Shown: piece after piece, positions 1 through 64,000 of the stretch
Layout: every line of letters starts with the position of its first letter
Numbering within the stretch: the first letter of the stretch is position 1
DNA from: Shigella phage vb_GEC_SH_GT
DNA: 64,000 bases
Reading direction: 5' to 3' (one strand)
Sequence record: OR887633
Notes under the pieces: model-generated
The model's database searches: none
The model's input: only the letters and a program-made list of their open reading frames with translations
What the model was told of the DNA's origin: nothing
Program-made: the position numbers and the translations under genes

Positions 1-411
1 AACCATATCGTCGTCACGACTGTCATAGACATTGTGAACGAAGTAACTGTATTTCTTTGCAACTTCCTTACGTTCTTTTTTAATACGTTGGACGAATGCA
101 TTAAAACAAGCTTGAGTTATATATGCATGTGGGTTTTTATATTTCGTTTCATCAAAATTATGAAGTCCCTTAATAGAAGCTTCTATACCATCTGCAATCA
201 TTTCTTGTTTCCAAGACTGGGTGTATCCTGAAAAGTTGAAACGTTTAGATAAGCCTTCTGCAATAAGCATAATGGCTAATCCGATAGTATCATTCTGACG
301 AACTACTTTATTTGGGTCTTTATTATTTGCTAATTCTGTTTTCCAATCAATAATAGCTTGTAAAAGCTCTTTATTGTTTACGTAATTATATTTAGGCTTA
401 GTTTCTGACAT
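1..411 (-). CDS. 55: Late-transcription sigma factor gp55, N-terminal 137 aa; ORF continues beyond window start
   Basis: Hand translation from ATG at 409-411 gives [30 protein letters not shown]..., matching recalled T4 gp55; not in ORF track because it runs off the window edge. Confidence 0.9.
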
Positions 412-489
412 TTTCACCTCTTAGCTCAATTCATAGATCTATTATATCATAATATTTGAAGATCTATCTTAAAGCATAGAGGATATCAG

Positions 490-759
490 TTATCTAAGTA
501 AACAGTATGCTTGGAACACTTTCTCCATCATCTTTTTAAATTCATGAATATCTATGTAATGACTAGTTAAATCAGCATGATATAAAAAGTCTAAAAACTT
601 TTCATGTGTGCTAACATATTCGCTTTCATTTAATTCAGAAACATGGCTTTCCCAATATCCAACACCAGTCTTATTTGGGAAAAATGAAATTTTCATGTAT
701 TGGTCAACATAGAAAATTCCATAATTTTCAATAGTAATAGAAATATTAATAAATTTCAT
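490..759 (-). CDS. Hypothetical small protein (gene 55-proximal)
   Basis: 89 aa ORF, minus strand, tightly packed with neighbours. Confidence 0.5.
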   Translation of the reverse strand: MKFINISITIENYGIFYVDQYMKISFFPNKTGVGYWESHVSELNESEYVSTHEKFLDFLYHADLTSHYIDIHEFKKMMEKVFQAYCLLR

Positions 760-971
760 ACATTCATCAACTTAGCCGCTTCAAGAGCTGCATCTAGTGA
801 ATCAAACTGGTCAACATATTCAATCAGTTTACCGTAATTGGCATATAACCACCATTGGCTAAATTCATACTCAAGGATGAATCCGTTTCCTTCAATTTGA
901 GTTAAACCAATGCCGTTTGTATTTACTTCATATCCGGCAAGACGTAAATCGTTAATAAGAGCTTCGTTCAT
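756..971 (-). CDS. Hypothetical small protein
   Basis: 71 aa ORF; its start overlaps the stop of the next gene. Confidence 0.5.
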   Translation of the reverse strand: MNEALINDLRLAGYEVNTNGIGLTQIEGNGFILEYEFSQWWLYANYGKLIEYVDQFDSLDAALEAAKLMNV

Positions 972-973
972 AA

Positions 974-1300
974 TTATGCCTTAGTAATTTTCAGGTCAGC
1001 AAATTTTTTCTTGCGTTGATTTTTCATACGACGAATAGTTTTATCAGAAATTTCATGCTTTTGATAAGCTTTAGATTCTACACCAAAAGCTTTAACATCA
1101 AATTCTGACAGGATATATTGAACCAACAATTCACGGACAGTATTGCGTCCAATTTTCTGATCATTCTGTTTCATCGTCTGATGAAGCTCTTTTTCCCATT
1201 TATCCAAAATTTGAGGAGTTACAATATCGCCTTTTTCTAGCAAAGAAACTACTTTATCATATGCGTAAGAATTGATGGCGTTTTTAATTTGAATAGTCAT
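974..1300 (-). CDS. Hypothetical protein
   Basis: 108 aa ORF, basic C-terminus. Confidence 0.5.
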   Translation of the reverse strand: MTIQIKNAINSYAYDKVVSLLEKGDIVTPQILDKWEKELHQTMKQNDQKIGRNTVRELLVQYILSEFDVKAFGVESKAYQKHEISDKTIRRMKNQRKKKFADLKITKA

Positions 1301-1338
1301 ACATTATCCTCAATTACATTAAAATTTTATTATCCAAA

Positions 1339-1354
1339 AAGGGCCGAAGCCCTT
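1339..1354 (-). terminator. Stable hairpin, UUCG tetraloop on minus-strand RNA (3' stabiliser or terminator)
   Basis: aagggc-cgaa-gccctt: 6-bp stem, loop reads UUCG on minus strand. Confidence 0.5.
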
Positions 1355-1553
1355 AGCTAAACTTTTTGGCACCCTTCCAGCCTTCGTACATCATTGCGGC
1401 TGATATTAATATTGCTCCTGAGCAACTTGAATATTTGTGATTCCAAAACCAGTTTAGAAAAACTTCGTCATCAATACCCTGGGCTATCATATTTTCAAAG
1501 AACTGACGACGAGCTTCAGCAATTCGTTGCGATAATTTAGATTCAGGATTCAT
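1353..1553 (-). CDS. Hypothetical small protein
   Basis: 66 aa ORF followed by the hairpin. Confidence 0.5.
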   Translation of the reverse strand: MNPESKLSQRIAEARRQFFENMIAQGIDDEVFLNWFWNHKYSSCSGAILISAAMMYEGWKGAKKFS

Positions 1554-1688
1554 TTAAATTTTCCAGTTACCGTTTTCATCAATGAATTTAATCCAGTCAT
1601 TTACTGACCACTTGGTCGTATCGCCTTTTGGAGCAACATTTAAAGTGTATAATCCTTGTTTAAAAAGCATTCGTTTGATATTCATATT
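1554..1688 (-). CDS. Hypothetical small protein (start set at the internal Met with a GAGGAA RBS)
   Basis: ORF 1554-1769; the Met at 1686-1688 is preceded by GAGGAA and avoids a 77-nt overlap. Confidence 0.4.
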   Translation of the reverse strand, partial: NMNIKRMLFKQGLYTLNVAPKGDTTKWSVNDWIKFIDENGNWKI

Positions 1689-1692
1689 TTCC

Positions 1693-1986
1693 TCAGCTGT
1701 AACGATAGCACTCGTTTGATTTACGCTTAGCAACTCGTTGAGAAGTATTGTAATCAAAATCATCGTCAATGTAAACTGATTTTTTCAACTTTCTTACTTC
1801 ACCACGTAATTGACGATTTAACTCATCTTTAACTTCTGAATCAATGCCTTTCATTCTACGCCATTTATCTGAGCGAAAAATGTTTTCAACCATATCTTTA
1901 TGACTTACACCATCAGGAGCTTTACGCTTTCCGAAATAGTCATAATCACGCACTTTTAAATCTTTACGACGATACGTTTTACCCAT
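1693..1986 (-). CDS. Hypothetical basic protein (start uncertain, 1986 or 2025)
   Basis: ORF 1693-2025; Lys/Arg-rich. Confidence 0.45.
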   Translation of the reverse strand: MGKTYRRKDLKVRDYDYFGKRKAPDGVSHKDMVENIFRSDKWRRMKGIDSEVKDELNRQLRGEVRKLKKSVYIDDDFDYNTSQRVAKRKSNECYRYS

Positions 1987-2161
1987 GGAGTTTAATTTCC
2001 TTAGCAACTGAACTAAATACAGCACGGTCGCAAATCATCTGTTTATGTAACTTGAGTATAAGATAATAAACTTCAAAACCGTTTACATAAGTAACACGAA
2101 CAACATTACCATTAATAAAATAATATTGTCCCTTTTTAATTTCTTTATCAACCACAACCAT
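1979..2161 (-). CDS. Hypothetical small protein
   Basis: 60 aa ORF downstream of an early promoter-like element. Confidence 0.45.
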   Translation of the reverse strand: MVVVDKEIKKGQYYFINGNVVRVTYVNGFEVYYLILKLHKQMICDRAVFSSVAKEIKLHG

Positions 2162-2191
2162 ATCAAATCCTCAAAGGCAATTTATATGTTA

Positions 2192-2222
2192 ATAATACCA
2201 CAGTTTAAACTTCTTGTAAACA
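2192..2222 (-). promoter_or_regulatory. T4-type early promoter (minus strand)
   Basis: Plus strand shows tgtaaaca (revcomp of -35 GTTTACA) about 17 bp from an AT-rich -10; same module recurs at about 10 other gene starts. Confidence 0.45.
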
Positions 2223-2301
2223 ACTTTGTGAAAATTATTTTAGGGAATGATAAGAAGGGAACGATAGCTTAGAATGGTAATATACAGAATGTGAGAAAGA
2301 A

Positions 2302-2315
2302 AGGCCCAGAGGGCC
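2302..2315 (-). terminator. Hairpin 3' of nrdH
   Basis: ggccc-aga-gggcc style GC stem just past the nrdH stop. Confidence 0.4.
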
Positions 2316-2319
2316 CATC

Positions 2320-2628
2320 TTAATCTTCTATGATATCTCTATCATATCCAAGTGAAATGAGAGTTTCTTTGAAGTGTTTAATGTTCTTTTGTCTAGAATC
2401 ATTGATGAAAATGACTGGATAACGAATGTTAAGAGATGTGAATCCAGCTCGTTTAGCAAGAGATACAATCAGTGGACGATCATACTCAATCTTACCATTA
2501 TTTGTAAGAACTTTATAGAAAGTAAAAGGAGCATTGAGCTCCTTTAGAAGTTTTGTAACTGATTGACATCCAGGACAACGACCTACTTCATCTGGAATTC
2601 CATAGACTTCAATCTTGTTTTGTTTCAC
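2320..2628 (-). CDS. nrdH: Glutaredoxin-like protein NrdH
   Basis: 102 aa; CPGC redox motif; sits beside nrdG/nrdD as in T4. Confidence 0.8.
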   Translation of the reverse strand: MKQNKIEVYGIPDEVGRCPGCQSVTKLLKELNAPFTFYKVLTNNGKIEYDRPLIVSLAKRAGFTSLNIRYPVIFINDSRQKNIKHFKETLISLGYDRDIIED

Positions 2629-2630
2629 AA

Positions 2631-2867
2631 CTATTCCTTACTAAGAGCAGCATTAAGCTTGTTAGTAATTTTATCCAGACGCTCATTGAATTCGCTAGAA
2701 GATAGTCCTTTTTCTGGAGAAATTAAGCTAATCACGAAAAATATAGCAATAAAAGGAATAAGGAAAATAGCTCCAACTGCCATAAACAAAAAGAATGTTA
2801 CGGTTGTAAGAAAATCAGCTAAACCTTTACGAAATTTATACATATTTACCCTTAATTGATTAACCAA
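2631..2867 (-). CDS. Small membrane protein
   Basis: 78 aa; hydrophobic stretch VTFFLFMAVGAIFLIPFIAIFFVISLI. Confidence 0.5.
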   Translation of the reverse strand: MVNQLRVNMYKFRKGLADFLTTVTFFLFMAVGAIFLIPFIAIFFVISLISPEKGLSSSEFNERLDKITNKLNAALSKE

Positions 2868-2957
2868 GCATTGATAAGCACTAAACTGTATTGCGAATAA
2901 AATTCTGGACCAAAATGAAAAATCATATCATTTATAGTGTCCATAATATAATTCAAT

Positions 2958-3428
2958 TTAATCATGTTTCCACACCCCATCGGTATTTGACCAAAGTCGC
3001 TGATTATCTGAACCTCGCCACAGCTTTTTGGTCGGAAGATTTTTCTCATACTTCCCATCAATAATAACATCAACATATTTAAGCATTTCTAGTTTTTTAA
3101 TATCTTCAAACTTGTACCCTGTCCACAACCAAATGCTTTTATTCGGATAAAGATTTTTTACTGTTTGAACAATGCAATGAACAGCATCTCGGTTATCAGG
3201 ATAAAGAGGGTCTCCTCCAGTTATAGTTAATCCTTCTATATAATCATTATTCAAACATTCAATTAATTGTTCTAGTGTTTCACCAGTGAATGGAACGCCA
3301 TTTCTAGCATTCCATGTTGATTTATTATAACACCCTTCGCATTTATGCAAACAACCTGTAACGAAAAGAACGACCCTGCATCCAGGGCCATTCACAAAAT
3401 CGCAGGGATAAAATCTATCGTAATTCAT
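2958..3428 (-). CDS. nrdG: Anaerobic ribonucleotide reductase activating protein (radical SAM)
   Basis: 156 aa; CLHKCEGC (CX3CX2C) cluster motif; stop overlaps the nrdD region. Confidence 0.9.
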   Translation of the reverse strand: MNYDRFYPCDFVNGPGCRVVLFVTGCLHKCEGCYNKSTWNARNGVPFTGETLEQLIECLNNDYIEGLTITGGDPLYPDNRDAVHCIVQTVKNLYPNKSIWLWTGYKFEDIKKLEMLKYVDVIIDGKYEKNLPTKKLWRGSDNQRLWSNTDGVWKHD

Positions 3429-5242
3429 TGGTGTTTAACCCTATGCATGATTTCTTTATTTTTGCCAAGATTAAATCCGCGCTCGTTCGGATTTCCTAAA
3501 TAGCCGCATGTTCTTCTTATGGTGTTCATCTTTTTAGGATCATTTTCTCCACAAATAGAACAAACAAATCCGTTTTCAGTAGGAGTCATTTCATGGGTAC
3601 TTCCACACGTAAAACATTTATCTACTGGCATATTAACACCAAAATAATCTAAATGTTGTGCAGCATAATCCCATACAGCCTCAAGACCTTTTAGGTTATT
3701 TTTCATATCAGGAAGTTCAACATAAGAAATGTGACCACCTGTCGCAATGAAATGATACGGAGCTTCGCGAGAAATCTTTTCAAACGGAGTAATATTTTCT
3801 TCTACTGAAACGTGGAAACTGTTAGTGTACCAGCCTTTATCGGTAACATCTTTTACACTTCCATATTTTTCGGTATCAAGTTTACAGAAGCGATAGCACA
3901 GGTTTTCAGCAGGAGTAGAATACAAACTAAAAGCAAAACCGGTTCTTTCAGTCCACTGCTTAAGACGAGCATTCATTTTAGTCAAAATTTCCTGTCCAAT
4001 ATCACGACCGACAAGAATATTCAATTCGTGAATACCAATGTATCCTAGGGATACTGAACTTCTACCGTTTTTAAATAACTCAATTATATCGTCATCAGGT
4101 TTAAGACGGACCCCGAATGCACCTTCTTGGTAAAGAATAGGAGCAACAGTAGCTTTAACTCCTTTTAAGGAACTAATTCTACACATCAAAGCTTCAAAAC
4201 ATAAATCCATTCGTTCATTGAACAATTCGGCAAATTTCTGTTCATTGAACTGTGTTCCAATATAAGAATCTAATGCAATACGAGGAAGATTCAGTGTTAC
4301 AACACCAAGATTATTACGTCCATCAAGAATTTCATTACCAGTCGAATCTTTCCATACGCCCAAGAAACTACGGCAACCCATTGGAGAAACAGGAATAGAT
4401 GAACCAGTGATAGCTTTATTGTTCTTAGCCGAAATGATGTCAGGATACATTCTTTTGCTTGCACACTCTAGAGCAAGCTGCTTAATATCATAGTTCGGAT
4501 CGTCTTTATAAAGATTAACACCTTCTTCAACGAACATAACAAGTTTAGGGAAAATAGGAGTTATCCCGTCACGACCAAGACCTTTAATACGATTTTTCAG
4601 AATTGCTTTCTGAATCATTCGTTCAGTCCAGTCAGTTCCCGTACCAAATGTAATTGTTACAAAAGGCGTTTGTCCGTTTGAACTAAAGAGAGTATTTACT
4701 TCATATTCATAAGCTTGGAACGCATCGTATACGTCTTTTTCTGTTTTAGACTGGGCGTAATTCAACGCATCAGCGATTTGCCATTTTTCTGCATCCTCAA
4801 TATGTTTTGCATAGGTGCGTTTAACATAAGGAGAAAGTACTTTGTCTACATTCGCAAAAGTCGTTCCACCGTATTGATGGGAAGCAACCTGTGCAGTAAT
4901 TTGTGCCATAATTGCAGTAGCAACGCCAATTGATTTAGGGGTTTCAATCTGTGCATTACCAAGCTTAAACCCGTTCTCAAGCATTCCTTTTAAATCTACT
5001 AAACAGCAATTAGTAAATGGAAGAGCAGGGGAATAATCAATATCATGGAAATGAATAATTCCGCTTTCATGCGCTTTCATAATAAAAGACGGGACCATAT
5101 TTTTGGCAATGTGTTTAGACACAATACCAGCCATAAGGTCCCGTTGAGTTGGAAAAACACGAGAATCTTTATTAGCATTCTCGTTTAAAAGGTCTTTATT
5201 AGTTTTATGAATCAATCCTTCAATTTCTTTTTCAATTGTCAT
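3425..5242 (-). CDS. nrdD: Anaerobic ribonucleoside-triphosphate reductase (class III), uninterrupted
   Basis: 605 aa; C-terminal glycyl-radical motif RRTCGYLG and Cys zinc ribbon; continuous ORF. Confidence 0.92.
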   Translation of the reverse strand: MTIEKEIEGLIHKTNKDLLNENANKDSRVFPTQRDLMAGIVSKHIAKNMVPSFIMKAHESGIIHFHDIDYSPALPFTNCCLVDLKGMLENGFKLGNAQIETPKSIGVATAIMAQITAQVASHQYGGTTFANVDKVLSPYVKRTYAKHIEDAEKWQIADALNYAQSKTEKDVYDAFQAYEYEVNTLFSSNGQTPFVTITFGTGTDWTERMIQKAILKNRIKGLGRDGITPIFPKLVMFVEEGVNLYKDDPNYDIKQLALECASKRMYPDIISAKNNKAITGSSIPVSPMGCRSFLGVWKDSTGNEILDGRNNLGVVTLNLPRIALDSYIGTQFNEQKFAELFNERMDLCFEALMCRISSLKGVKATVAPILYQEGAFGVRLKPDDDIIELFKNGRSSVSLGYIGIHELNILVGRDIGQEILTKMNARLKQWTERTGFAFSLYSTPAENLCYRFCKLDTEKYGSVKDVTDKGWYTNSFHVSVEENITPFEKISREAPYHFIATGGHISYVELPDMKNNLKGLEAVWDYAAQHLDYFGVNMPVDKCFTCGSTHEMTPTENGFVCSICGENDPKKMNTIRRTCGYLGNPNERGFNLGKNKEIMHRVKHQ

Positions 5243-5712
5243 TTTAAACTCTTTCTAAGCTGCTTCTTAAATGAAGCTATTAATTGTGTTTTAGTGTCAG
5301 ATTCATTATATTCAAATCCTCTTTGAAGCATCTCAGCCATCATTTCATCTTTTCCTAAACGAGAAAATTCCTTTGATTTATCTCCAACAAAGTTAGGGTG
5401 AATATTATTTTGGGTGTAATCGGATTTTAAATAAGTAAGTAAATTTTCTAACCATTCAAGATAATCAACGCCTTGTCCTTTTAAGCCAGAACGATTAAAT
5501 TTATGTTTCATTTGACCTTCTGCAGCATTGCAGAGATTACAGAGCAATCCACGTACCTTTCCAGCTTTCGGTCCATTTAATTCATGGTCATGGTCAAGAT
5601 GATTAGCTTGAACATCAGGATTTAATTCTCGTTGGCAAATTAAGCATTTACCGTTTTGTGCATTATAAAATTTTTGTTTTTCTTCTTTGTATAATTTGCC
5701 AGTCAATAACAT
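5239..5712 (-). CDS. 49: Endonuclease VII (Holliday junction resolvase)
   Basis: 157 aa; near-identical to recalled T4 gp49 (MLLTGKLYKEEKQKFY...HLDHDHELNGPKAGKVRGLLCNLCN). Confidence 0.9.
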   Translation of the reverse strand: MLLTGKLYKEEKQKFYNAQNGKCLICQRELNPDVQANHLDHDHELNGPKAGKVRGLLCNLCNAAEGQMKHKFNRSGLKGQGVDYLEWLENLLTYLKSDYTQNNIHPNFVGDKSKEFSRLGKDEMMAEMLQRGFEYNESDTKTQLIASFKKQLRKSLK

Positions 5713-5761
5713 AATAAAACCCTTACCTTAAATAGATAAGGGTATTTATTATTTTCAAGTA

Positions 5762-6226
5762 TTAAAACGCTCGGTCAGAAAAAGAAATTTGAGTTTCAAG
5801 CCATTCAATATATTCTGCCGCGGCTTGCATCAAATTTCCTTCATAACCATCGTTATTTTCTTGTGCAGCTAATTTAGCTAATGCATATGAAATGCGTTCA
5901 CCTTGAAAAGCGGCTTTAGGTTTATGAATAGCTTGATCAACTCGTTCTACGACTTCTTCAATTTCGCCATTTTCTACTGATTCAGTATTCCACAAGCACC
6001 AATACGCAATTGGCTTATCGTAGATGTTAATAATCTTTCCATCAGAAAGTTCAATTTCAATAATTCCAGTATCAGGTTCTATATCATCTTCACATTCTTT
6101 TGCAAGTTCACGAACTTTAAAGACAGTACCTGCACTAAGTTCCGGCCAGTAATTACACAGCCCTATATCAGCACGATTAATTCTAAACCACTTATCTACT
6201 GTAATCATGTCCCATCTCCATATCAA
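5762..6226 (-). CDS. Hypothetical protein (49.x / pin position)
   Basis: 154 aa ORF; position only, no motif recognised. Confidence 0.5.
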   Translation of the reverse strand: MIWRWDMITVDKWFRINRADIGLCNYWPELSAGTVFKVRELAKECEDDIEPDTGIIEIELSDGKIINIYDKPIAYWCLWNTESVENGEIEEVVERVDQAIHKPKAAFQGERISYALAKLAAQENNDGYEGNLMQAAAEYIEWLETQISFSDRAF

Positions 6227-6331
6227 TTAAGTCATTTATCGTAGGTTCATTATATACTGTTTCTTCATCAGTGTAAACCGGTTCTTCCGGCTCTGGCTCT
6301 ACAGTTTCCCATCTAGCCGCCCACCAGGGTT

Positions 6332-6652
6332 TTATAGCGTAATCCATTCTCGTATTGTCTGGGTTACTACACGTTCACGGGGCTCGACTAATTCAACAGT
6401 CGGAACTGCATAATACCAGTCAGAATGGTAAGAACCTGAACGGCATTCATTTACGGAAACATGTACATTATGTTTTGGGCTAAAATAAACACACTGCCGA
6501 TATTGGCATTTGCCATCTTGTACCCAGTCTTCTATTTCGATAGGTTTAAGATAATCCGAAAAATCGAAATCATAATTTTCTGAAAATGCATCATGGTCTT
6601 CAATGATTTCACTAAGAACTGCATCAACATCTAATTTATTTTCAATATTCAT
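6332..6652 (-). CDS. Hypothetical protein
   Basis: 106 aa, acidic N-terminus, several Cys/His. Confidence 0.5.
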   Translation of the reverse strand: MNIENKLDVDAVLSEIIEDHDAFSENYDFDFSDYLKPIEIEDWVQDGKCQYRQCVYFSPKHNVHVSVNECRSGSYHSDWYYAVPTVELVEPRERVVTQTIREWITL

Positions 6653-6662
6653 TTTTCACCAC

Positions 6663-6872
6663 TTAATTTCGCAATTTATTAAGTTCTTCATAATCAATCC
6701 AGGATTCTAGTCCTGATGGCAAATCAGATTCAATTTCCCAAAGAAGCTCTTCAATTTTCTGAAGACGATCTAATTCTTCGGCTGGAATAGTAACCATTGA
6801 CGGAGTTCTTGATACACTAATATCGTAAATCATATTTACCCCAGTTTGACCATGCAATCGCCATATTTCCAT
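6663..6872 (-). CDS. Hypothetical small protein
   Basis: 69 aa ORF; alternative start at 6833. Confidence 0.45.
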   Translation of the reverse strand: MEIWRLHGQTGVNMIYDISVSRTPSMVTIPAEELDRLQKIEELLWEIESDLPSGLESWIDYEELNKLRN

Positions 6873-7051
6873 TTAGAAATAGACTTTTCACCGTTAGAAT
6901 AATAAACTTCGAGTTTAGCACGATTATTTTTAATTTGAATAACCTTTGCTGTCATCAAAGTTCCATACCCATAATAAACTGCAACCTCATCACCCACATA
7001 TACCGCGCTTCCGCGGTAGTCATGGATATAATCAGTTCCTTCGAGCATCAT
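6836..7051 (-). CDS. Hypothetical small protein
   Basis: 71 aa ORF immediately upstream of nrdC in transcription order. Confidence 0.45.
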   Translation of the reverse strand: MMLEGTDYIHDYRGSAVYVGDEVAVYYGYGTLMTAKVIQIKNNRAKLEVYYSNGEKSISKWKYGDCMVKLG

Positions 7052-7311
7052 TTAAAGTATTCCCGCAATTGGTCAAATCCACCAATATGACTTCCATCAG
7101 GAGCAAATACTTGTGGCATCGTCAGTCCAATTTGAGTATCACGACCTAGTTTCGTCAGAAGCTCAGCGATTTTCTCATCATCAAAAACACCTTTTTCCGG
7201 CATAATGTTGATAAATTCAAACGGCTGTTTCTTTACAGTCAAAAGACGTTTTGCATTATCGCAATACACACATTTATGGATGCTGCTATCATAACCATAT
7301 ACTTTAAACAT
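7048..7311 (-). CDS. nrdC: Thioredoxin/glutaredoxin NrdC
   Basis: 87 aa; CVYC active site; matches recalled T4 NrdC. Confidence 0.9.
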   Translation of the reverse strand: MFKVYGYDSSIHKCVYCDNAKRLLTVKKQPFEFINIMPEKGVFDDEKIAELLTKLGRDTQIGLTMPQVFAPDGSHIGGFDQLREYFK

Positions 7312-7312
7312 A

Positions 7313-7555
7313 TTATTCCTTAATTCCTAGTACTTGTTTAAAAGTCTCGTCGTAATCAAGACTTTGACCTGTTTGTTCTTTATGTTTGTATATAATATCA
7401 CTTACTTCTGATAGCATATTTTTATATGAACGAGTTAAAGCAGATTTAAGCACGCTGTATCTATCAGGAAATTTACCATGTTCATTATAATAAGCTATTG
7501 CTAATTCACGGACTGCCTTTTCAGCAGTCTCCATATATTCTTTACGCTTTGTCAT
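7313..7555 (-). CDS. Hypothetical protein (nrdC.1 position)
   Basis: 80 aa ORF. Confidence 0.5.
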
Positions 7556-7838
7556 TTTCTTCTCGGTTAAATCGGTGTTTGCAATGACGGCATTTATAAC
7601 GAAGATTACTAGTCTGCCAATGGACTAATTGAACCTGTTCAGTACCGCATTCAGGACAATTAGGAACGTTTTTAGAAGCCCTTTCGCGACGTTCAACCAT
7701 AGCCATAATGGCATCCCAAGCCGGAGGTTTAAAATCTAAATCGTCAGTAACTAGCAGTCCTTTATCAAACCCAGCGCATGGAGTCCATTCAGGAAAATCT
7801 GAAGCTTCAGCAATATCTTCTAATAAACGCTTTTTCAT
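7542..7838 (-). CDS. Zinc-ribbon protein
   Basis: 98 aa; CPECG...CRHCKHRF four-Cys ribbon. Confidence 0.55.
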
Positions 7839-8761
7839 TTTAGTACCTCAATAGCATTACGTAAACCATTTGCTTTGGCGGTTAAAGTCTTAATAACTTT
7901 AGTATGCTCTTCAATCTGTTTTTCAACTTCAATCAAACGGGCACTGAGATATTCGCGTTCTTCTTTCATAGTATCATTCCCATGATTGTGCTTTGGTGTA
8001 GGTTTAAATTTACTAGGGTCCTTTAACTTAATAACAACTTTAGTTTCAAACAGTGAAAGACCATAATTCGTATTATCATCAAAGGATTCAACTACGTCCA
8101 TTTTAGACAATAACGTACGAAGATTATAAGTCAAAGAACGAATCGTTTTATTATGTTTATTAGCTTCACATGGTTTCATATATGGAAGATTTTTATATAT
8201 TTCATGTGGAGCACAAACAATAATTGACAATTCAAATGGTCCATTCTGTGATGATGGAATGAATTTAGCCGTAACCCAATCTTTTACATTTACATTAATA
8301 GTACGGTCATCGCCATGACAAAACAGTCTACGAGAATGCTTAAAAAGCATATTCACATTATTATTGAATTCATGTGAAAACTCACTAGCAAATTTTTCTT
8401 TACTATTTTTAGAAAACCATTCTTCTAAATAAGTTCTTTTCACGTCATTAATAATATTAAATGTAACAACACTAGCATTTGATACATTAGTCTCAATGTA
8501 GTTTGGATACATAAATTTTTTAACATTATTGACAGCTATCACAGAAGATAGTAATCGGGAACGTTTGAACCACTCTAGCAAAGAACCAAGAGAATGTGAA
8601 TACGCATTTTGTGTATCTTTACAAATATGGTTTTCCCATCCAATATAGTCTAAAAAATCACGAAGAATATTATTGATTACTGCTCTATGTCCTATCTGAT
8701 AATTACGATGTTTAGTAATAAGACTGTCAAAATAATCAATATAATGTTTACGAGTTTTCAT
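7835..8761 (-). CDS. Unknown protein, member 1 of a tandem array
   Basis: 308 aa; begins MKTR; Pro/Lys linker then C-terminal helix [31 protein letters not shown]. Confidence 0.6.
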   Translation of the reverse strand: MKTRKHYIDYFDSLITKHRNYQIGHRAVINNILRDFLDYIGWENHICKDTQNAYSHSLGSLLEWFKRSRLLSSVIAVNNVKKFMYPNYIETNVSNASVVTFNIINDVKRTYLEEWFSKNSKEKFASEFSHEFNNNVNMLFKHSRRLFCHGDDRTINVNVKDWVTAKFIPSSQNGPFELSIIVCAPHEIYKNLPYMKPCEANKHNKTIRSLTYNLRTLLSKMDVVESFDDNTNYGLSLFETKVVIKLKDPSKFKPTPKHNHGNDTMKEEREYLSARLIEVEKQIEEHTKVIKTLTAKANGLRNAIEVLK

Positions 8762-8813
8762 GTTCTTCTCACTTGGTTAATGATTTATACTCCGAGCCAT
8801 CCTTGGCTTTAAA

Positions 8814-9815
8814 TTACTTAATTAGCTGTAAAGCTTGTTCAAGACGATCCAGACGATTAACAGATTCTTCCCAAATCCTTTTAGCCTTCTCATATTCTTT
8901 CTGCGCTTTATTAGAAATTTCTAGAACTTCTTTATAAGCTTTTTCTAGTGCAATAACTTCTGGACGAATTTCTATCGGTTCAGGCGAATCGTCAAGACAT
9001 TCCATTAGTTCTTCAAGGGTAGTTTCTTCTTTAGGAGTATTCACAATTTCATCACATTTTTGTTGGTAAATTTCTTTATCAGTCGGTGAGTACGTACGTT
9101 TCACTTCACGGAGGCTAATTATAATTTTATATCCTTCCCAACCACACATATTTTTGAAAGGATATGTATGAATACTTTTTACGGTTTCCATACAGCCCAA
9201 AGCCGCCTCTAATTGATAAGTTATAGTGCTAGCAATTGAGAAAAATTTATTAATATTCTTTTGGTTAGCGTTTGGTGTAAAAAATCCATAATTCACAAAA
9301 ATAGCTACTTTATTTTTATCAAGCTCATATTCTTTTACGATAATCATATCAGAAGCCAAAGGATGAATTTGACGATAATTGCCATAACATAATTTAGAAG
9401 CTGATTTTAGAATTTGTCCTTTGAAAAGTCTGAAATTACTAATCCAACGACGAGTAAAAATATTCTCAGGGTCTTCTTTATTATTAAGATGATAAGAATT
9501 AACATCACCGAACCAATTATATCCTACTACATCTTTAGTTCGTTTAATTTCTTTCCCAAATTTACCAAGAATATCTCTGTTGACTAAGTATGAAAGAAGA
9601 CGAGACCCTTTAAAGGTTTTCTTAATGTCATCTTTATCTGTACGACTAGAAATTTCACGAACTTCGTGAATAAATCTGCTGGAAGAAACAATGCTTACAT
9701 CAATATTATTGAGCCATTGATTGATAATAGAAAGAACACTATTCTGACTAGACTTAGGTTTAACTTTATCATCAATAACACTGTTGAATGATTTGATATA
9801 TTCGTTACGAGTCAT
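8814..9815 (-). CDS. Unknown protein, member 2 of a tandem array
   Basis: Start taken at MTRNEY (GAGGAG RBS); C-terminal helical tail ...RIWEESVNRLDRLEQALQLIK. Confidence 0.6.
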   Translation of the reverse strand: MTRNEYIKSFNSVIDDKVKPKSSQNSVLSIINQWLNNIDVSIVSSSRFIHEVREISSRTDKDDIKKTFKGSRLLSYLVNRDILGKFGKEIKRTKDVVGYNWFGDVNSYHLNNKEDPENIFTRRWISNFRLFKGQILKSASKLCYGNYRQIHPLASDMIIVKEYELDKNKVAIFVNYGFFTPNANQKNINKFFSIASTITYQLEAALGCMETVKSIHTYPFKNMCGWEGYKIIISLREVKRTYSPTDKEIYQQKCDEIVNTPKEETTLEELMECLDDSPEPIEIRPEVIALEKAYKEVLEISNKAQKEYEKAKRIWEESVNRLDRLEQALQLIK

Positions 9816-9843
9816 ATTAATCTCCTCAGTAGAAAGTAAGAAC

Positions 9844-9874
9844 ATTATACCACATCCTTGTGGTAAAGTAAACT
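9844..9874 (-). promoter_or_regulatory. Early promoter-like element upstream of array member 2
   Basis: attataccac ... gtaaac with the same geometry as the other early promoter modules. Confidence 0.35.
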
Positions 9875-10901
9875 AGTTCAGTGCATTTAGTGCATTGTTC
9901 AGTTTAGAACGTTGCTTCGTGAGATTTTTGACTTTTTCTTGAGCTTTTTCTAGCATCTTTTCAGCTTCTAGCACTTCATTAGTTGCTTTAACGAGTTCAT
10001 CATCTACTGCCTTGATAGACTTCTCAATCGCATCGGCATGCCATTTTTCAACAGGTTTAAGACTCGGATTTTCAACAGGAAGAAAATTCACTTTATTGAA
10101 TTTCCATGCATCCTTATTACCTGAACTATACATCCAAAATTTAGGATCGTTTGATGAGTAATTGGATAAATTTAAATTTAAGTTATCTTGCACTTCTTGC
10201 TTTTTCTCTTGTGTAACTTCGTCCTTTCTCAAAAAATCGTATTTAAATGAAACGATCATATCAAGTTCATATGTTGTTGTGTCTAATTTAAATCGTTCAA
10301 AACGAGGTAAAATCTTAGACTGAACAGCGGCAACAACATCCATATACTTAAATGCTTCTGTCAACTGCGATTTAAGGCATTCGCAAATTGAAAGAGAATT
10401 TTTTGTATTAGGTTTAAAGCTAATTCGTGCAGTTCTATTATTTTCTTTTAATGGTCTTACTTCCATCTGAAGAGTATAACCATCAAATTTCAGATTCTTT
10501 AAGTTAATATCAGAACCTTTTAATCGACTCGCAGTTGATAAAATTTGCTTTAATTGTCTACGGAACAGAGCAATAAATCTCCATTCAATACGATAATGAT
10601 TTGGATTGAAGAATCCAGATGATAAATCGACCTTACTTTGACCAACGCCTTGAACAAATAGAGGATTTTTATAATCAATAGTTTTACAGAAATCGGTGAG
10701 CTGCTCACGGGCCGTCATTTGTGTAATATACCCTGCTTTACTAAAATTACGCACCCATTCACTGCTATTCGTATACTTAAAGTGATGAATAACACGATTA
10801 ACTTTATCAGGGTCTAAATTATTTTCACACAAAAATGTCATAACATCACGAGTATAGCTGGCATTACGAACCATATCTTCAATTTGAGAACGAGTTTTCA
10901 T
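9873..10901 (-). CDS. Unknown protein, member 3 of a tandem array
   Basis: 342 aa; begins MKTR; C-terminal coiled-coil-like tail ...KAQEKVKNLTKQRSKLNNALNALN. Confidence 0.6.
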   Translation of the reverse strand: MKTRSQIEDMVRNASYTRDVMTFLCENNLDPDKVNRVIHHFKYTNSSEWVRNFSKAGYITQMTAREQLTDFCKTIDYKNPLFVQGVGQSKVDLSSGFFNPNHYRIEWRFIALFRRQLKQILSTASRLKGSDINLKNLKFDGYTLQMEVRPLKENNRTARISFKPNTKNSLSICECLKSQLTEAFKYMDVVAAVQSKILPRFERFKLDTTTYELDMIVSFKYDFLRKDEVTQEKKQEVQDNLNLNLSNYSSNDPKFWMYSSGNKDAWKFNKVNFLPVENPSLKPVEKWHADAIEKSIKAVDDELVKATNEVLEAEKMLEKAQEKVKNLTKQRSKLNNALNALN

Positions 10902-10909
10902 GGTATTCC

Positions 10910-11800
10910 TTAAGATTTAAGTAAATCAACGATTTTAATTAACTTTTCACGCTCAGATTTAGCTTTACTACTCAATCCAGATAGTCTGAAAATTTCATCG
11001 TCATATTGTTGAATAGAAATATTCAGCTCTTCAATTTGCTTATTAAAATAATCAATTTGTTCAGAATGTTTTTCGTTACTACGAACTGGTACAGGTTTTG
11101 TAGGCAATTTAGTTGAACTGGATTCATCCGGGCGATAAATTAAAATACAACTTGAACCAATAGGGCATTTTGCACCAGATGAATATTCTAATGTTCCAGC
11201 TTCTTTTAAAACTTCAAAAGCCAAACAGAGATGATGCCCCATATTAACATAATCTGTAGAGTGAGCTCTGATGTAATAATCATCTCCGCGAATACTGAAT
11301 TTAAAGCATTTAAGGTCTTCTGTATTATTGGTCTTAAAAATCATTTGTTTATCTAGACCTTTAGCTAATCGAGCGCCTAATGCTAATAATCGTCGTTGAT
11401 TTTCCCACAAATCCGTTATCATTTGATCGAATGATAATTTTGGCATTAGTCGACCATAAAGGTCATATCCTTTATTATAATTACGAAGAATTTCACTCGC
11501 ATTAATACGAGACAACGCTCCAATTTTATTAAGGGCTTTCATAATGCGATTAGATAAACTCATTCCAGACCCGGTTGTTCGCTGCAAATGTTTTTCTAAT
11601 CCAAATCCAATATCAACTTTAAACTTATCTAAAATTTCTGCATGAACATCTTTGTCGATAACATTCAAATCCAAAGTTGGGTTAAATCTATGAAAAAATT
11701 TATCTGGCTCTCCACGGCGAAGTACAGTCCATTCATTCATCATTTTTTTATTAACTAATGATTTAATTACTGCATTGACATTATTAATTACTACTGACAT
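10910..11800 (-). CDS. Unknown protein, member 4 of a tandem array
   Basis: Start at MSVVINN (GAGGAA RBS); Pro-rich linker then helical tail ...SKAKSEREKLIKIVDLLKS. Confidence 0.6.
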   Translation of the reverse strand: MSVVINNVNAVIKSLVNKKMMNEWTVLRRGEPDKFFHRFNPTLDLNVIDKDVHAEILDKFKVDIGFGLEKHLQRTTGSGMSLSNRIMKALNKIGALSRINASEILRNYNKGYDLYGRLMPKLSFDQMITDLWENQRRLLALGARLAKGLDKQMIFKTNNTEDLKCFKFSIRGDDYYIRAHSTDYVNMGHHLCLAFEVLKEAGTLEYSSGAKCPIGSSCILIYRPDESSSTKLPTKPVPVRSNEKHSEQIDYFNKQIEELNISIQQYDDEIFRLSGLSSKAKSEREKLIKIVDLLKS

Positions 11801-11807
11801 ATTTTCC

Positions 11808-12215
11808 TCACTCAATTTCAATTTTACTAAATACACAGAATATGATTGAACAGACTACATAAGCGCCACACACGGATTGAACTAATACCATCCCAAAGAA
11901 CCAAACAATATTATCAAACAGTGTCTGTTTTACGTCGAAAGGACGTAAACTTACAGTAATATTATCACCCTTTTCTATTGAAGAATACATCTCTGGGGAA
12001 ATATATTCACTAAATCTATAACCGTCTTTGAGTTCATATACGGCAATAAACGATAAACTAGACCCTTTTCCTTGTGTTCCTGTAATGGTATTAACTACAG
12101 TAACATCATAATCTTTATAATGCATATAATCATTAATTGCGTAATAACCGTATGCAACTACTACACATAAACAACATATCAATAAATTCAATCTTTTAAT
12201 TATCAACTGTTTCAT
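11808..12215 (-). CDS. Two-TM membrane protein
   Basis: 135 aa; hydrophobic N- and C-terminal segments. Confidence 0.55.
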   Translation of the reverse strand: MKQLIIKRLNLLICCLCVVVAYGYYAINDYMHYKDYDVTVVNTITGTQGKGSSLSFIAVYELKDGYRFSEYISPEMYSSIEKGDNITVSLRPFDVKQTLFDNIVWFFGMVLVQSVCGAYVVCSIIFCVFSKIEIE

Positions 12216-12270
12216 AATAATCTCAATTAAAAGGGCTTAGAACCATTATACCATCCTTGGTATAAAGCGG

Positions 12271-12798
12271 TTATGCGAGTACCGTCTTTAACCGTTCTTC
12301 AAACTTCCGAAGAGTATTTTGGCGTTCAGCTCTTTGCTTTTTGTAAGTTTCAATACGCTCTGAAATGAGAGTGTATCGTTCATTTACTGATTCTTTCATA
12401 AAATCAGGAATTTCACGAGAAGCTTTAATCTCATCAAATTTATCAATAACAGCTTGCTCTTCAGCAATTAAGTTATCATACATTAAAATATCTTTCTTGA
12501 TGAACTCAATATCTTCTTGAGTTACACGAGACATTTTAGATGCTTTATCCTTTTTGTACTGTTCGTTAGTATCACGAGACCAATGTAATGTACGATTTTT
12601 ATTCGTATTCTTGTAAATTTCTACAATACCAATCTCATCAATAATAACGATCCAATTCCAACGGGATTTGTAAATTTGTCCTCCATCAACAGTGATTTCA
12701 CCTCCGATTGAGATGTCATTAAAGAACTTGCTTTGTGCTTCAGATTTAAATTTACCATCGTTGTAATTTACCAAGTTAAAAATATCTTTAGCGTTCAT
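12271..12798 (-). CDS. Hypothetical protein
   Basis: 175 aa, helical charged C-terminal half. Confidence 0.55.
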   Translation of the reverse strand: MNAKDIFNLVNYNDGKFKSEAQSKFFNDISIGGEITVDGGQIYKSRWNWIVIIDEIGIVEIYKNTNKNRTLHWSRDTNEQYKKDKASKMSRVTQEDIEFIKKDILMYDNLIAEEQAVIDKFDEIKASREIPDFMKESVNERYTLISERIETYKKQRAERQNTLRKFEERLKTVLA

Positions 12799-12823
12799 TT
12801 TCTGTTCCTCCGTAGTTGATAGT

Positions 12824-12856
12824 TGTATAGTACCACAGAGGAACAGTCTTGTAAAC
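12824..12856 (-). promoter_or_regulatory. T4-type early promoter (minus strand)
   Basis: tgtatagtacc ... tgtaaacc module directly upstream of the gene starting at 12798. Confidence 0.5.
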
Positions 12857-12858
12857 CA

Positions 12859-13161
12859 CTAAAAGAAACTTCTTTCACAATTTTTTCCACTGAACCATGC
12901 GCTCACTGCTTTCTTAGTCTCAGGAGCAGTGTTATCCATAAACCATTCAAAGGCAGCCTTTTTATGATTCTGGAGGGCTTCTCGGGCTTTAATCTGCTCA
13001 CGGTCTATTAACACTAACATATGAGCCTTTCTTGTCACCATGGGCTTCTTATGATTTTTTGAATATTCCCAATCATTTGTCCATCGCATCGTTGTTGCGA
13101 ATTGAAGTACAGCTTCTTTAATTTTAGTTTCGTAAATTTCACGAGCCTTTGAGTATAACAT
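12859..13161 (-). CDS. Hypothetical protein
   Basis: ORF 12859-13173; start at MLYSK has a GGAGGT RBS. Confidence 0.5.
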   Translation of the reverse strand: MLYSKAREIYETKIKEAVLQFATTMRWTNDWEYSKNHKKPMVTRKAHMLVLIDREQIKAREALQNHKKAAFEWFMDNTAPETKKAVSAWFSGKNCERSFF

Positions 13162-13262
13162 CACTACCTCCATTTACCAGTTTAATTCTAGTCATCTTTT
13201 TAATGGCAGTCCATATAATCTATTTCTGAACTGCCTTTTTGTCATAGAAGTCCTCTTATGAA

Positions 13263-14231
13263 TTATTTCAGAAGAGTAACCTCAGCGATTTCTTCCCAAC
13301 CGTTTTTGTCGGTCATAATAAAGTCAGCAAGATAAAGTGCAGTACGCAGTGAAACATTACGTAAACGGTTAACATTGACTTTCATCCATGATAATGCTTT
13401 GTAAGTTTCTTCATCAGAAAGACCGCGTTTTTGCATCATGTCGGTTGAAAGAATAACATCTTCAACCCTGACCATAATTTCTTCATTAGTGTGAACACCC
13501 AAATCTAAATAAACTGAGCGGGACACTAATGCTTGTAAATGTGGAGCAAGTTTAGTACCACGGTCTAATTCGCGGTCAATGTCAACGTTTGTGATAAAAA
13601 CAATCGTTCCTTTAAATTCAAACTCACGCTCAATGCCTTTTTCTTCTAAGTAAGAAGATGCAGTGCTCCAGCAGACTTTACGGGTCTCTCCAGTGTCCAG
13701 AGCAGCTTTCAGAAGATTAAGAATGTCCATATCAGAGAAAACATCCACATCATCAATCAAAAGGACAGAATTCTCTTCACGATTATTCCAAAGCTGTTCA
13801 TAAAGACCGATACCGGAGATTTTACCGTTAATGCTTTTATATTCAATGTATCCATTGTCATTTGCTTTATTTAAAGCTTTATCTAAAGAATACGTTTTAC
13901 CAATACCCGCCGCACCAGAGATAATTAATGAACGAATGTTTCCGTTAATAATACCATTCGTCATCATTCCCATAACATTAAATCTTTTATTAATGCGGGT
14001 TTTCATATCTTCATATGATTCTTTAACTTCTTCAACTTTTACACCATCATATGAAATGTCTGATTTGTAAACCCAAACACCACGACGTTTACCGTCAATT
14101 TCAACAAAAACTTTACCATCTCCTTGTGCATCTACCGGAGCATTATCCGGGAACCATTCGCCTAAGAGCTCAAAAGTTCCAGAGATTTCTTTACCGAAGT
14201 AGATACCCTTATTGATAGTTACAGTTTTCAT
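13263..14231 (-). CDS. P-loop NTPase (AAA-like ATPase)
   Basis: Walker A GAAGIGKT and Walker B LLIDDVD in the translation; start at MKTVTINK with GGAG RBS. Confidence 0.7.
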   Translation of the reverse strand: MKTVTINKGIYFGKEISGTFELLGEWFPDNAPVDAQGDGKVFVEIDGKRRGVWVYKSDISYDGVKVEEVKESYEDMKTRINKRFNVMGMMTNGIINGNIRSLIISGAAGIGKTYSLDKALNKANDNGYIEYKSINGKISGIGLYEQLWNNREENSVLLIDDVDVFSDMDILNLLKAALDTGETRKVCWSTASSYLEEKGIEREFEFKGTIVFITNVDIDRELDRGTKLAPHLQALVSRSVYLDLGVHTNEEIMVRVEDVILSTDMMQKRGLSDEETYKALSWMKVNVNRLRNVSLRTALYLADFIMTDKNGWEEIAEVTLLK

Positions 14232-14264
14232 TTTATTCTCCAAATCCGTATCAGTTGATAGATG

Positions 14265-14296
14265 TATAGTACCATAAAGCTTTATGCTTGTAAACA
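14265..14296 (-). promoter_or_regulatory. T4-type early promoter (minus strand)
   Basis: gtatagtacc ... tgtaaaca module upstream of the ATPase start. Confidence 0.5.
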
Positions 14297-14325
14297 GTTT
14301 TGTGAAAAATTTTTGAAATAAAAAA

Positions 14326-14343
14326 GGGAGCCCGAAGGCTCCC
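14326..14343 (-). terminator. Stable hairpin with UUCG tetraloop (minus-strand RNA)
   Basis: gggagcc-cgaa-ggctccc, 7-bp stem, 3' of the nucleotidyltransferase ORF. Confidence 0.55.
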
Positions 14344-14345
14344 TA

Positions 14346-15356
14346 TCATTTATAATAACTTCGGTGGTTTTCAAGATAGACCTTCTCAAGGAAGTCATCC
14401 CAGAAACTCATGTCTACTTTTTGCTGCATACCGTTCTTAGAAGCTTCAGTAGATGCTGCTTCTACTTGATCGACCACATCTTCCAAAAACTCTTGAACCG
14501 TTTTAAATGGATGTTTACCCAACTTCACGTCGAGAATAAATGGAGCATCTTTGAGTGGATAAACCAAGTCACCAGTTTTGTAAATTTCCAATAGTTGAAG
14601 TCCACCACGACAAGCATGGCTCAAAGCTTTCCAGTCAATACCTTCGTTGGCTTCGGCCTTACGAGCACGTTCACCGTATTCAGCATCTAATTTGTTCAGT
14701 GACTGCTTAAGTTCAATAAGAGAAAGCGTTGTCTGATATTTACGACCCAACACAGTGTAGAACGTTTGTGGGCCTGTTTTCTCATGATTATGGAACACCC
14801 ATTCACAGAATTCGTTTTCTGGAAGACGATGCTTAATATCTTCAACTTTAGTACGACGCTGCTTAATAGAACCATCTTCTTGGTAATCAATCCATTGCTC
14901 AGGGATTTGATTAACTACTTTCAATACATCACGTAATGCAGCCAAACGAGAACCCTTGACGCCATATTTAGAAGCTTGCTTACGGACATATCCTAAATAG
15001 GATTTCATGTTAGTCGTATAAAAACGAGAACGGTTGTCTTGAATAAACTTCCACACATCAGGCAAATCAGATTTAACCACTAGTTCAGGTGGAGTGTGAA
15101 GCATATCCAATGCTACGGTTTCACCATCTGCTGCTAATTTAAAGAAATATTTAAGACTGTATAGTTCATGGTCAATATCATCTTTAGTGTTTTTAGATGA
15201 TGTGTTGTTAGTGTTTTTGCTCATATGCTCTTTGACATTTCCGATAAGAATATCGCGAGCAGGAGGAACAAAGATTTCTTTAAAATCTACATCAGATTCT
15301 GGGGTAGAAGTTCCATAAAGATGACTACCAAAATAAGACTTAACTACAGTTTTCAT
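14346..15356 (-). CDS. Pol-beta-superfamily nucleotidyltransferase-like protein
   Basis: N-terminal GS-x10-DVD signature (FGSHLYGTSTPESDVDF); start uncertain (15356 or 15392). Confidence 0.65.
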   Translation of the reverse strand: MKTVVKSYFGSHLYGTSTPESDVDFKEIFVPPARDILIGNVKEHMSKNTNNTSSKNTKDDIDHELYSLKYFFKLAADGETVALDMLHTPPELVVKSDLPDVWKFIQDNRSRFYTTNMKSYLGYVRKQASKYGVKGSRLAALRDVLKVVNQIPEQWIDYQEDGSIKQRRTKVEDIKHRLPENEFCEWVFHNHEKTGPQTFYTVLGRKYQTTLSLIELKQSLNKLDAEYGERARKAEANEGIDWKALSHACRGGLQLLEIYKTGDLVYPLKDAPFILDVKLGKHPFKTVQEFLEDVVDQVEAASTEASKNGMQQKVDMSFWDDFLEKVYLENHRSYYK

Positions 15357-16119
15357 TATTAGACCTTTCATAATCTTCATTAAATTGTACAATCAATCGA
15401 TGATAATTAGATTTTGGATATCCTAATTTACTTATATAAGTTCCGAATGACCCACGTTTAGGTCTATTTAATTTAATCCATAACTTATAAAGTAAGTCAT
15501 AGTCTTGCCAATGTTTACCAGTTCTTTGTCTAATTTTAGATGAATTTGATTGTTTCTTTTTAGTTTCAAAATTATTCAAAGATTTTTTGACTGCAGCAGA
15601 GTGTTTTTCTTTAACTCCCGGCCGTTTAAAAGCAGCTTTCACCCCTTTAGATATTTTTTCTTTAACTTCCGGTTTGTTTTGTGCTTCTAACTGGGATTCT
15701 GAAATTTTAGCCCTTATTTCAGGAAGACTTAATGTTATCGAACGTTTTTCTCTGTATTCATTAGACTTCCACATTTCTTTCATTGTATTAGAATGTATTT
15801 TTGAAAATTTTTCTCTAACTAACTGATATCCTCTTGAAGTTAATTTGAGATTTCTTCCTAAAGAATCTTCTCCAAAATTATAAAATGACCACCATGCATA
15901 AATTAATCCAGGCGAATTATAATGAATTTTAGCTAAAAGCCAATGGGCTATAAAATGCTCTCTAGCTGTTAATAAAACTAGATTATCAGAATCATCATTA
16001 CCACCAATACAAGATGGAATAATATGATGCTTTTCCGTATAAAAATTTAATTTAGATTTATCTAATTTTCTGAGTTTTCCTTTCTTAATTAAATTATTAT
16101 ATACTTTAGTATAATTCAT
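15340..16119 (-). CDS. HNH endonuclease (mobD-like, putative homing endonuclease)
   Basis: HHIIPSCIGGNDDSDNLVLLTAREHFIAHW HNH motif; basic C-terminal half. Confidence 0.75.
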   Translation of the reverse strand: MNYTKVYNNLIKKGKLRKLDKSKLNFYTEKHHIIPSCIGGNDDSDNLVLLTAREHFIAHWLLAKIHYNSPGLIYAWWSFYNFGEDSLGRNLKLTSRGYQLVREKFSKIHSNTMKEMWKSNEYREKRSITLSLPEIRAKISESQLEAQNKPEVKEKISKGVKAAFKRPGVKEKHSAAVKKSLNNFETKKKQSNSSKIRQRTGKHWQDYDLLYKLWIKLNRPKRGSFGTYISKLGYPKSNYHRLIVQFNEDYERSNNENCS

Positions 16120-16193
16120 TGGTTCTTCGTCTCATTTAATTTTGCTTTGCATTTATAACACATGTCTGTTCCACTTGAAATAAACATATTTCC

Positions 16194-16727
16194 TCACTTT
16201 GAAATCATAGTTGGAATAACAGAATCAAGATAAGTCTTTAGTGCAATAGCTTCGTCTTTGGTAAATGTGACAATATGTGCTCGAAAATCATCAATTTGAC
16301 GAATAGTTAAGACATCTCCATCTTCATAACATTTTGATACGTTTAAAACAGTTTCATCATTCTGATTACAGGAGTTAGTAATAATAGCATTACATTTTTT
16401 AAACCATTTTAAATTATGTTTTCTTTTAGTAGAATCATAAAAATATTTAATGTTAGTTATAAAATTATCCCAATTATTAATTGATAAGCACATTGACTCG
16501 CTTTTAATATTAAATCCTGGGCATGAAGAATAAAAATGAATTTTATGCTCATCATTAATGCTTACAATTTTATCAGTGTAAGGTTTTTCAATTTGGGTTA
16601 AATGAATAATTTCGCTAGGCGTAAAATATAGCATATCGTCTTCTTGCGTCAAACGATACATATTATTTACTTTTTCTATAGCCAATTCACCAAAAAGTGA
16701 ACTAACTTCTAATACTAATCGTTTCAT
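16194..16727 (-). CDS. Hypothetical protein
   Basis: 177 aa ORF. Confidence 0.55.
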   Translation of the reverse strand: MKRLVLEVSSLFGELAIEKVNNMYRLTQEDDMLYFTPSEIIHLTQIEKPYTDKIVSINDEHKIHFYSSCPGFNIKSESMCLSINNWDNFITNIKYFYDSTKRKHNLKWFKKCNAIITNSCNQNDETVLNVSKCYEDGDVLTIRQIDDFRAHIVTFTKDEAIALKTYLDSVIPTMISK

Positions 16728-16728
16728 A

Positions 16729-17007
16729 TTAATCCTTTTTATTTGCGCTGATTTGTTCTAAAATTTTAGAGTATTCCTTTGTATCAGATTTACGTACAAT
16801 TGATACACTATAAGGCATACTATCGGTGTCTTTTATAAAGCGTTCCAAATGACACTCTAACAAAATTTCTGGATTATAAATCGTGTACATCAAATTACCT
16901 GTTGCTCCACGATATTGGCAGATTTCTACTGATTGAACACCATTCCATAATTTTGTTAAAACTAAGTCACCTACTTCTAATTTAGGAAAACTCATATTAT
17001 TCACCAA
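16729..17007 (-). CDS. Hypothetical protein
   Basis: 92 aa ORF. Confidence 0.5.
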   Translation of the reverse strand: MVNNMSFPKLEVGDLVLTKLWNGVQSVEICQYRGATGNLMYTIYNPEILLECHLERFIKDTDSMPYSVSIVRKSDTKEYSKILEQISANKKD

Positions 17008-17179
17008 TTAAAGTTTCAACAAAATTCACTAAATCGTTCTGACGAGCGTCAACCTGTTTTTCATAGAAATCAGCAGCGCCATCATTTACTGCGTGATAAG
17101 CCACATCATTTAAATCGGTATCGGCTTCACGTAAGTCATGAATAAGGTCCATCAACTTATTGGCTTGTTCACGGGTCAT
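16997..17179 (-). CDS. Small protein of the MxTREQ paralog family
   Basis: 60 aa; MTREQANKLMDLIHDLREAD... Confidence 0.55.
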   Translation of the reverse strand: MTREQANKLMDLIHDLREADTDLNDVAYHAVNDGAADFYEKQVDARQNDLVNFVETLIGE

Positions 17180-17203
17180 TACATACTCCTTTGAATCATA
17201 TCA

Positions 17204-17234
17204 ATAATATTGTTCACCAGATTATAGGTAAACA
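17204..17234 (-). promoter_or_regulatory. Early promoter-like element
   Basis: ggtaaaca (revcomp GTTTACC) with AT-rich -10 upstream of the gene starting at 17179. Confidence 0.35.
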
Positions 17235-17300
17235 AAGGATAATTATATTGAATCATCACATACACAACAAACAAAATTTTCATTCTCTTCTCCCCAGCAG

Positions 17301-17332
17301 TTGACAAGATTATGGTATAGTAATCTTGTCAA
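17301..17332. repeat. Perfect 12-bp inverted repeat with 8-bp spacer
   Basis: ttgacaagatta-tggtatag-taatcttgtcaa in an intergenic gap. Confidence 0.8.
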
Positions 17333-17343
17333 CTTGTAAACCA

Positions 17344-17517
17344 TTAAATGACGTTTTCAATAAAATTTTGAAGCTTTGTGTGAGCATCAACCATGATTTT
17401 CATTTCTTCTTTGGCGAAAGCTGTACCTCTTTCCCGAGCAGAATACTCATAGTCAGAAACTGCATTAGCATATTCTTCAATTAGCTTCATTAAAAACATC
17501 TGCTTTTCAGTTTTCAT
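17344..17517 (-). CDS. Small protein (57 aa, below the ORF-track cutoff), paralog-family-like
   Basis: Hand translation MKTEKQMFLMKLIEEYANAVSDYEYSARERG...; fills the gap. Confidence 0.4.
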   Translation of the reverse strand: MKTEKQMFLMKLIEEYANAVSDYEYSARERGTAFAKEEMKIMVDAHTKLQNFIENVI

Positions 17518-17701
17518 TATTCCACCTAATCATTTCAAGATATTGAACTAACTTAGCTTTAGATTTATCCAAATCCTTTTTAGCTGCTTCTATACCGTCG
17601 TATGAATATCCTTCACAATGCTCAACTGCTAATTGATATGAATCTATTTCAATATCACGTGCTAATTTAATGATTTTTTCAAACTGTTCACGTGTTAGCA
17701 T
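17507..17701 (-). CDS. Small protein of the MxTREQ paralog family
   Basis: 64 aa; MLTREQFEKIIKLARDIEID... Confidence 0.55.
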   Translation of the reverse strand: MLTREQFEKIIKLARDIEIDSYQLAVEHCEGYSYDGIEAAKKDLDKSKAKLVQYLEMIRWNNEN

Positions 17702-17703
17702 AA

Positions 17704-17907
17704 TTAAACTCTCGTATTATGATCGATAATTTCATCAAGAAACATATCTAACGCTTCTAAAGCATTATCAACTTTAGCTTCAAGTTCATCAATGCCTTTA
17801 TTTGCAATGCCTGACGAAAACCAAGCAAAGTCACTAAGTTCCTCGTCTGCTTTACGAATTAAAGCTACCAATTCCTTAATTTTATCCGCTTGTTCGATAC
17901 TAATCAT
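17704..17907 (-). CDS. Small protein of the same paralog family
   Basis: Start at [21 protein letters not shown]...; ATG overlaps the next stop. Confidence 0.5.
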   Translation of the reverse strand: MISIEQADKIKELVALIRKADEELSDFAWFSSGIANKGIDELEAKVDNALEALDMFLDEIIDHNTRV

Positions 17908-18095
17908 TATTCCACCACATATGAAAGAGAGAATATTGCACACGCCATGTGAGTTGCAACTTCATCACACATATTATAACGTTTCTTAAGAAGTTCTACA
18001 AGTTCTTCACTAGTAACTTCATCCATGTCGACGAAAAAATCACCATTAATGATGACGTAGATATTTCCTTCTTGATTGAGTGCTTCAATTTTCAT
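17907..18095 (-). CDS. Hypothetical small acidic protein
   Basis: Start at MKIEALNQ (GAGGAGAA RBS); the longer ORF start would sit inside the promoter. Confidence 0.5.
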
Positions 18096-18122
18096 GATGT
18101 TCTCCTCTTTATCCGATGGTTG

Positions 18123-18154
18123 TATAGTATCACAGCTCAAATGGAAAGTAAACC
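18123..18154 (-). promoter_or_regulatory. T4-type early promoter (minus strand)
   Basis: tgtatagtatcac ... agtaaacc module. Confidence 0.5.
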
Positions 18155-18169
18155 GGTAAAATGAAAAAA

Positions 18170-18185
18170 GTCTCCCGAAGGAGAC
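18170..18185 (-). terminator. Stable hairpin with UUCG tetraloop
   Basis: gtctcc-cgaa-ggagac 3' of the 18191-18577 ORF. Confidence 0.55.
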
Positions 18186-18190
18186 TAACG

Positions 18191-18577
18191 TTATTCGAGG
18201 GAAAGAAGATACTTACTCTGGTAAAACATTCCAGTAATATCATCTATCGTGCTTTGGATGGCTGGAGGCATTTCTTTATAAATGCTGTTAGATTGGTCTA
18301 GTATGCGATCAATCATTTTAATTGTGTCGGTAGGAAGTTTACTGGCATCTGGAATTGAAGGTGTGTATTTTCTACCAGAATACCCCAAATATTGCTCACC
18401 AAATTTATCAATCAAATCTGGCAACTCGGAGAAAATAAAATCGTATGCTTTGTGTCTAGCATAACTTTTAGTTTCAAAATGTGCAGAATGAAAATAAGCT
18501 TGTGCAGCCATTAATAAACCTAAGTATTCATCTGCCTTTGAAGGTTTTCCACTTTGTGAAAAGTCGCTGAATTTCAT
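18191..18577 (-). CDS. Hypothetical protein (rI.1 position)
   Basis: 128 aa ORF directly downstream of rI. Confidence 0.55.
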
Positions 18578-18867
18578 TCAGTCTCCAATTTAATGTTCAT
18601 AATTCTAGCGTATGATTGTGCCATCTCCGCGCCTCGCTCTATACATTCAAAATCAGAAGAGCACGGGTCATTTTTATAGGTCGTTCTCATAAAACTATAG
18701 AATTGTTCAGACGATTCTACGCTTTTATTTTCAAAAAGCATATAAACGTGCCTAATACCAGATTCCATAAATTTATCAAAATGAGGATCGACATTCGCTT
18801 CAATCGGTGGAGATAAAGCAAACGCTAATCCTAGCATGGCAAATAGTGCCGTTGCTTTTAAGGCCAT
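18574..18867 (-). CDS. rI: Lysis inhibition regulator RI (antiholin)
   Basis: 97 aa; MALKATALFAMLGLAFALSPPIEANVDPHF... matches recalled T4 RI. Confidence 0.88.
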   Translation of the reverse strand: MALKATALFAMLGLAFALSPPIEANVDPHFDKFMESGIRHVYMLFENKSVESSEQFYSFMRTTYKNDPCSSDFECIERGAEMAQSYARIMNIKLETE

Positions 18868-18879
18868 AAAGGCCTCCTA

Positions 18880-19092
18880 TCATTTTTGTCCTGTATTTAC
18901 TTTATGCCGATGCACGGCCTTAACTTTATCAAGGTATTTTTCAAAATTTCGCAATCTAGTATAGTCTGCCGGAGATTGGTTGAGTGATACTTCTCGACGC
19001 AAAGCTGAAATGATATTTCCAACTTCCCTACGAATTTCATCTAATTGAAGAACGGTAAGATTGCGAAGTTGCTTTTCAGTTAATTGTAGCAT
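18880..19092 (-). CDS. Hypothetical protein (rI.-1 position)
   Basis: 70 aa basic ORF. Confidence 0.5.
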
Positions 19093-19134
19093 ATATACCC
19101 CTTTAGTTAGATAAACCTATTTATAACTTTTGCA

Positions 19135-19716
19135 CTAACCGAGCTTTTTAGTTAATTCATTCCAATGTTTTCTACACAAAGAAACATAAATTTCATCACC
19201 AATACAGATTTGATTACCTTCTTTAACTGGTGTTCCATCTTCCATTAATCGAGCTGTCATAATAGCTTTTTTACCACAATGACAAACTGCCTTTAGTTCA
19301 ATAAGTTTATCTGCAATCGCTAAAAGTTCTTTAGAACCTTCAAACAATTTTCCAGCGAAATCAGTCCTTAAGCCATAAGCCATAACAGGAACATTATATG
19401 TATCAACAATTCGACTTAATTGATGCACTTGTTCAGTTTTTAAAAACTGAGCTTCATCTACAAATACACAATGAATATCTTTTTGTGCTTCAGCCCATTT
19501 ATAGAACTCGAAAATATCCATATCATCTGTAATAATATTCGCTTCCTGCTTAATTCCAATGCGAGAAACGACTTCGCAGACAGAATCGCGAGTATCAATA
19601 GCAGGCTTAAGAACTAATACACTCATTCCACGTTCTTTATAATTATGTGCAGCAGTCAAAAGAGAAGCAGATTTTCCAGCATTCATTGCTGCATAAGTAA
19701 AAATTAAACTCGCCAT
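19135..19716 (-). CDS. tk: Thymidine kinase
   Basis: 193 aa; P-loop AAMNAGKS; matches recalled T4 Tk. Confidence 0.9.
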   Translation of the reverse strand: MASLIFTYAAMNAGKSASLLTAAHNYKERGMSVLVLKPAIDTRDSVCEVVSRIGIKQEANIITDDMDIFEFYKWAEAQKDIHCVFVDEAQFLKTEQVHQLSRIVDTYNVPVMAYGLRTDFAGKLFEGSKELLAIADKLIELKAVCHCGKKAIMTARLMEDGTPVKEGNQICIGDEIYVSLCRKHWNELTKKLG

Positions 19717-19717
19717 T

Positions 19718-19906
19718 TTAGTCCTTAGTTAAATTTTCTAAATATGTTTTTAAATCATTTTCAGCTTTATCGATAGATTTTACTAATTCGTAATATGTTT
19801 CGGCATCTCCATATTCAGAAGATATTTCAAAAGACAAATCCTTTTCTAAACTAATAATTTCACCAACTAAAAATAATATTTCGTTCTTTTGTTCGCGAGT
19901 AATCAT
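19718..19906 (-). CDS. Small protein of the MxTREQ paralog family
   Basis: 62 aa; MITREQKNEILFLVGEIISLEKD... Confidence 0.55.
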   Translation of the reverse strand: MITREQKNEILFLVGEIISLEKDLSFEISSEYGDAETYYELVKSIDKAENDLKTYLENLTKD

Positions 19907-20094
19907 AAGGAATTTATATAATTAATGAGTTCTTGTTCTTTATTATCAAATTCTTTGGAAAGTTCTTCATATTCATTTGCGCTAAAAGGACCGCATTCAT
20001 CACAAACTTTTTCTAATTCACTATTTTTATCCATAATTTCGTGGATAAGAGAAAAGAGTTTGTCTTTTTGTTCTTTGCTTAAACTCATAACCAT
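19903..20094 (-). CDS. Small paralog-family protein
   Basis: 63 aa; ...LSKEQKDKLFSLIHEIMDKN... Confidence 0.5.
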   Translation of the reverse strand: MVMSLSKEQKDKLFSLIHEIMDKNSELEKVCDECGPFSANEYEELSKEFDNKEQELINYINSL

Positions 20095-20312
20095 GTCACC
20101 TTTAAGCAGTATTCTTCTACATGCTGTTTACGACCTTTCTTATCAATAAAGGTATATTCAACGAATGTTCCAATGTAGTCTTTATCTACATCATGTGGAC
20201 TATTAATTGGACATTTAGTACGGCAAATGCGTTCCCATTGACGAATAATTACTGCCTTATTCTTTGGGTCATATGGATGTGGATAATGTATATTCATAAT
20301 AATGGTTCCCAA
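20085..20312 (-). CDS. Hypothetical small protein
   Basis: 75 aa ORF. Confidence 0.45.
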   Translation of the reverse strand: MGTIIMNIHYPHPYDPKNKAVIIRQWERICRTKCPINSPHDVDKDYIGTFVEYTFIDKKGRKQHVEEYCLKVTWL

Positions 20313-20761
20313 TCAACAATCACAATTTCTAATTTAGAGGAATACGTATCTAAAATATCTTCAATAATATCCCAGTTCCCTTTACCTATGCCTGCACCAA
20401 TCCTAGGCATATAGATTGTAGGTTTAATCAGTTTATTTTCACCAAACTCATTTAATTCTAACATACAATTCATTAAAGCGGAATACTCAAAATTTGGCCC
20501 TGGTTGAAATTGAGTATAAAGGTTGAAGCAATACGCTTTATGAGTCCTAAAGTATTTTTCATAGACTGAGTAAGAACCGAGTTTAGTTACATCACCCCAT
20601 TCAGTCTGTAATTTATCAGCTTCCAAAATTTTAGGGAAAGCTTTGGTTAATTGACCTGCTACGCCTGAACCCATAGTATGAAAACAATTGCATCCATGCG
20701 CAATATTTTTACCTTCAGCGAAAAGGGCGACAATATCGCCCTTGATATATTTTACAATCAT
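20294..20761 (-). CDS. Macro-domain-like protein (putative ADP-ribose binding/hydrolase)
   Basis: 155 aa; GDIV...NIAHGCNCFHTMGSGVAGQL resembles the macro-domain N-x-x-N...G-x-G-V core. Confidence 0.55.
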   Translation of the reverse strand: MIVKYIKGDIVALFAEGKNIAHGCNCFHTMGSGVAGQLTKAFPKILEADKLQTEWGDVTKLGSYSVYEKYFRTHKAYCFNLYTQFQPGPNFEYSALMNCMLELNEFGENKLIKPTIYMPRIGAGIGKGNWDIIEDILDTYSSKLEIVIVDWEPLL

Positions 20762-21105
20762 CTAGTACTCAATCCTCGATTATAAGAATCTACCAAACGG
20801 TCAACCATTGAATGACAAGCGGCTTTATCTTTCTCCTCCGCAACTGAACATTCTAAGGTATTCCACTTTTTAGCATATCGTTTTAATAATGTATCGTTTT
20901 TGTATCTGCTTGATTTATCTCTTTCTCCGTCTTTATATGCATATATTAATTTCTGTGCAAATTCAGCTTGGCATGCTTTATTTTTCCCACAATAATCTGC
21001 CGCAGTGCGGTTTACATATTCTCTAATTTCAGTATATGATGTATCTGCTGACGCAGAAGCAGAAAATGAAATTAATCCTATACATAAAACCAAAATTTTA
21101 GTCAT
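20758..21105 (-). CDS. Secreted small protein (vs position)
   Basis: 115 aa with N-terminal signal peptide MTKILVLCIGLISFSASASA; four Cys. Confidence 0.5.
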   Translation of the reverse strand: MTKILVLCIGLISFSASASADTSYTEIREYVNRTAADYCGKNKACQAEFAQKLIYAYKDGERDKSSRYKNDTLLKRYAKKWNTLECSVAEEKDKAACHSMVDRLVDSYNRGLSTR

Positions 21106-21643
21106 TTACTATTTCCAAAAGTTTATTATTTTTAAGGTAATTAGCCTTTTCTAGGACTTCAGAAGCATATTTAGAACCAGCTTTAACATTCCATCCCGAA
21201 TTATAAGAGGATATTGCTTTTCTTATATCGCCCTTATGTATATTTAACCAATAAGAAAGTTCAATGTACGCCCAGGAAGCTGAATTGGACCGTTTATTCA
21301 ACATTCTTTTTATTTCAGCATCGGTCATATTATAACCAAGTTCCTTAACTCTTGCTCGCATAGTAGGCAAATAATTTTGGAACATTCCGTAGGCGTGATG
21401 CTTTGGTTTAGATTTTAAATTAACTCCGCCAGAGCTTTCTTGCCATAAAATAGCAGCCATTATATGACCTAATCCGCTCTTGTGGATATTTTTGTGTGTT
21501 TTATATTTTCCATCCTTAGAAAATTGTTCCCCGAATTGATACGCGTAACGCATGTTATCGAGTTGGACATTACTGAAAGTATGCTCGGAGCTATGTGCCA
21601 TCATTGAAATGGCCAATAGACCAGCGAGTAGTGCTTTTCTCAT
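21098..21643 (-). CDS. Secreted lytic-transglycosylase-like protein (SLT domain)
   Basis: Signal peptide MRKALLAGLLAISMMAHS; LWQESSGG...AYGMFQ fits the SLT E-S...G-L-M-Q pattern. Confidence 0.55.
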   Translation of the reverse strand: MRKALLAGLLAISMMAHSSEHTFSNVQLDNMRYAYQFGEQFSKDGKYKTHKNIHKSGLGHIMAAILWQESSGGVNLKSKPKHHAYGMFQNYLPTMRARVKELGYNMTDAEIKRMLNKRSNSASWAYIELSYWLNIHKGDIRKAISSYNSGWNVKAGSKYASEVLEKANYLKNNKLLEIVND

Positions 21644-21650
21644 GCTTACC

Positions 21651-22112
21651 TCATTGAGTTTTAATTACTGCTTTAGAAGCCTTTCCTGGTAAACGACGAC
21701 TGTTAATAATTGCCATCCTACATTGAAGTGACGGGTCTTTGAACTTCTCATTAGGTTTACAAACTGTAAATCCAAGCCAAAGATTTCCATCTGTGATTTC
21801 TAAACGTCCAGGACGATATTCAATTCCATCAATAAAATCCTCGTCAATGTCAGGACGCGGAGGCATACTCAGGAATTCATTAACTTCTAAAACATGGTCT
21901 TTTATTTTATGGAATAATTCAAAAACATATGTCTCATCAATCTCCCGTTGAATTGCACGATCAAGAAGATGCTGAGAATATTTTAGATGAAACGATGAGA
22001 CTCCTGCTGCTTTTGATGCCTCACGAATCTCATTGTTAATTTGACGAAACTCCGACTCAAAGTGACGACGAAGCTTATTTCGACGGATAAAAACTTCTGT
22101 ATTGATAGTCAT
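21651..22112 (-). CDS. regB: Site-specific RNA endonuclease RegB
   Basis: 153 aa; matches recalled T4 RegB; position after the vs block. Confidence 0.8.
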   Translation of the reverse strand: MTINTEVFIRRNKLRRHFESEFRQINNEIREASKAAGVSSFHLKYSQHLLDRAIQREIDETYVFELFHKIKDHVLEVNEFLSMPPRPDIDEDFIDGIEYRPGRLEITDGNLWLGFTVCKPNEKFKDPSLQCRMAIINSRRLPGKASKAVIKTQ

Positions 22113-22140
22113 GTTGTTCTCCTCTTAACTGATAGAAAAA

Positions 22141-22170
22141 TTATACCACAGTCAAGAGGAAAAGTAAACA
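22141..22170 (-). promoter_or_regulatory. T4-type early promoter for regB
   Basis: ttataccacag ... agtaaaca module just upstream of regB. Confidence 0.5.
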
Positions 22171-22171
22171 G

Positions 22172-22492
22172 TTATTCTTTAAATCTAATCAATTTATTCA
22201 TAGACTTTGAAACTTCCGCACGAATCTCATGTAGATTTTTGAGCTGTTCAAGACGCTGCGTATAGTAAGCAATTTCATCTTCTTCGAGACAGTCCTGCGA
22301 ATCTTCTTTAAGATAACGTGCATAGTCCTGGAAAGCTTTACGGACTACTTCCTGGAAGTCATCAAGACTTTGAATTTTCTTAGGAGCAACAGATACACGA
22401 CGAGGGGCAGTATAATACTCATAACCAAACCCTGCGCTTAATTGAGCCATTAGTATTTTTCCTCTGGTTGGAACACAGCACGGCAAGCCCAC
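22172..22492 (-). CDS. Hypothetical protein
   Basis: 106 aa ORF. Confidence 0.5.
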
Positions 22493-22716
22493 ATACTTGC
22501 TTCTTTGAGTTTCGTTTTAGCAATAGTTAACTGATCGAGGCTTTCGGCGTAATTCTTCGCGAGTTCATCATCTTCACAGCTATCAAATGCTTCCCAAAAT
22601 TCATCGTATAAAGCATCAAAGATAAGTCCTAAACGAACTTCAGCATCTTTAATAGCATTTACTTTACCGATTTTTTCGTCGGTATGTGGCTTATAACCTT
22701 TAATATCTTCAATCAT
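22450..22716 (-). CDS. Small helical protein at the vs.4 position (possible Acb2-type cyclic-nucleotide sponge)
   Basis: Start at [11 protein letters not shown] with GAGGAAG RBS; the Acb2 call rests on synteny alone. Confidence 0.35.
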
Positions 22717-22930
22717 ATTTGACTTCCTCACCAGTACATAAATCGTATTCAACTAAACGAATAGGTTCATGAATGCCATATCCCTGAACAGAAATTTCTG
22801 TCGTAGGATAAATTCCACTAATATCACCCATGTTCCATGCTTCGTTAAATTGCTGTTCGCCTGAATTACTAAACCATTCGGCGAAAGCATTTAGCGCATC
22901 TTCAGAACCTTCAATAATTATCTTTGCCAT
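22709..22930 (-). CDS. Hypothetical small acidic protein
   Basis: 73 aa ORF. Confidence 0.5.
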   Translation of the reverse strand: MAKIIIEGSEDALNAFAEWFSNSGEQQFNEAWNMGDISGIYPTTEISVQGYGIHEPIRLVEYDLCTGEEVKYD

Positions 22931-23292
22931 TACAAACTCTCGGTAAAGGTACGAGCGATAACATCGCGCTGCTGTTCCGGAGTCAGAGAGTTAAAGCGAA
23001 CTGCATAACCGGATACACGGATGGTCAGCTGCGGATATTTTTCCGGATGCTTAACTGCATCTTCCAGAGTTTCACGACGCAGAACGTTAACGTTCAGGTG
23101 TTGACCACCTTCAATTTTAACTGTAGGCTGTGGCTCAATTTCAATTTCACGGGCATGCAAACCATAGAAAATTTCTGGGTCTACAAAAGAGTCCTCTTTA
23201 AAGGTTTTAGAGACAATAATTCGTGCTTGAATACCATCTTCAAAATAAATAGTACCTTTATGTGTGCCTTCAAGAATTTGATATGCTTTCAT
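22930..23292 (-). CDS. GrcA/YfiD-like autonomous glycyl-radical cofactor
   Basis: 120 aa; C-terminal [31 protein letters not shown] carries the RVSGY glycyl-radical motif. Confidence 0.75.
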
Positions 23293-23299
23293 ATAAACC

Positions 23300-23680
23300 T
23301 CAATTAGAAAATAAATTTATCCAAGATTGTTCTTTAATTAAAAATGGCTCAGAATCATATGCCATTAAACTCTGTGTGATTAGTCCTTTAAAAGGCCCAT
23401 CAATAAATTCCATGGTAAAATATGGAATTTTATTCATTAGCCGTGCATTAGGAGCAGTACACAAAACTCTGCATCCTTTGAATACGCCTTTTTGTAATTT
23501 GTATTGCTTAGGATAAAATTCGCTCAAGACGTTGTTATTTGCCAAAATTTCAAAATGATTCACCAATTTATTTTTAATAGTTTTTGGCGAAAAATAAAGA
23601 TATTCGAAAAGCTGTGTGTCTGTCATCATTGCATTCCGATTACGAAAAACTGCGGACGAGTAATACCACCAATGCAACAT
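23300..23680 (-). CDS. Hypothetical protein
   Basis: 126 aa ORF. Confidence 0.5.
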
Positions 23681-24213
23681 TTAATATTACAGCAGTAGTG
23701 TACAGTGTCAATATGGACGCTATAAATCTTATCCATATCAGGAGATTTAACAGGCTCATCAATTATATACAAAATCCGCGAAAGCGATAAACCTCTGAAC
23801 TTGCTTCCTTTATTACCGATAAAACTACGGACAGAATCGGTAAATAAGCGGAATCGAATATCATCGCTAGAATAACGAGAAAATTCCTTTTTAATGTTAT
23901 TTGCAGAAATTTTAGCGTAAGCTGAAGTATTAGAAAGAACAATAACTGTTCCGCCATCATACAACCAATTAGCAGCAAAGTTAGTCACAGCAATTGATTT
24001 ACCAGATTGACGTCCACCATCTAGTCGAAGTGTGCAGTACTGTTTAAGTAATTCTTCAAATGGCGGGATATAATCGTTTTTACAAATTTCTTCTACTCTA
24101 GCATCAGAATGGTGTGTAAAAGCATTCATCAGGGATAGATAAGGACCAGTTAAAAATGTTCTCATTTTATTCTCTCTAAATTTGGGCCATTCCATGGCGC
24201 ATGAATTGTCCAT
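23626..24213 (-). CDS. P-loop protein (start uncertain)
   Basis: GGRQSGKS Walker-A-like motif; 195 aa ORF with several candidate Met starts. Confidence 0.5.
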   Translation of the reverse strand: MDNSCAMEWPKFRENKMRTFLTGPYLSLMNAFTHHSDARVEEICKNDYIPPFEELLKQYCTLRLDGGRQSGKSIAVTNFAANWLYDGGTVIVLSNTSAYAKISANNIKKEFSRYSSDDIRFRLFTDSVRSFIGNKGSKFRGLSLSRILYIIDEPVKSPDMDKIYSVHIDTVHYCCNIKCCIGGITRPQFFVIGMQ

Positions 24214-24318
24214 TTCTGTATTTACCCATTACCGCACTTGGGCTCGACCTTATTACAGGTTGGCGGGAATCCCTCATAGAATCATGAGGTCCAGCTTGTT
24301 CCCATATTTCTTATTTGC

Positions 24319-24792
24319 TTATTTGAATGATTTGACGTACTGAATAGAACCTTTACTATTCACGAAAGCGATTTTACCATTTTTATTATACATGGTAGCA
24401 GTACGCTGATAGCCATAAGTTTGTTTACCAGATTGATAACCAACTAATGCGAAATTATCTTCACCCATTTTATTCTGTTTAGAGCGAATACGTTCATGAC
24501 CGTGTGCCATAAGAACCTTAGCATCACCAGTTGAAATTGATCTACGAGTTTTTTCATCTTCAACTGTATTAACAAAGTCGTCAAATGAATCAAATTTAGC
24601 ATGGGATTTATTATACAGTTTTCCATCTACTGCATAATTATATCCCTGTACATCCATCTCAACTTCTGTACCATCATCCAATACAGCAGTAATTTTTTGA
24701 CCTTTTTTAAATTTCAAAAGATCAGTAAAAGATTCAGCAATAATTTGAGAATTAATAGCTGCTTCAGTGATAAATTCTTGATATGTTTTCAT
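24319..24792 (-). CDS. Internal-protein-like head protein with capsid-targeting leader
   Basis: Starts MKTYQEFITEA, the T4 internal-protein leader cleaved by gp21; 157 aa. Confidence 0.7.
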   Translation of the reverse strand: MKTYQEFITEAAINSQIIAESFTDLLKFKKGQKITAVLDDGTEVEMDVQGYNYAVDGKLYNKSHAKFDSFDDFVNTVEDEKTRRSISTGDAKVLMAHGHERIRSKQNKMGEDNFALVGYQSGKQTYGYQRTATMYNKNGKIAFVNSKGSIQYVKSFK

Positions 24793-24801
24793 ATGTTTCC
24801 T

Positions 24802-25218
24802 TTAAATGTAAATATTTTTGCCGTAATACTTGTACCAGTGTGGCTTCATTAAAATTTTTTCATCGAGTCGTTGTTGACTCAATTTAATAGCTGATTTGCA
24901 TGGATTATAATCATTTTTCCATTCTGCTGGAATATCGCTGATGTCAGGAACTTCAGTATCTTTTATACTAAACCCACGTTTTAAGCATTCCGTTATAATG
25001 TCTGATTGACGCTTTCGCAAAAATTCTAACTTATCGTAAAAGAACGTAACATGACCAGAGCCTAAAATAAACTCGGAAGATATTTTAAAATCTTTAACCC
25101 GCTTACCATTTGCCACATGTTTACGAACTATACCAAAAACACGCGGCAATTCACGATACTCAGCCATAAGATGTTGGTCGGTCAGTTCAGAAACAAGTGT
25201 TAAATTGATACGAGTCAT
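24802..25218 (-). CDS. denV: Endonuclease V (pyrimidine-dimer DNA glycosylase)
   Basis: [29 protein letters not shown]... matches recalled T4 DenV (138 aa). Confidence 0.88.
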
Positions 25219-25244
25219 AATTTCCTCCAAGTAGTTGATGAATG

Positions 25245-25276
25245 TATAGTATCAAAACCCTTGGAGGAAGTAAACA
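25245..25276 (-). promoter_or_regulatory. T4-type early promoter for denV
   Basis: tgtatagtatc ... agtaaaca module. Confidence 0.5.
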
Positions 25277-25277
25277 A

Positions 25278-26518
<1,241 letters not shown>

Positions 26519-26537
<19 letters not shown>

Positions 26538-27007
26538 TCAGTGATAAAGCTATTTAAATTTTGAGCATATTTCTTTTCATCATAAATCTTTTGCTGTCTG
26601 CGTAAACGCCATGGCATTTCAATGAACACGCACCATATTCCTGATAGTACTGCTGCTGTAAAAATATTAACAAGTATAATTAAAAGAATCCAATCTTCCG
26701 TTCTGCCTACTGGACTTTCTCCAAAGAAGCAAAATACAAATGATGTCACAGGAAAACTAATAATATACCACAGAATAACCTTCTTATCTGTGAACCAATC
26801 AGCGTTCGTTAACTTAGCACGACCATTTTGAATACACACGAATTTATCATCTGTTACAGTAGATGGCTTAACTGCTTGATATCCCATTCTAAACTCCCTA
26901 ATCAGCAAATTTTTCATATCTTCGGAACAGCCATTCCAGTCAACTCTATCAACTGAAATGCCATCATCCCCATCATCTAAATCATACCAGCGAGTTTTTA
27001 AAATCAT
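26519..27007 (-). CDS. Two-TM membrane protein, tandem paralog 1
   Basis: 162 aa; two hydrophobic helices; tail ...NSFITECRKLK. Confidence 0.55.
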
Positions 27008-27378
27008 TTGATTTTCCTACAATCATTCACGAATTCTTTCATTGATTCATTTTCAATATAAGACATGTAGTTATTATATTCTTTTAATTGTATTTTGTAA
27101 TCCTTTTTTCTTTGCCAATTTATTTTAAAATTATCATAATGAAAATATAAAATAATACCAAAGAATGAAAATAATGAAATCGCTATAGTATAATGAAGTT
27201 CACTCCAAACTTCTATTATATCTACTATACCGCTGACATTACTGCGGATGTTTAAAATAATACAGTCAATCATTAATCCAATAAGACTACCCGCAAGAGC
27301 TGCAGCCAACGCCACAGCAAAAATTAAAAATGACTCAGAAAACGAATATTTGACTTTATTTAGTTTTGGCTTTTGCAT
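27004..27378 (-). CDS. Two-TM membrane protein, tandem paralog 2
   Basis: 124 aa; two hydrophobic helices; tail ...EFVNDCRKIK. Confidence 0.55.
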   Translation of the reverse strand: MQKPKLNKVKYSFSESFLIFAVALAAALAGSLIGLMIDCIILNIRSNVSGIVDIIEVWSELHYTIAISLFSFFGIILYFHYDNFKINWQRKKDYKIQLKEYNNYMSYIENESMKEFVNDCRKIK

Positions 27379-27773
27379 CGTGATTCCTTAACAAATTTCA
27401 TAATTTCATCAAATTCATACGCGGCAAGTTTAAGCTGATGTTCCTTTTTAATCTTTTTACACTGTGCTTTCCAATCACGTACACGTTTACGATAATGTCT
27501 TCCTTGATACCAATATCCTATCCAATTTACAGGTACTAATAAAAGTGGAACTATTAATGGAAGAATTAGCATTAACACAAGTATTTCGCCAGAATCAATA
27601 TCAGTCATAACATCTAAAACACCTCCAATAATCAATAGAATTACAAATGATATGAGTATAACAGGACCTATTAACACATCAGTAGAAATTATCTGGCGCT
27701 TTAATTCATACTTTAAGGGTTTACTTGGAAGATACATTGATGGCTTTGACATATTCTCTACATTCCTTAACAA
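27360..27773 (-). CDS. Two-TM membrane protein, tandem paralog 3
   Basis: 137 aa; two hydrophobic helices; tail ...KFVKESRCKSQN. Confidence 0.55.
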   Translation of the reverse strand: MLRNVENMSKPSMYLPSKPLKYELKRQIISTDVLIGPVILISFVILLIIGGVLDVMTDIDSGEILVLMLILPLIVPLLLVPVNWIGYWYQGRHYRKRVRDWKAQCKKIKKEHQLKLAAYEFDEIMKFVKESRCKSQN

Positions 27774-28329
27774 ATTTTTCTAGTAATAAATCGCTTTCAA
27801 AACTAGGATTTTCCACGAATTTATCAAAAAGATCATCAACAATAGTTAAGACATTCTTTTTACTAAGAATACGTTTATTTTCATGCTTCGTTTCAGAATC
27901 AACTATAAGAGTAAAGAAATATTTCTTTCCCTGAAATTTTACTGTAGTATCAATATAGAATAAATTTGACTTTTGTAAGTTACGTTTAAACCATGCGTCA
28001 CTTAAACTATAAACACCGAGATAATCAAAATCGTCGTTTAAATAACAAACTGTCCATTCAGGAGAAATGAAATCAGTAAATTCAACATCAAAATCGCATG
28101 TCAATGAATAAATTGATTCAATACTGTTAATAAGTATTCCAGGACGTATTAAAGACTTTTTACCTCTGGAAAATCTTCCAGAAAGACTTTCATCAGTTTC
28201 ATATGAAGAACCCCAATAATAATTACGTCCTTCTGCCAGGCGTTTAAGAGCATTTAGTAATTGGTCTGGAACATCAACCTGTCTTTGGAACTCTTCAAAC
28301 ATTGAATTGAAATCACTTTGCATTTTCAT
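27721..28329 (-). CDS. Hypothetical protein
   Basis: 202 aa; C-terminus ...EKFVKECREYVKAI echoes the tail motif. Confidence 0.55.
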   Translation of the reverse strand: MKMQSDFNSMFEEFQRQVDVPDQLLNALKRLAEGRNYYWGSSYETDESLSGRFSRGKKSLIRPGILINSIESIYSLTCDFDVEFTDFISPEWTVCYLNDDFDYLGVYSLSDAWFKRNLQKSNLFYIDTTVKFQGKKYFFTLIVDSETKHENKRILSKKNVLTIVDDLFDKFVENPSFESDLLLEKFVKECREYVKAINVSSK

Positions 28330-28350
28330 TCCTATTTACTCCAAGTAATA

Positions 28351-28364
28351 GGGGCCGAAGCCCC
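28351..28364 (-). terminator. Stable hairpin with UUCG tetraloop
   Basis: ggggc-cgaa-gcccc 3' of the 28371-28964 ORF. Confidence 0.55.
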
Positions 28365-28370
28365 TTATCA

Positions 28371-28964
28371 TTATTTCAGAGAATTAATATATTCCTGAAC
28401 ATCGGCAGAGGTAGTTTCAACCCCAGAAATATTACCATTAAAGGTTTCAACTCGAGCAAGAGTATCTTCAATATCAACCTTAGTCAGCGCTGCAATTTCA
28501 ACTACATCATCAGCAGTACTAATTCCAAGTGCATTCGCTGCACGAGTTTCACGGATATATTCCAATTTAACTGCAAGTTCTTGGCGAGCATCATCTAACT
28601 CAACTACTTTCTTGGCGATTTCAATTCGCATTTCAGCATAACCATCAGCTTTAGTAGTCAGCTGTTCAGCTGTTCGACGATATAGCAAACCGAGTTTAGC
28701 ATGCATTGTTACATCTTGACCTTCGGAAAGAAGCTTGCGAATTTCACGCTCTTTTGATTCAGCCTGTTTATTCTTTTCAACGATAAGTTCACGAATACGT
28801 TTTTCTTCATTAATAGATTTAACAGAAGCAGTTTTTAGATCTTTAATTTTATCAAGCAGTTTTGCTGCTGCGGCAGTATACTGTTCTTCAACAGATAGAT
28901 TTTTAGCCATAGCAGAACCAAGTTTAGTGCGAATAAACTCAACAATTTTCTTCAGTGTGTTCAT
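28371..28964 (-). CDS. Helical coiled-coil protein (weak PspA/IM30-like resemblance, unverified)
   Basis: 197 aa; long charged heptad-like helices throughout. Confidence 0.5.
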
Positions 28965-29007
28965 AGTATTTCCTTAGGTTAATTAAGATTTAAAATCCAT
29001 GAGAGTA

Positions 29008-29184
29008 TTATACTCCGGATAGTTTGTAAACTATTTCAACATCGCCTTTTGCTGCTTTATAACCTTCAGCCCAAGATACAACCGAGTTTTTATCTGAAGA
29101 TTCAAATTCTGGCATTGGGCTTTCGCCAATGTTCACGCAGTATGTTTCTTCATTTTCGTCGAACCAAATAATTAAAGTAGTCAT
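29008..29184 (-). CDS. Small hypothetical protein (58 aa, below ORF-track cutoff)
   Basis: Hand-translated MTTLIIWFDENEETYCVNIGESPMPEFE... Confidence 0.35.
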   Translation of the reverse strand: MTTLIIWFDENEETYCVNIGESPMPEFESSDKNSVVSWAEGYKAAKGDVEIVYKLSGV

Positions 29185-29252
29185 TTATTTCTCCGTTTCT
29201 GTATTTGTTTTGATAAGTCTATAATAACACCGTCCTTGGTGTTTGTACACAA

Positions 29253-29528
29253 TTATTTCATATTATTGAAATATTCTTCTGCGATTTCGTCGTTATCATG
29301 GTAAACTTTAGAAGACAGTTTAACATAACCTTCTGCCGTGAACATGTTAATCACAACCTTTACGGTATACCACTGACCGTCTTCATTACCCATTACTGCA
29401 TAGGTTTCAAACATCGGATGGTCAGGACCGATAACTTTAATATCATTCACTGTACGACCAAAATCTTCTGAAACACATTTCATAAAGAAGTTGAACAGTT
29501 CACCGTAATTATCCATTTTATTCTCCAA
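29253..29528 (-). CDS. Hypothetical protein
   Basis: 91 aa ORF with its own early promoter. Confidence 0.55.
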   Translation of the reverse strand: MENKMDNYGELFNFFMKCVSEDFGRTVNDIKVIGPDHPMFETYAVMGNEDGQWYTVKVVINMFTAEGYVKLSSKVYHDNDEIAEEYFNNMK

Positions 29529-29557
29529 GTTGTTTTCTGTATCAGTAGTTGATAGTT

Positions 29558-29590
29558 GTATAGTACCATGGAAGAACAGGGATGTAAACA
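29558..29590 (-). promoter_or_regulatory. T4-type early promoter
   Basis: gtatagtacc ... tgtaaaca module. Confidence 0.5.
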
Positions 29591-29759
29591 GTTTAATGAA
29601 AAAATTTTAAAAAAGTTTTAGGGAATTTTAGGGCGAGGAGGGGTAATTAAAAGATAGGATAATATATTATAAAGGGTAGAAACTAAATGATGCCTAGAGA
29701 GGCCCGGAAAGGCCTAGATACCAAAAAGCCCCAACCTTTCGGTCAGGGCTAAGCCTTGC

Positions 29760-30060
29760 GGCAACCTTGTCGGGGTTCCACCTGCTAAGGCAAGTGTTTG
29801 TACGAAACGCCGGGATTTGAACCCGGTTATTAAGTAGTTGACGCTACTCAATATTTTTAAAAGGCCATATCTCGACCATATCCGAACGTTCCGTCAAAAA
29901 CGCTACTCGGCTTATGGCAAAGATATTTCCTCGAATCGATAATTCGGTGCGCCGTTTCTGCTGTGATATAAGGGGGCATTAACAAAACATAAAGATTTAT
30001 TAATGCCAGTCCTTAAACAGGGAACATCAGTCCGACGACTTGCCGGTAGCGACCCGGCTT
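29760..30060 (-). ncRNA. Candidate structured small stable RNA region (position of T4 rnaC/rnaD)
   Basis: No ORF; tRNA-like T-arm cgggttcaaatcccg (revcomp of 29811-29825) and GC stems; does not fold into a canonical tRNA. Confidence 0.25.
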
Positions 30061-30066
30061 CTTGTC

Positions 30067-30142
30067 TGGTCGAGGCAGTAGGGATCGAACCTACGACCCA
30101 GGACTTAGAAGGTCCTTGCTCTTCCTTCTGAGCTATGCCTCG
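30067..30142 (-). tRNA. tRNA-Arg (anticodon UCU)
   Basis: Revcomp folds as a cloverleaf: acceptor CGAGGCA/TGCCTCG, anticodon loop CTTCTAA, T-loop TTCGATC, CCA encoded. Confidence 0.8.
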
Positions 30143-30146
30143 TATT

Positions 30147-30221
30147 TGGCGGACGTGATAGGATTCGAACCTATAACCAATCGCTTAACAGGCGATCGCT
30201 CTGCCATTGAGCTACACATCC
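30147..30221 (-). tRNA. tRNA-Asn (anticodon GUU)
   Basis: Acceptor GGATGTG/CACGTCC, anticodon stem ATCGC/GCGAT, loop CTGTTAA, T-loop TTCGAAT, CCA encoded. Confidence 0.7.
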
Positions 30222-30225
30222 AAAT

Positions 30226-30312
30226 TGGTGGGGAGTGATGGAGTCGAACCACCCGAGTCGCAATGACAATGGATTTACAGTCCACACCGCTACCTCTACG
30301 GGATAACTCCCC
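30226..30312 (-). tRNA. Type-II tRNA, probably tRNA-Tyr (anticodon GUA)
   Basis: Acceptor GGGGAGT/ACTCCCC, anticodon loop CTGTAAA, long variable arm; D-arm pairing irregular. Confidence 0.55.
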
Positions 30313-30321
30313 AAATTAATT

Positions 30322-30396
30322 TGGTGGCCCTGGGTGGAATTGAACCACCATCTGGCGATTATGAGTCGCTTGCTTGAACCTTCCAGCTACAGGGCC
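30322..30396 (-). tRNA. tRNA with CAU anticodon (Met, or Ile if lysidine-modified)
   Basis: Acceptor GGCCCTG/CAGGGCC, anticodon loop CTCATAA, T-loop TTCAATT. Confidence 0.75.
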
Positions 30397-30397
30397 T

Positions 30398-30473
30398 TGG
30401 TGCTGATTGACGGAATCGAACCGCCGACGTCCTCATTACAAGTGAGGTGCTCTACCTACTGAGCTAAATCAGC
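30398..30473 (-). tRNA. tRNA-Thr (anticodon UGU)
   Basis: Acceptor GCTGATT/AATCAGC, anticodon loop CTTGTAA, T-loop TTCGATT. Confidence 0.85.
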
Positions 30474-30478
30474 AAAAC

Positions 30479-30568
30479 TGGCGGAGGCGATAGGATTTGA
30501 ACCTATGAGTCGCCGGAGCGACTGCCGATTTTCAAGACCGGTGCATTAAACCACTCTGCCACGCCTCC
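30479..30568 (-). tRNA. tRNA-Ser (anticodon UGA), type II
   Basis: Acceptor GGAGGCG/CGCCTCC, anticodon loop CTTGAAA, long variable arm, T-loop TTCAAAT. Confidence 0.8.
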
Positions 30569-30570
30569 AG

Positions 30571-30644
30571 TCTCCGCGGCAGGATTTGAACCTGCGACAT
30601 TCTGCTCCCAAAGCAGACGCTCTACCAAACTGAGCTACACGGAG
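30571..30644 (-). tRNA. tRNA-Pro (anticodon UGG), CCA not encoded
   Basis: Acceptor CTCCGTG/CGCGGAG, anticodon loop TTTGGGA, T-loop TTCAAAT. Confidence 0.8.
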
Positions 30645-30654
30645 TAAATTAAAT

Positions 30655-30728
<74 letters not shown>

Positions 30729-30733
30729 AAATT

Positions 30734-30820
30734 TGGTGCGAGAAGTGGGACTCGAACCCACAAGGAAATCATTCCGCAGCATTTTAAGTGCTGTGCCTTT
30801 ACCAATTTGACCATTCTCGC
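30734..30820 (-). tRNA. tRNA-Leu (anticodon UAA), type II
   Basis: Acceptor GCGAGAA/TTCTCGC, anticodon stem CAGCA/TGCTG, loop CTTAAAA, long variable arm. Confidence 0.8.
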
Positions 30821-30826
30821 GCTATA

Positions 30827-31459
30827 TTATTTATTACGTGAAAAAGACTGTTCTATCAATTCTGGACACTTTCGTTCTATCCATTTTCTAGCTTTTTGTG
30901 GGCTTATACCTATTATTTTAGCAGCTTTACTAACCCATCCAAATTTAGAATAATCGATTTTAACTAATTCTTCGTAAATTTCATCAGTTAAAATCTTTTC
31001 ATTAATATTTACCAGTAAATGATATAATTTATTATCATTAGCAATTTTAATGAATCTTTTATAGTTTCCGCCTTTACTTAAACCTAATGAAGTAATTGCA
31101 GATGATATAGTAGCTGAATTTAATAGTGCGTTTAAAATTTCTTCATCACTAACATTATAACGCTTTTTATTATTTTTAATATTTTTACCAGCAAAAGTAT
31201 CAGTTTGCGAATGGCAATTTGGACATAATAATCTTAAATTTGATTTAAGATGATTTTTATTATTTCCATCAATGTGGTCTAATTGCAGAACAATATGCTT
31301 ATTTTGCCATTTTGAAATTTTACAAATTGCACACTCATATGGAAAAATATTTTCTTTTATTATTTTGTCTTTCAGCTTTCCTGTACTAAAATTTGGATGT
31401 TTTCCTTCAAAAATTTCAGCTAATTTAGTATCCATAATATAATTCCCAATTATTAACAA
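30827..31459 (-). CDS. HNH endonuclease (putative homing endonuclease) flanking the tRNA cluster
   Basis: 210 aa; HIDGNNKNHLKSNLRLLCPNCH HNH motif with Cys pairs. Confidence 0.75.
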   Translation of the reverse strand: MLIIGNYIMDTKLAEIFEGKHPNFSTGKLKDKIIKENIFPYECAICKISKWQNKHIVLQLDHIDGNNKNHLKSNLRLLCPNCHSQTDTFAGKNIKNNKKRYNVSDEEILNALLNSATISSAITSLGLSKGGNYKRFIKIANDNKLYHLLVNINEKILTDEIYEELVKIDYSKFGWVSKAAKIIGISPQKARKWIERKCPELIEQSFSRNK

Positions 31460-31545
31460 AGGCTCTCAAACAAGAACCCTTGATGATAGAGGGTATTAAT
31501 CAGTGCGGTATGAGTTAATAATAACAAATAATTCTTAAAGCATAT

Positions 31546-31833
31546 TTACCATTTATGATGATACGTATTTACGATACATTCAAGACCCAAAGGATTCTTG
31601 AAAATATCATATTCAAGAGGACCTTTTTCTGTTTCAATAAAGAAATCAAAATTTACTGTATTAAATTTACGGTCTTCCTTCACTAATTTAACCTGAGAAG
31701 ATGAACGGTCAATGTAAACCTTTTCAACTTCAAAACATGTTAAAATGCCATAATCATCAATCAAGGCTTTAGCTGCTTCTTGATCATATTTATATCCATT
31801 TTCAATGGATGATACTTTAGCATAAAGAATCAT
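31546..31833 (-). CDS. Hypothetical protein
   Basis: 95 aa ORF. Confidence 0.5.
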   Translation of the reverse strand: MILYAKVSSIENGYKYDQEAAKALIDDYGILTCFEVEKVYIDRSSSQVKLVKEDRKFNTVNFDFFIETEKGPLEYDIFKNPLGLECIVNTYHHKW

Positions 31834-31835
31834 TA

Positions 31836-32246
31836 TCAGCCTCTATCAACAATAGCATGAGTATGGGCATTTACGATTTGCCACCAGTCGAAACGATTGG
31901 AACCATAATCTGGTTTATTTTCATTTTCTTTAATGATATCACGCAGTTTATCTTCTGTTTCAGCATACGCAATTAAATCATCATATCCACCACAAGGATA
32001 ATAATTATCACCTGCGAATAAAAGAAAATTTACCTTAGATGGATTTACGTAATAATGGTCTTTAGGATATTTAGTTCCTCTCCAATCAGTTACTTCAACA
32101 TAACGATAAGAAAATCCATTTTTACTTTCAATCCAACTCCACGCTTCAAAAGGAGTATTAAAAACTTTATCAGGTATTAAATTACCTTCAAAATGAGAAG
32201 GATTTGCATAATCCCCGGCATAAACATAATATTCGTTAATACTCAT
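31836..32246 (-). CDS. Hypothetical protein
   Basis: 136 aa, aromatic-rich ORF. Confidence 0.5.
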   Translation of the reverse strand: MSINEYYVYAGDYANPSHFEGNLIPDKVFNTPFEAWSWIESKNGFSYRYVEVTDWRGTKYPKDHYYVNPSKVNFLLFAGDNYYPCGGYDDLIAYAETEDKLRDIIKENENKPDYGSNRFDWWQIVNAHTHAIVDRG

Positions 32247-32432
32247 TTATTCACCTTTAGAAATTTTATCCATAACGATAGCGATTAAACCAATTAAAAA
32301 TGCTACTACAAGTGAAAACACATTTTCTGCTGTAGTTAATAATCCGCATATAAATCCAACAAACATTGAAAAACTAAAAGCGGAAGCAGAAATTGCAATA
32401 GCAACATTTCGAATTAATTCACAGCGTTTCAT
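32247..32432 (-). CDS. Small membrane protein
   Basis: Start at MKRCELIRN after the promoter; hydrophobic helices. Confidence 0.45.
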   Translation of the reverse strand: MKRCELIRNVAIAISASAFSFSMFVGFICGLLTTAENVFSLVVAFLIGLIAIVMDKISKGE

Positions 32433-32460
32433 TTTATTCTCCTCAGTAGTTGATAGGGTA

Positions 32461-32492
32461 ATAGTATCACTACTAAAACCCAATGTAAACAA
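32461..32492 (-). promoter_or_regulatory. T4-type early promoter (near-identical cassette copy 1)
   Basis: gtaatagtatcactac ... tgtaaaca; shares about 40 nt with two other copies. Confidence 0.55.
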
Positions 32493-32493
32493 T

Positions 32494-32718
32494 TTATTCA
32501 ACACCAGCAGCTTTCAAAAGTTTTTTAAGATTGGCAACACCTTGAGCAGAAAATGTGACCTTGCCACCTTTTTCACTGATAGAACCAACCAATTTAGCAA
32601 GTTTATCATTAGGAATTTTTTTAAAATCAGCCAATGTTCCATCAAAGGTTTTTGAAACAAAAGGCAGTTCATCTTCACGTCTTTTAGCTTCTACAATAAA
32701 TTCTTTAAATGTTTTCAT
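32494..32718 (-). CDS. Internal-protein-like head protein with capsid-targeting leader
   Basis: Start at MKTFKEFIVEAKRR...; 74 aa. Confidence 0.65.
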   Translation of the reverse strand: MKTFKEFIVEAKRREDELPFVSKTFDGTLADFKKIPNDKLAKLVGSISEKGGKVTFSAQGVANLKKLLKAAGVE

Positions 32719-32754
32719 TTTATTCTCCAATTTCACATTTGTTTTGATAGGGTA

Positions 32755-32786
32755 ATAGTATCACTACTAAAACCCTATGTAAACAA
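32755..32786 (-). promoter_or_regulatory. T4-type early promoter (cassette copy 2)
   Basis: gtaatagtatcactactaaaaccctatgtaaacaactttgtgaaa. Confidence 0.55.
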
Positions 32787-32802
32787 CTTTGTGAAATATT
32801 TA

Positions 32803-33093
32803 TTACAAAAGATTTTTAGCAATAATCTTGAGATGTGCCGCAGAAATGTGTTTAGCTTTAAACAACGCAGTTTCTTCAGCAGGAGAGATAACGATTGTAG
32901 CACCATCCTTTTTAGCAGACCACCCATCACCTAGGTAAACAGTACCTTTGATTTCTTCGCCATCAACCAGACTAATCATTGGTTTACCTTCTCGTCCTTT
33001 ATTTGCTTTAATAACTTCAGAAGTAAGAGTAGCTTCGGTAATGGTAGAAACCGGGGTAGTTGTAGTAGAAGTAAATTCTTTAAATGTTTTCAT
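32803..33093 (-). CDS. Internal-protein-like head protein with capsid-targeting leader
   Basis: Starts MKTFKEFTSTTTTPV...; 96 aa. Confidence 0.65.
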   Translation of the reverse strand: MKTFKEFTSTTTTPVSTITEATLTSEVIKANKGREGKPMISLVDGEEIKGTVYLGDGWSAKKDGATIVISPAEETALFKAKHISAAHLKIIAKNLL

Positions 33094-33123
33094 TTTATTT
33101 TCCTAATTAATTTTGATGAGGTA

Positions 33124-33154
33124 ATAGTATCACTACCTCATCAGTATGTAAACA
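33124..33154 (-). promoter_or_regulatory. T4-type early promoter (cassette copy 3)
   Basis: gtaatagtatcactacc ... tgtaaacaactttgtgaaa. Confidence 0.55.
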
Positions 33155-33165
33155 ACTTTGTGAAA

Positions 33166-33862
<697 letters not shown>

Positions 33863-33863
<1 letters not shown>

Positions 33864-34576
33864 TATAGTACCTTTAGTGTATTTTTAATTTTAGAAAAAA
33901 GTTCTTCAAGAGAACCATCGTTTGTAATTACTAAATCGCCATCACGAATTGGCAATCCAGCTTCTGTAATATGAGTATCATTGGATTTTTGACCAGGACG
34001 AACTACATGAATTACTGTAGCACCCATCGCCCTAGCCGCATCCATTTCATGATCTTGACGAGTATCAGGAACGATATAATAATCATAACCTGAGTTAAAT
34101 TTATCAAGATAATCTAAAGCAAATAATTTTACCCAATACATGCGGTCGAAGTTATTAACAATCAAATCCGTACCTAGGGCTTGCATCAGACGACGGACTG
34201 ACCATTGATCTTCAATATTATTTATAACGTCAGCAATCTTGTTAAATGCTACGAAATTAACTGCGTCATCAAAAACAAACACACCCTTAATTGGGCTTTT
34301 ACCGTTAAGATAGCAAAATGCTTGTTCCATAATCGTGATTACTTCTGATTTAGTCAGATTTAAATTAGTCTCACGATCATAGTCAATTCCTTCAAACTCT
34401 TTACGAGTTAAGCAAGGATAGTCAGTGTTTGCTGCAAATACACCCCATGCATAAGCCAATGCATCCTTAATAGGACCAGCAAGTTGATATTTAACTGCAG
34501 AATAATTATTCATGATAAAATCTGCAGTAGTATCTTTTCCACTACGCTTTACACCACTTAAAAAGATTAGTTTCAT
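33863..34576 (-). CDS. 1: Deoxynucleoside monophosphate kinase
   Basis: 237 aa; P-loop GVKRSGKDT; matches recalled T4 gp1. Confidence 0.88.
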
Positions 34577-34625
34577 ATGTTTCTCCTCAAATTTAGTTAA
34601 GATTATAACACATGAAACTGAAGCA

Positions 34626-35156
34626 TTAAACTTCTGCTATAATTTTGCCATCTTTTTCTACTTGAAAATACGTATAAGGAATCGTTGCTGTACATACTAA
34701 AGCTGGGTCTGAATCTTCCGTGTAGCTAAATTCTACTTCAGACAGGTCAGAAACCCAAGGCTTATAAAAATTTATTGACATCACGATTTCAGTTTTACTG
34801 TTGTCTAAAATGTAAAGCGTAATGTATTCGGGACCAGTTTTTTGGGCAGTATTTTCGCCTGTAAGATAGTTACTAGTTCCTAGCATCCATTCATACATTC
34901 CTATCCACGACTTAAGCTCTTCATCAACTATAAATCTCACGATGAGTGGGTCGTACTCAAATGTAACACCTGGACGTTGTGCTCGGCCCAGTCCAAACGG
35001 CCCAGTCACGGTATCAGTAACAGGTATCCTAATTCCCGGAATAGGAACTGACTGAGCATTTAAAGTAAAAGCAGATGTAGTATTACTATGTGGTATTGAT
35101 ACTACAAAGTTAGTTGTATTTGCTTGGTTAAAAATTTGCTGTAGTGCTTGCGACAT
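34626..35156 (-). CDS. 3: Tail tube terminator / tail completion protein gp3
   Basis: Start at MSQALQQIF gives 176 aa, the T4 gp3 length; ORF track extends further upstream. Confidence 0.8.
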   Translation of the reverse strand: MSQALQQIFNQANTTNFVVSIPHSNTTSAFTLNAQSVPIPGIRIPVTDTVTGPFGLGRAQRPGVTFEYDPLIVRFIVDEELKSWIGMYEWMLGTSNYLTGENTAQKTGPEYITLYILDNSKTEIVMSINFYKPWVSDLSEVEFSYTEDSDPALVCTATIPYTYFQVEKDGKIIAEV

Positions 35157-35262
35157 ATATTCCTCATAATGCTTCATAAATGTTGGTGGTATAATGGGTC
35201 TAAGTCCCTTCCATTCAATTCCAATTAGAACAAACAATAGAAAAGAATGGAAGATAATAGAA

Positions 35263-36087
35263 TTAGATATTTGACCAGACTTTGTTTGCAGAGAAACGTT
35301 TTCCTTTTGAAACGAACTGCTGAAGTGGCATTAACACAACGTTCGCCCAGTCTTTCGGGGCGATTTCAACAAGGCTACCCATAATATTACCAGGTATATA
35401 TGCCTTAATCATTTGGTCTGCACCCCTAAATCCTTTCACTTGACTCCAATCAATTTTTAATTTCGTTTTATTAGTAATAGTAGGCGTATTTGAATATTGC
35501 TTTAAAAGCTCTTCTAGAAATTGCTGACGAGCTTTAGGTGGAATATAGTGCAAGTTCAATCCATACATTAAATTATGTTTACCTAAACCAAGGTAAATTA
35601 TCAAAGGAAATTTATCCCAATAAGGAAGAGTTTCCTTGTGTTTAGCATCATAAGCAAAAGCATATATTCGTCCCGGCTGCGGGCGAACAACTTTATGTCC
35701 TTTTACCTGCTTAATAGTTTCAGCAAACCACTTTCTGGTTTTATTATTAATTGCTGCACCTTCATTACGAATTTTATCACGCAATGTTTGTCTGAATGAA
35801 TTTATCATAAGCAGTTGTCTTTCTTGCTTATTGAGTTTATTCATTGGTTTTGATTCAAGCTTTTGAATCTTTTCAGCCGTTTTAATTCCTGAAGCATATT
35901 TTGACATTGCTGAAGTAAACGTAGAGTATTTGATTCCTCTTTCTTCAGCAAATTGCTTTCCTGTCATTCCTTTTGCTTTGGCCTTTTTGTATTCAAGACC
36001 TATCTGAATCCATTTCTTTTCGTTTAATGATTGCTTAACCTTTGGAACTTGGGGAGTGCTTTCATTAATTATTTGAAAAATAGCCAT
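35263..36087 (-). CDS. 2: DNA end protector protein gp2
   Basis: 274 aa basic protein at the gene 2 position. Confidence 0.8.
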
Positions 36088-36539
36088 TATGCCCCCTTAA
36101 AGCCAAGAGCTCGTAATCCATCTTCTGTTAGAATTCTAAATTTTATTCCACGCTTTTCAGCTAAAGATTGTGCTGCTTTCCATTTGTCAGTATTAACGGA
36201 ATATGTATAAATTTCATTCATAAATCTTTTCTTCGCTGCGGTTGTTAGATGTGCCGGTTTAACTGGTGGTTGTGTTTCTTTTTTAGGTTTTATTTCAATA
36301 AAAAATTCTTGTCCAGAAGAATCTTTCATCCAAATATCCATGAAGTATCTACGTTTTTTCCCTTCTGCATTACAAAAATAAGGAATTACTGCTGTTTCAC
36401 TACCCCATGCAATAATTTCTGGATTTTTATCTAACCATTCAAAAAAGAATTTTTCCCAATTTGATCTATACGTAATTTTTTTAGGGTCACCTCTATATTT
36501 TGATATATTTTTAGGAACCCATTTTCCAGAATATGCCAT
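36087..36539 (-). CDS. 4: Head completion protein gp4
   Basis: 150 aa; conserved position and length. Confidence 0.8.
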
Positions 36540-36550
36540 TGGATTCTCCT

Positions 36551-36558
36551 TATAAATA
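36551..36558 (+). promoter_or_regulatory. Late promoter TATAAATA for gene 53
   Basis: Exact TATAAATA about 30 nt upstream of the gp53 ATG. Confidence 0.6.
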
Positions 36559-36566
36559 GATAATAT

Positions 36567-36574
36567 ATTTATAA
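36567..36574 (-). promoter_or_regulatory. Possible divergent late promoter for gene 4
   Basis: tatttata on plus strand is TATAAATA on minus, upstream of the gp4 start. Confidence 0.35.
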
Positions 36575-36586
36575 ACAGGAGGGCCC

Positions 36587-37177
36587 ATGCTCTTTACATT
36601 TTTTGATCCGATTGAATATGCGGCCAAAACGGTGAATAAAAACGCGCCGACTATTCCTATGACAGATATTTTTAGAAACTATAAAGACTATTTCAAACGC
36701 GCTCTTGCGGGATATCGCTTACGCACTTATTATATCAAAGGTTCACCACGCCCGGAAGAATTAGCAAATGCTATATATGGAAATCCGCAGTTGTATTGGG
36801 TTTTATTGATGTGTAATGATAATTATGATCCGTATTATGGATGGATTACTTCACAAGAAGCTGCTTATCAAGCATCTATACAAAAATACAAAAATGTAGG
36901 TGGAGACCAAATAGTATATCATGTGAATGAAAACGGTGAAAAATTTTATAATTTAATATCATACGATGATAATCCATATGTTTGGTATGACAAAGGCGAT
37001 AAAGCTAGAAAATATCCTCAATATGAAGGAGCACTTGCCGCGGTCGATACGTATGAAGCTGCTGTTCTTGAAAATGAAAAACTTCGTCAAATAAAAATAA
37101 TAGCAAAATCAGACATCAATTCATTTATGAACGACCTTATACGTATAATGGAGAAATCTTATGGAAATGATAAGTAA
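36587..37177 (+). CDS. 53: Baseplate wedge protein gp53
   Basis: 196 aa; first plus-strand late gene. Confidence 0.85.
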   Translation: MLFTFFDPIEYAAKTVNKNAPTIPMTDIFRNYKDYFKRALAGYRLRTYYIKGSPRPEELANAIYGNPQLYWVLLMCNDNYDPYYGWITSQEAAYQASIQKYKNVGGDQIVYHVNENGEKFYNLISYDDNPYVWYDKGDKARKYPQYEGALAAVDTYEAAVLENEKLRQIKIIAKSDINSFMNDLIRIMEKSYGNDK

Positions 37178-38888
37178 TAACCTTAATTGGTTTGTTGGTG
37201 TTGTTGAAGATAGAATGGACCCATTAAAATTAGGTCGTGTTCGTGTTCGTGTGGTTGGTCTGCATCCACCTCAAAGAGCGCAAGGCGACGTAATGGGTAT
37301 TCCAACCGATAAATTGCCATGGATGTCAGTTATTCAACCTATAACTTCTGCAGCAATGTCTGGAATTGGAGGTTCCGTTACTGGACCAGTAGAAGGAACT
37401 AGAGTTTATGGTCATTTTTTAGACAAATGGAAAACTAACGGAATTGTCCTTGGCACGTATGGTGGAATAGTTCGCGAAAAGCCTAATAGACTTGAAGGAT
37501 TTTCTGACCCGACTGGACAGTATCCTAGACGTCTAGGAAATGATACTAACGTATTAAACCAAGGCGGAGAAGTAGGATATGATTCGTCTTCTAATATTAT
37601 CCAAGATAGTAATCTAGACACTGCGATAAATCCCGATGATAGACCGCTATCAGAGATTCCAACTGATGATAATCCAAATATGTCAATGGCTGAAATGCTT
37701 CGCCGCGATGAAGGATTAAGACTAAAAGTTTATTGGGATACCGAAGGATATCCGACAATTGGTATTGGTCATCTTATCATGAAGCAGTCAGTTCGTGATA
37801 TGGCCCAAATTAATAAAGTTTTATCAAAACAGGTTGGTCGTGAAATTACCGGAAATCCAGGTTCTATTACAATGGAAGAAGCGGTAACTTTATTTGAACG
37901 TGATTTAGCTGATATGCAACGCGACATTAAATCACATTCTAAAGTTGGCCCAGTTTGGCAAGCGGTTAATCGTTCTCGTCAAATGGCATTAGAAAATATG
38001 GCATTTCAGATGGGCGTTGGCGGTGTAGCTAAATTTAACACAATGTTAACTGCTATGTTAGCCGGAGATTGGGAAAAAGCATATAAAGCTGGTCGTGATT
38101 CATTGTGGTATCAACAAACAAAAGGCCGTGCATCCCGTGTTACCATGATTATTCTTACCGGTAATTTGGAATCATACGGTATTGAAGTGAAAACACCGGC
38201 TAGGTCTTTGTCAGCAATGGCTGCTGCTGTAGCAAAGTCTTCTGATCCAGCTGACCCTCCTATTCCGAATGATTCGAGAATTTTATTCAAAGAACCTGTT
38301 TCTTCATATAAAGGTGAATATCCTTATGTTCACACAATGGAAACTGAAAGCGGTCATATTCAGGAATTTGACGATACCCCGGGACAAGAACGATACAGAT
38401 TAGTTCATCCGACTGGAACATATGAGGAAGTATCACCGTCAGGAAGAAGAACAAGAAAAACTGTTGATAATTTGTATGATATAACAAATGCTGATGGTAA
38501 TTTTTTAGTAGCCGGCGATAAAAAGACTAACGTCGGTGGATCAGAAATTTATTACAACATGGATAATCGTCTTCACCAAATAGATGGAAGCAATACGATA
38601 TTTGTGCGTGGCGATGAAACTAAGACAGTTGAAGGTAATGGAACTATCCTAGTTAAAGGTAATGTTACTATTGTAGTTGAAGGTAATGCTGACATTACAG
38701 TTAAAGGAGATGCTACTACTTTAGTTGAAGGAAATCAGACTAATACAGTAAATGGAAATCTTTCTTGGAAAGTTGCTGGGACAGTTGATTGGGACGTTGG
38801 TGGTGATTGGACAGAAAAAATGGCATCTATGAGTTCTATTTCATCTGGTCAATACACAATTGATGGATCGAGGATTGACATTGGCTAA
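37161..38888 (+). CDS. 5: Baseplate hub / cell-puncturing protein with lysozyme domain gp5
   Basis: 575 aa; lysozyme module EMLRRDEGLRLKVYWDTEGYPTIGIGHL and C-terminal VxGxxxxx beta-helix repeats. Confidence 0.92.
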   Translation: MEMISNNLNWFVGVVEDRMDPLKLGRVRVRVVGLHPPQRAQGDVMGIPTDKLPWMSVIQPITSAAMSGIGGSVTGPVEGTRVYGHFLDKWKTNGIVLGTYGGIVREKPNRLEGFSDPTGQYPRRLGNDTNVLNQGGEVGYDSSSNIIQDSNLDTAINPDDRPLSEIPTDDNPNMSMAEMLRRDEGLRLKVYWDTEGYPTIGIGHLIMKQSVRDMAQINKVLSKQVGREITGNPGSITMEEAVTLFERDLADMQRDIKSHSKVGPVWQAVNRSRQMALENMAFQMGVGGVAKFNTMLTAMLAGDWEKAYKAGRDSLWYQQTKGRASRVTMIILTGNLESYGIEVKTPARSLSAMAAAVAKSSDPADPPIPNDSRILFKEPVSSYKGEYPYVHTMETESGHIQEFDDTPGQERYRLVHPTGTYEEVSPSGRRTRKTVDNLYDITNADGNFLVAGDKKTNVGGSEIYYNMDNRLHQIDGSNTIFVRGDETKTVEGNGTILVKGNVTIVVEGNADITVKGDATTLVEGNQTNTVNGNLSWKVAGTVDWDVGGDWTEKMASMSSISSGQYTIDGSRIDIG

Positions 38889-39417
38889 TATACTTCCAAT
38901 GAGCGCTGATTTAGGAGAATCCATGGAAGGTTCTTCTATCGACGTCACCTTTACCGCTCAATTAGAAACAGGTGAAACGTTAGTATCTATAAATATAACT
39001 AGTTACGAAGAAACTCCTGGGGTTTTAGTAGAAGAAAATCGTTTATATGGAACGTATGAATCTGTATTTGGATTTGGAAATGATGCGTTGAAATATCGTT
39101 TAGATAATGAATTTAAAACCGCTGCTTCATGGGAAGACCTTCCAACTGATTCTAATACTCAGTTATATCTATGGAAAGCTCCTCAAAACCTCCAGAAGAC
39201 ATTCACTTACGAAGTAACATTAATATATGACTACCAAGAACAAAGTGAATCTGGAGGTTCTGGCAGTAATTCTAGGTCATCTTCTGATACTACTGAACCA
39301 ACGAATCCTCCAGCTCCAATAAGAAAAACTATTGTTAAAAATTACACAAAAACTATAGTTGGAAATTGGAGTCGTTGGGCTAATAAATTGAGAAGCTACG
39401 TGTATGAGAGGCCATAA
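38860..39417 (+). CDS. Baseplate-region protein (5.1 position), start uncertain
   Basis: 185 aa ORF overlapping the gp5 end; alternative start at 38899. Confidence 0.55.
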
Positions 39418-39711
39418 ATGTCAGGATTAAGTTATGATAAATGTGTTACTGCCGGCCATGAAGCATGGCCTCCAACAGTTGTGAATGCTACACAAAGTAA
39501 AGTATTCACTGGAGGAATTGCTGTTCTCGTAGCAGGTGATCCAATTACAGAACATACAGAAATTAAAAAGCCATATGAAACACATGGCGGAGTGACACAA
39601 CCTAGAACTTCTAAGGTATATGTCACTGGAAAGAAAGCTGTTCAAATGGCTGATCCAATATCATGCGGTGATACAGTGGCTCAGGCATCATCTAAAGTAT
39701 TCATTAAATAG
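39418..39711 (+). CDS. 5.4: PAAR-type spike tip protein gp5.4
   Basis: 97 aa, position between genes 5 and 6. Confidence 0.8.
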
Positions 39712-39719
39712 GATTTAAA

Positions 39720-41702
39720 ATGGCAAATACCCCTGTAAATTATCAATTAACAAGAACAGCAAATGCTATTCCCGAGATATTCGTCGGGGGTACATTTGCT
39801 GAAATAAAACAAAACCTCATTGAATGGCTTAATGGTCAAAATGAATTTTTGGATTATGATTTTGAAGGCTCAAGATTAAACGTTTTGTGTGACCTTTTGG
39901 CTTATAATACATTGTACATTCAGCAGTTTGGTAATGCTGCCTTGTATGAAAGCTTTATGCGTACTGCTAATTTGCGTAGTTCAGTAGTTCAAGCTGCACA
40001 AGATAATGGATATTTACCTACTTCAAAATCAGCTGCTCAAACTGAAATTATGCTAACTTGTACAGATGCATTGAATAGAAATTACATTACTATTCCTCGT
40101 GGTACTCGCTTTTTAGCATATGCAAAGGATACTTCCGTTAATCCTTACAACTTTGTATCTACCGAAGATGTTATTGCTATTCGCGATAAAAATAACCAAT
40201 ATTTTCCGCGTTTAAAATTAGCCCAGGGGCGTATAGTAAGAACTGAAATCATTTATGATAAATTAACACCTATTATCATTTATGACAAAAATATAGATAG
40301 AAACCAAGTTAAACTATACGTTGATGGAGCAGAATGGATTAACTGGACAAGAAAGTCAATGGTTCATGCTGGTTCTACATCAACAATTTACTACATGCGT
40401 GAAACTATTGATGGAAATACTGAGTTTTATTTTGGTGAAGGTGAGATTTCTGTTAACGCGGCAGAAGGAGCATTGACCGCTAATTATATTGGAGGTCTTA
40501 AACCTACTCAGAACTCTACGATTGTTATTGAGTACATCAGTACTAATGGTGCAGATGCGAATGGCGCAGTCGGATTTTCATATGCAGATACATTAACAAA
40601 TATAACTGTCATCAACATTAATGAAAATCCAAACGATGACCCAGATTTTGTTGGGGCAGATGGCGGCGGTGATCCAGAAGATATTGAACGTATTCGCGAA
40701 TTGGGTACTATTAAACGCGAAACCCAGCAACGCTGCGTAACTGCGACTGACTATGATACATTCGTTTCAGAGAGATTTGGTTCTATTATTCAAGCAGTTC
40801 AGACGTTCACTGATTCTACTAAACCTGGTTATGCATTTATTGCTGCTAAACCTAAATCAGGGCTATATTTAACTACTGTACAACGCGAAGATATTAAAAA
40901 TTATCTCAAAGACTATAATTTAGCTCCTATTACGCCATCAATTATTTCTCCTAATTATCTTTTTATTAAGACTAATTTAAAAGTCACATATGCTTTAAAT
41001 AAGCTACAAGAATCCGAACAGTGGCTCGAAGGTCAAATAATTGATAAAATTGATCGTTATTATACCGAAGATGTAGAAATTTTTAACTCATCTTTCGCTA
41101 AATCTAAGATGTTGACATATGTAGATGATGCAGATCATTCTATCATTGGATCATCGGCGACAATTCAAATAGTACGTGAAGTACAAAACTTCTATAAAAC
41201 GCCTGAAGCGGGTATTAAATACAATAATCAAATAAAAGATCGTTCTATGGAATCTAATACGTTTTCATTTAATTCTGGACGAAAGGTTGTAAATCCTGAT
41301 ACCGGTTTAGAAGAAGATGTATTATATGACGTTCGTATAGTATCAACAGACCGAGATTCTAAAGGAATTGGTAAAGTTATTATTGGTCCATTTGCTTCTG
41401 GCGATGTTACAGAAAATGAAAACATTCAGCCGTATACAGGCAACGATTTTAACAAATTAGCAAATTCTGATGGACGCGACAAATACTATGTTATCGGTGA
41501 AATAAATTATCCAGCTGATGTGATTTACTGGAATATCGCTAAAATTAATTTAACATCTGAAAAATTTGAAGTTCAGACTATTGAATTATATTCTGACCCA
41601 ACCGATGATGTTATCTTTACTCGCGATGGTTCACTGATTGTATTTGAAAATGACTTACGTCCACAATACTTAACTATCGATTTGGAGCCTATATCACAAT
41701 GA
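39720..41702 (+). CDS. 6: Baseplate wedge protein gp6
   Basis: 660 aa, conserved position. Confidence 0.88.
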   Translation: MANTPVNYQLTRTANAIPEIFVGGTFAEIKQNLIEWLNGQNEFLDYDFEGSRLNVLCDLLAYNTLYIQQFGNAALYESFMRTANLRSSVVQAAQDNGYLPTSKSAAQTEIMLTCTDALNRNYITIPRGTRFLAYAKDTSVNPYNFVSTEDVIAIRDKNNQYFPRLKLAQGRIVRTEIIYDKLTPIIIYDKNIDRNQVKLYVDGAEWINWTRKSMVHAGSTSTIYYMRETIDGNTEFYFGEGEISVNAAEGALTANYIGGLKPTQNSTIVIEYISTNGADANGAVGFSYADTLTNITVININENPNDDPDFVGADGGGDPEDIERIRELGTIKRETQQRCVTATDYDTFVSERFGSIIQAVQTFTDSTKPGYAFIAAKPKSGLYLTTVQREDIKNYLKDYNLAPITPSIISPNYLFIKTNLKVTYALNKLQESEQWLEGQIIDKIDRYYTEDVEIFNSSFAKSKMLTYVDDADHSIIGSSATIQIVREVQNFYKTPEAGIKYNNQIKDRSMESNTFSFNSGRKVVNPDTGLEEDVLYDVRIVSTDRDSKGIGKVIIGPFASGDVTENENIQPYTGNDFNKLANSDGRDKYYVIGEINYPADVIYWNIAKINLTSEKFEVQTIELYSDPTDDVIFTRDGSLIVFENDLRPQYLTIDLEPISQ

Positions 41703-44700
41703 CAGTAAAAGCACCTTCAGTCACTAGTCTCAGAATTTCCAAGTTATCCGCAAATCAGGTGCAAGTACGCTGGGATGACGTTGGTGCTAATTTCTACTAT
41801 TTTGTAGAAATCGCTGAGACAAAAACAAACTCGGGGGAAAATCTCCCGAGTAATCAATACAGATGGATTAACTTAGGATATACTGCAAATAACAGCTTCT
41901 TTTTTGATGATGCTGACCCATTGACATCATATGTTATTAGAGTAGCTACAGCTGCACAAGATTTTGAGCAGTCTGATTGGATTTATACCGAAGAGTTTGA
42001 AACTTTTGCTACAAATGCTTATACATTTCAAAACATGATTGAAATGCAATTAGCTAATAAATTCATTCAGGAAAAATTTACTCTTAATAATTCTGATTAT
42101 GTCAATTTTAACAATGACACTATAATGGCTGCATTGATGAATGAATCGTTCCAATTCAGCCCGTCATATGTTGATGTTTCATCAATAAGTAATTTTATTA
42201 TTGGTGAAAATGAGTATCATGAAATACAAGGTTCTATTCAGCAAGTATGTAAGGATATTAACCGAGTTTATTTGATGGAATCAGAAGGGATTCTATACCT
42301 TTTTGAGCGTTATCAACCTGTAGTTAAAGTATCCAATGATAAAGGACAAACCTGGAAAGCTGTAAAGCTCTTCAATGACCGTGTAGGATATCCTTTATCT
42401 AAGACAGTATATTACCAATCTGCGAACACAACATACGTTCTAGGATACGACAAGATTTTCTATGGCCGCAAATCGACTGATGTTAGATGGTCAGCTGACG
42501 ATGTCAGATTTAGTTCACAGGATATAACATTCGCTAAACTCGGTGACCAATTACATCTAGGATTTGATGTAGAAATTTTTGCCACTTACGCAACTTTACC
42601 AGCTAATGTATACCGTATTGCAGAAGCTATTACTTGCACCGATGATTACATTTACGTTGTCGCCAGAGACAAAGTTAGATACATAAAAACGAGTAATGCA
42701 CCTATAGATTCTGATCCATTATCTCCGACATATTCGGAAAGACTTTTTGAACCTGATACAATGACTATAACCGGAAATCCTAAAGCAGTATGCTATAAAA
42801 TGGATTCTGTCGGTGATAAAGTTTTTGCTCTTATTATTGGTGAAGTTGAAACATTAAATGCTAATCCTAGAACATCAAAAATAATTGATTCTGTTGATAA
42901 AGGAATATATGTTTTAAATCACGACACAAAAACGTGGAAAAGAGTTTTTGGCAATACTGAAGAAGAAAGAAGACGTATTCAACCAGGGTATGCGAATATG
43001 TCAACTGATGGCAAATTAGTTTCTCTATCATCGAGTAATTTTAAATTTTTAAGTGATAATGTTGTTAATGACCCTGAAACTACAGCAAAATATCAGTTAA
43101 TCGGTGCTGTTAAATATGAATTTCCTCGTGAATGGTTAGCTGATAAGCATTATCATATGATGGCATTTATAGCAGATGAAAAGTCTGATTGGGAAACTTT
43201 TACTCCTCAGCCGATGAAATACTATGCAGAACCATTCTTTAACTGGTCTAAAAAATCTAACACACGTTGTTGGATAAACAACTCTGATAGGGTTGTAGTA
43301 GTTTATGCTGATTTAAAATACACTAAAGTTATAGAAAATATTCCGGAAACATCACCAGATAGATTAGTTCATGAATACTGGGACGATGGCGATTGCACTA
43401 TAGTAATGCCAAATGTTAAATTCACTGGATTTAAAAAATATGCATCTGGGATGCTTTTCTATAAAGCCTCTGGTGAAATAATTTCTTACTATGATTTTAA
43501 CTATCGTGTTAGAGACACTGTCGAAATTATTTGGAAGCCAACTGAAGTATTTTTAAAAGCATTTTTACAAAACCAAGAGCATGAAACTCCTTGGTCGCCT
43601 GAAGAAGAGCGCGGATTAGCTGACCCTGATTTAAGACCATTGATTGGCACAATGATGCCTGATTCTTATTTGTTACAGGATTCGAATTTTGAAGCATTTT
43701 GCGAAGCATATATTCAATATCTTTCTGATGGATATGGAACTCAGTATAACAATTTACGAAATTTAATTCGTAACCAATATCCACGAGAAGAGCATGCATG
43801 GGAATATTTGTGGTCAGAGATATATAAAAGAAACATTTATTTAAATGCTGATAAACGCGATGCTGTTGCAAGATTTTTCGAATCACGTAGCTATGATTTT
43901 TATTCTACTAAAGGAATTGAAGCATCATACAAATTTCTTTTTAAAGTTCTTTATAATGAAGAAGTTGAAATTGAAATTGAATCTGGGGCTGGTACTGAAT
44001 ATGATATAATCGTTCAATCTGATTCTTTGACCGAAGACTTAGTAGGACAAACGATTTATACAGCTACAGGAAGATGTAATGTTACTTATATAGAAAGAAG
44101 CTATTCTAATGGTAAATTGCAATGGACTGTAACTATTCATAATCTTTTAGGAAGATTAATTGCCGGTCAAGAAGTTAAAGCAGAAAGACTCCCTAGTTTC
44201 GAAGGCGAAATTATTCGTGGTGTTAAAGGAAAGGATTTGCTTCAAAATAATATAGACTATATTAATAGAAGTCGATCATATTATGTAATGAAAATTAAAT
44301 CCAATTTGCCTTCTTCCCGCTGGAAATCTGACGTTATTCGTTTTGTTCATCCAGTAGGATTTGGATTTATAGCAATTACTCTTTTAACGATGTTTATTAA
44401 TGTTGGTTTAACTCTTAAACATACAGAGACTATAATTAATAAATACAAAAACTATAAATGGGATTCTGGATTGCCTACTGAATATGCTGATAGAGTAGCT
44501 AAATTGACTCCAACCGGTGAAATTGAGCATGATTCGGTAACAGGCGAAGCAATTTATGAACCTGGCCCAATGGCTGGTGTAAAATATCCTCTTCCTGATG
44601 ACTATAATGCTGAAAATAATAATTCAATATTTCAAGGTCAATTGCCATCTGAACGACGTAAATTAATGAGTCCTTTATTCGATGCATCTGGAACAACATT

Positions 44701-44797
44701 TGCACAATTTAGGGATTTAGTTAATAAACGTCTAAAAGATAATATAGGAAATCCAAGAGACCCTGAAAATCCAACACAGGTTAAAATAGATGAATGA
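41699..44797 (+). CDS. 7: Baseplate wedge protein gp7
   Basis: 1032 aa. Confidence 0.88.
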   Translation: MTVKAPSVTSLRISKLSANQVQVRWDDVGANFYYFVEIAETKTNSGENLPSNQYRWINLGYTANNSFFFDDADPLTSYVIRVATAAQDFEQSDWIYTEEFETFATNAYTFQNMIEMQLANKFIQEKFTLNNSDYVNFNNDTIMAALMNESFQFSPSYVDVSSISNFIIGENEYHEIQGSIQQVCKDINRVYLMESEGILYLFERYQPVVKVSNDKGQTWKAVKLFNDRVGYPLSKTVYYQSANTTYVLGYDKIFYGRKSTDVRWSADDVRFSSQDITFAKLGDQLHLGFDVEIFATYATLPANVYRIAEAITCTDDYIYVVARDKVRYIKTSNAPIDSDPLSPTYSERLFEPDTMTITGNPKAVCYKMDSVGDKVFALIIGEVETLNANPRTSKIIDSVDKGIYVLNHDTKTWKRVFGNTEEERRRIQPGYANMSTDGKLVSLSSSNFKFLSDNVVNDPETTAKYQLIGAVKYEFPREWLADKHYHMMAFIADEKSDWETFTPQPMKYYAEPFFNWSKKSNTRCWINNSDRVVVVYADLKYTKVIENIPETSPDRLVHEYWDDGDCTIVMPNVKFTGFKKYASGMLFYKASGEIISYYDFNYRVRDTVEIIWKPTEVFLKAFLQNQEHETPWSPEEERGLADPDLRPLIGTMMPDSYLLQDSNFEAFCEAYIQYLSDGYGTQYNNLRNLIRNQYPREEHAWEYLWSEIYKRNIYLNADKRDAVARFFESRSYDFYSTKGIEASYKFLFKVLYNEEVEIEIESGAGTEYDIIVQSDSLTEDLVGQTIYTATGRCNVTYIERSYSNGKLQWTVTIHNLLGRLIAGQEVKAERLPSFEGEIIRGVKGKDLLQNNIDYINRSRSYYVMKIKSNLPSSRWKSDVIRFVHPVGFGFIAITLLTMFINVGLTLKHTETIINKYKNYKWDSGLPTEYADRVAKLTPTGEIEHDSVTGEAIYEPGPMAGVKYPLPDDYNAENNNSIFQGQLPSERRKLMSPLFDASGTTFAQFRDLVNKRLKDNIGNPRDPENPTQVKIDE

Positions 44798-45794
44798 TTC
44801 AAGTGTTATCTATCGTGCGATAGTTACTTCAAAATTTAGAACAGAAAAAATGTTGAATTTTTATAATTCAATTGGAAGTGGTCCGGATAAAAACACTATC
44901 TTTATCACATTTGGAAGATCAGAACCATGGTCATCAAATGAAAATGAGGTGGGATTTGCCCCACCTTATCCCACCGATTCTGTATTAGGTGTAACTGACA
45001 TGTGGACTCATATGATGGGAACCGTGAAGGTTCTTCCATCTATGCTTGATGCAGTTATTCCTCGTCGAGATTGGGGAGATACTAGATATCCGGATCCATA
45101 CACATTTAGAATTAACGATATTGTAGTATGTAACTCAGCTCCTTACAATGCTACCGAATCAGGCGCAGGCTGGTTAGTATATCGTTGTTTAGATGTTCCT
45201 GACACAGGAATGTGTTCAATTGAGTCTTTAACTGATAAGGATGAATGCCTTAAGTTAGGTGGAAAATGGACTCCTTCCGCTAGGTCAATGACTCCTCCTG
45301 AAGGTCGAGGAGACGCGGAAGGAACAATCGAACCTGGAGACGGATATGTTTGGGAATATCTTTTTGAGATTCCGCCTGATGTGTCTATAAATAGATGCAC
45401 GAATGAATATATCGTGGTTCCTTGGCCTGAGGAATTAAAAGAAGACCCGACTAGATGGGGATATGAAGATAATCTCACATGGCAGCAAGATGATTTTGGA
45501 TTAATTTACCGGGTTAAGGCAAATACTATTCGTTTTAAAGCATATTTAGATTCAGTTTATTTTCCTGAAGCTGCATTGCCGGGAAATAAAGGATTTAGAC
45601 AAATATCAATAATCACGAATCCTCTTGAAGCTAAAGCTCATCCAAATGACCCAAACGTTAAAGCTGAAAAGGATTATTATGATCCGGAAGATTTAATGAG
45701 GCATTCGGGCGAAATGATTTATATGGAAAATAGGCCACCTATTATCATGGCAATGGATCAAACAGAAGAAATCAATATTCTGTTTACATTTTAA
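44790..45794 (+). CDS. 8: Baseplate wedge protein gp8
   Basis: 334 aa. Confidence 0.88.
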   Translation: MNDSSVIYRAIVTSKFRTEKMLNFYNSIGSGPDKNTIFITFGRSEPWSSNENEVGFAPPYPTDSVLGVTDMWTHMMGTVKVLPSMLDAVIPRRDWGDTRYPDPYTFRINDIVVCNSAPYNATESGAGWLVYRCLDVPDTGMCSIESLTDKDECLKLGGKWTPSARSMTPPEGRGDAEGTIEPGDGYVWEYLFEIPPDVSINRCTNEYIVVPWPEELKEDPTRWGYEDNLTWQQDDFGLIYRVKANTIRFKAYLDSVYFPEAALPGNKGFRQISIITNPLEAKAHPNDPNVKAEKDYYDPEDLMRHSGEMIYMENRPPIIMAMDQTEEINILFTF

Positions 45795-45799
45795 CTTAA

Positions 45800-45823
45800 G
45801 GGAGCCCATGGGCTCCCTTTTTC
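45800..45823 (+). terminator. Rho-independent terminator after gene 8
   Basis: Perfect 18-nt palindrome gggagcccatgggctccc followed by ttttt. Confidence 0.75.
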
Positions 45824-45825
45824 TT

Positions 45826-45833
45826 TATAAATA
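45826..45833 (+). promoter_or_regulatory. Late promoter TATAAATA for gene 9
   Basis: Exact TATAAATA 25 nt upstream of the gp9 ATG. Confidence 0.65.
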
Positions 45834-45857
45834 CTATAAACTCATAAGGAAACCGCT

Positions 45858-46724
45858 ATGTTCATTCAAGAACCAAAGAAATTGATTGATACCGGCGAAA
45901 TTGGTAACGCTTCTACTGGTGATATCTTATTCGACGGTGGTAATAAAATTAATAGTGATTTTAACGCAATTTATAATGCGTTTGGCGATCAACGTAAAAT
46001 GGCAGTAGCAAATGGAACTGGAGCAGATGGCCAAATTATCCATGCTACTGGATATTATCAAAAACACTCTATTGCAGAGTACGCAACTCCAGTAAAAGTT
46101 GGCACTAGACATGATATTGATACCTCTACTGTAGGTGTTAAAGTTATCATTGAAAGAGGCGAACTTGGTGATTGCGTTGAATTTATTAACTCAAATGGAT
46201 CTATATCAGTTACTAATCCTTTAACGATTCAAGCGATTGATTCAATTAAAGGTGTTTCTGGTAATTTAGTAGTAACTAGCCCATATAGTAAAGTAACTTT
46301 ACGTTGTATTTCATCTGATAATTCTACATCAGTTTGGAATTATTCTATTGAAAGTATGTTTGGACAAAAGGAATCACCTGCTGAAGGTACATGGAATATT
46401 TCTACATCCGGATCAGTTGATATTCCACTATTTCATCGTACTGAATATAACATGGCTAAATTGTTAGTTACATGTCAATCGGTAGATGGAAGAAAAATTA
46501 AAACGGCAGAAATAAATATTCTTGTGGATACTGTTAATTCAGAGGTCATTTCTTCTGAATATGCTGTCATGCGAGTTGGGAATGAAACCGAAGAAGACGA
46601 AATCGCTAATATTGCATTTAGTATTAAAGAAAATTATGTAACGGCGACTATAAGTTCTTCAACTGTCGGTATGAGAGCAGCAGTTAAAGTTATCGCTACG
46701 CAGAAAATCGGGGTGGCTCAATAA
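45858..46724 (+). CDS. 9: Baseplate protein gp9 (long tail fibre socket)
   Basis: 288 aa. Confidence 0.88.
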   Translation: MFIQEPKKLIDTGEIGNASTGDILFDGGNKINSDFNAIYNAFGDQRKMAVANGTGADGQIIHATGYYQKHSIAEYATPVKVGTRHDIDTSTVGVKVIIERGELGDCVEFINSNGSISVTNPLTIQAIDSIKGVSGNLVVTSPYSKVTLRCISSDNSTSVWNYSIESMFGQKESPAEGTWNISTSGSVDIPLFHRTEYNMAKLLVTCQSVDGRKIKTAEINILVDTVNSEVISSEYAVMRVGNETEEDEIANIAFSIKENYVTATISSSTVGMRAAVKVIATQKIGVAQ

Positions 46725-48532
46725 TGAAACAAAATATTAATATCGGTAATGTTGTTGATGATGGTACCGGTGACTACCTGCGTAAAGGTGGTATAAAAAT
46801 AAATGAAAACTTTGATGAGCTTTATTACGAGCTTGGTGATGGAGATGTTCCATATTCAGCCGGTGCCTGGAAAACTTATGATGCTTCATCTGGTCAAACA
46901 TTAAAAGCTGAGTGGGGAAAATCATACGCTATTAATACCTCTTCTGGAAGAGTGACTATAAATCTTCCAAAAGGAACTGTCAATGATTACAACAAGGTAA
47001 TTAGAGCTAGAGACGTATTTGCTACATGGAACGTCAACCCAGTTACATTAGTAGCTGCTTCCGGCGATACAATTAAAGGGTCTGCAGTACCAGTTGAAAT
47101 TAATGTTCAATTCAGCGATTTGGAATTAGTGTATTGCGCCCCAGGACGTTGGGAATATGTCAAAAATAAACAAATTGACAAAATTACCAGTTCAGACATT
47201 AGTAATGTAGCTCGTAAAGAATTTTTAGTCGAAGTCCAAGGACAAACAGACTTTTTAGATGTTTTCCGTGGAACTAGTTATAATGTAAATAACATCAGAG
47301 TAAAACATCGTGGTAACGAATTGTATTACGGCGATGTATTTAGTGAAAACAGTGATTTTGGCTCTCCGGGCGAAAATGAAGGCGAATTAGTTCCTCTTGA
47401 TGGATTTAATATTCGATTAAGACAGCCTTGTAATATTGGTGACACTGTTCAAATTGAAACATTTATGGACGGTGTATCACAGTGGAGAAGTTCATACACA
47501 AGACGCCAAATTAGACTGTTAGATTCAAAATTAACGTCAAAAACTTCTTTAGAAGGAAGCATTTACGTTACTGATTTATCAACAATGAAATCAATTCCAT
47601 TTTCAGCTTTTGGATTAATTCCAGGTGAACCTATTAATCCTAATTCTCTCGAGGTTCGTTTTAATGGAATTTTACAAGAATTGGCCGGAACAGTTGGAAT
47701 GCCATTATTTCATTGTGTTGGTGCTGATTCAGACGATGAAGTAGAATGCGCTGTTCTAGGTGGAACTTGGGAACAGTCTCATACCGATTACTCAGTTGAA
47801 ACTGATGAAAACGGCATACCGGAAATTTTACATTTCGATAGAGTATTTGAGCATGGTGACATTATCAATATCACCTGGTTTAATAATGATTTAGGTACAT
47901 TATTAACAAAAGATGAGATTATTGATGAAACTGATAATCTCTATGTATCACAAGGACCGGGAGTAGATATTTCTGGTGATGTAAATTTAACAGACTTCGA
48001 TAAAATTGGTTGGCCAAATGTAGAAGCAGTTCAATCCTATCAACGCGAATTTAATGCTGTTTCAAATATCTTTGATACGATTTATCCTATCGGAACTATA
48101 TATGAAAACGCTGTTAATCCAAATAACCCTGTTACATATATGGGATTCGGCTCATGGAAATTATTTGGGCAAGGAAAAGTTTTAGTTGGATGGAATGAAG
48201 ATATTTCGGACCCTAACTTTGCTCTAAATAACAATGATTTAGATTCTGGTGGAAATCCTTCACATACTGCGGGTGGAACAGGCGGTTCTACTTCTGTTAC
48301 ATTGGAAAATGCTAATCTTCCTGCAACTGAGACAGATGAAGAAGTTCTAATAGTTGATGAAAATGGATCAGTCATTGTTGGTGGATGTCAATACGATCCA
48401 GATGAATCCGGTCCAGTTTACACGAAATACCGTGAAGCTAAAGCATCTACTAACTCTACTCACACTCCGCCAACATCAATAACTAACATTCAACCATATA
48501 TTACAGTTTATCGTTGGATAAGGATTGCATAA
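46724..48532 (+). CDS. 10: Baseplate wedge protein gp10
   Basis: 602 aa. Confidence 0.88.
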
Positions 48533-49191
48533 TGAGTTTACTTAATAATAAAGCGGGAGTTATTTCCCGCTTAGCCGATTTTCTTGGTTTTAGACCTAAA
48601 ACTGGTGACATCGATGTAATGAATCGTCAATCAGTTGGGTCAGTGACAATTTCTCAATTAGCGAAAGGATTTTATGAACCAAACGTAGAATCAGCTATTA
48701 ATGACGTTCATAATTTTTCTATAAAAGACGTTGGTACAATTATTACTAATAAAACTGGTGTTTCTCCTGAGGGTGTTTCTCAAACTGATTATTGGGCGTT
48801 TTCGGGAACTGTAACAGATGATTCACTTCCTCCTGGTTCTCCTGTTACTGTATTAGTATTCGGTCTTCCAGTTTCAGCAACAACTGGAATGACAGCTATT
48901 GAGTTTGTCGCCAAAGTTCGTGTTGCTCTACAAGAAGCTATTGCGTCATTTACTGCTATCAATTCATATAAAGACCATCCAACAGATGGTAGTAAATTAG
49001 AAGTTACTTATTTAGATAATCAAAAACATGTATTAAGCACATATTCTACATATGGAATAACTATTTCTCAGGAAATTATTTCCGAATCTAAGCCTGGATA
49101 TGGCACATGGAATTTGCTTGGTGCACAAACTGTAACTTTAGATAATCAGCAAACTCCAATAGTATTTTATCATTTTGAGAGAACAGCATGA
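48532..49191 (+). CDS. 11: Baseplate wedge / short tail fibre connector gp11
   Basis: Start at [17 protein letters not shown] gives 219 aa; TAATG overlap with gene 10. Confidence 0.88.
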
Positions 49192-50771
49192 GTAATAATA
49201 CATACCAACACGTTTCTAATGAATCTCGCTATGTAAAATTTGATCCAACTGGTACAAATTTTCCAGCAGAGATTACTGATGTTCAGGCTGCTATAGCAGC
49301 CATTTCTCCTGCTGGTGTAAATGGAGTTCCTGATGCATCATCAACAACAAAGGGAATTTTATTTCTTGCCACTGAACAGGAAGTTATCGATGGAACTAAT
49401 AATACCAAAGCAGTTACACCTGCAACGTTGGCAACAAGATTATCTTATCCAAACGCAACTGAAACTGTTTACGGATTAACAAGATATTCAACCAATGATG
49501 AAGCAATTGCCGGAGTTAATAATGAATCTTCTATAACTCCTGCTAAATTTACTGTTGCTCTTAATAATGCCTTTGAAACTCGTGTTTCAACTGAATCATC
49601 AAATGGAGTTATTAAAATTTCATCTCTGCCGCAAGCATTAGCTGGCGCAGATGATACTACTGCGATGACTCCGTTAAAAACGCAGCAGTTAGCTATTAAA
49701 CTAATTGCGCAAATCGCTCCTTCTGAAACCACAGCTACCGAATCGGACCAAGGTGTTGTTCAATTAGCGACAGTAGCTCAAGTTCGTCAAGGAACCTTAA
49801 GAGAAGGCTATGCAATTTCTCCTTATACGCTAATGAATTCTACTGCTACTGAAGAATATAAAGGCGTAATTAAATTAGGAACACAATCAGAAGTTAACTC
49901 AAATAATGCTTCTGTTGCTGTTACTGGTGCAACTCTTAATGGTCGCGGTTCTACAACGTCAATGAGAGGCGTAGTTAAATTAACTACAACCGCCGGCTCA
50001 CAGAGTGGAGGTGATGCTTCATCAGCACTAGCTTGGAATGCTGATGTTATCCACCAAAGAGGTGGTCAAACGATTAATGGAACACTTCGCATTAATAATA
50101 CGCTCACAATAGCTTCAGGCGGAGCAAATATTACCGGAACAGTTAACATGACCGGTGGTTATATTCAAGGTAAGCGTGTTGTAACACAGAATGAAATAGA
50201 TAGAACTATCCCTGTCGGAGCTATTATGATGTGGGCGGCTGATAGCCTTCCTAGTGATGCTTGGCGCTTCTGTCATGGCGGAACTGTTTCAGCATCAGAT
50301 TGTCCGTTATATGCTTCTAGAATTGGAACAAGATACGGCGGAAGCTCATCAAATCCTGGATTACCTGATATGCGCGGTCTTTTTGTTCGTGGCTCTGGTC
50401 GTGGCTCTCACTTAACAAATCCAAATGTTAACGGTAATGACCAATTCGGCAAGCCTAGATTAGGCGTAGGTTGTACTGGTGGGTATGTTGGCGAAGTACA
50501 AAAACAGCAGATGTCTTATCATAAACACGCTGGCGGATTTGGTGAGCATGATGATTCTGGAGCATTCGGTAATACCCGTAGATCAAATTTTGTTGGTACA
50601 CGTAAAGGACTTGACTGGGATAACCGTTCATACTTCACCAATGATGGATATGAAATTGACCCAGCATCACAGCGAAATTCCAAATATACATTAAATCGTC
50701 CTGAATTAATTGGAAATGAAACACGTCCATGGAACATTTCTTTAAACTACATAATTAAGGTAAAAGAATGA
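49188..50771 (+). CDS. 12: Short tail fibre protein gp12
   Basis: 527 aa with repeat-rich shaft. Confidence 0.9.
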
Positions 50772-52231
50772 CAGATATTGTACTGAATGACTTACCATTC
50801 GTTGACGGCCCTCCTGCAGAGGGCCAGAGCCGCATTTCCTGGATTAAAAACGGCGAAGAAATATTAGGAGCTGACACACAGTATGGAAGCGAAGGTTCAA
50901 TGAATAGACCTACAGTTTCTGTACTAAGAAATGTTGAAGTTCTTGATAAAAACATTGGAATACTCAAAACATCTTTAGAATCCGCGAATAGTGATATTAA
51001 AACAATTCAAGGTATCTTAGATGTATCTGGTGATATTGAAGCTTTGGCTCAAATAAGTATCAATAAAAAGGATATTTCTGACCTTAAAACGCTAACCAGT
51101 GAACATACAGAAATATTAAATGGAACTAATAGCACGGTTGACAGTATTCTTGCTGATATTGGTCCATTTAACTCCGAGGCCAACTCTGTATACAGAACGA
51201 TCAGAAATGATTTACTGTGGATAAAGCGTGAACTTGGACAATACACAGGTCAAGATATTAATGGTCTTCCTGTTGTAGGAAATCCTAGCACAGGAATGAA
51301 GCATCGCATTATTAATAATACTGATGTCATTACTTCACAGGGAATACGTTTAAGCGAATTAGAAACAAAATTTATTGAATCTGACGTAGGTTCTTTGACT
51401 ATTGAAGTTGGTAATCTTCGCGAAGAGCTTGGACCAAAACCACCATCGTTTTCACAAACCGTTTACAGTCGCTTAAATGAAATTGACACTAAACAGACAA
51501 CAGTTGAGTCTGACATTAGTGCTATTAAGACCTCAATAGGATATCCAGGAAATACTTCGATTATCACGAATGTTAATACAAACACTGATAATATTGCATC
51601 TATTAATTTAGAGCTAAATCAAAGTGGAGGTATTAAACAACGTTTAACTGTTATTGAAACTTCTATTGGTTCAGATGATATTCCTTCGAGTATTAAAGGC
51701 CAAATCAAAGATAATACAACTTCAATCGAAGCTCTAAATGGAATCGTCGGTGAAAACACTTCATCCGGTTTAAGAGCGAATGTTTCGTGGTTAAACCAAA
51801 TTGTTGGAACTGATTCTAGCGGTGGACAACCTTCTCCTCCTGGGTCTCTTTTAAACCGAGTTTCTACAATTGAAACTTCTGTTTCAAGCTTGAATAACGA
51901 TGTTCAAAACCTACAGGTAGAGATTGGTAATAACAGCACAGGAATTAAAGGGCAAGTTGTAGCGTTAAATACTTTAGTAAATGGAACTAATCCAAATGGT
52001 TCAACTGTTGAAGAACGTGGATTAACCAACTCAATAAAAACTAACGAAACCAACATTGCATCAGTTACACAAGAAGTGAATACAGCCAAAGGCAGTATAT
52101 CTTCTCTGCAAGGTGATGTTCAAGCTCTACAAGAAGCAGGTTATATTCCTGAAGCTCCAAAAGATGGCCAAGCTTACGTTCGTAAAGACGGCGAATGGGT
52201 ATTACTTTCTACCTTTTTATCACCAGCATAA
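50768..52231 (+). CDS. wac: Fibritin (whisker antigen control)
   Basis: 487 aa coiled-coil with C-terminal foldon [27 protein letters not shown]. Confidence 0.92.
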
Positions 52232-52234
52232 CAT

Positions 52235-52250
52235 GGGGCCGCAAGGCCCC
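52235..52250 (+). terminator. Hairpin with GNRA tetraloop after wac
   Basis: ggggcc-gcaa-ggcccc. Confidence 0.55.
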
Positions 52251-52263
52251 AAAGGATTTTTAA

Positions 52264-53965
<1,702 letters not shown>

Positions 53966-54006
53966 TAAATATTATAAACTAATTAAAGCCCAGATTAGGA
54001 GAAATC

Positions 54007-57147
<3,141 letters not shown>

Positions 57148-57175
57148 TATTAAAGCATATTAAAGAGGATTAAAA

Positions 57176-59155
57176 ATGACTTTATTATCTCCGGGCATTG
57201 AGCTCAAAGAAACTACGGTTCAAAGCACCGTGGTTAATAACTCTACTGGTACAGCAGCTTTGGCCGGTAAATTCCAGTGGGGTCCTGCTTTTCAAATTAA
57301 ACAGGTTACAAATGAAGTAGATTTAGTTAATACTTTTGGTCAACCTACAGCTGAAACTGCTGACTATTTTATGTCTGCAATGAATTTCTTACAATACGGA
57401 AATGATTTGCGAGTTGTGCGCGCTGTCGATAGAGATACCGCTAAAAACTCATCTCCGATTGCTGGTAATATTGAATACACTATTTCTACCCCAGGTAGTA
57501 ACTACGCGGTTGGAGATAAAATCACAGTTAAGTATGTTTCAGAAGACATTGAAACAGAATGTAAAATTACCGAAGTAGATGCTGATGGAAAAATTAAGAA
57601 AATTAATATTCCTACCGCAAAAATTATCGCTAAAGCGAAAGAAGTAGGCGAATATCCAGAATTAGGTTCTAACTGGACCGCGGAAATTTCTTCGTCTTCC
57701 TCTGGTTTAGCTGCAGTAATAACTCTTGGAAAAATTATTACTGATTCTGGTATTTTATTAGCTGAAATTGAAAATGCCGAAGCTGCCATGACAGCTGTTG
57801 ACTTTCAAGCAAATCTCGAAAAATATGGAATTCCGGGAGTAGTAGCTCTTTATCCAGGCGAGTTGGGCGATAAAATCGAAATTGAAATCGTATCTAAAGC
57901 TGACTACGCAAAAGGTGCTTCTGCATTACTCCCAATTTATCCAGGTGGCGGAACACGCGCATCTACTGCCAAAGCGGTGTTTGGATATGGACCACAAACT
58001 GATTCACAATACGCTATTATAGTTCGTCGCAATGATGCTATTGTTCAAAGCGTTGTTCTTTCAACAAAGCGTGGTGAAAAAGATATTTACGATAGTAACA
58101 TCTATATTGATGACTTTTTCGCAAAAGGCGGTTCAGAATATATTTTCGCAACTGCACAAAACTGGCCAGAAGGCTTCTCTGGAATTTTAACTCTGTCTGG
58201 TGGATTATCATCAAATGCTGAAGTAACAGCAGGAGATTTGATGGAAGCCTGGGACTTCTTTGCTGACCGTGAATCTGTTGATGTTCAGTTGTTTATTGCG
58301 GGTTCTTGCGCAGGCGAATCTTTAGAAACAGCATCTACTGTCCAAAAACACGTCGTTTCAATTGGGGATGCTCGCCAGGATTGCTTAGTATTATGCTCAC
58401 CACCGCGTGAAACTGTAGTTGGAATTCCTGTAACTCGTGCTGTTGATAACTTAGTCAATTGGAGAACTGCAGCAGGTTCATACACTGATAATAACTTTAA
58501 TATCAGTTCAACCTACGCAGCAATTGATGGTAACTACAAATATCAGTATGACAAATATAATGATGTAAATCGCTGGGTTCCATTAGCAGCTGATATTGCT
58601 GGTTTATGTGCAAGAACCGATAACGTTTCTCAGACTTGGATGTCTCCAGCTGGTTATAATCGTGGCCAGATTCTTAACGTTATTAAACTTGCTATTGAAA
58701 CTCGCCAGGCGCAGCGCGATCGTTTATACCAAGAAGCTATCAACCCGGTAACCGGTACAGGTGGTGATGGTTACGTATTATATGGTGATAAAACAGCTAC
58801 TTCTGTTCCTTCTCCATTTGATCGTATTAACGTTCGTCGTCTGTTTAATATGTTGAAAACGAATATCGGACGTAGTTCAAAATATCGTTTGTTCGAATTA
58901 AACAACGCGTTTACTCGTTCATCATTCCGCACAGAAACTGCCCAATACTTACAGGGAATTAAAGCTCTCGGTGGAATTTATGAATATCGTGTAGTTTGCG
59001 ATACAACAAATAACACTCCGTCAGTAATTGATAGAAATGAGTTTGTTGCAACATTCTACATCCAACCGGCTAGAAGCATTAACTACATTACCTTGAACTT
59101 CGTAGCAACTGCTACTGGTGCAGATTTCGATGAGTTAACTGGTCTTGCAGGTTAA
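57176..59155 (+). CDS. 18: Tail sheath protein gp18
   Basis: 659 aa. Confidence 0.92.
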   Translation: MTLLSPGIELKETTVQSTVVNNSTGTAALAGKFQWGPAFQIKQVTNEVDLVNTFGQPTAETADYFMSAMNFLQYGNDLRVVRAVDRDTAKNSSPIAGNIEYTISTPGSNYAVGDKITVKYVSEDIETECKITEVDADGKIKKINIPTAKIIAKAKEVGEYPELGSNWTAEISSSSSGLAAVITLGKIITDSGILLAEIENAEAAMTAVDFQANLEKYGIPGVVALYPGELGDKIEIEIVSKADYAKGASALLPIYPGGGTRASTAKAVFGYGPQTDSQYAIIVRRNDAIVQSVVLSTKRGEKDIYDSNIYIDDFFAKGGSEYIFATAQNWPEGFSGILTLSGGLSSNAEVTAGDLMEAWDFFADRESVDVQLFIAGSCAGESLETASTVQKHVVSIGDARQDCLVLCSPPRETVVGIPVTRAVDNLVNWRTAAGSYTDNNFNISSTYAAIDGNYKYQYDKYNDVNRWVPLAADIAGLCARTDNVSQTWMSPAGYNRGQILNVIKLAIETRQAQRDRLYQEAINPVTGTGGDGYVLYGDKTATSVPSPFDRINVRRLFNMLKTNIGRSSKYRLFELNNAFTRSSFRTETAQYLQGIKALGGIYEYRVVCDTTNNTPSVIDRNEFVATFYIQPARSINYITLNFVATATGADFDELTGLAG

Positions 59156-59171
59156 TACGGTGCATTCTAAA

Positions 59172-59189
59172 GGCCTGTTTCGGCAGGCC
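59172..59189 (+). terminator. Hairpin with UUCG tetraloop after gene 18
   Basis: ggcctgt-ttcg-gcaggcc. Confidence 0.55.
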
Positions 59190-59190
59190 A

Positions 59191-59198
59191 TATAAATA
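59191..59198 (+). promoter_or_regulatory. Late promoter TATAAATA (distal, gene 19)
   Basis: Exact TATAAATA. Confidence 0.55.
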
Positions 59199-59249
59199 CA
59201 CTATATCCTTAATTCTTTAATTCTATATGCCCTAGGTTAAACATAGGGA

Positions 59250-59257
59250 TATAAATA
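59250..59257 (+). promoter_or_regulatory. Late promoter TATAAATA (proximal, gene 19)
   Basis: Exact TATAAATA 15 nt before the gp19 ATG. Confidence 0.6.
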
Positions 59258-59271
59258 CTACAGAGGCTAAT

Positions 59272-59763
59272 ATGTTTGTAGATGATGTAACACGAGCGTT
59301 TGAATCTGGTGATTTTGCTCGACCTAACTTATTCCAAGTAGAAATTTCTTATCTTGGACAAAATTTTACGTTTCAATGTAAAGCCACTGCTTTACCAGCT
59401 GGTATTGTAGAAAAAATTCCAGTCGGATTTATGAACCGTAAAATTAACGTAGCAGGCGATCGTACATTCGATGACTGGACTGTTACAGTAATGAACGATG
59501 AGGCACATGATGCTCGCCAGAAGTTTGTTGACTGGCAAAGCATTGCCGCCGGGCAAGGAAACGAAATTACTGGTGGAAAACCAGCAGAGTATAAAAAGAG
59601 CGCTGTTGTTCGTCAATATGCTCGTGACGCTAAAACTGTAACAAAAGAAGTCGAAATTAAAGGCCTGTGGCCTACTAACGTGGGTGAACTTCAATTAGAT
59701 TGGGATTCAAACAATGAAATCCAAACCTTTGAAGTAACTCTTGCTCTCGATTATTGGGAATAA
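59272..59763 (+). CDS. 19: Tail tube protein gp19
   Basis: 163 aa. Confidence 0.92.
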   Translation: MFVDDVTRAFESGDFARPNLFQVEISYLGQNFTFQCKATALPAGIVEKIPVGFMNRKINVAGDRTFDDWTVTVMNDEAHDARQKFVDWQSIAAGQGNEITGGKPAEYKKSAVVRQYARDAKTVTKEVEIKGLWPTNVGELQLDWDSNNEIQTFEVTLALDYWE

Positions 59764-59770
59764 AATGAAT

Positions 59771-59784
59771 GGGGAGAAATCCCC
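59771..59784 (+). terminator. Hairpin with GAAA tetraloop after gene 19
   Basis: gggga-gaaa-tcccc. Confidence 0.5.
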
Positions 59785-59795
59785 ATCCTGCTTAA

Positions 59796-61420
<1,625 letters not shown>

Positions 61421-61421
<1 letters not shown>

Positions 61422-61666
61422 TGGAAGGTTTAATTGAAGCTATTAAATCAAACGACCTCGTAGCCGCTCGTAAATTATTTGCTGAAGCCATGGCTGCAAG
61501 AACGATTGATTTAATTAAAGAAGAAAAAATCGCTATCGCTCGTAATTTCTTAATCGAAGGTGAAGAACCTGAAGACGAGGATGATGATGACGAAGATAGT
61601 GATGATAAAGACGACAAAAAAGACAAAGACTCTGACGAAGATGACGAAGACGAGGATGATGAATAA
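61421..61666 (+). CDS. 67: Prohead core protein gp67
   Basis: 80 aa with highly acidic Asp/Glu tail. Confidence 0.85.
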
Positions 61667-62091
61667 TGCTTCTGATCCCTGAAACTCATGAATTAGTTCT
61701 CGAGAATGTCGAAGCACTTATTCCTGAAGCACAGGGTCGCTTTGACGAATTGTCTTCTGCTTTAAATAAAGACGATATAAATACAATTGTCGAGAATATG
61801 CTTGATGATGAAACTGATTTAGCAGTTGCATTAGCTTCTATTAATGAAAATATGCCGTTAAATGAATTCATTGTTAAGCATGTTTCAGCTCGTGGTGAAA
61901 TTACACGTACTAAAGACCGCAAAACACGCGAACGTAATGCATTTCAAACCACTGGGCTGTCTAAAGCAAAACGTAGACAAATTGCTCGCAAAGCTACCAA
62001 AACGAAGATTGCCAATCCAGCAGGTCAATCTCGTGCTCAGCGTAAGCGTAAAAAAGCTCTTAAACGCCGTAAAGCATTAGGATTAAGCTAA
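61666..62091 (+). CDS. 68: Prohead core protein gp68
   Basis: 141 aa; basic C-terminus. Confidence 0.85.
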
Positions 62092-62729
62092 TGAATGAAC
62101 CCCAATTACTAATTGAAACTTGGGGTCAACCTGGCGAAATTATTGATGGTGTGCCAATGCTTGAATCCCACGATGGAAAAGACTTAGGTTTAAAACCGGG
62201 TTTATACATCGAAGGAATATTCATGCAAGCGGAAGTCGTCAATAGAAATAAACGTCTTTATCCAAAACGCATATTAGAAAAAGCGGTAAAAGACTATATT
62301 AATGAGCAAGTTTTAACTAAACAAGCTCTCGGAGAATTAAATCATCCTCCACGCGCTAATGTTGACCCGATGCAAGCCGCTATCATTATAGAAGATATGT
62401 GGTGGAAAGGAAATGACGTATACGGACGAGCTCGTGTTATTGAAGGTGACCACGGTCCTGGAGATAAATTAGCAGCTAATATTCGTGCCGGATGGATTCC
62501 AGGAGTTTCTTCTCGTGGATTAGGTTCATTGACTGACACAAATAAAGGTTATCGTATCGTAAACGAAGGATTCAAATTAACTGTAGGTGTTGATGCAGTA
62601 TGGGGTCCAAGTGCTCCAGATGCATGGGTAACTCCTAAGGAAATTACCGAATCACAGACGGCGGAAGCCGATACAAGTGCCGATGACGCCTATATGGCTC
62701 TCGCAGAGGCCATGAAAAAAGCGTTATAA
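62091..62729 (+). CDS. 21: Prohead core protease gp21
   Basis: 212 aa. Confidence 0.9.
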   Translation: MNEPQLLIETWGQPGEIIDGVPMLESHDGKDLGLKPGLYIEGIFMQAEVVNRNKRLYPKRILEKAVKDYINEQVLTKQALGELNHPPRANVDPMQAAIIIEDMWWKGNDVYGRARVIEGDHGPGDKLAANIRAGWIPGVSSRGLGSLTDTNKGYRIVNEGFKLTVGVDAVWGPSAPDAWVTPKEITESQTAEADTSADDAYMALAEAMKKAL

Positions 62730-62759
62730 ATATTATTATCTAAACAACAGGACTACAAA

Positions 62760-63569
62760 ATGCTTAAAGAACAACTGATTGCTGAAGCGCAAAAAATTGA
62801 TGCTTCCGTTGCTCTTGATAGTATTTTCGAATCAGTTAATATTTCTCCGGAAGCAAAAGAAACTTTCGGCACTGTATTCGAAGCTACCGTCAAGCAGCAC
62901 GCCGTTAAATTAGCTGAATCTCATATCGCTAAAATTGCTGAAAAAGCAGAAGAAGAAGTAGAAAAAAATAAAGAAGAAGCCGAAGAAAAAGCTGAGAAGA
63001 AAATCGCTGAGCAAGCTTCTAAATTCATCGACCATCTTGCGAAAGAATGGCTCGCTGAAAATAAATTAGCAGTTGATAAAGGCATCAAAGCCGAACTGTT
63101 TGAATCCATGCTTGGTGGATTAAAAGAGCTCTTTGTTGAACACAACGTTGTTGTTCCAGAAGAATCAGTTGATGTTGTGGCTGAAATGGAAGAAGAGCTG
63201 CAAGAACATAAAGAAGAATCAGCTCGTCTGTTCGAAGAACTCAATATGCGCGACGCATATATTAATTATGTGCAGCGTGAAGTGGCATTGAGCGAAAGTA
63301 CTAAAGATCTGACTGAGTCTCAAAAAGAAAAAGTCTCTGCTCTGGTCGAAGGTATGGATTATTCAGATGAATTCTCAAATAAATTGAGTGCCATCGTAGA
63401 AATGGTGAAGAAGTCTAATAAAGATGAAAGCACTATTACTGAGGGTATAAATACTCCTGATACTGAAGCAGCCGGACTGAATTTCGTCACTGAAGCTGTA
63501 GAAGATAAAGCTGCACCTGGTGCAGAAGATATTGTAAGTGTATATGCGAAAGTCGCATCTCGTTTCTAA
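62760..63569 (+). CDS. 22: Prohead scaffolding core protein gp22
   Basis: 269 aa helical acidic scaffold. Confidence 0.9.
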   Translation: MLKEQLIAEAQKIDASVALDSIFESVNISPEAKETFGTVFEATVKQHAVKLAESHIAKIAEKAEEEVEKNKEEAEEKAEKKIAEQASKFIDHLAKEWLAENKLAVDKGIKAELFESMLGGLKELFVEHNVVVPEESVDVVAEMEEELQEHKEESARLFEELNMRDAYINYVQREVALSESTKDLTESQKEKVSALVEGMDYSDEFSNKLSAIVEMVKKSNKDESTITEGINTPDTEAAGLNFVTEAVEDKAAPGAEDIVSVYAKVASRF

Positions 63570-63587
63570 TTTTAAAGGTTAACACAA

Positions 63588-64000
63588 ATGACTATCAAAA
63601 CTAAAGCTGAACTTTTGAACAAATGGAAGCCATTACTGGAAGGTGAAGGTTTACCGGAAATTGCTAATAGCAAACAAGCGATTATCGCTAAAATCTTTGA
63701 AAACCAGGAAAAAGATTTCCAGACAGCTCCAGAGTACAAAGACGAAAAAATCGCTCAGGCGTTCGGTTCTTTCTTAACAGAAGCTGAAATCGGTGGTGAC
63801 CACGGTTACAACGCTACTAACATCGCTGCTGGTCAGACTTCTGGCGCAGTAACTCAGATTGGCCCAGCTGTTATGGGTATGGTACGTCGTGCTATTCCTA
63901 ACCTGATTGCTTTCGATATTTGCGGTGTTCAGCCGATGAATAGCCCGACCGGTCAGGTATTCGCACTGCGTGCTGTATACGGTAAAGACCCAATCGCTGC
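63588..64000 (+). CDS. 23: Major capsid protein gp23, N-terminal part (runs past window end)
   Basis: MTIKTKAELLNKWKPLLEGEGLPEIANSKQAIIAKIFENQEKDFQ... matches the recalled gp23 N-terminus. Confidence 0.92.
   Translation, partial: MTIKTKAELLNKWKPLLEGEGLPEIANSKQAIIAKIFENQEKDFQTAPEYKDEKIAQAFGSFLTEAEIGGDHGYNATNIAAGQTSGAVTQIGPAVMGMVRRAIPNLIAFDICGVQPMNSPTGQVFALRAVYGKDPIA

Follow-up and report, generated by a model that had tools for sequence, protein, structure and literature searches.

Although phage T4 serves as the reference among lytic phages, most of its nrdC.x genes still lack an assigned role. The closest described case is nrdC.5 of T4, which overcomes the Dsr1 defense of Escherichia coli ECOR17, as established by genetic rescue only (Srikant et al. 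2022, PMC9391042). In particular, a T4 deletion clone regains the ability to plate on MG1655 carrying the ECOR17 dsr1 gene when T4 nrdC.5 is supplied from a plasmid (PMC9391042). The available part of that report gives no mechanism, structure or tie to neighboring genes for nrdC.5, and the literature searched on nrdC.3-nrdC.6 or on Dsr1 inhibition yielded neither alternative names nor any follow-up beyond this 2022 eLife paper. The same study describes accessory counter-defense loci of T4 that are lost or amplified via recombination (PMC9391042). Here we describe the corresponding locus of a related phage and analyze the relationships between nrdC.5 and its three neighbors.

The nrdC.3-nrdC.6 Locus

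The window, i.e., the whole 64,000-nucleotide stretch of DNA analyzed here (Shigella phage vb_GEC_SH_GT, OR887633), belongs to Tequatrovirus and has 98% identity to phage PP01. A preliminary description, made from the sequence alone, had assigned four neighboring minus-strand genes to the T4 nrdC.3 to nrdC.6 positions by count; the annotation of PP01 and T4, from which the gene names are taken, leads to the same assignment. The list of open reading frames (ORFs) bears out the existence, coordinates, and sizes of all four genes, which on the minus strand are nrdC.3 (7835-8761, 308 aa), nrdC.4 (8814-9815, 333 aa), nrdC.5 (9873-10901, 342 aa), and nrdC.6 (10910-11800, 296 aa). Two of the proteins do begin with MKTR, as had been noticed (MKTRKHY in nrdC.3 and MKTRSQI in nrdC.5), and the start of nrdC.4, MTRNEY, is a variant of this motif.

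The choice of the shorter nrdC.4 start at 9815, and not of the upstream ATG at 9845, proved right. This start is preferred because the spacer between nrdC.5 and nrdC.4 contains a minus-strand match to the T4 early-type promoter at 9872-9844 (GTTTAC, N17, TG-n-TATAAT), with a GAGGAG ribosome-binding site downstream of it, at a distance of 7 nt from the 9815 ATG. The promoter is predicted by a consensus scan and agrees with the consensus at 10 of 12 positions, in addition to the extended -10 TG.

The protein encoded by nrdC.5 matches the Pfam family DUF7235 (PF23882) over profile positions 1-307 of 307 (E = 9.5e-128, 426.4 bits, at a gathering cut-off of 30 bits), and the nrdC.5 family comprises only 12 representative clusters among 1.84 billion proteins. 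Both nrdC.3 and nrdC.4 match phrog_1435 over the full length (E = 5.6e-100 and 2.4e-163, respectively); PF26897 (Phage_T4_Y04OP) was not among the models reported by the Pfam scan of the window, and the assignment to it is made via homologs up to 98-99% identical, this domain being precomputed in 35/35 homologs of nrdC.3 and 63/63 homologs of nrdC.4. Similarly, nrdC.6, the most diverged of the four, matches phrog_2257 over the full length (E = 5.7e-152), and PF26899 (Phage_T4_Y05B), likewise absent from the output of the Pfam scan, is precomputed in 105/105 of its homologs, which are up to 97% identical to the window protein.

Many GenBank records label these proteins as thioredoxin or glutaredoxin. 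No such family was detected at E <= 1, and the CxxC motif is absent from all four sequences; the "thioredoxin" label of the nrdC.3-nrdC.6 records is a name carry-over from the neighboring nrdC gene, and this widespread mis-annotation is corrected here. Single-sequence and profile searches of PDB sequences found no match for the four proteins. None of the PADLOC defense models was matched, the sole signal being coiled-coil similarity between BrxC and the nrdC.4 tail (12 bits), and the NCBIfam and PADLOC searches together produced only sub-threshold coiled-coil noise (BrxC, SEC10/PgrA).

Domain Layout and Coiled-Coil Tails

The layout proposed in the preliminary description, a body followed by a linker and a tail, is kept by all four proteins, with tails of about 50 aa. 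Their common architecture, as modeled for nrdC.4 and nrdC.6, would consist of a helical N-terminal region and an alpha/beta domain, which make up an N-terminal body of approximately 220-250 aa, a low-confidence proline-rich linker, and a C-terminal heptad-repeat helix. In the AlphaFold model of nrdC.4, the helical N-terminal region occupies residues 1-84 and the alpha/beta domain residues 88-235, followed by the linker and a helix at residues 285-332, and in the model of nrdC.6 (pLDDT 79.7) the tail folds as a helix-turn-helix (residues 243-272 and 278-295). Alignment of the secondary-structure order of these two models gives a score of 115 versus 72 +/- 11 for block shuffles, with 0 of 500 shuffles reaching it; as far as the models go, the shared layout exceeds chance. 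Six structural neighbors in BFVD are common to the nrdC.4 and nrdC.6 models at probability 1.0, with modest TM-scores of 0.3-0.5.

The linkers had been characterized as Pro/Thr/Lys-rich. Proline richness holds for all four proteins and Lys/Thr richness for nrdC.3, nrdC.5, and nrdC.6, but the description is only partly accurate, since the linker of nrdC.4 is acidic (TPKEETTLEELMECLDDSPEPIEIRPE).

The tails had been expected to be amphipathic or coiled-coil segments of 30-45 aa; their nature was recognized correctly, whereas their length was underestimated. A single unbroken heptad register extends over the last 46-52 residues in 4/4 proteins, with hydrophobic residues at 80-93% of the a/d positions. 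On the minus strand, the tail of nrdC.3 is encoded at 7838-7975 (aa 263-308; heptad a/d occupancy 0.85, 0/2000 shuffles), that of nrdC.4 at 8817-8963 (aa 285-333, ending with RLEQALQLIK and modeled as a single helix; 0.86, 1/2000 shuffles), that of nrdC.5 at 9876-10031 (aa 291-342, ending with KLNNALNALN; 0.93, 0/2000 shuffles), and that of nrdC.6 at 10913-11068 (aa 245-296, ending with KLIKIVDLLKS and modeled as two helices; 0.80, 1/2000 shuffles). The HMM of the nrdC.5 tail matches the nrdC.3 tail in register (E = 8e-5), and the tail-only hhalign comparison of nrdC.5 and nrdC.6 gives 77.5% (P = 1.9e-5). In all four families the tail is better conserved than the body (0.77 vs 0.62, 0.62 vs 0.45, 0.34 vs 0.25, and 0.65 vs 0.42). 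The nrdC.8 protein, whose C-terminal helix looks alike by eye, was considered as a fifth family member and rejected, as tail HMMs lend it no support (best E = 0.35).

Relationships among the Four Proteins

Profile comparisons confirmed that the four genes are true but very diverged tandem paralogs of a single phage-specific protein, in agreement with the paralogy suggested earlier. The link between nrdC.3 and nrdC.4, the closest pair of paralogs, is direct: their bodies alone match in hhalign at 98.4% (P = 5e-15, 205 columns), and their HMMs recognize each other reciprocally among the 162 ORFs of the window (3.5e-9 and 3.7e-13). Direct body-profile pairs among nrdC.4, nrdC.5, and nrdC.6 are weak (12-54% in hhalign), and nrdC.5 and nrdC.6 are too diverged for direct pairwise detection. 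Pairwise BLASTP gives weak collinear matches between nrdC.3 and nrdC.4 (30 bits) and between nrdC.3 and nrdC.5 (25 bits), and no match for nrdC.6 among the four.

The proteins nrdC.4, nrdC.5, and nrdC.6 are linked via a bridging family (family K) formed by the single-copy genes of Kanagawa-, Mosuguk-, and Marfavirus. Its profile is collinear with those of nrdC.5 (hhalign 97.3%, P = 2e-11, 244 columns), nrdC.6 (94.6%, P = 6.4e-8, 209 columns), and nrdC.4 (87.4%, P = 3.7e-6, 177 columns), and significant collinear profile-profile matches thus join all four proteins in one superfamily. Motifs common to the family are the N-terminal M(K)TR, (D/E)(I/Q)LxxF/YxK, and a helix with the pattern xLxxAxRLxxG.

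It could be argued that the layout common to the nrdC.5/nrdC.6 and nrdC.3/nrdC.4 pairs is convergent, or that a mobile coiled-coil tail is all they share and the bodies are unrelated. Such an explanation would account for the 12% direct match of the nrdC.6 body to both nrdC.4 and nrdC.5, and for the merging of the HMM families only when the tails are included: a full-length iterative search started from the CIP9 protein gathers the families of nrdC.6, nrdC.3, and nrdC.4, with two proteins of the nrdC.5 family joining in its final round, whereas in iterative searches without the tails the families stay separate at p < 1e-8. As the full-length merging is driven by the tails, we do not use it as evidence of body homology. 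Unrelated bodies are nevertheless very improbable in view of the collinear body-only matches of family K to nrdC.4 (90.4%) and nrdC.6 (75.7%), and of the agreement of the nrdC.4 and nrdC.6 models in secondary-structure order. Moreover, the HMM of the nrdC.5 body recruits a 335-aa protein of Acinetobacter phage fHyAci03 (E = 2e-4 for a database size of 100,000), and a 335-aa fHyAci03 entry, identified by phage and length alone, is a structural neighbor of both the nrdC.4 and the nrdC.6 models. Taken by itself, the Acinetobacter phage family has weak hhalign links to the nrdC.4 body (15%) and the nrdC.3 tail (23%), and a search for related loci with the Acinetobacter phage protein retrieved a single near-identical contig only.

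A non-collinear 50-bit match of the nrdC.3 profile to nrdC.5 was discarded as an artefact of a chimeric protein, P0034, in the first profile. In this natural chimera nrdC.5(146-274) is joined to nrdC.3(134-308), and all profiles were rebuilt without it.

Distribution and Copy Number

The nrdC.3-nrdC.6 family is confined to T4-like phages, with the copy number ranging across genera from 0 or 1 to 4. Kanagawa-, Mosuguk-, Marfa-, Lazarus-, and Acajnonavirus carry one copy, located upstream of nrdC.2 or nrdC; Mosig-, Dhaka-, and Gaprivervirus carry three, and T4 carries four. The array probably descends from one gene immediately upstream of nrdC.2/nrdC, and an expansion in the Tevenvirinae that infect E. 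coli would have raised the number to three or four. In some Tequatrovirus isolates the array has collapsed through deletions between copies, giving rise to natural deletions and hybrids; for example, phage Manna carries a natural in-frame hybrid in which the body comes from nrdC.6 and the linker and tail from nrdC.4. The nrdC.3 alleles are bimodal, and nrdC.3 and nrdC.4 are far more variable among isolates than nrdC.10. This one-to-four-copy series with its collapsed hybrids offers material on the expansion and pruning of phage immune-evasion genes.

Possible Function of the Family

The nrdC.5 gene of the window is the ortholog of T4 nrdC.5 (97.1% amino acid identity, syntenic). The preliminary description had proposed a host-takeover or counter-defense multigene family, and the latter fits the published anti-Dsr1 role of T4 nrdC.5 (PMC9391042), one of the four genes. 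Since nrdC.3, nrdC.4, and nrdC.6 are paralogs of nrdC.5, its membership in a four-copy family nominates them as candidate immune-evasion genes acting in counter-defense. We estimate at roughly 60% the probability that nrdC.3-nrdC.6 are diverged paralogs of T4-like phages that constitute an early, dispensable, and most likely non-enzymatic counter-defense family.

According to this model, the proteins would be made early in infection and be dispensable in laboratory hosts, and each would be a modular protein with a fast-diverging body, a flexible proline-rich linker, and a conserved heptad-repeat helix. On the strength of the T4 genetics, nrdC.5 would neutralize the host Dsr1 sirtuin NADase, and the other three paralogs would probably neutralize other host immune proteins or variants of Dsr1. 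Before the late phage proteins are made, the variable body may engage an immune sensor or effector in a stoichiometric complex, and the coiled-coil tail may mediate homo-oligomerization or association among the paralogs, providing avidity against oligomeric defense complexes. The division into a variable "specificity" body and a conserved coiled-coil tail could guide truncation and chimera work. The advance over previous knowledge is incremental, as one function was already on record, along with the genes and the families they belong to.

Among the alternatives, the strongest is that nrdC.5 is the sole counter-defense gene, and that nrdC.3, nrdC.4, and nrdC.6 arose by old duplications and now serve unrelated ends, e.g., host takeover, or do little at all. 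Indeed, Pinarejo, Manna, ACG-C40, and the L011 metagenome phage are viable despite lacking one to three of the genes, and the literature searched assigns no phenotype to nrdC.3, nrdC.4, or nrdC.6 and reports no binding or biochemistry for any of these proteins. However, patchy loss is what is expected of host-specific accessory genes, and nrdC.5 itself is among the genes lost in some isolates. All four genes are intact, and comparison of the window with T4 shows them to be under purifying selection, with dN/dS values of 0.06-0.31 (0.09 for nrdC.5); positive selection acting on whole genes leaves no trace at this distance, which counts against the favored counter-defense model. Their retention in hundreds of genomes (553-741 records per gene) and the conservation of the tail across all four families also argue against idle duplicates, so that a role in counter-defense restricted to nrdC.5 seems doubtful to us.

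Two further proposals are less probable still. Trigger masking, which we consider a distant contender, would have the bodies attach to phage structural proteins as these are produced, e.g., the major capsid protein sensed by Dsr1, and hide them from host pattern-recognition receptors, with each paralog covering a different core protein. Equally speculative is the proposal that the family consists of modular decoys against shape-recognizing receptors (of the Dsr1/Avs7 type, and other Avs sensors): every fast-evolving body would be directed at a sensor of its own, whose ligand it would occupy or mimic, the shared tail would assemble homo- or hetero-oligomers, and natural body/tail hybrids such as that of Manna would be functional re-assortments. 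The weak tail-terminator-like fold in the modeled alpha/beta domain of nrdC.4 hints at such mimicry of a virion part. If true, the decoy proposal would mean that T-even phages possess an expandable anti-receptor system that had gone undescribed. Finally, it is barely credible that the proteins are enzymes, e.g., acting on NAD-related metabolites, and not binders; the preliminary description had recognized no catalytic motif in them, and Pfam, NCBIfam, PADLOC, and PDB sequence searches likewise returned no enzyme match.

Comparison with Known Systems

The favored reading, a diverged counter-defense family, can be set against four known systems. The nearest is T4 NrdC.5 itself (UniProt Y05A; DUF7235), to which the third gene of the window corresponds in position and by a full-length Pfam match, whereas the other three genes are its remote paralogs with a shared domain layout. 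The structural resemblance to tail terminator and tail completion proteins (lambda gpU, T5 p142, and SPP1 gp17-like) comes with scores below the level that establishes homology and without sequence similarity. Unlike tail terminators, the nrdC proteins carry an additional N-terminal helical region and a coiled-coil tail, and the nrdC genes are early, with products not known as parts of the virion.

A functional analogy exists with DSAD1, the SPbeta-phage inhibitor of DSR2: as far as the available part of the source describes it, DSAD1 too provides escape from a SIR2-domain NAD-depleting defense, and the sensor of that defense recognizes a virion protein. No sequence or fold similarity to DSAD1 was found for nrdC.3-nrdC.6. 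Finally, the T4 dmd-tifA-adfA "anti-TA island" is likewise a cluster of early genes that are non-essential and determine host range, situated in a variable part of T-even genomes (PMC9391042). The neighbors within that island are unrelated small proteins, whereas the nrdC cluster is a paralogous expansion of one modular protein of 300-340 aa.

Gene array and its surroundings

The four consecutive minus-strand ORFs of the preliminary description were recovered with exactly the coordinates proposed there, and by the annotation of phages PP01 and T4 they are nrdC.3 (7835-8761), nrdC.4 (8814-9815), nrdC.5 (9873-10901), and nrdC.6 (10910-11800), with products of 308, 333, 342, and 296 amino acids, respectively. 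The window comes from a T4-like phage (Tequatrovirus), bases 7000-13000 being 98% identical to EPIMRB01, AUBRB02, and PP01; 465 phage records cover 80% or more of this segment. The proposed nrdC.4 start at 9815 is correct; a longer ORF from 9845 starts within a match to the T4 early-promoter consensus (GTTTAC, 17 nt, TG-n-TATAAT; 9872-9844, minus strand), and the ATG at 9815 has a GAGGAG ribosome-binding site in front of it. In the closest annotated relative, PP01, nrdC.5 (5874-6719 of the PP01 locus) is matched in two pieces and annotated about 60 aa shorter, and the annotation of nrdC.6 (6909-7742) is likewise shorter, which could be explained by frameshifts or sequencing errors.

Many GenBank records of relatives call nrdC.1-nrdC.11, including the array genes at 7835-11800, 'thioredoxin'. 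This label, which looks like a name carry-over from nrdC, was rejected for all four array proteins, as none of them matches a thioredoxin family or contains a CxxC site. The adjacent nrdC.2 (7542-7838) codes for a small zinc-ribbon protein carrying two CxxC pairs, and no other gene of the region has diverged nearly as far from T4 (71% amino acid identity, dN/dS 0.41, 98 vs 104 aa). The single-copy family member of other genera is likewise followed immediately by nrdC.2. Upstream of the array, nrdC.10 (13263-14243) weakly matches PHROG families of clamp loaders and is kept in 1311 phage records, including the jumbo phages 121Q, PA5oct, and Atu_ph07, and homologs of nrdC.11 (14346-15356) carry Pfam PF10127 (RlaP) and are named 'nucleotidyltransferase' in several phage records. 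Conservation of both genes is far above that of the downstream array. Between them lies a strong terminator-like hairpin on the minus strand (14325-14344; 8 pairs, 6 of them G-C; GGGAGCC-TTCG-GGCTCCC followed by TTTTT). A 259-aa ORF upstream of nrdC.11 (15340-16119), at the site of the MobD homing endonuclease in T4, overlaps the extended nrdC.11 ORF.

Common domain organization

In both AlphaFold2 models, of nrdC.4 (pLDDT 85.8, pTM 0.69) and nrdC.6 (pLDDT 79.7, pTM 0.66), a helical region at the N terminus is followed by an alpha/beta domain whose elements read, in order, three helices, beta-hairpin, long helix, and another beta-hairpin, then by a Pro-containing linker of low confidence, and lastly by a C-terminal helix (residues 285-332 in nrdC.4; 243-272 and 278-295 in nrdC.6). 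The order of predicted secondary-structure elements in the two models scores 115, vs 72 +/- 11 for block shuffles, none of 500 reaching the observed value. The Pro/Thr/Lys-rich linkers described earlier are present in three of the proteins, the linker of nrdC.4 being acidic instead. The final 46-52 residues of every protein maintain one unbroken heptad register, with 80-93% hydrophobic residues in a/d positions (equalled by 0-1 of 2000 shuffles), and all four end with a similar L-x-x-A-h-x-h-h-K motif. In each of the four families, distant orthologs conserve the tail better than the body.

Paralogy of the four proteins

Judged from profile comparisons, nrdC.3 and nrdC.4 are clearly paralogs. 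They are reciprocal HMM matches in a search of all 162 window ORFs, share a single PHROG, and have PF26897 ('Phage_T4_Y04OP') on all homologs of both; their bodies alone align by hhalign with a probability of 98.4% (P 5e-15, 205 columns). The other two proteins, assigned to DUF7235 (nrdC.5) and, through its homologs, to PF26899 (nrdC.6), have diverged too far to be linked directly: with bodies alone, the probabilities are 54% for nrdC.4/nrdC.5 and 12% for both nrdC.4/nrdC.6 and nrdC.5/nrdC.6, all collinear. An early, seemingly strong match between nrdC.3 and nrdC.5 was discarded as an artefact caused by a natural chimera, P0034, in the nrdC.3 profile.

The decisive link between nrdC.4, nrdC.5, and nrdC.6 is family K, a bridging family of single-copy genes located directly upstream of nrdC.2 in Kanagawavirus (CIP9, IME523, PEi26), Mosugukvirus (PM2), and Marfavirus (P545). 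Its profile aligns collinearly with nrdC.5 (97.3%, P 2e-11, 244 columns), nrdC.6 (94.6%, P 6.4e-8, 209 columns), and nrdC.4 (87.4%, P 3.7e-6, 177 columns). The nrdC.4 and nrdC.6 models both match, with probability 1.0, six BFVD entries from phages IME523, PM2, fHyAci03, Acj61, Acj9, and fHe-Yen9-01; their modest TM-scores are due to the flexible tails. In length, the IME523 and PM2 entries agree with the family K proteins, the entries being equated with these loci by phage name and length only. As independent structural evidence, these neighbours of the predicted structures agree with the profile links. Short motifs also recur in register, namely the M(K)TR start, (D/E)(I/Q)LxxF/YxK, and the helix xLxxAxRLxxG.

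We estimate a probability of about 0.9 that all four proteins are homologous. The rival explanation, unrelated bodies attached to a common tail, is very unlikely; with the tails removed, the probabilities for family K are still 90.4% against nrdC.4 and 75.7% against nrdC.6.

Distribution and instability of the array

Members of the family occur only in T4-like phages. For nrdC.5, exhaustive comparison with 1.84 billion representative proteins yielded 12 clusters, and word-indexed searches yielded 35, 63, and 105 clusters for nrdC.3, nrdC.4, and nrdC.6, respectively; all named matches are phage proteins or hypothetical proteins labelled bacterial. One copy adjoins nrdC or nrdC.2 in Lazarus-, Acajnona-, Kanagawa-, Mosuguk-, Marfa-, and Jiaodavirus, and two dispersed copies occur in Tegunavirus. 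Three copies are found in Mosigvirus (nrdC.6, nrdC.5, and nrdC.3 types) and in Dhaka- and Gaprivervirus (nrdC.6, nrdC.5, and nrdC.4 types), and four in Tequatrovirus. In one Aeromonas Tulanevirus, no family member lies within 9 kb of nrdC.10.

The array is not stable among Tequatrovirus phages. The decayed locus of Pinarejo (L013, 4430-4660) has been reduced to about 20 codons from the start of nrdC.6 and 47 from its end. The sole intact member in ACG-C40 (L015, 4302-4713) is nrdC.6, accompanied by an nrdC.5 remnant of 69 aa and a tail of the nrdC.3 type that is out of frame. Salmonella phage Manna (PP987310; L014, 3715-4752) encodes a 345-aa in-frame hybrid, nrdC.6(1-270) plus nrdC.4(255-333), joined at the common QQxxDEI motif, QQ(Y/K)(D/C)DEI; it has lost the remainder of nrdC.6, the body of nrdC.4, and nrdC.5 entirely. 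On contigs of metagenomic T4-like phages (L011, 4570-5900; also L012), nrdC.5 is split and the 299-aa chimera P0034, nrdC.5(146-274) plus nrdC.3(134-308), stands in place of nrdC.4; the chimera occurs on four contigs, and the 167-kb metagenomic phage that carries it has lost nrdC.4.

The nrdC.3 alleles of database phages are bimodal (137 records at >=90% identity, 299 at 60-80%, and 215 below 60%) and their flanking DNA is mostly 90-95% identical, which suggests allele replacement by recombination. Allelic diversity is also high in nrdC.4 (mostly 80-95%). Both nrdC.5 and nrdC.6 vary less, and the neighbouring nrdC.10 varies least, with 419 records at >=99%. Between the window phage and T4, all four genes are under purifying selection (dN/dS 0.31, 0.20, 0.09, and 0.06 for nrdC.3 to nrdC.6, respectively).

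Probable role in counter-defence

An evolved T4 clone with deletions no longer plates on E. coli ECOR17; deletion of dsr1 in this host restores plating, plasmid-borne dsr1 protects MG1655 from the clone, and plasmid-borne T4 nrdC.5 rescues it there (Srikant et al. 2022, PMC9391042). One family member has been shown to counteract Dsr1, and the window nrdC.5 is 97.1% identical to that of T4. Dsr1 is a SIR2-domain protein; phage major capsid proteins activate its sensor, which it shares with Avs7 (PMC13581612). The four genes themselves are early-type, non-essential, phage-restricted, copy-number-variable, and modular. The earlier interpretation of the array as a host-takeover or counter-defence multigene family is supported, on the basis of nrdC.5 acting against Dsr1 and of paralogy. 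We propose that the variable body would be the specificity element binding a host immune protein, Dsr1 in the case of nrdC.5 and other sensors or variants in the case of its paralogs, and that the conserved heptad tail may oligomerise the protein.

Alternatively, the proteins could mask the phage trigger proteins, and capsid proteins are the activators of the Dsr1 sensor. Counter-defence could also be limited to nrdC.5, the member with the published phenotype; the literature searched contained no later work on nrdC.3-nrdC.6. An enzymatic role would be the least expected. None of the four proteins matches an enzyme or other characterised family in Pfam, NCBIfam, PHROG, PADLOC, or PDB sequences.

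The four proteins are not related to DSAD1, the SPbeta-phage inhibitor of the DSR2 sirtuin defence. The T4 ORFs with their Pfam and PHROG families and the role of nrdC.5 are already known; the present analysis adds evidence that the four form one superfamily bridged by a single-copy, ancestor-like gene, the contrast between a conserved coiled-coil tail and a variable body, and a copy-number series with natural hybrids.

Follow-up and report, generated by a model that had tools for sequence, protein, structure and literature searches.

Tk.4 (AdfM) of Shigella phage vb_GEC_SH_GT, a stand-alone macrodomain with glutamine at the catalytic lysine position and a probable role against DarTG2

Known erasers of thymidine-linked ADP-ribose

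Removal of thymidine-linked ADP-ribose is an activity common to the macrodomains of TARG1, DarG and SCO6735 (PMC9411070). Human TARG1, also termed OARD1 (PDB 4J5R/4J5S), takes thymidine-linked ADP-ribose off DNA (PMC8501950). The DarG macrodomain is represented by PDB entries 5M31, 5M3E and 5M3I and by the NCBIfam model NF048014. SCO6735 of Streptomyces coelicolor (PDB 5E3B) hydrolyzes thymidine-ADP-ribose DNA efficiently and is inactivated by either Q85A or Q85E; a water-mediated mechanism without a lysine has been proposed by its authors (PMC9411070).

Phages also encode such proteins. The PhiKZ protein gp104 removes thymidine-linked ADP-ribose in vitro, with reduced activity in the N23A mutant, and was named AdfM independently of the T4 work described next (Cell Reports 2026, PMC13309987). 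Phages T2 and T4 continue to resist DarTG2 when adfA and adfN are missing, and a further factor was predicted by Johannesman et al. (PMC11825919). In November 2025, a HIDEN-SEQ screen of a T4 transposon library on a DarTG2 host returned tk.4 as the single significant gene, and a clean tk.4 deletion made T4 sensitive to DarTG2; the gene was renamed adfM, for anti-DarT factor Macrodomain (bioRxiv 10.1101/2025.11.20.689424). These genetics come from a preprint and were obtained with T4 rather than the present phage, in M9 glucose at 30 C, and hydrolysis of ADP-ribose from DNA by Tk.4 is there called just “likely” (10.1101/2025.11.20.689424). The match of tk.4 orthologues to the A1pp (macro) domain was published in 2006 (PMC1524935), and current GenBank entries label the gene “macro domain-containing protein” or “phosphatase”.

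Phage erasers of nucleic-acid ADP-ribosylation explain the resistance of T-even phages to DarTG systems and are relevant when therapeutic phages are selected for pathogens that carry DarTG. A sequence-only reading of the DNA analyzed here had put forward a phage macro domain as a possible eraser of DarT-type marks. This proposal matches the reported T4 role, in which deletion of tk.4 sensitizes the phage to DarTG2 (10.1101/2025.11.20.689424), and so the letters by themselves led back to a real function. The idea is correct yet not new, because the anti-DarTG2 role of the T4 macrodomain is already in the literature. What may be new here is confined to the Gln-for-Lys active site and to the division between T4-type and PhiKZ-type AdfM, both of which are drawn from sequence comparison.

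The tk.4 gene and the fold of its product

The window, meaning the whole stretch of 64,000 nucleotides from Shigella phage vb_GEC_SH_GT (record OR887633) that was analyzed, carries the tk.4 (adfM) coding sequence on the minus strand at 20294..20761. The frame runs from an ATG start to a TGA stop through 155 codons and encodes a single macro domain. The 155-residue product and the strings that the sequence-only reading had quoted are found in the translation (KGDIVALFAEGKNIAHGCNCFHTMGSGVAGQL); the strand, which that reading did not give, is minus. The Pfam Macro profile PF01661 matches Tk.4 with 28.4 bits over profile positions 2-117 of 118 (gathering cut-off 22), and PHROG 335 matches it with E=6.8e-66. 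These two scores, the many relatives and the near-identity to T4 Tk.4 described below rule out a chance ORF and confirm that the gene is real.

In the T4 reference annotation the gene order is rI, rI.1, tk, tk.1, tk.2, tk.3, tk.4, vs, vs.1, regB, and the ORF studied here corresponds to tk.4. The order regB-vs.1-vs-tk.4-tk.3-tk.2-tk.1-tk found here is that of T4, with tk.4 between vs and tk.3. Tk.4 of the present phage is identical to T4 Tk.4 at 154 of 155 positions (99.4%) and has the same length. The sole change is at position 135, in a variable helix, where this phage has D and T4 has G. The protein is 100% identical to Tk.4 of RB14. A megablast search of positions 19000-22200 against a phage collection gives full-length matches of 98.4-98.6% to T4, RB14, ZCEC14 and numerous further Tequatrovirus records. 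As the T-even phage gene tk.4, the ORF is orthologous and syntenic with tk.4 of T4, and its product is very probably the functional equivalent of T4 AdfM as an anti-DarTG2 factor.

The surrounding genome is less uniform. A 25-kb piece around tk.4 finds its best matches (teqhad, slur03, CM8 and T4_ev240) at ~96% identity and 89-92% coverage, broken into 9-14 pieces, so the window is a mosaic T-even genome. No record of the phage collection matches the window from end to end. The GC content of tk.4 is 34.4%, near the 35.5% of the window, and the long ORFs neighboring it are all on the minus strand.

The product had been read as macro-domain-like, and this reading is borne out by profile, predicted structure and conserved loops alike. 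Besides the match to PF01661 above its threshold, an AlphaFold2 model built from an alignment of 64 homologues predicts a macro fold in which strands alternate with helices (pLDDT 95.1, pTM 0.91). Two Gly-rich loops are present: MGSGVA, in which G33 is invariant in the 64 homologues, and IGAGIGKG, in which G122 and G124 are invariant and G128 is conserved in >=90%. G33, G122 and G124 are unchanged even among homologues down to 34% identity. It is virtually certain that Tk.4 is a macro domain.

The nearest relatives of Tk.4 are the same whether sequence or structure is compared. As a single sequence searched against PDB sequences, Tk.4 matches Bt_1257 best (7e-10), followed by yeast Poa1p, SCO6735, DarG and TARG1. 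When the profile of the 64 homologues is used, the order is Bt_1257 (2e-18), TARG1 (7e-15), Poa1p (2e-14), SCO6735 (4e-14) and Mtb DarG (2e-13). A Foldseek search of the PDB with the model places TARG1 at the top (E 2.2e-9), ahead of Poa1p, Bt_1257, DarG and SCO6735, with TM values of 0.7-0.8. The E-values for TARG1, Poa1p, Bt_1257 and DarG run from 2e-9 to 3e-7, and viral and other macrodomains rank below. At E<=0.001 the search gives 142 PDB entries; the best 50 of the 142 are macrodomains or engineered proteins on a macrodomain scaffold, with TM <=0.81. All of the top 19 Foldseek matches belong to the ALC1-like/TARG1-like class, which holds the nearest neighbors of Tk.4 by sequence and structure: TARG1, DarG, SCO6735, Bt_1257, ALC1 and Poa1p.

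The presence of Poa1p in this list bears on the possibility that Tk.4 acts mainly on small molecules derived from ADP-ribose (ADP-ribose-1''-phosphate or O-acetyl-ADP-ribose, for example), and that its DarTG2 phenotype is secondary. Poa1p, whose PDB entries include mutants at H23, S30 and F152, is the yeast Appr1p phosphatase and resembles Tk.4 in both fold and sequence (E 2.6e-9, TMq 0.80), PHROG 335 is labeled a phosphatase, with source names that include O-acetyl-ADP-ribose deacetylase, and in at least one Acinetobacter phage (H38) the homologue adjoins a nicotinamide phosphoribosyltransferase gene. These labels, however, go back to the former name of the domain, A1pp (PMC1524935), and not to assays of the family, and a pairwise single-sequence alignment puts Ser-Ser of Poa1p opposite T83-Q84 in the NxYTQ motif of Tk.4. 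Moreover, tk.4 was the single T4 gene found specifically on DarTG2 (10.1101/2025.11.20.689424). A primarily small-molecule role is therefore quite unlikely.

A glutamine at the catalytic lysine position

The predicted ADP-ribose pocket of Tk.4 is conserved in the alignment of 64 homologues. The invariant residues are G23, N25, C26, G33, A35, D49, N80, Y82, Q84, P119, I121, G122, G124 and W130. The predicted first ADP-ribose-binding loop, identified from conservation and alignments, consists of residues 22-35 (HGCNCFHTMGSGVA; 20657..20698, minus strand) and contains N25 and a GxG motif. In an alignment with DarG, TARG1, SCO6735 and PhiKZ gp104, N25 falls on N23 of PhiKZ AdfM and on the conserved Asn of DarG. 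The second Gly-rich loop, predicted on the same grounds to bind diphosphate, consists of residues 119-130 (PRIGAGIGKGNW; 20372..20407, minus strand).

Between these loops, residues 80-84 (NLYTQ; 20510..20524, minus strand) place Q84 at the position of the catalytic Lys in HMM, hhalign and MAFFT alignments. HMM alignment of Tk.4 with TARG1 pairs Q84 with the catalytic K84, and G126 with D125. When Tk.4 is aligned by hhalign to Taq and Mtb DarG, NLYTQ lies opposite NFPTK, with Q84 on K80. In the MAFFT alignment, for which the SCO6735 sequence was taken from the PDB via Bt_1257, Q fills the catalytic column in Tk.4, in seven diverse members of its family and in Bt_1257, SCO6735 and ALC1; TARG1, the two DarGs and PhiKZ gp104 have K there. 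A single-sequence phmmer alignment to Bt_1257 is shifted at the Gln motif, and the profile and MAFFT alignments were preferred.

Tk.4 and the DarG macrodomain share a fold class (Foldseek E ~1e-7, TM 0.75-0.80), both have the conserved Asn loop and the Gly loops, and by analogy they would act on the same presumed substrate, thymidine-ADP-ribose on single-stranded DNA, against the same opponent, DarT2. However, the catalytic Lys of DarG (K80 in Taq, motif FPTKKHW) is replaced by Gln, and the C-terminal DarT-binding domain of DarG is missing from Tk.4, which has one domain in 155 residues. The PADLOC DarG model, which has 329 positions, matches Tk.4 with 37.2 bits at positions 2-145, which is the macro part only, and the NCBIfam DarG equivalog matches it over positions 2-147 of 338 with 31.4 bits, compared to a cut-off of 250. 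A tblastn search with one P. aeruginosa DarT2 query, which has limited sensitivity, finds no DarT2 in the 64,000-nt window. Orthology of Tk.4 with DarG is rejected on the change of Lys to Gln, the single domain, the lack of a darT neighbor and the 31.4-bit score.

The comparison with PhiKZ gp104 gives a similar picture. Both are phage-encoded single macrodomains that counter DarTG2, with a first-loop Asn at N23 in gp104 and N25 in Tk.4. In contrast to Tk.4, gp104 bears a strong likeness to DarG (E 9e-25 with Mtb DarG; 132.9 bits to the PADLOC DarG model compared to 37.2) and retains the FPTK lysine where Tk.4 has Gln. BLASTP aligns just 23 residues of the two proteins (E=0.004). This short alignment and the widely separated DarG-model scores speak against treating T4 AdfM and PhiKZ AdfM as equivalent. 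Given also the Lys of gp104, the two AdfM proteins therefore represent separate clades within one fold class. They differ in setting as well, since gp104 enters the phage nucleus and T4 forms none, and in the state of their biochemistry, in vitro enzymology being published for gp104 while hydrolysis by Tk.4 is inferred.

At the catalytic position, Tk.4 resembles SCO6735 and Bt_1257 (PDB 2FG1/2AFC), which are likewise stand-alone proteins of ~150 residues and of the Gln type, and Q85 of SCO6735 is the counterpart of Q84. The three proteins have in common the motifs HxCN and PRIG(A/C)G(I/L)xxGxW, although the identity of Tk.4 to the other two is only 21-28%. The mobile loop that follows the Gln, which in SCO6735 exceeds that of TARG1 and DarG by five residues, is 5-6 residues shorter in Tk.4 than in SCO6735 and Bt_1257 and is without Lys89/Lys93 (TQF---QPGP---NFEY in Tk.4, compared to GQHGIYKDSKGLPPIRY in Bt_1257). 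Lys34 of SCO6735 is Ser32 in Tk.4, and Val25 of SCO6735 (or Ile), which has been proposed to act through its backbone, is the invariant Gly23. Because Lys34, Lys89, the longer loop and Val25, which are reported to matter in SCO6735, are missing, the Gln-type mechanism of SCO6735 may not carry over unchanged to Tk.4. Full membership of the SCO6735/Bt_1257 subclass was rejected, as Tk.4 has only the Gln in common with it, and neither the extended mobile loop nor Lys34 or Lys89.

TARG1, the top structural match, has chains of 139-146 residues compared to 155 in Tk.4. The loop after the catalytic position is equal in length in the two proteins and contains no Lys in Tk.4. The catalytic dyad K84/D125 of TARG1 corresponds to Q84/G126. 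Tk.4 is best described as a stand-alone, single-domain macrodomain, a short-loop, Gln-type member of the ALC1-like/TARG1-like class. With an invariant Gln for Lys and several SCO6735-specific residues missing, T4 AdfM offers a compact natural test case for lysine-free cleavage of the thymidine-ribose bond.

These features fit a mechanism in which Tk.4 would bind the ADP-ribose that host DarT2 puts on thymidine N3 of single-stranded phage DNA and would hydrolyze the base-ribose bond, freeing ADP-ribose and restoring a replicable template. A restored template would in turn let the phage escape the abortive DarTG2 defense. Catalysis would probably proceed as in SCO6735 and not as in DarG, the nucleophilic Lys of DarG and TARG1 being missing, and the invariant Q84, together with N80 and the HGCN25 loop, may position the distal ribose and water. 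As a whole, removal of DarT2 marks by the tk.4/adfM macrodomain is the best explanation of the locus, with a probability of about 0.8. By analogy with the characterized hydrolases, it appears quite likely that Tk.4 hydrolyzes thymidine-linked ADP-ribose from phage single-stranded DNA and that Q84 is a key active-site residue.

The strongest alternative to this explanation is that Tk.4 protects without catalysis, by binding and blocking DarT2 or by shielding ADP-ribosylated DNA, as AdfA and AdfB do. It has been observed that SCO6735 Q85A, DarG K80A and TARG1 K84A all lower DarT activity in vitro, SCO6735 the most, and the authors ascribe the effect of SCO6735 Q85A to interaction-inhibition (PMC9411070). 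In addition, AdfB of phage ICP1 works by direct interaction with DarT (PMC11481870), and hydrolysis by Tk.4 is an inference in the preprint that described its phenotype (10.1101/2025.11.20.689424). Against this, neither the ADP-ribose pocket nor the Gln position varies among the homologues of phages and bacteria, and Tk.4, which covers positions 2-145 of the 329-position DarG model, does not have the domain with which DarG binds DarT. Further evidence comes from the bacterial relatives considered below, and protection without catalysis is on balance improbable, the remaining alternatives being less likely again.

Distribution, origin and expression of tk.4

The tk.4 family is not limited to T-even phages. 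Relatives of tk.4 are detected by tblastn in 2,842 of 50,697 phage records, in T4-like and many other phages, whose hosts include Escherichia, Klebsiella, Salmonella, Pseudomonas, Vibrio, Acinetobacter and Aeromonas. When 1.84 billion cluster representatives (50% identity) are searched with a profile, 17,883 clusters match at E<=1e-3, including 1,168 at E<=1e-30. In the DarTG2-sensitive phage T5, the search with the family profile covered the first 50 kb, which precede another 72 kb, and found no tk.4 homologue there.

Bacteria also carry these genes. When prokaryotes are scanned with one genome for each species, at least 526 bacterial genomes prove to contain stand-alone relatives of tk.4. 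The best 80 of these loci mostly encode proteins of 146-190 residues with the HGCN and NxYTQ motifs. Within 6 kb of these 80 loci, tblastn with a single P. aeruginosa DarT2 query (limited sensitivity) gives no DarT2 match, the best E-value being 3.1. A conserved partner gene was sought by clustering the 1,148 neighboring ORFs of the 80 loci, and was rejected: the clusters reflect lineage-specific housekeeping synteny and include at most 8 loci each. Nor does this clustering of neighbors reveal a toxin partner at the 80 loci. The tk.4 family is large and mostly stand-alone, and is not a toxin-antitoxin module.

These loci bear on protection without catalysis, since none of the 80 (0/80) has a DarT2 match within 6 kb in the single-query search. 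This argues that selection acts on the enzymatic site and not on a DarT-binding surface. The wide distribution also bears on a link to T4’s own protein ADP-ribosylation, which the sequence-only reading had raised. Tk.4 might erase or read the marks that the phage’s own Alt, ModA and ModB leave on host proteins or RNA-protein conjugates, and thereby tune the take-over of the host. T-even phages encode three ADP-ribosyltransferases (PMC9503650), and some proteins, too, are substrates of SCO6735 and TARG1 (PMC9411070). However, homologues are common in bacteria and in many other phage groups (the tk.4 family alone was counted here, Alt and Mod content aside), and no phenotype of this kind has been reported. 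Alt and Mod modify arginine. This is a poor fit to the TARG1-like class, for which, to our knowledge, cleavage of Arg-ADP-ribose has not been described. The link thus finds no support, and this role is very unlikely.

The origin of the T-even version of the gene can be considered from the same data. Because the family is large, stand-alone and of a non-toxin-antitoxin character, it can be argued that T-even phages recruited a stand-alone macrodomain and not an orphaned DarG. The odds are roughly even that T4-type AdfM is an independent recruit from the stand-alone, Gln-type chromosomal macrodomains of bacteria, which works by a lysine-free, SCO6735-like but short-loop mechanism and, in the manner of SCO6735 and TARG1, may also erase other N3-pyrimidine marks (such as uracil-ADP-ribose on RNA) or protein ADP-ribose. 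It would then have a wider range as an eraser than a specialist against DarT2. The name AdfM would then cover two distinct phage solutions, one with Gln in T4 and one with Lys in PhiKZ gp104. Taken with the PhiKZ protein, this suggests that anti-DarT2 macrodomains may have been recruited by phages at least twice.

The position of tk.4 in its gene block is consistent with early expression. Just upstream of regB is a sigma-70-like match, TTTACT-17-TATAAT with TG (22140..22168, minus strand), which is a consensus match only and which a consensus scan identifies as the nearest coding-strand match upstream of tk.4. This site is a candidate early promoter for regB-vs.1-vs-tk.4-tk.3-tk.2-tk.1-tk. Between it and tk.4 there is no terminator-like site on the minus strand, the first hairpin being at 19591, inside tk. 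A middle promoter of the MotA type immediately in front of tk.4 was considered and rejected, there being no MotA-box match between tk.4 and vs.7. In this AT-rich region 24 promoter-like matches are found compared to 24.3 expected from shuffled sequence. Early co-transcription with regB is plausible and no more, because such matches are no commoner than in the shuffles. In the mechanism outlined above, tk.4 would be expressed with an early minus-strand block of regB-vs.1-vs-tk.4-tk.3-tk.

The borders of the gene are tightly joined to its neighbors on the minus strand. The stop codon of vs and the start codon of tk.4 overlap in an ATGA at 20758..20761, and the stop codon of tk.4 overlaps the start codon of tk.3, placed from the sequence and the T4 tk.3 annotation, in a second ATGA at 20294..20297. 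The two overlaps suggest that translation of tk.4 may be coupled to that of both vs and tk.3.

Mosaic kinship with T-even phages

Across positions 8001–33000 of the window, and within them 19000–22200, the DNA has a mosaic relation to known T-even phages. The 3.2-kb region around tk.4, which encodes a single macro domain, is 98.4–98.6% identical to T4, RB14, and ZCEC14, and here RB14-type records carry about 370 bp more. For the surrounding 25 kb, the best matches are teqhad, slur03, CM8, and T4_ev240, which reach only about 96% identity and cover 89–92% of it in 9–14 pieces.

Signals and neighbors of tk.4

Middle promoters were sought across the whole window with a pattern joining a MotA box to a −10 element (TGCTTNA, 11–13 nt, TANNNT). 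This pattern occurs 13 times compared to 4.6 expected, a count reached in none of 100 shuffles, and the excess is consistent with middle promoters of the T4 type. The same scan of the window found no match directly upstream of tk.4.

The tk.4 gene contains a perfect inverted repeat with 8-bp arms, AAGGGCGA(caata)TCGCCCTT, and a T-rich tail follows it (20723–20743, plus strand). A terminator scan scores it as terminator-like on the strand antisense to tk.4, and its DNA encodes the KGDIVAL segment of the Tk.4 protein. The repeat could be due to chance, or it could serve as a stop for antisense transcription in the late direction.

The counterpart of T4 vs.1 lies at 21098–21643 on the minus strand and encodes 181 amino acids. 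Its product has a signal-peptide-like N-terminus, MRKALLAGLLAISMMAHS, and some records label it a transglycosylase SLT domain protein. The gene, which belongs to the same early block as tk.4, would encode a muralytic protein that is secreted or periplasmic.

A tRNA gene cluster

ARAGORN and Rfam place nine tRNA genes in a compact minus-strand cluster at 30067–30820: Arg(tct), Asn(gtt), Tyr(gta), Met/Ile(cat), Thr, Ser, Pro, Gly, and Leu. The Tyr gene scores just over the Rfam cut-off (30.2 bits, threshold 29). T4 has eight tRNA genes (Arg, Ile, Thr, Ser, Pro, Gly, Leu, and Gln). Relative to that set, this phage seems to have Asn and Tyr tRNA genes in addition and to be without Gln.

Unusual Tk.4-family members

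A minority of Tk.4-family macrodomains are joined to extra N- or C-terminal regions. The longer proteins include P0227 (472 aa), P0235 and P0238 (both 302 aa), and P0154 (269 aa), and one bacterial locus of the family has a 528-aa ORF. Such fusion partners might point to other substrates or pathways. In Acinetobacter phage vB_AbaM_B09_Aci01-1, the Tk.4 homologue H38 (86011–86466) adjoins a nicotinamide phosphoribosyltransferase gene, which suggests a connection with NAD salvage in some phages.

Follow-up and report, generated by a model that had tools for sequence, protein, structure and literature searches.

What is a free-standing, 14-kDa glycyl-radical protein doing in a virulent phage, which enzyme does it serve, and where did its gene come from? 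The window analysed here, meaning the whole stretch of 64 kb of DNA from a T4-like phage (Tequatrovirus), contains a 120-aa ORF on the minus strand (22930..23292; ATG at 23292–23290 and TAA at 22932–22930 in the ORF list). The original prediction had described its product as ending in a canonical glycyl-radical sequence, and as a stand-alone GrcA/YfiD-like protein encoded in addition to NrdD and NrdG. Translation of the minus strand, a strand that the prediction had not specified, confirms the first point, and the second is borne out by the last 60 residues, which are 100% identical to E. coli GrcA. This GrcA reading is correct but already known, as the ORF corresponds to a named and biochemically characterised gene of T4. 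The DNA of the gene, which we describe further below, is a mosaic of phage and host sequence.

Identity and genomic setting of the ORF

In this Tequatrovirus, the ORF is very probably orthologous to T4 vs.6 (Y06I) and encodes an autonomous glycyl-radical cofactor. Its product has the same length as T4 Vs.6 (NP_049730, T4p117) and is identical to it at 119 of 120 positions. The T4 gene lies between vs.5 and vs.7 in the regB–denV region, with regB downstream and denV upstream, and the gene in the window occupies the same place. Five nucleotide differences separate the two genes over their whole length; in the protein, T4 has H73 and the window has R73, the residue that is also found in E. coli GrcA. 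The 2.3 kb round the ORF is 97–98.5% identical to many Tequatrovirus genomes, several of which label the gene "autonomous glycyl radical cofactor", and at least 80% of this neighbourhood is covered in 489 phage records. RefSeq names the T4 protein (NP_049730) "autonomous glycyl radical cofactor GrcA", and GrcA is likewise the name used in many further phage records. A Vs.6 homologue was detected by tblastn in 1,588 phage records, which are mostly Straboviridae and T5-like Demerecviridae of enterobacteria.

Profile searches agree with this identity, with matches much stronger than chance would give. The Pfam glycyl-radical domain (Gly_radical, PF01228) is found in Vs.6 with an E-value of 2.8e-18 and 66.8 bits, against a cut-off of 22.2. 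The best NCBIfam model is the GrcA equivalog TIGR04365 (E 3.7e-45), where full-length Vs.6 scores 153.3 bits and misses the curated cut-off of 170 bits because its N-terminal half has diverged (about 36% identity to GrcA). The match to phrog_1209 covers the full length (E 1.2e-62, residues 1–120 on profile positions 1–121) and, by profile similarity, places Vs.6 unambiguously in the phage Vs.6/Y06I family. The predicted radical-bearing glycine is Gly95, encoded at 23008..23010 (minus strand) within the motif RVSGYAV. It aligns with Gly102 of GrcA and, by the PFL alignment, corresponds to Gly734, and none of the 15 phage homologues compared departs from the motif. Vs.6 contains no cysteine. A glycyl-radical spare part can in this case be recognised from sequence alone.

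vs.6 lies among densely packed minus-strand genes, and the small phage ORFs on either side are unrelated to it. A putative Shine–Dalgarno-like GAGG (23298..23301, minus strand) lies 5 nt upstream of its ATG and overlaps the TGA stop codon of the upstream vs.7 homologue. At the other end of the gene, the stop codon of vs.6 and the start codon of the vs.5 homologue (22709–22930) overlap in a TAATG sequence (22928..22932, minus strand), an arrangement that suggests translational coupling of the two genes within one transcription unit. Scans of positions 21000–25600 gave 19 promoter sites where 16.4 were expected and 3 terminators where 2.5 were expected, both within the shuffled background; as the promoter count did not exceed this background, we did not assign a promoter. 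A terminator-like hairpin at 23096–23110, on the non-coding strand inside vs.6, was taken as a chance occurrence.

Further minus-strand neighbours in the window are vs.1 (21098–21643), regB (endoribonuclease; 21651–22112) and denV (endonuclease V; 24802–25230), and the order of the minus-strand ORFs from vs.1 to denV agrees with the T4 annotation. The mechanically called ORF of the vs.7 homologue (23300–23680, 126 aa) begins 55 nt inside a vs.8-like ORF (23626–24213), both on the minus strand. Since T4 vs.7 encodes 109 aa and has a 4-nt overlap, the true start of vs.7 in the window is probably a downstream ATG.

The enzyme served by Vs.6

The original prediction had named two possible targets, host pyruvate formate-lyase (PFL) and the phage's own NrdD, and for PFL there is direct literature on the T4 protein. 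Just two PFL spare-part proteins have been validated biochemically, E. coli YfiD and T4 Y06I (PMC8683613). As relayed there from Wagner et al. (2001), PFL-AE installs a glycyl radical on Y06I, and Y06I forms a complex with oxygen-cleaved PFL and restores its activity. In PFL, Gly734 is both the site of the radical and the site of cleavage (PMC8683613). Residues 1–60 of GrcA are disordered in solution and are required for tight binding of cleaved PFL and for efficient radical installation, and residues 61–127 form the structured insert, the portion located in the active site (PMC8683613). This biochemical work concerns T4 Y06I, 119/120 identical, and not the window protein itself (PMC8683613).

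How closely does Vs.6 resemble GrcA and PFL? E. coli GrcA (YfiD; IPR011140), whose NMR entry 6owr is the best solved-structure relative of Vs.6 (E 8.6e-42), has the same two-part layout of an N-terminal half followed by a structured radical domain. The radical glycine is kept, and residues 61–120 of Vs.6 align with GrcA 68–127, to which they are identical; the DNA encoding these C-terminal 60 residues is 97–99% identical. The N-terminal half aligns with GrcA residues 28–66 at 14 of 39 identical positions (pairwise E 1e-5), and by this alignment its homology to the N-terminal half of GrcA is remote but can still be detected. The likeness extends to the biochemistry reported for T4 Y06I, which is activated by PFL-AE and rescues cleaved PFL (PMC8683613). 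GrcA differs from Vs.6 in its length of 127 aa instead of 120, in the diverged N-terminal half and in its genomic context, as grcA lies beside ung and eamB under host regulation whereas vs.6 is part of a virulent-phage operon. Residues 58–120 of Vs.6 also align with E. coli PFL 697–759 (phmmer against PDB chains, E 5e-26), at about 80% identity. The C-terminus of PflB (~693–759; PDB 1h16, 2pfl) shares the RVSGYAV radical loop with Vs.6 and is the segment for which the spare part substitutes (PMC8683613); in contrast, Vs.6 lacks the 690-residue barrel, and about 20% of the domain residues differ.

These likenesses can be arranged into a possible course of events during infection. Located in the minus-strand run vs.8–vs.7–vs.6–vs.5, vs.6 would probably be expressed together with its neighbours, and the T4 vs.8–vs.5 region is one that we take to belong to the pre-replicative (early/middle) genes. 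Oxygen would attack the glycyl radical of host PFL and cause cleavage at Gly734, as described in the literature. The C-terminal 60 residues of Vs.6 would then slot into the cleaved PFL and replace the lost Gly-loop domain, with the N-terminal half aiding in docking, and host PflA (PFL-AE) would put a new radical on Gly95, by which the production of acetyl-CoA and formate would be restored. Since host gene expression is shut down by T4, GrcA and PFL could not be replenished in the infected cell. Phage-encoded Vs.6 could in this way sustain fermentative energy and acetyl-CoA supply in a micro-aerobic infection, for instance in the gut. Because the radical domain is literally host DNA, it is expected to be compatible with host PFL and PflA. 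No phage PflA is evident, and NrdG scores only 52 bits on the PFL-activase model, for which the cut-off is 232.

Repair of host PFL is supported by the selection that keeps the domain, as in old phage lineages the core is synonymously saturated with a dN of only 0–0.12. Against it, the N-terminal half that has diverged in Vs.6 is the very part of GrcA that is reported to matter for binding of cleaved PFL. The benefit of vs.6 to the phage is something that we infer, and the literature searched contained no in vivo phenotype of a vs.6 mutant. If Vs.6 does repair host PFL, a virulent phage would be spending resources on maintaining a fermentation enzyme of its host, which may be relevant for phage growth in the oxygen-fluctuating gut and for phage therapy under anaerobic conditions.

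Could Vs.6 instead be a spare part for phage NrdD after oxygen cleavage, activated by phage NrdG? Both genes are present at 2958–5242, as the original prediction had stated. NrdD (3425–5242, minus strand, 605 aa) scores 908 bits to NF006732 and NrdG (2958–3428, minus strand, 156 aa) 199 bits to TIGR02491, both well over the curated cut-offs. T4-type NrdD, encoded by the same phage, is also a glycyl-radical enzyme, whose C-terminal radical glycine stands in an R-x-x-G-Y context. For T4 NrdD, a paper cited in the review PMC13450708 describes Gly580 as the position of a stable radical. In addition, the Pfam match alone led the authors of an earlier comparative study to guess that the protein acts in nucleotide metabolism (PMC1524935), and spare parts for other glycyl-radical enzymes have been the subject of speculation (PMC8683613). 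However, BLASTP of Vs.6 against the NrdD of the window gave a best E-value of 2.5, for an alignment that lies off the radical site, and NrdD was rejected as a target on the basis of this direct comparison, which shows no significant similarity. The radical site of NrdD, RRTCGYLG, follows a Cys-rich stretch (CFTCG...CSICG) that Vs.6 does not have, and NrdD relies on its own activase NrdG whereas Vs.6 falls in the PFL branch. The domain of Vs.6 is 100% identical to GrcA and about 80% to PFL 697–759 and, since it was copied from host grcA DNA, it points to the host PFL system. The gene also occurs in T5-like phages. Taken with these comparisons, a role as NrdD spare part is highly improbable. Of the two targets proposed originally, PFL is thus in line with the work on T4 Y06I (PMC8683613) and NrdD is not retained; in the same way, the suggested alignment of the C-terminus was found for GrcA and for PFL 697–759, but not for NrdD.

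Within the host, targets other than oxygen-cleaved PFL can be considered. The tract that encodes the domain matches E. coli pflB at 79–83% and also tdcE at 76–79%, which makes the C-termini of these enzymes close relatives, and Vs.6 might therefore serve TdcE (2-ketobutyrate formate-lyase), other host glycyl-radical enzymes or radical-less full-length PFL. The experimental evidence, on the other hand, covers PFL repair only (PMC8683613), and we consider this reading rather unlikely. As an addition to the repair of cleaved PFL, a wider target range that includes TdcE and radical-less full-length PFL is conceivable.

Vs.6 could also work against the host enzyme, as a decoy or inhibitor that soaks up host PflA or blocks PFL and thereby redirects pyruvate flux. 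Phages often encode mimics of host proteins, and so exact a copy of the host domain could serve a competitor just as well as a helper. Yet the strict conservation of the radical glycine and of the complete catalytic loop would not be needed in a decoy, and Y06I is reported to restore activity and not to inhibit it, according to the account given in PMC8683613. A decoy function seems very improbable to us in light of these points.

A tract of E. coli grcA in the 3′ half of the gene

When vs.6 was compared by blastn with 5,426 complete E. coli genomes, only its 3′ half found a match, at 97.3% identity and in every genome. Megablast of this tract gave 96.8% identity to grcA, and the best place was 95–99% identical in 5,413 of 5,432 records. 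Aligned together, the window, T4 and E. coli grcA show a sharp switch point at nt 179 of the gene: upstream of it phage and host differ at about half of the positions, whereas downstream hardly any position differs before the last two codons. The 5′ half, codons 1–59 (23115..23292, minus strand), is a phage-type, AT-rich region with a GC content of 0.34 that encodes the N-terminal half only distantly related to GrcA. The host-derived tract (22926..23114, minus strand), with a GC content of 0.50 in its core, encodes Vs.6 residues 61–120, which comprise the structured glycyl-radical domain with a beta-strand, the Gly loop and the C-terminal helix. T4 vs.6 has the same mosaic DNA with an E. coli-identical 3′ tract.

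How recently did this tract leave the host? We compared a core of 168 nt (GGQ...RTFT). It differs from E. coli grcA at 2 positions in the window, at 1 in T4 and at 0 in Mosigvirus RPN187. For the same core, E. coli and Citrobacter differ at 13 positions with 0 amino-acid changes, and E. coli and Salmonella at 29 positions with 2 amino-acid changes. Correspondingly, dS in the core is 0–0.05 between phage and E. coli (0.048 for the window), compared with 0.39 between E. coli and Citrobacter and 1.15 between E. coli and Salmonella. A neighbour-joining tree puts the cores of Tequatrovirus and Mosigvirus nested within Escherichia; K. aerogenes LR134122 was left out of this reading of the tree, as the frameshift in its grcA distorted the tree. 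Judged by these distances, the tract passed from host to phage long after Escherichia and Citrobacter had split, and the mosaic suggests host-to-phage gene conversion.

When all 64 kb were compared with the E. coli genomes by megablast, 22926–23114 alone matched the chromosome. The only host-chromosome DNA in 64 kb is therefore the exact piece of grcA that is required to fit host PFL and PflA. Beyond this tract, the megablast search hit tRNA genes on plasmids only; the segment 30161–30317 is 83–90% identical to tRNA genes (Tyr, Thr, Asn, Arg) carried by E. coli plasmids of ~75–110 kb and had no chromosomal match. We found no published mention of the DNA-level mosaic in the searchable literature, which included two T4 reviews, with Wagner 2001 and the 2003 T4 genome review outside its reach. 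The observation of the mosaic may be new.

A tract that is near-identical to host DNA, with a GC content unlike its surroundings, is also what would be expected if vs.6 were a functionless scrap of recent host DNA that is in frame by chance. However, about 1,590 phage records from two families carry the ORF intact, and in the deep phage lineages dN is far below dS, indicative of strong purifying selection. Moreover, the N-terminal half is an old and diverged GrcA homologue, so the gene long predates the recent tract, and the T4 protein is active in vitro, as reported in PMC8683613. The probability that vs.6 is such a scrap is, in our view, practically negligible.

Distribution and history of the tract among phages

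The mosaic is not confined to the window. In 624 phage records, a tract is at least 95% identical to E. coli grcA. Among the matches listed (the best 25 of the 624 plus a sample), the left edge lies at grcA nt 199–200 in all cases, and the right edge lies at the stop codon or a few bases past it. Between T4 and Mosigvirus RPN187 the neighbouring genes are 66–71% identical and the 5′ half of vs.6 88%, compared with 98.9% for the tract. In both Tequatrovirus and Mosigvirus, the tract of ~185 nt is 98.8–100% identical to E. coli grcA.

The Jiaodavirus phages of Klebsiella carry a tract at the same place (L003, L094 and L095; codons 62–117), with a GC content of 0.55–0.58 and the Klebsiella-type residues LLDAVEH. 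This tract is nearest to K. pneumoniae grcA, at 94.6–95.8% identity (Roth04, 17-11) and a dS of 0.18, versus about 86% identity to E. coli. In PKO111, whose host is K. oxytoca, the tract is 89% identical to K. pneumoniae grcA, in a comparison set without a K. oxytoca sequence. The K. pneumoniae grcA sequences were taken from chromosomes that are labelled as plasmids in PLSDB. Chromosomes among the PLSDB "plasmids" include CP125156.1, a 5.37-Mb K. pneumoniae 'plasmid unnamed2', and LR134122.1. In the latter, from K. aerogenes NCTC10006, the annotated grcA is truncated by a frameshift.

In Karam-, Winkler-, Slopek-, Krisch-, Biquarta- and T5-like phages, the cores are 75–85% identical to any bacterial gene and have a GC content of 0.39–0.49, while their protein sequence is tightly conserved; we read these cores as an old form of the tract that has been ameliorated. 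For instance, the 56-codon core of Slopekvirus phiKp_5 (L004:301-663) differs from that of K. pneumoniae GrcA by 31 synonymous and 0 non-synonymous changes. The Slopekvirus core is a case of extreme host matching at the protein level without recent DNA transfer.

What keeps the radical domain so close to that of the host? We read vs.6 as an old phage homologue of grcA whose C-terminal domain is under very strong host-matching pressure, and in which the host allele recently overwrote this domain in at least two lineages. Whether the domain is kept host-matched by repeated gene conversion from the host chromosome, and not by purifying selection alone, we consider evenly balanced. The common left edge of the tract would fit conversion confined to that part of the gene in which similarity still suffices for recombination; it agrees just as well with one capture event and later spread from phage to phage. 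If repeated conversion is true, vs.6 would be a rare and clearly datable case of host-chromosome DNA flowing into strictly virulent T-even phages, and from its tract the recent host history of the phage could be read as from a built-in marker. The mosaic also lends itself as a natural experiment, both on the precision with which a spare part must match its enzyme and on the question of recombination between T-even phages and host DNA in nature.

Two homologues depart from the common form of the protein. That of Providencia phage PSTCR5 (L010:92-613) is annotated with 173 aa and has a long, unrelated N-terminal extension, and that of Erwinia phage Virsaitis27 (L006:301-672) ends in RTFTKGSNGY and not in RTFTESL.

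Follow-up and report, generated by a model that had tools for sequence, protein, structure and literature searches.

A known type of internal-protein cassette locus, carrying ipI and ip8, in a T4-like Shigella phage

The 64,000-nucleotide stretch of Shigella phage vb_GEC_SH_GT DNA (sequence record OR887633) that we analyzed, hereafter the window, very probably contains the ipI-side internal-protein (IP) locus of a Tequatrovirus (T4-like phage), which lies between 57B and trna.4 and holds two IP cassettes, ipI and ip8; our high confidence applies to this explanation as a whole, including exchange of the cassettes through the homologous elements that flank them. The assignment is made because gene order and megablast matches both agree with T4. 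The genes run 1-57A-57B-ipI-(ip8)-trna.4-trna.3-trna.2-tRNAs, which is the order found in T4 (annotated there as trna.2, trna.3, trna.4, ipI, 57B, 57A, 1, 3), at 96–98% nucleotide identity, and megablast returned 642 phage records, nearly all of them Escherichia, Shigella or Yersinia T-even phages. The T4 genome matches the window at 98% but lacks approximately 300 bp of its sequence. Among the 40 records listed by megablast the IPI-Ip8 pair was covered to 87% at best, and each of its junctions is present elsewhere (T4; CM8/T4_ev240).

All features of the locus lie on the minus strand. Gene 1 (33863-34576) and 57A (33621-33863; Pfam GP57) are followed by 57B (33166-33621), an Acb1 family gene (Pfam PF23474, 2.6e-60) that is 100% identical to T4 57B and forms the conserved upstream flank of the array. 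The conserved downstream flank is trna.4 (32247-32432), whose 61-residue hydrophobic product (GRAVY 1.22; phrog_1692) has no match in PADLOC or Pfam and shares every residue (100% identity) with T4 Trna.4, for which the annotation predicts a membrane protein; the original prediction also called the small gene below the IP genes a membrane gene. Beyond trna.4 lie two more small ORFs and then the tRNA cluster. The interval between 57B and trna.4, where both IP genes sit, is one of two IP loci, the other being near denV/e.

The first cassette encodes IPI itself. The 96-residue ORF at 32803-33093(-), which begins MKTFKEFTSTTTT, matches Pfam PF11634 (IPI_T4) at 7.5e-54 (180.1 bits; cut-off 25). Its product shares 99% identity with T4 IpI and has a single additional Thr in its leader. 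Residues 21–96, the mature protein IPI*, are identical at 76 of 76 positions to chain A of PDB 2JUB, the solved structure of T4 IPI*, a GmrSD inhibitor. Residues 1–20 (33034-33093) form the leader, which ends in I18-T19-E20|A21, and the solved mature protein starts exactly at A21, directly after I-T-E, so that it fits the gp21 rule of cleavage after L/I-x-E. Packaging in the head, processing and injection with the DNA are established for T4 IPI, to which the window's mature sequence is identical. The target of IPI*, GmrSD, is one of the type IV restriction enzymes and acts against DNA containing glucosyl-hmC. IPI* is an injected inhibitor of this enzyme (PMC3012670), and each of the proteins Ip1, Ip2 and Ip3 blocks a GmrSD variant of its own (PMC12373910).

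The second cassette encodes a 74-residue protein, Ip8, from the ORF at 32494-32718(-), which begins MKTFKEFIVEAK and carries its leader, MKTFKEFIVE, at 32689-32718. Both proteins start with MKTFKEF and have Phe at positions 4 and 7, in keeping with the capsid-targeting leader (CTS) of T-even phages (MKTYQEFIAE-like, with aromatic residues at 4 and 7). Positions 4 and 7 of IPIII are important for targeting, and positions 8 and 10 for processing; gp21 cuts after L/I-x-E, and the IP criterion is that this motif closes a propeptide of 10–19 residues (PMC9026906). Ip8 has Ile at position 8 and Glu at position 10, giving a predicted cleavage at I8-V9-E10|A11, and the motif is thus present at the propeptide end of both IPI and Ip8. 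In T4 the CTS brings proteins to the prohead core and is then cut off by gp21, and about 360 copies per head are injected (PMC3012670, PMC9026906). These features support the view that both ORFs encode T-even internal proteins with capsid-targeting leaders and putative gp21-type L/I-x-E sites, as the MKTFKEF leader had led the original prediction to propose; the Pfam and PDB matches of IPI and the PHROG and RefSeq matches of Ip8 point the same way.

Ip8 matches phrog_8765 ("internal virion protein") at 1.8e-24, and a protein with 97% identity is noted in RefSeq as "Ip8" in phage CM8; the family is labeled Ip8 in phages VR5 and CM8 and Ip9 in IME08. By tblastn it is present in at least 107 phage records at 70–97% identity, in phages of Escherichia, Klebsiella, Shigella, Salmonella, Citrobacter and Yersinia. 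The suggestion that the locus carries novel cargo was therefore not upheld, since the 96-residue ORF is IPI, the very precedent on which that suggestion drew, and the 74-residue ORF belongs to a named family, Ip8/Ip9, found in at least 107 phage genomes. The predicted mature Ip8 would be a basic protein of 64 residues (6.9 kDa, pI 9.8) with no detectable similarity to mature IPI. Its ORF does not match PF11634, and searches of Pfam, PDB and PADLOC returned no match; a collection of 5.8 billion proteins holds only 12 Ip8 clusters. An AlphaFold2 model built on an 11-sequence alignment reached a moderate pLDDT of 68 and places a beta-alpha-beta-beta-alpha arrangement after the leader. Foldseek comparison of this model with PDB yielded nothing with E <= 0.001, and its matches in BFVD are solely other T4-like internal head proteins. 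A likeness to KH domains, considered on the basis of PNPase regions (the best Foldseek matches, E 0.07) and PNO1 (phmmer, E 0.06), was set aside as too weak. Our literature search found no mention of Ip8.

Each of the two IP genes, and trna.4 as well, is preceded by a copy of the same repeated block. A repeat search identified one family (D1) of three 61-nt copies that are 77–84% identical to the reference copy: block 1, 5' of ipI (33106-33166; promoter 33152-33124), block 2, 5' of ip8 (32737-32797; promoter 32783-32755), and block 3, 5' of trna.4 (32443-32503; promoter 32489-32461). A promoter scan placed TTTACA-N17-TACTAT, with TG upstream of the -10, on the minus strand of all three, so that the near-identical promoter blocks described earlier ahead of the two IP genes and the small membrane gene are indeed present at those positions. 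In the alignment the blocks are invariant from TTGTTTACAT via GTAGTGATACTATTACC to ATCAA, followed by GGA.AATAAAATGAAA, and they remain alike across the Shine-Dalgarno sequence and the ATG and into the first codons of the leader. When the ipI and ip8 junctions are aligned from the upstream stop to codon 7, 82 of 106 positions agree. Block 1 is identical to the block 5' of T4 ipI. The 16-mer core TAGTGATACTATTACC, with up to two mismatches, occurs three times in the 64-kb window against 0.05 expected, and none of 100 shuffles reached three occurrences. A loose T4 early-promoter pattern is found 12 times in the window, and what the other early-type promoters have in common with the blocks is limited to the hexamers and the +1 region. 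The likeness of the blocks thus exceeds the generic T4 early-promoter consensus. When IMG/VR was scanned for the exact block core, 49 stretches were found, with promoter context at only five sites, all of them at the IP locus; the other 16-mer matches, which lack promoter context, were dismissed as chance.

From their sequence, the blocks are probably active early promoters. A late-type TATAAATA is located at 34219-34226(-), inside gene 1 and upstream of 57A, and read-through from this site may supply IPs late for head assembly. The ip genes go unmentioned in the time-resolved omics paper on T4.

In every block a hairpin spans the spacer, the -10 and the bases just downstream (33143-33114 in block 1, 32481-32456 in block 3; in block 2 the core, 32778-32747, reads ATAGGGT..TAGTA-GTGA-TACTA..ACCCTAT). 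The original prediction's description of the blocks did not include this hairpin. Fold energies are -17.4 kcal/mol for the ipI block, -18.9 for the ip8 block and -11.7 for the trna.4 block, and on the 38-nt core the corresponding z values are -7.1, -6.4 and -4.7, with none of 300 shuffles as stable; these values vary with the test, from -4.2 to -7.1 for the ipI block and from -4.8 to -6.4 for the ip8 block. Two geometries are present, a 13-bp stem closed over the -10 in the ipI block and a 7+5-bp stem with a 2x2 internal loop in the ip8 and trna.4 blocks. Only four of 18 promoter-like sites in the window have a strong hairpin over the -10, namely the three blocks and an unrelated site at 17312-17341. 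We also examined covariation in an ungapped alignment of 31 distinct blocks. Both fixed hairpin registers beat every slid register, and neither rose above the column-shuffle control (66.5% paired versus 65.4%, 82/500, for one register and 58.3% versus 58.5% for the second), so we make no claim of selection for pairing. Because a transcript from a block's own promoter would lack the 5' arm, any RNA-level role of the hairpin would be limited to read-through RNA.

To place the window among its relatives, we compared 44 loci, comprising 36 from IMG/VR that were found via 57B and eight annotated phage records. In each locus 57B and trna.4 were located, the ORFs between them with a CTS-like start were listed, and families were called after removal of the leader. 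The interval from 57B to trna.4 ranges from 83 to 1667 bp and contains 0–4 leader-bearing ORFs, which represent 18 sequence families. Nine arrangements occur among phages whose flanks are identical or nearly so (99–100% to the window's 57B and Trna.4 in the first seven, for which identity was computed): IPI (T4); IPI-Ip8 (window); IPI-A77 (teqdroes, 303Ecol101PP); Ip5-A77; E102; A77; Ip5-IPI-Ip8 (CM8, T4_ev240); IPI-B90-E102-Ip8 (UFV-AREG1); and B90-E102-Ip8 (G4498). These data support the conclusion that the locus behaves as a cassette-exchange locus. The original prediction had read the repeated blocks in this way and had named a locus identical in all relatives as the contrary outcome; across the 44 loci such uniformity is clearly absent, and with 0–4 cassettes, 18 families and breakpoints inside the block or leader, the cassette reading stands.

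The breakpoints can be followed at the nucleotide level. The single ipI-trna.4 junction of T4 joins pieces of two window blocks exactly: up to and including TTTACATAGGG it is identical to the window's ip8 block, and from CAACTACTGAGGAG onward to the window's trna.4 block. By its sequence this is the product that would be expected of a crossover between two direct repeats, or of the reverse insertion. Comparison with teqdroes, which carries another second cassette, shows approximately 97–100% identity via the ipI end, the block, the Shine-Dalgarno region and leader codons 1–11, then a drop to 35–45% over the mature-protein region, and renewed identity at GTAGTGATACTATTACCCTATCAA in the -10/hairpin core of the next block. 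Chimeric blocks that join the left hairpin arm of one type to the right arm of another also occur in relatives (T4_ev240 at 1153, and two further loci, L026 at 3969 and L019 at 4343). On the strength of the T4, teqdroes and chimeric-block breakpoints, the mature-protein coding part is the exchange unit, for which the leader/CTS and the promoter-hairpin block would serve as homology arms. Comparative breakpoints of this kind locate the exchange and are compatible with either general homologous recombination or a targeted mechanism.

In the mechanism we propose, a cassette consists of a T4 early-type promoter with its spacer/-10 segment in an inverted repeat, the conserved leader/Shine-Dalgarno segment, some 10–20 CTS codons, a variable mature region and the next block. 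The CTS would direct the IP into the prohead core, where gp21 would cut after I-T-E (IPI) or I-V-E (Ip8), and the small basic mature proteins, present in a few hundred copies, would be injected along with the DNA. The repeated block and CTS codons, together about 60–100 bp, provide homology patches on either side of every cassette, and through them homologous recombination, whether inside one T-even genome or between genomes that co-infect a cell, could delete, insert or replace whole cassettes. Since the patches lie on both sides, each exchanged cassette would keep its promoter and targeting leader.

Three other explanations were weighed against exchange through homology. PeSL-like targeted mobilization would make the inverted repeat over the -10 a specific recombination site, either as a cruciform cut by a structure-specific nuclease or as a site bound by a dedicated protein, with cassettes moving as excised mini-circles. 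It would account for a hairpin that, among the early-type promoters of the window, is nearly specific to the three blocks (one unrelated site besides) and for the crossovers inside the loop/-10 core of the relatives' chimeric blocks, and it has an experimental counterpart in RB49/phi1, where PeSL mini-circles with the crossover in the loop were shown (PMC2839356). Crossovers also fall outside the hairpin, however, as the left boundary in teqdroes lies in CTS codons and the switch in CM8 lies downstream of the hairpin. Furthermore, the neighbors of the locus (57A, 57B, trna.2-4, tRNAs and an HNH homing endonuclease) include no recombinase or integrase gene, and the endonuclease, the only nuclease gene nearby, is about 1.4 kb away. 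As T4 recombination reportedly needs less than 50 bp of homology (PMC2839356), homology alone would be sufficient, and we regard targeted mobilization as unlikely.

Alternatively, the IP genes could be tandem paralogues that arose by local duplication and then diverged, leaving the blocks as remnants without a continuing role in exchange. A tandem array in one orientation, in which promoter, leader, Shine-Dalgarno region and CTS are common to both genes, has the appearance expected of such a history; yet the mature regions have no detectable similarity, the same families recur in differing combinations and orders between identical flanks and also in other genera, and identity changes abruptly at block boundaries, which argues for recent recombination rather than gradual divergence. 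We consider this history very improbable, and grant just as little probability to the notion that the blocks are ordinary promoters, alike through a long early consensus, in which the hairpin is an RNA-level element (terminator, attenuator or stabilizer) irrelevant to plasticity. Although 12 sites in the window do fit the loose early-promoter pattern, and the stem-loop of PeSLs acts as a terminator (PMC2839356), the window's other early-type promoters share neither spacer, hairpin nor leader with the blocks, and the boundaries of indels and replacements coincide with the blocks. Intrinsic terminators were ruled out here, as the three hairpins all lack a following U-tract and a terminator scan gave no match at them. 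Exchange of cassettes through their homologous flanks therefore remains our preferred explanation.

By analogy, Ip8 is probably packaged and injected like other IPs, and its most likely role, judged from Ip1/Ip2/Ip3, would be inhibition of another GmrSD-family variant or of another early-acting defense. Ip8 is present in at least 107 sequenced phages, and with Ip1-3 each paired with a GmrSD variant it is an obvious counter-defense candidate. A more far-reaching reading, in which Ip8 would inhibit a defense beyond those met by Ip1/Ip2/Ip3 (a further GmrSD subtype or another early-acting system) and the inverted repeat over the -10 would in addition be a dedicated recombination hotspot rather than mere homology, is quite unlikely in its two parts together; if the hotspot part were true, cassette traffic would be confined to the IP locus. 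The anti-CBASS gene acb1 (57B) directly adjoins the IP cassettes, and counter-defense genes are thus concentrated in a short stretch. As an example, the locus shows T4-like phages maintaining an exchangeable repertoire of injected proteins that counter restriction; its practical value is limited to the candidacy of Ip8 and the adjacency of acb1.

Several known systems invite comparison. The array resembles integron cassette arrays in its tandem small ORFs of the same orientation, in the imperfect inverted repeats between them and in a content that varies among close relatives. Unlike integrons, it has no attI/attC sites, each cassette has its own promoter in place of a common Pc, and exchange is explained by homology rather than by site-specific recombination; an integron-like system was ruled out for want of an integrase. 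Relative to the T4 IPI*/GmrSD pair (Bair 2007; Rifat 2008, PDB 2JUB), the window's mature IPI has the very sequence of the protein whose structure was solved and whose function was tested, whereas Ip8 shares with it the CTS, small size, basic charge and locus but has no sequence similarity or confident structural similarity to it.

The PeSLs of RB49/phi1, PST/T4 and nt-1/KVP40 (Arbiol 2010, PMC2839356; Comeau 2014, PMC4122927) are like the blocks in combining a promoter with a stem-loop between small non-essential ORFs of hyperplastic regions and in lying at indel/replacement boundaries, and the TTTACA-N17-TACTAT of the three blocks fits the promoter consensus of the PST/T4 elements, TTTACW-N17-TAYWAT (PMC4122927). 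PeSLs in the strict sense (Arbiol 2010) have a near-consensus sigma-70 promoter, TTGACA-N17-TATAAT, with which the T4 early-type sequence found here agrees at 9 of 12 positions, and a G(n)-loop-C(n) terminator stem upstream of the promoter, whereas here AT-rich or mixed stems overlap the spacer and -10 and lack a U-tract. Mini-circles have been shown for PeSLs and not for IP-locus elements. We tried the blocks as PeSLs proper and, given the want of a near-perfect sigma-70 -35 box, of an upstream G/C-run stem and of terminator function, classed them as IP-locus elements, which the PeSL authors themselves regard as analogues, not homologues, of PeSLs (PMC2839356, PMC4122927).

The closest counterpart is the set of PeSL-like sequences at two highly variable T-even IP loci reported by Repoila, Tetart, Bouet and Krisch in 1994 (EMBO J 13:4181), as cited in PMC2839356 and PMC4122927; Rao and Black 2010 (PMC3012670) and Silas et al. 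2025 (PMC12373910) cite the same paper for a diverse IP set defined by a shared leader. As these citing papers present them, the 1994 elements occupy the same locus (the ipI side, beside 57B) and accompany the same conserved N-terminal leader, with the same repeated T4 early-promoter element and AT-rich stem-loop 5' and 3' of the IP ORFs (three copies here), cassettes that likewise vary in number, order and identity, and the same proposed role in IP-gene shuffling and host range, leaving no substantive difference from the window in what is cited. The architecture set out in the original prediction had, on this account, already been described in 1994. The locus is real but already known: its principle, its elements and one of its two proteins are in the literature, and it was taken up again in the 2010 and 2014 papers on PeSLs.

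Gene 57B (33166-33621, minus strand) encodes a full-length Acb1 anti-CBASS phosphodiesterase (PF23474, 2.6e-60) and lies directly upstream of the internal-protein (IP) cassettes of the window, so that counter-defence genes are clustered here. The sole difference between the IPI protein of the window and T4 IpI is an additional Thr in the leader (33034-33093, minus strand), which contains four consecutive Thr residues compared with three in T4, while the mature protein is the same. The Shine-Dalgarno regions of trna.4 (32433-32447, minus strand) and ip8 (32719-32733, minus strand) both include GGAG, at which the T4 endoribonuclease RegB cleaves early mRNAs, whereas that of ipI reads GGAA. This difference in sequence suggests that post-transcriptional handling may vary among the cassettes.

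The window also carries a second internal-protein locus, comprising two further ORFs with a capsid-targeting sequence, both on the minus strand: one of 157 aa (24319-24792; DUF7412, phrog_3155) and one of 93 aa (25278-25559; phrog_3499). Neither has the hairpin-promoter block directly upstream, and a promoter-like site close to these ORFs (25246-25275) is without a hairpin (z = -0.13).

Among the related loci, chimeric promoter/hairpin blocks occur at 1153 in L040 (T4_ev240), at 3969 and 4302 in L026, and at 4343 and 4674 in L019 (positions on the gene strand after re-orientation, L040 being stored reverse-complemented). In each of these blocks the left arm is of one block type and the right arm of another, and the pairing between the two is imperfect; the blocks look like crossover footprints inside the loop/-10 core. 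In Shigella phage CM8 (NC_054939.1, 69561-72936), Ip5 and IpI are each annotated twice, and the doubled annotations flank a truncated 57B of 246 nt. This arrangement could reflect a local duplication or an artefact of assembly to which the repeated blocks gave rise.

ARAGORN identified nine tRNAs in the window (30067-30820) and did not find tRNA-Gln. In T4 and the related phage teqdroes, tRNA-Gln sits between tRNA-Leu and trna.2, the exact position occupied in the window by an HNH homing-endonuclease ORF (30827-31459, minus strand; phrog_14736, 5.5e-124). Elsewhere, within a run of small early-type ORFs, a perfect 14-bp hairpin overlaps a promoter-like site (17312-17341, minus strand; -17.9 kcal/mol, z = -7.9) just past the stop codon of a 57-aa ORF (17344-17517). 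This site may be an element of the promoter-early stem-loop (PeSL) type known from RB49/phi1.
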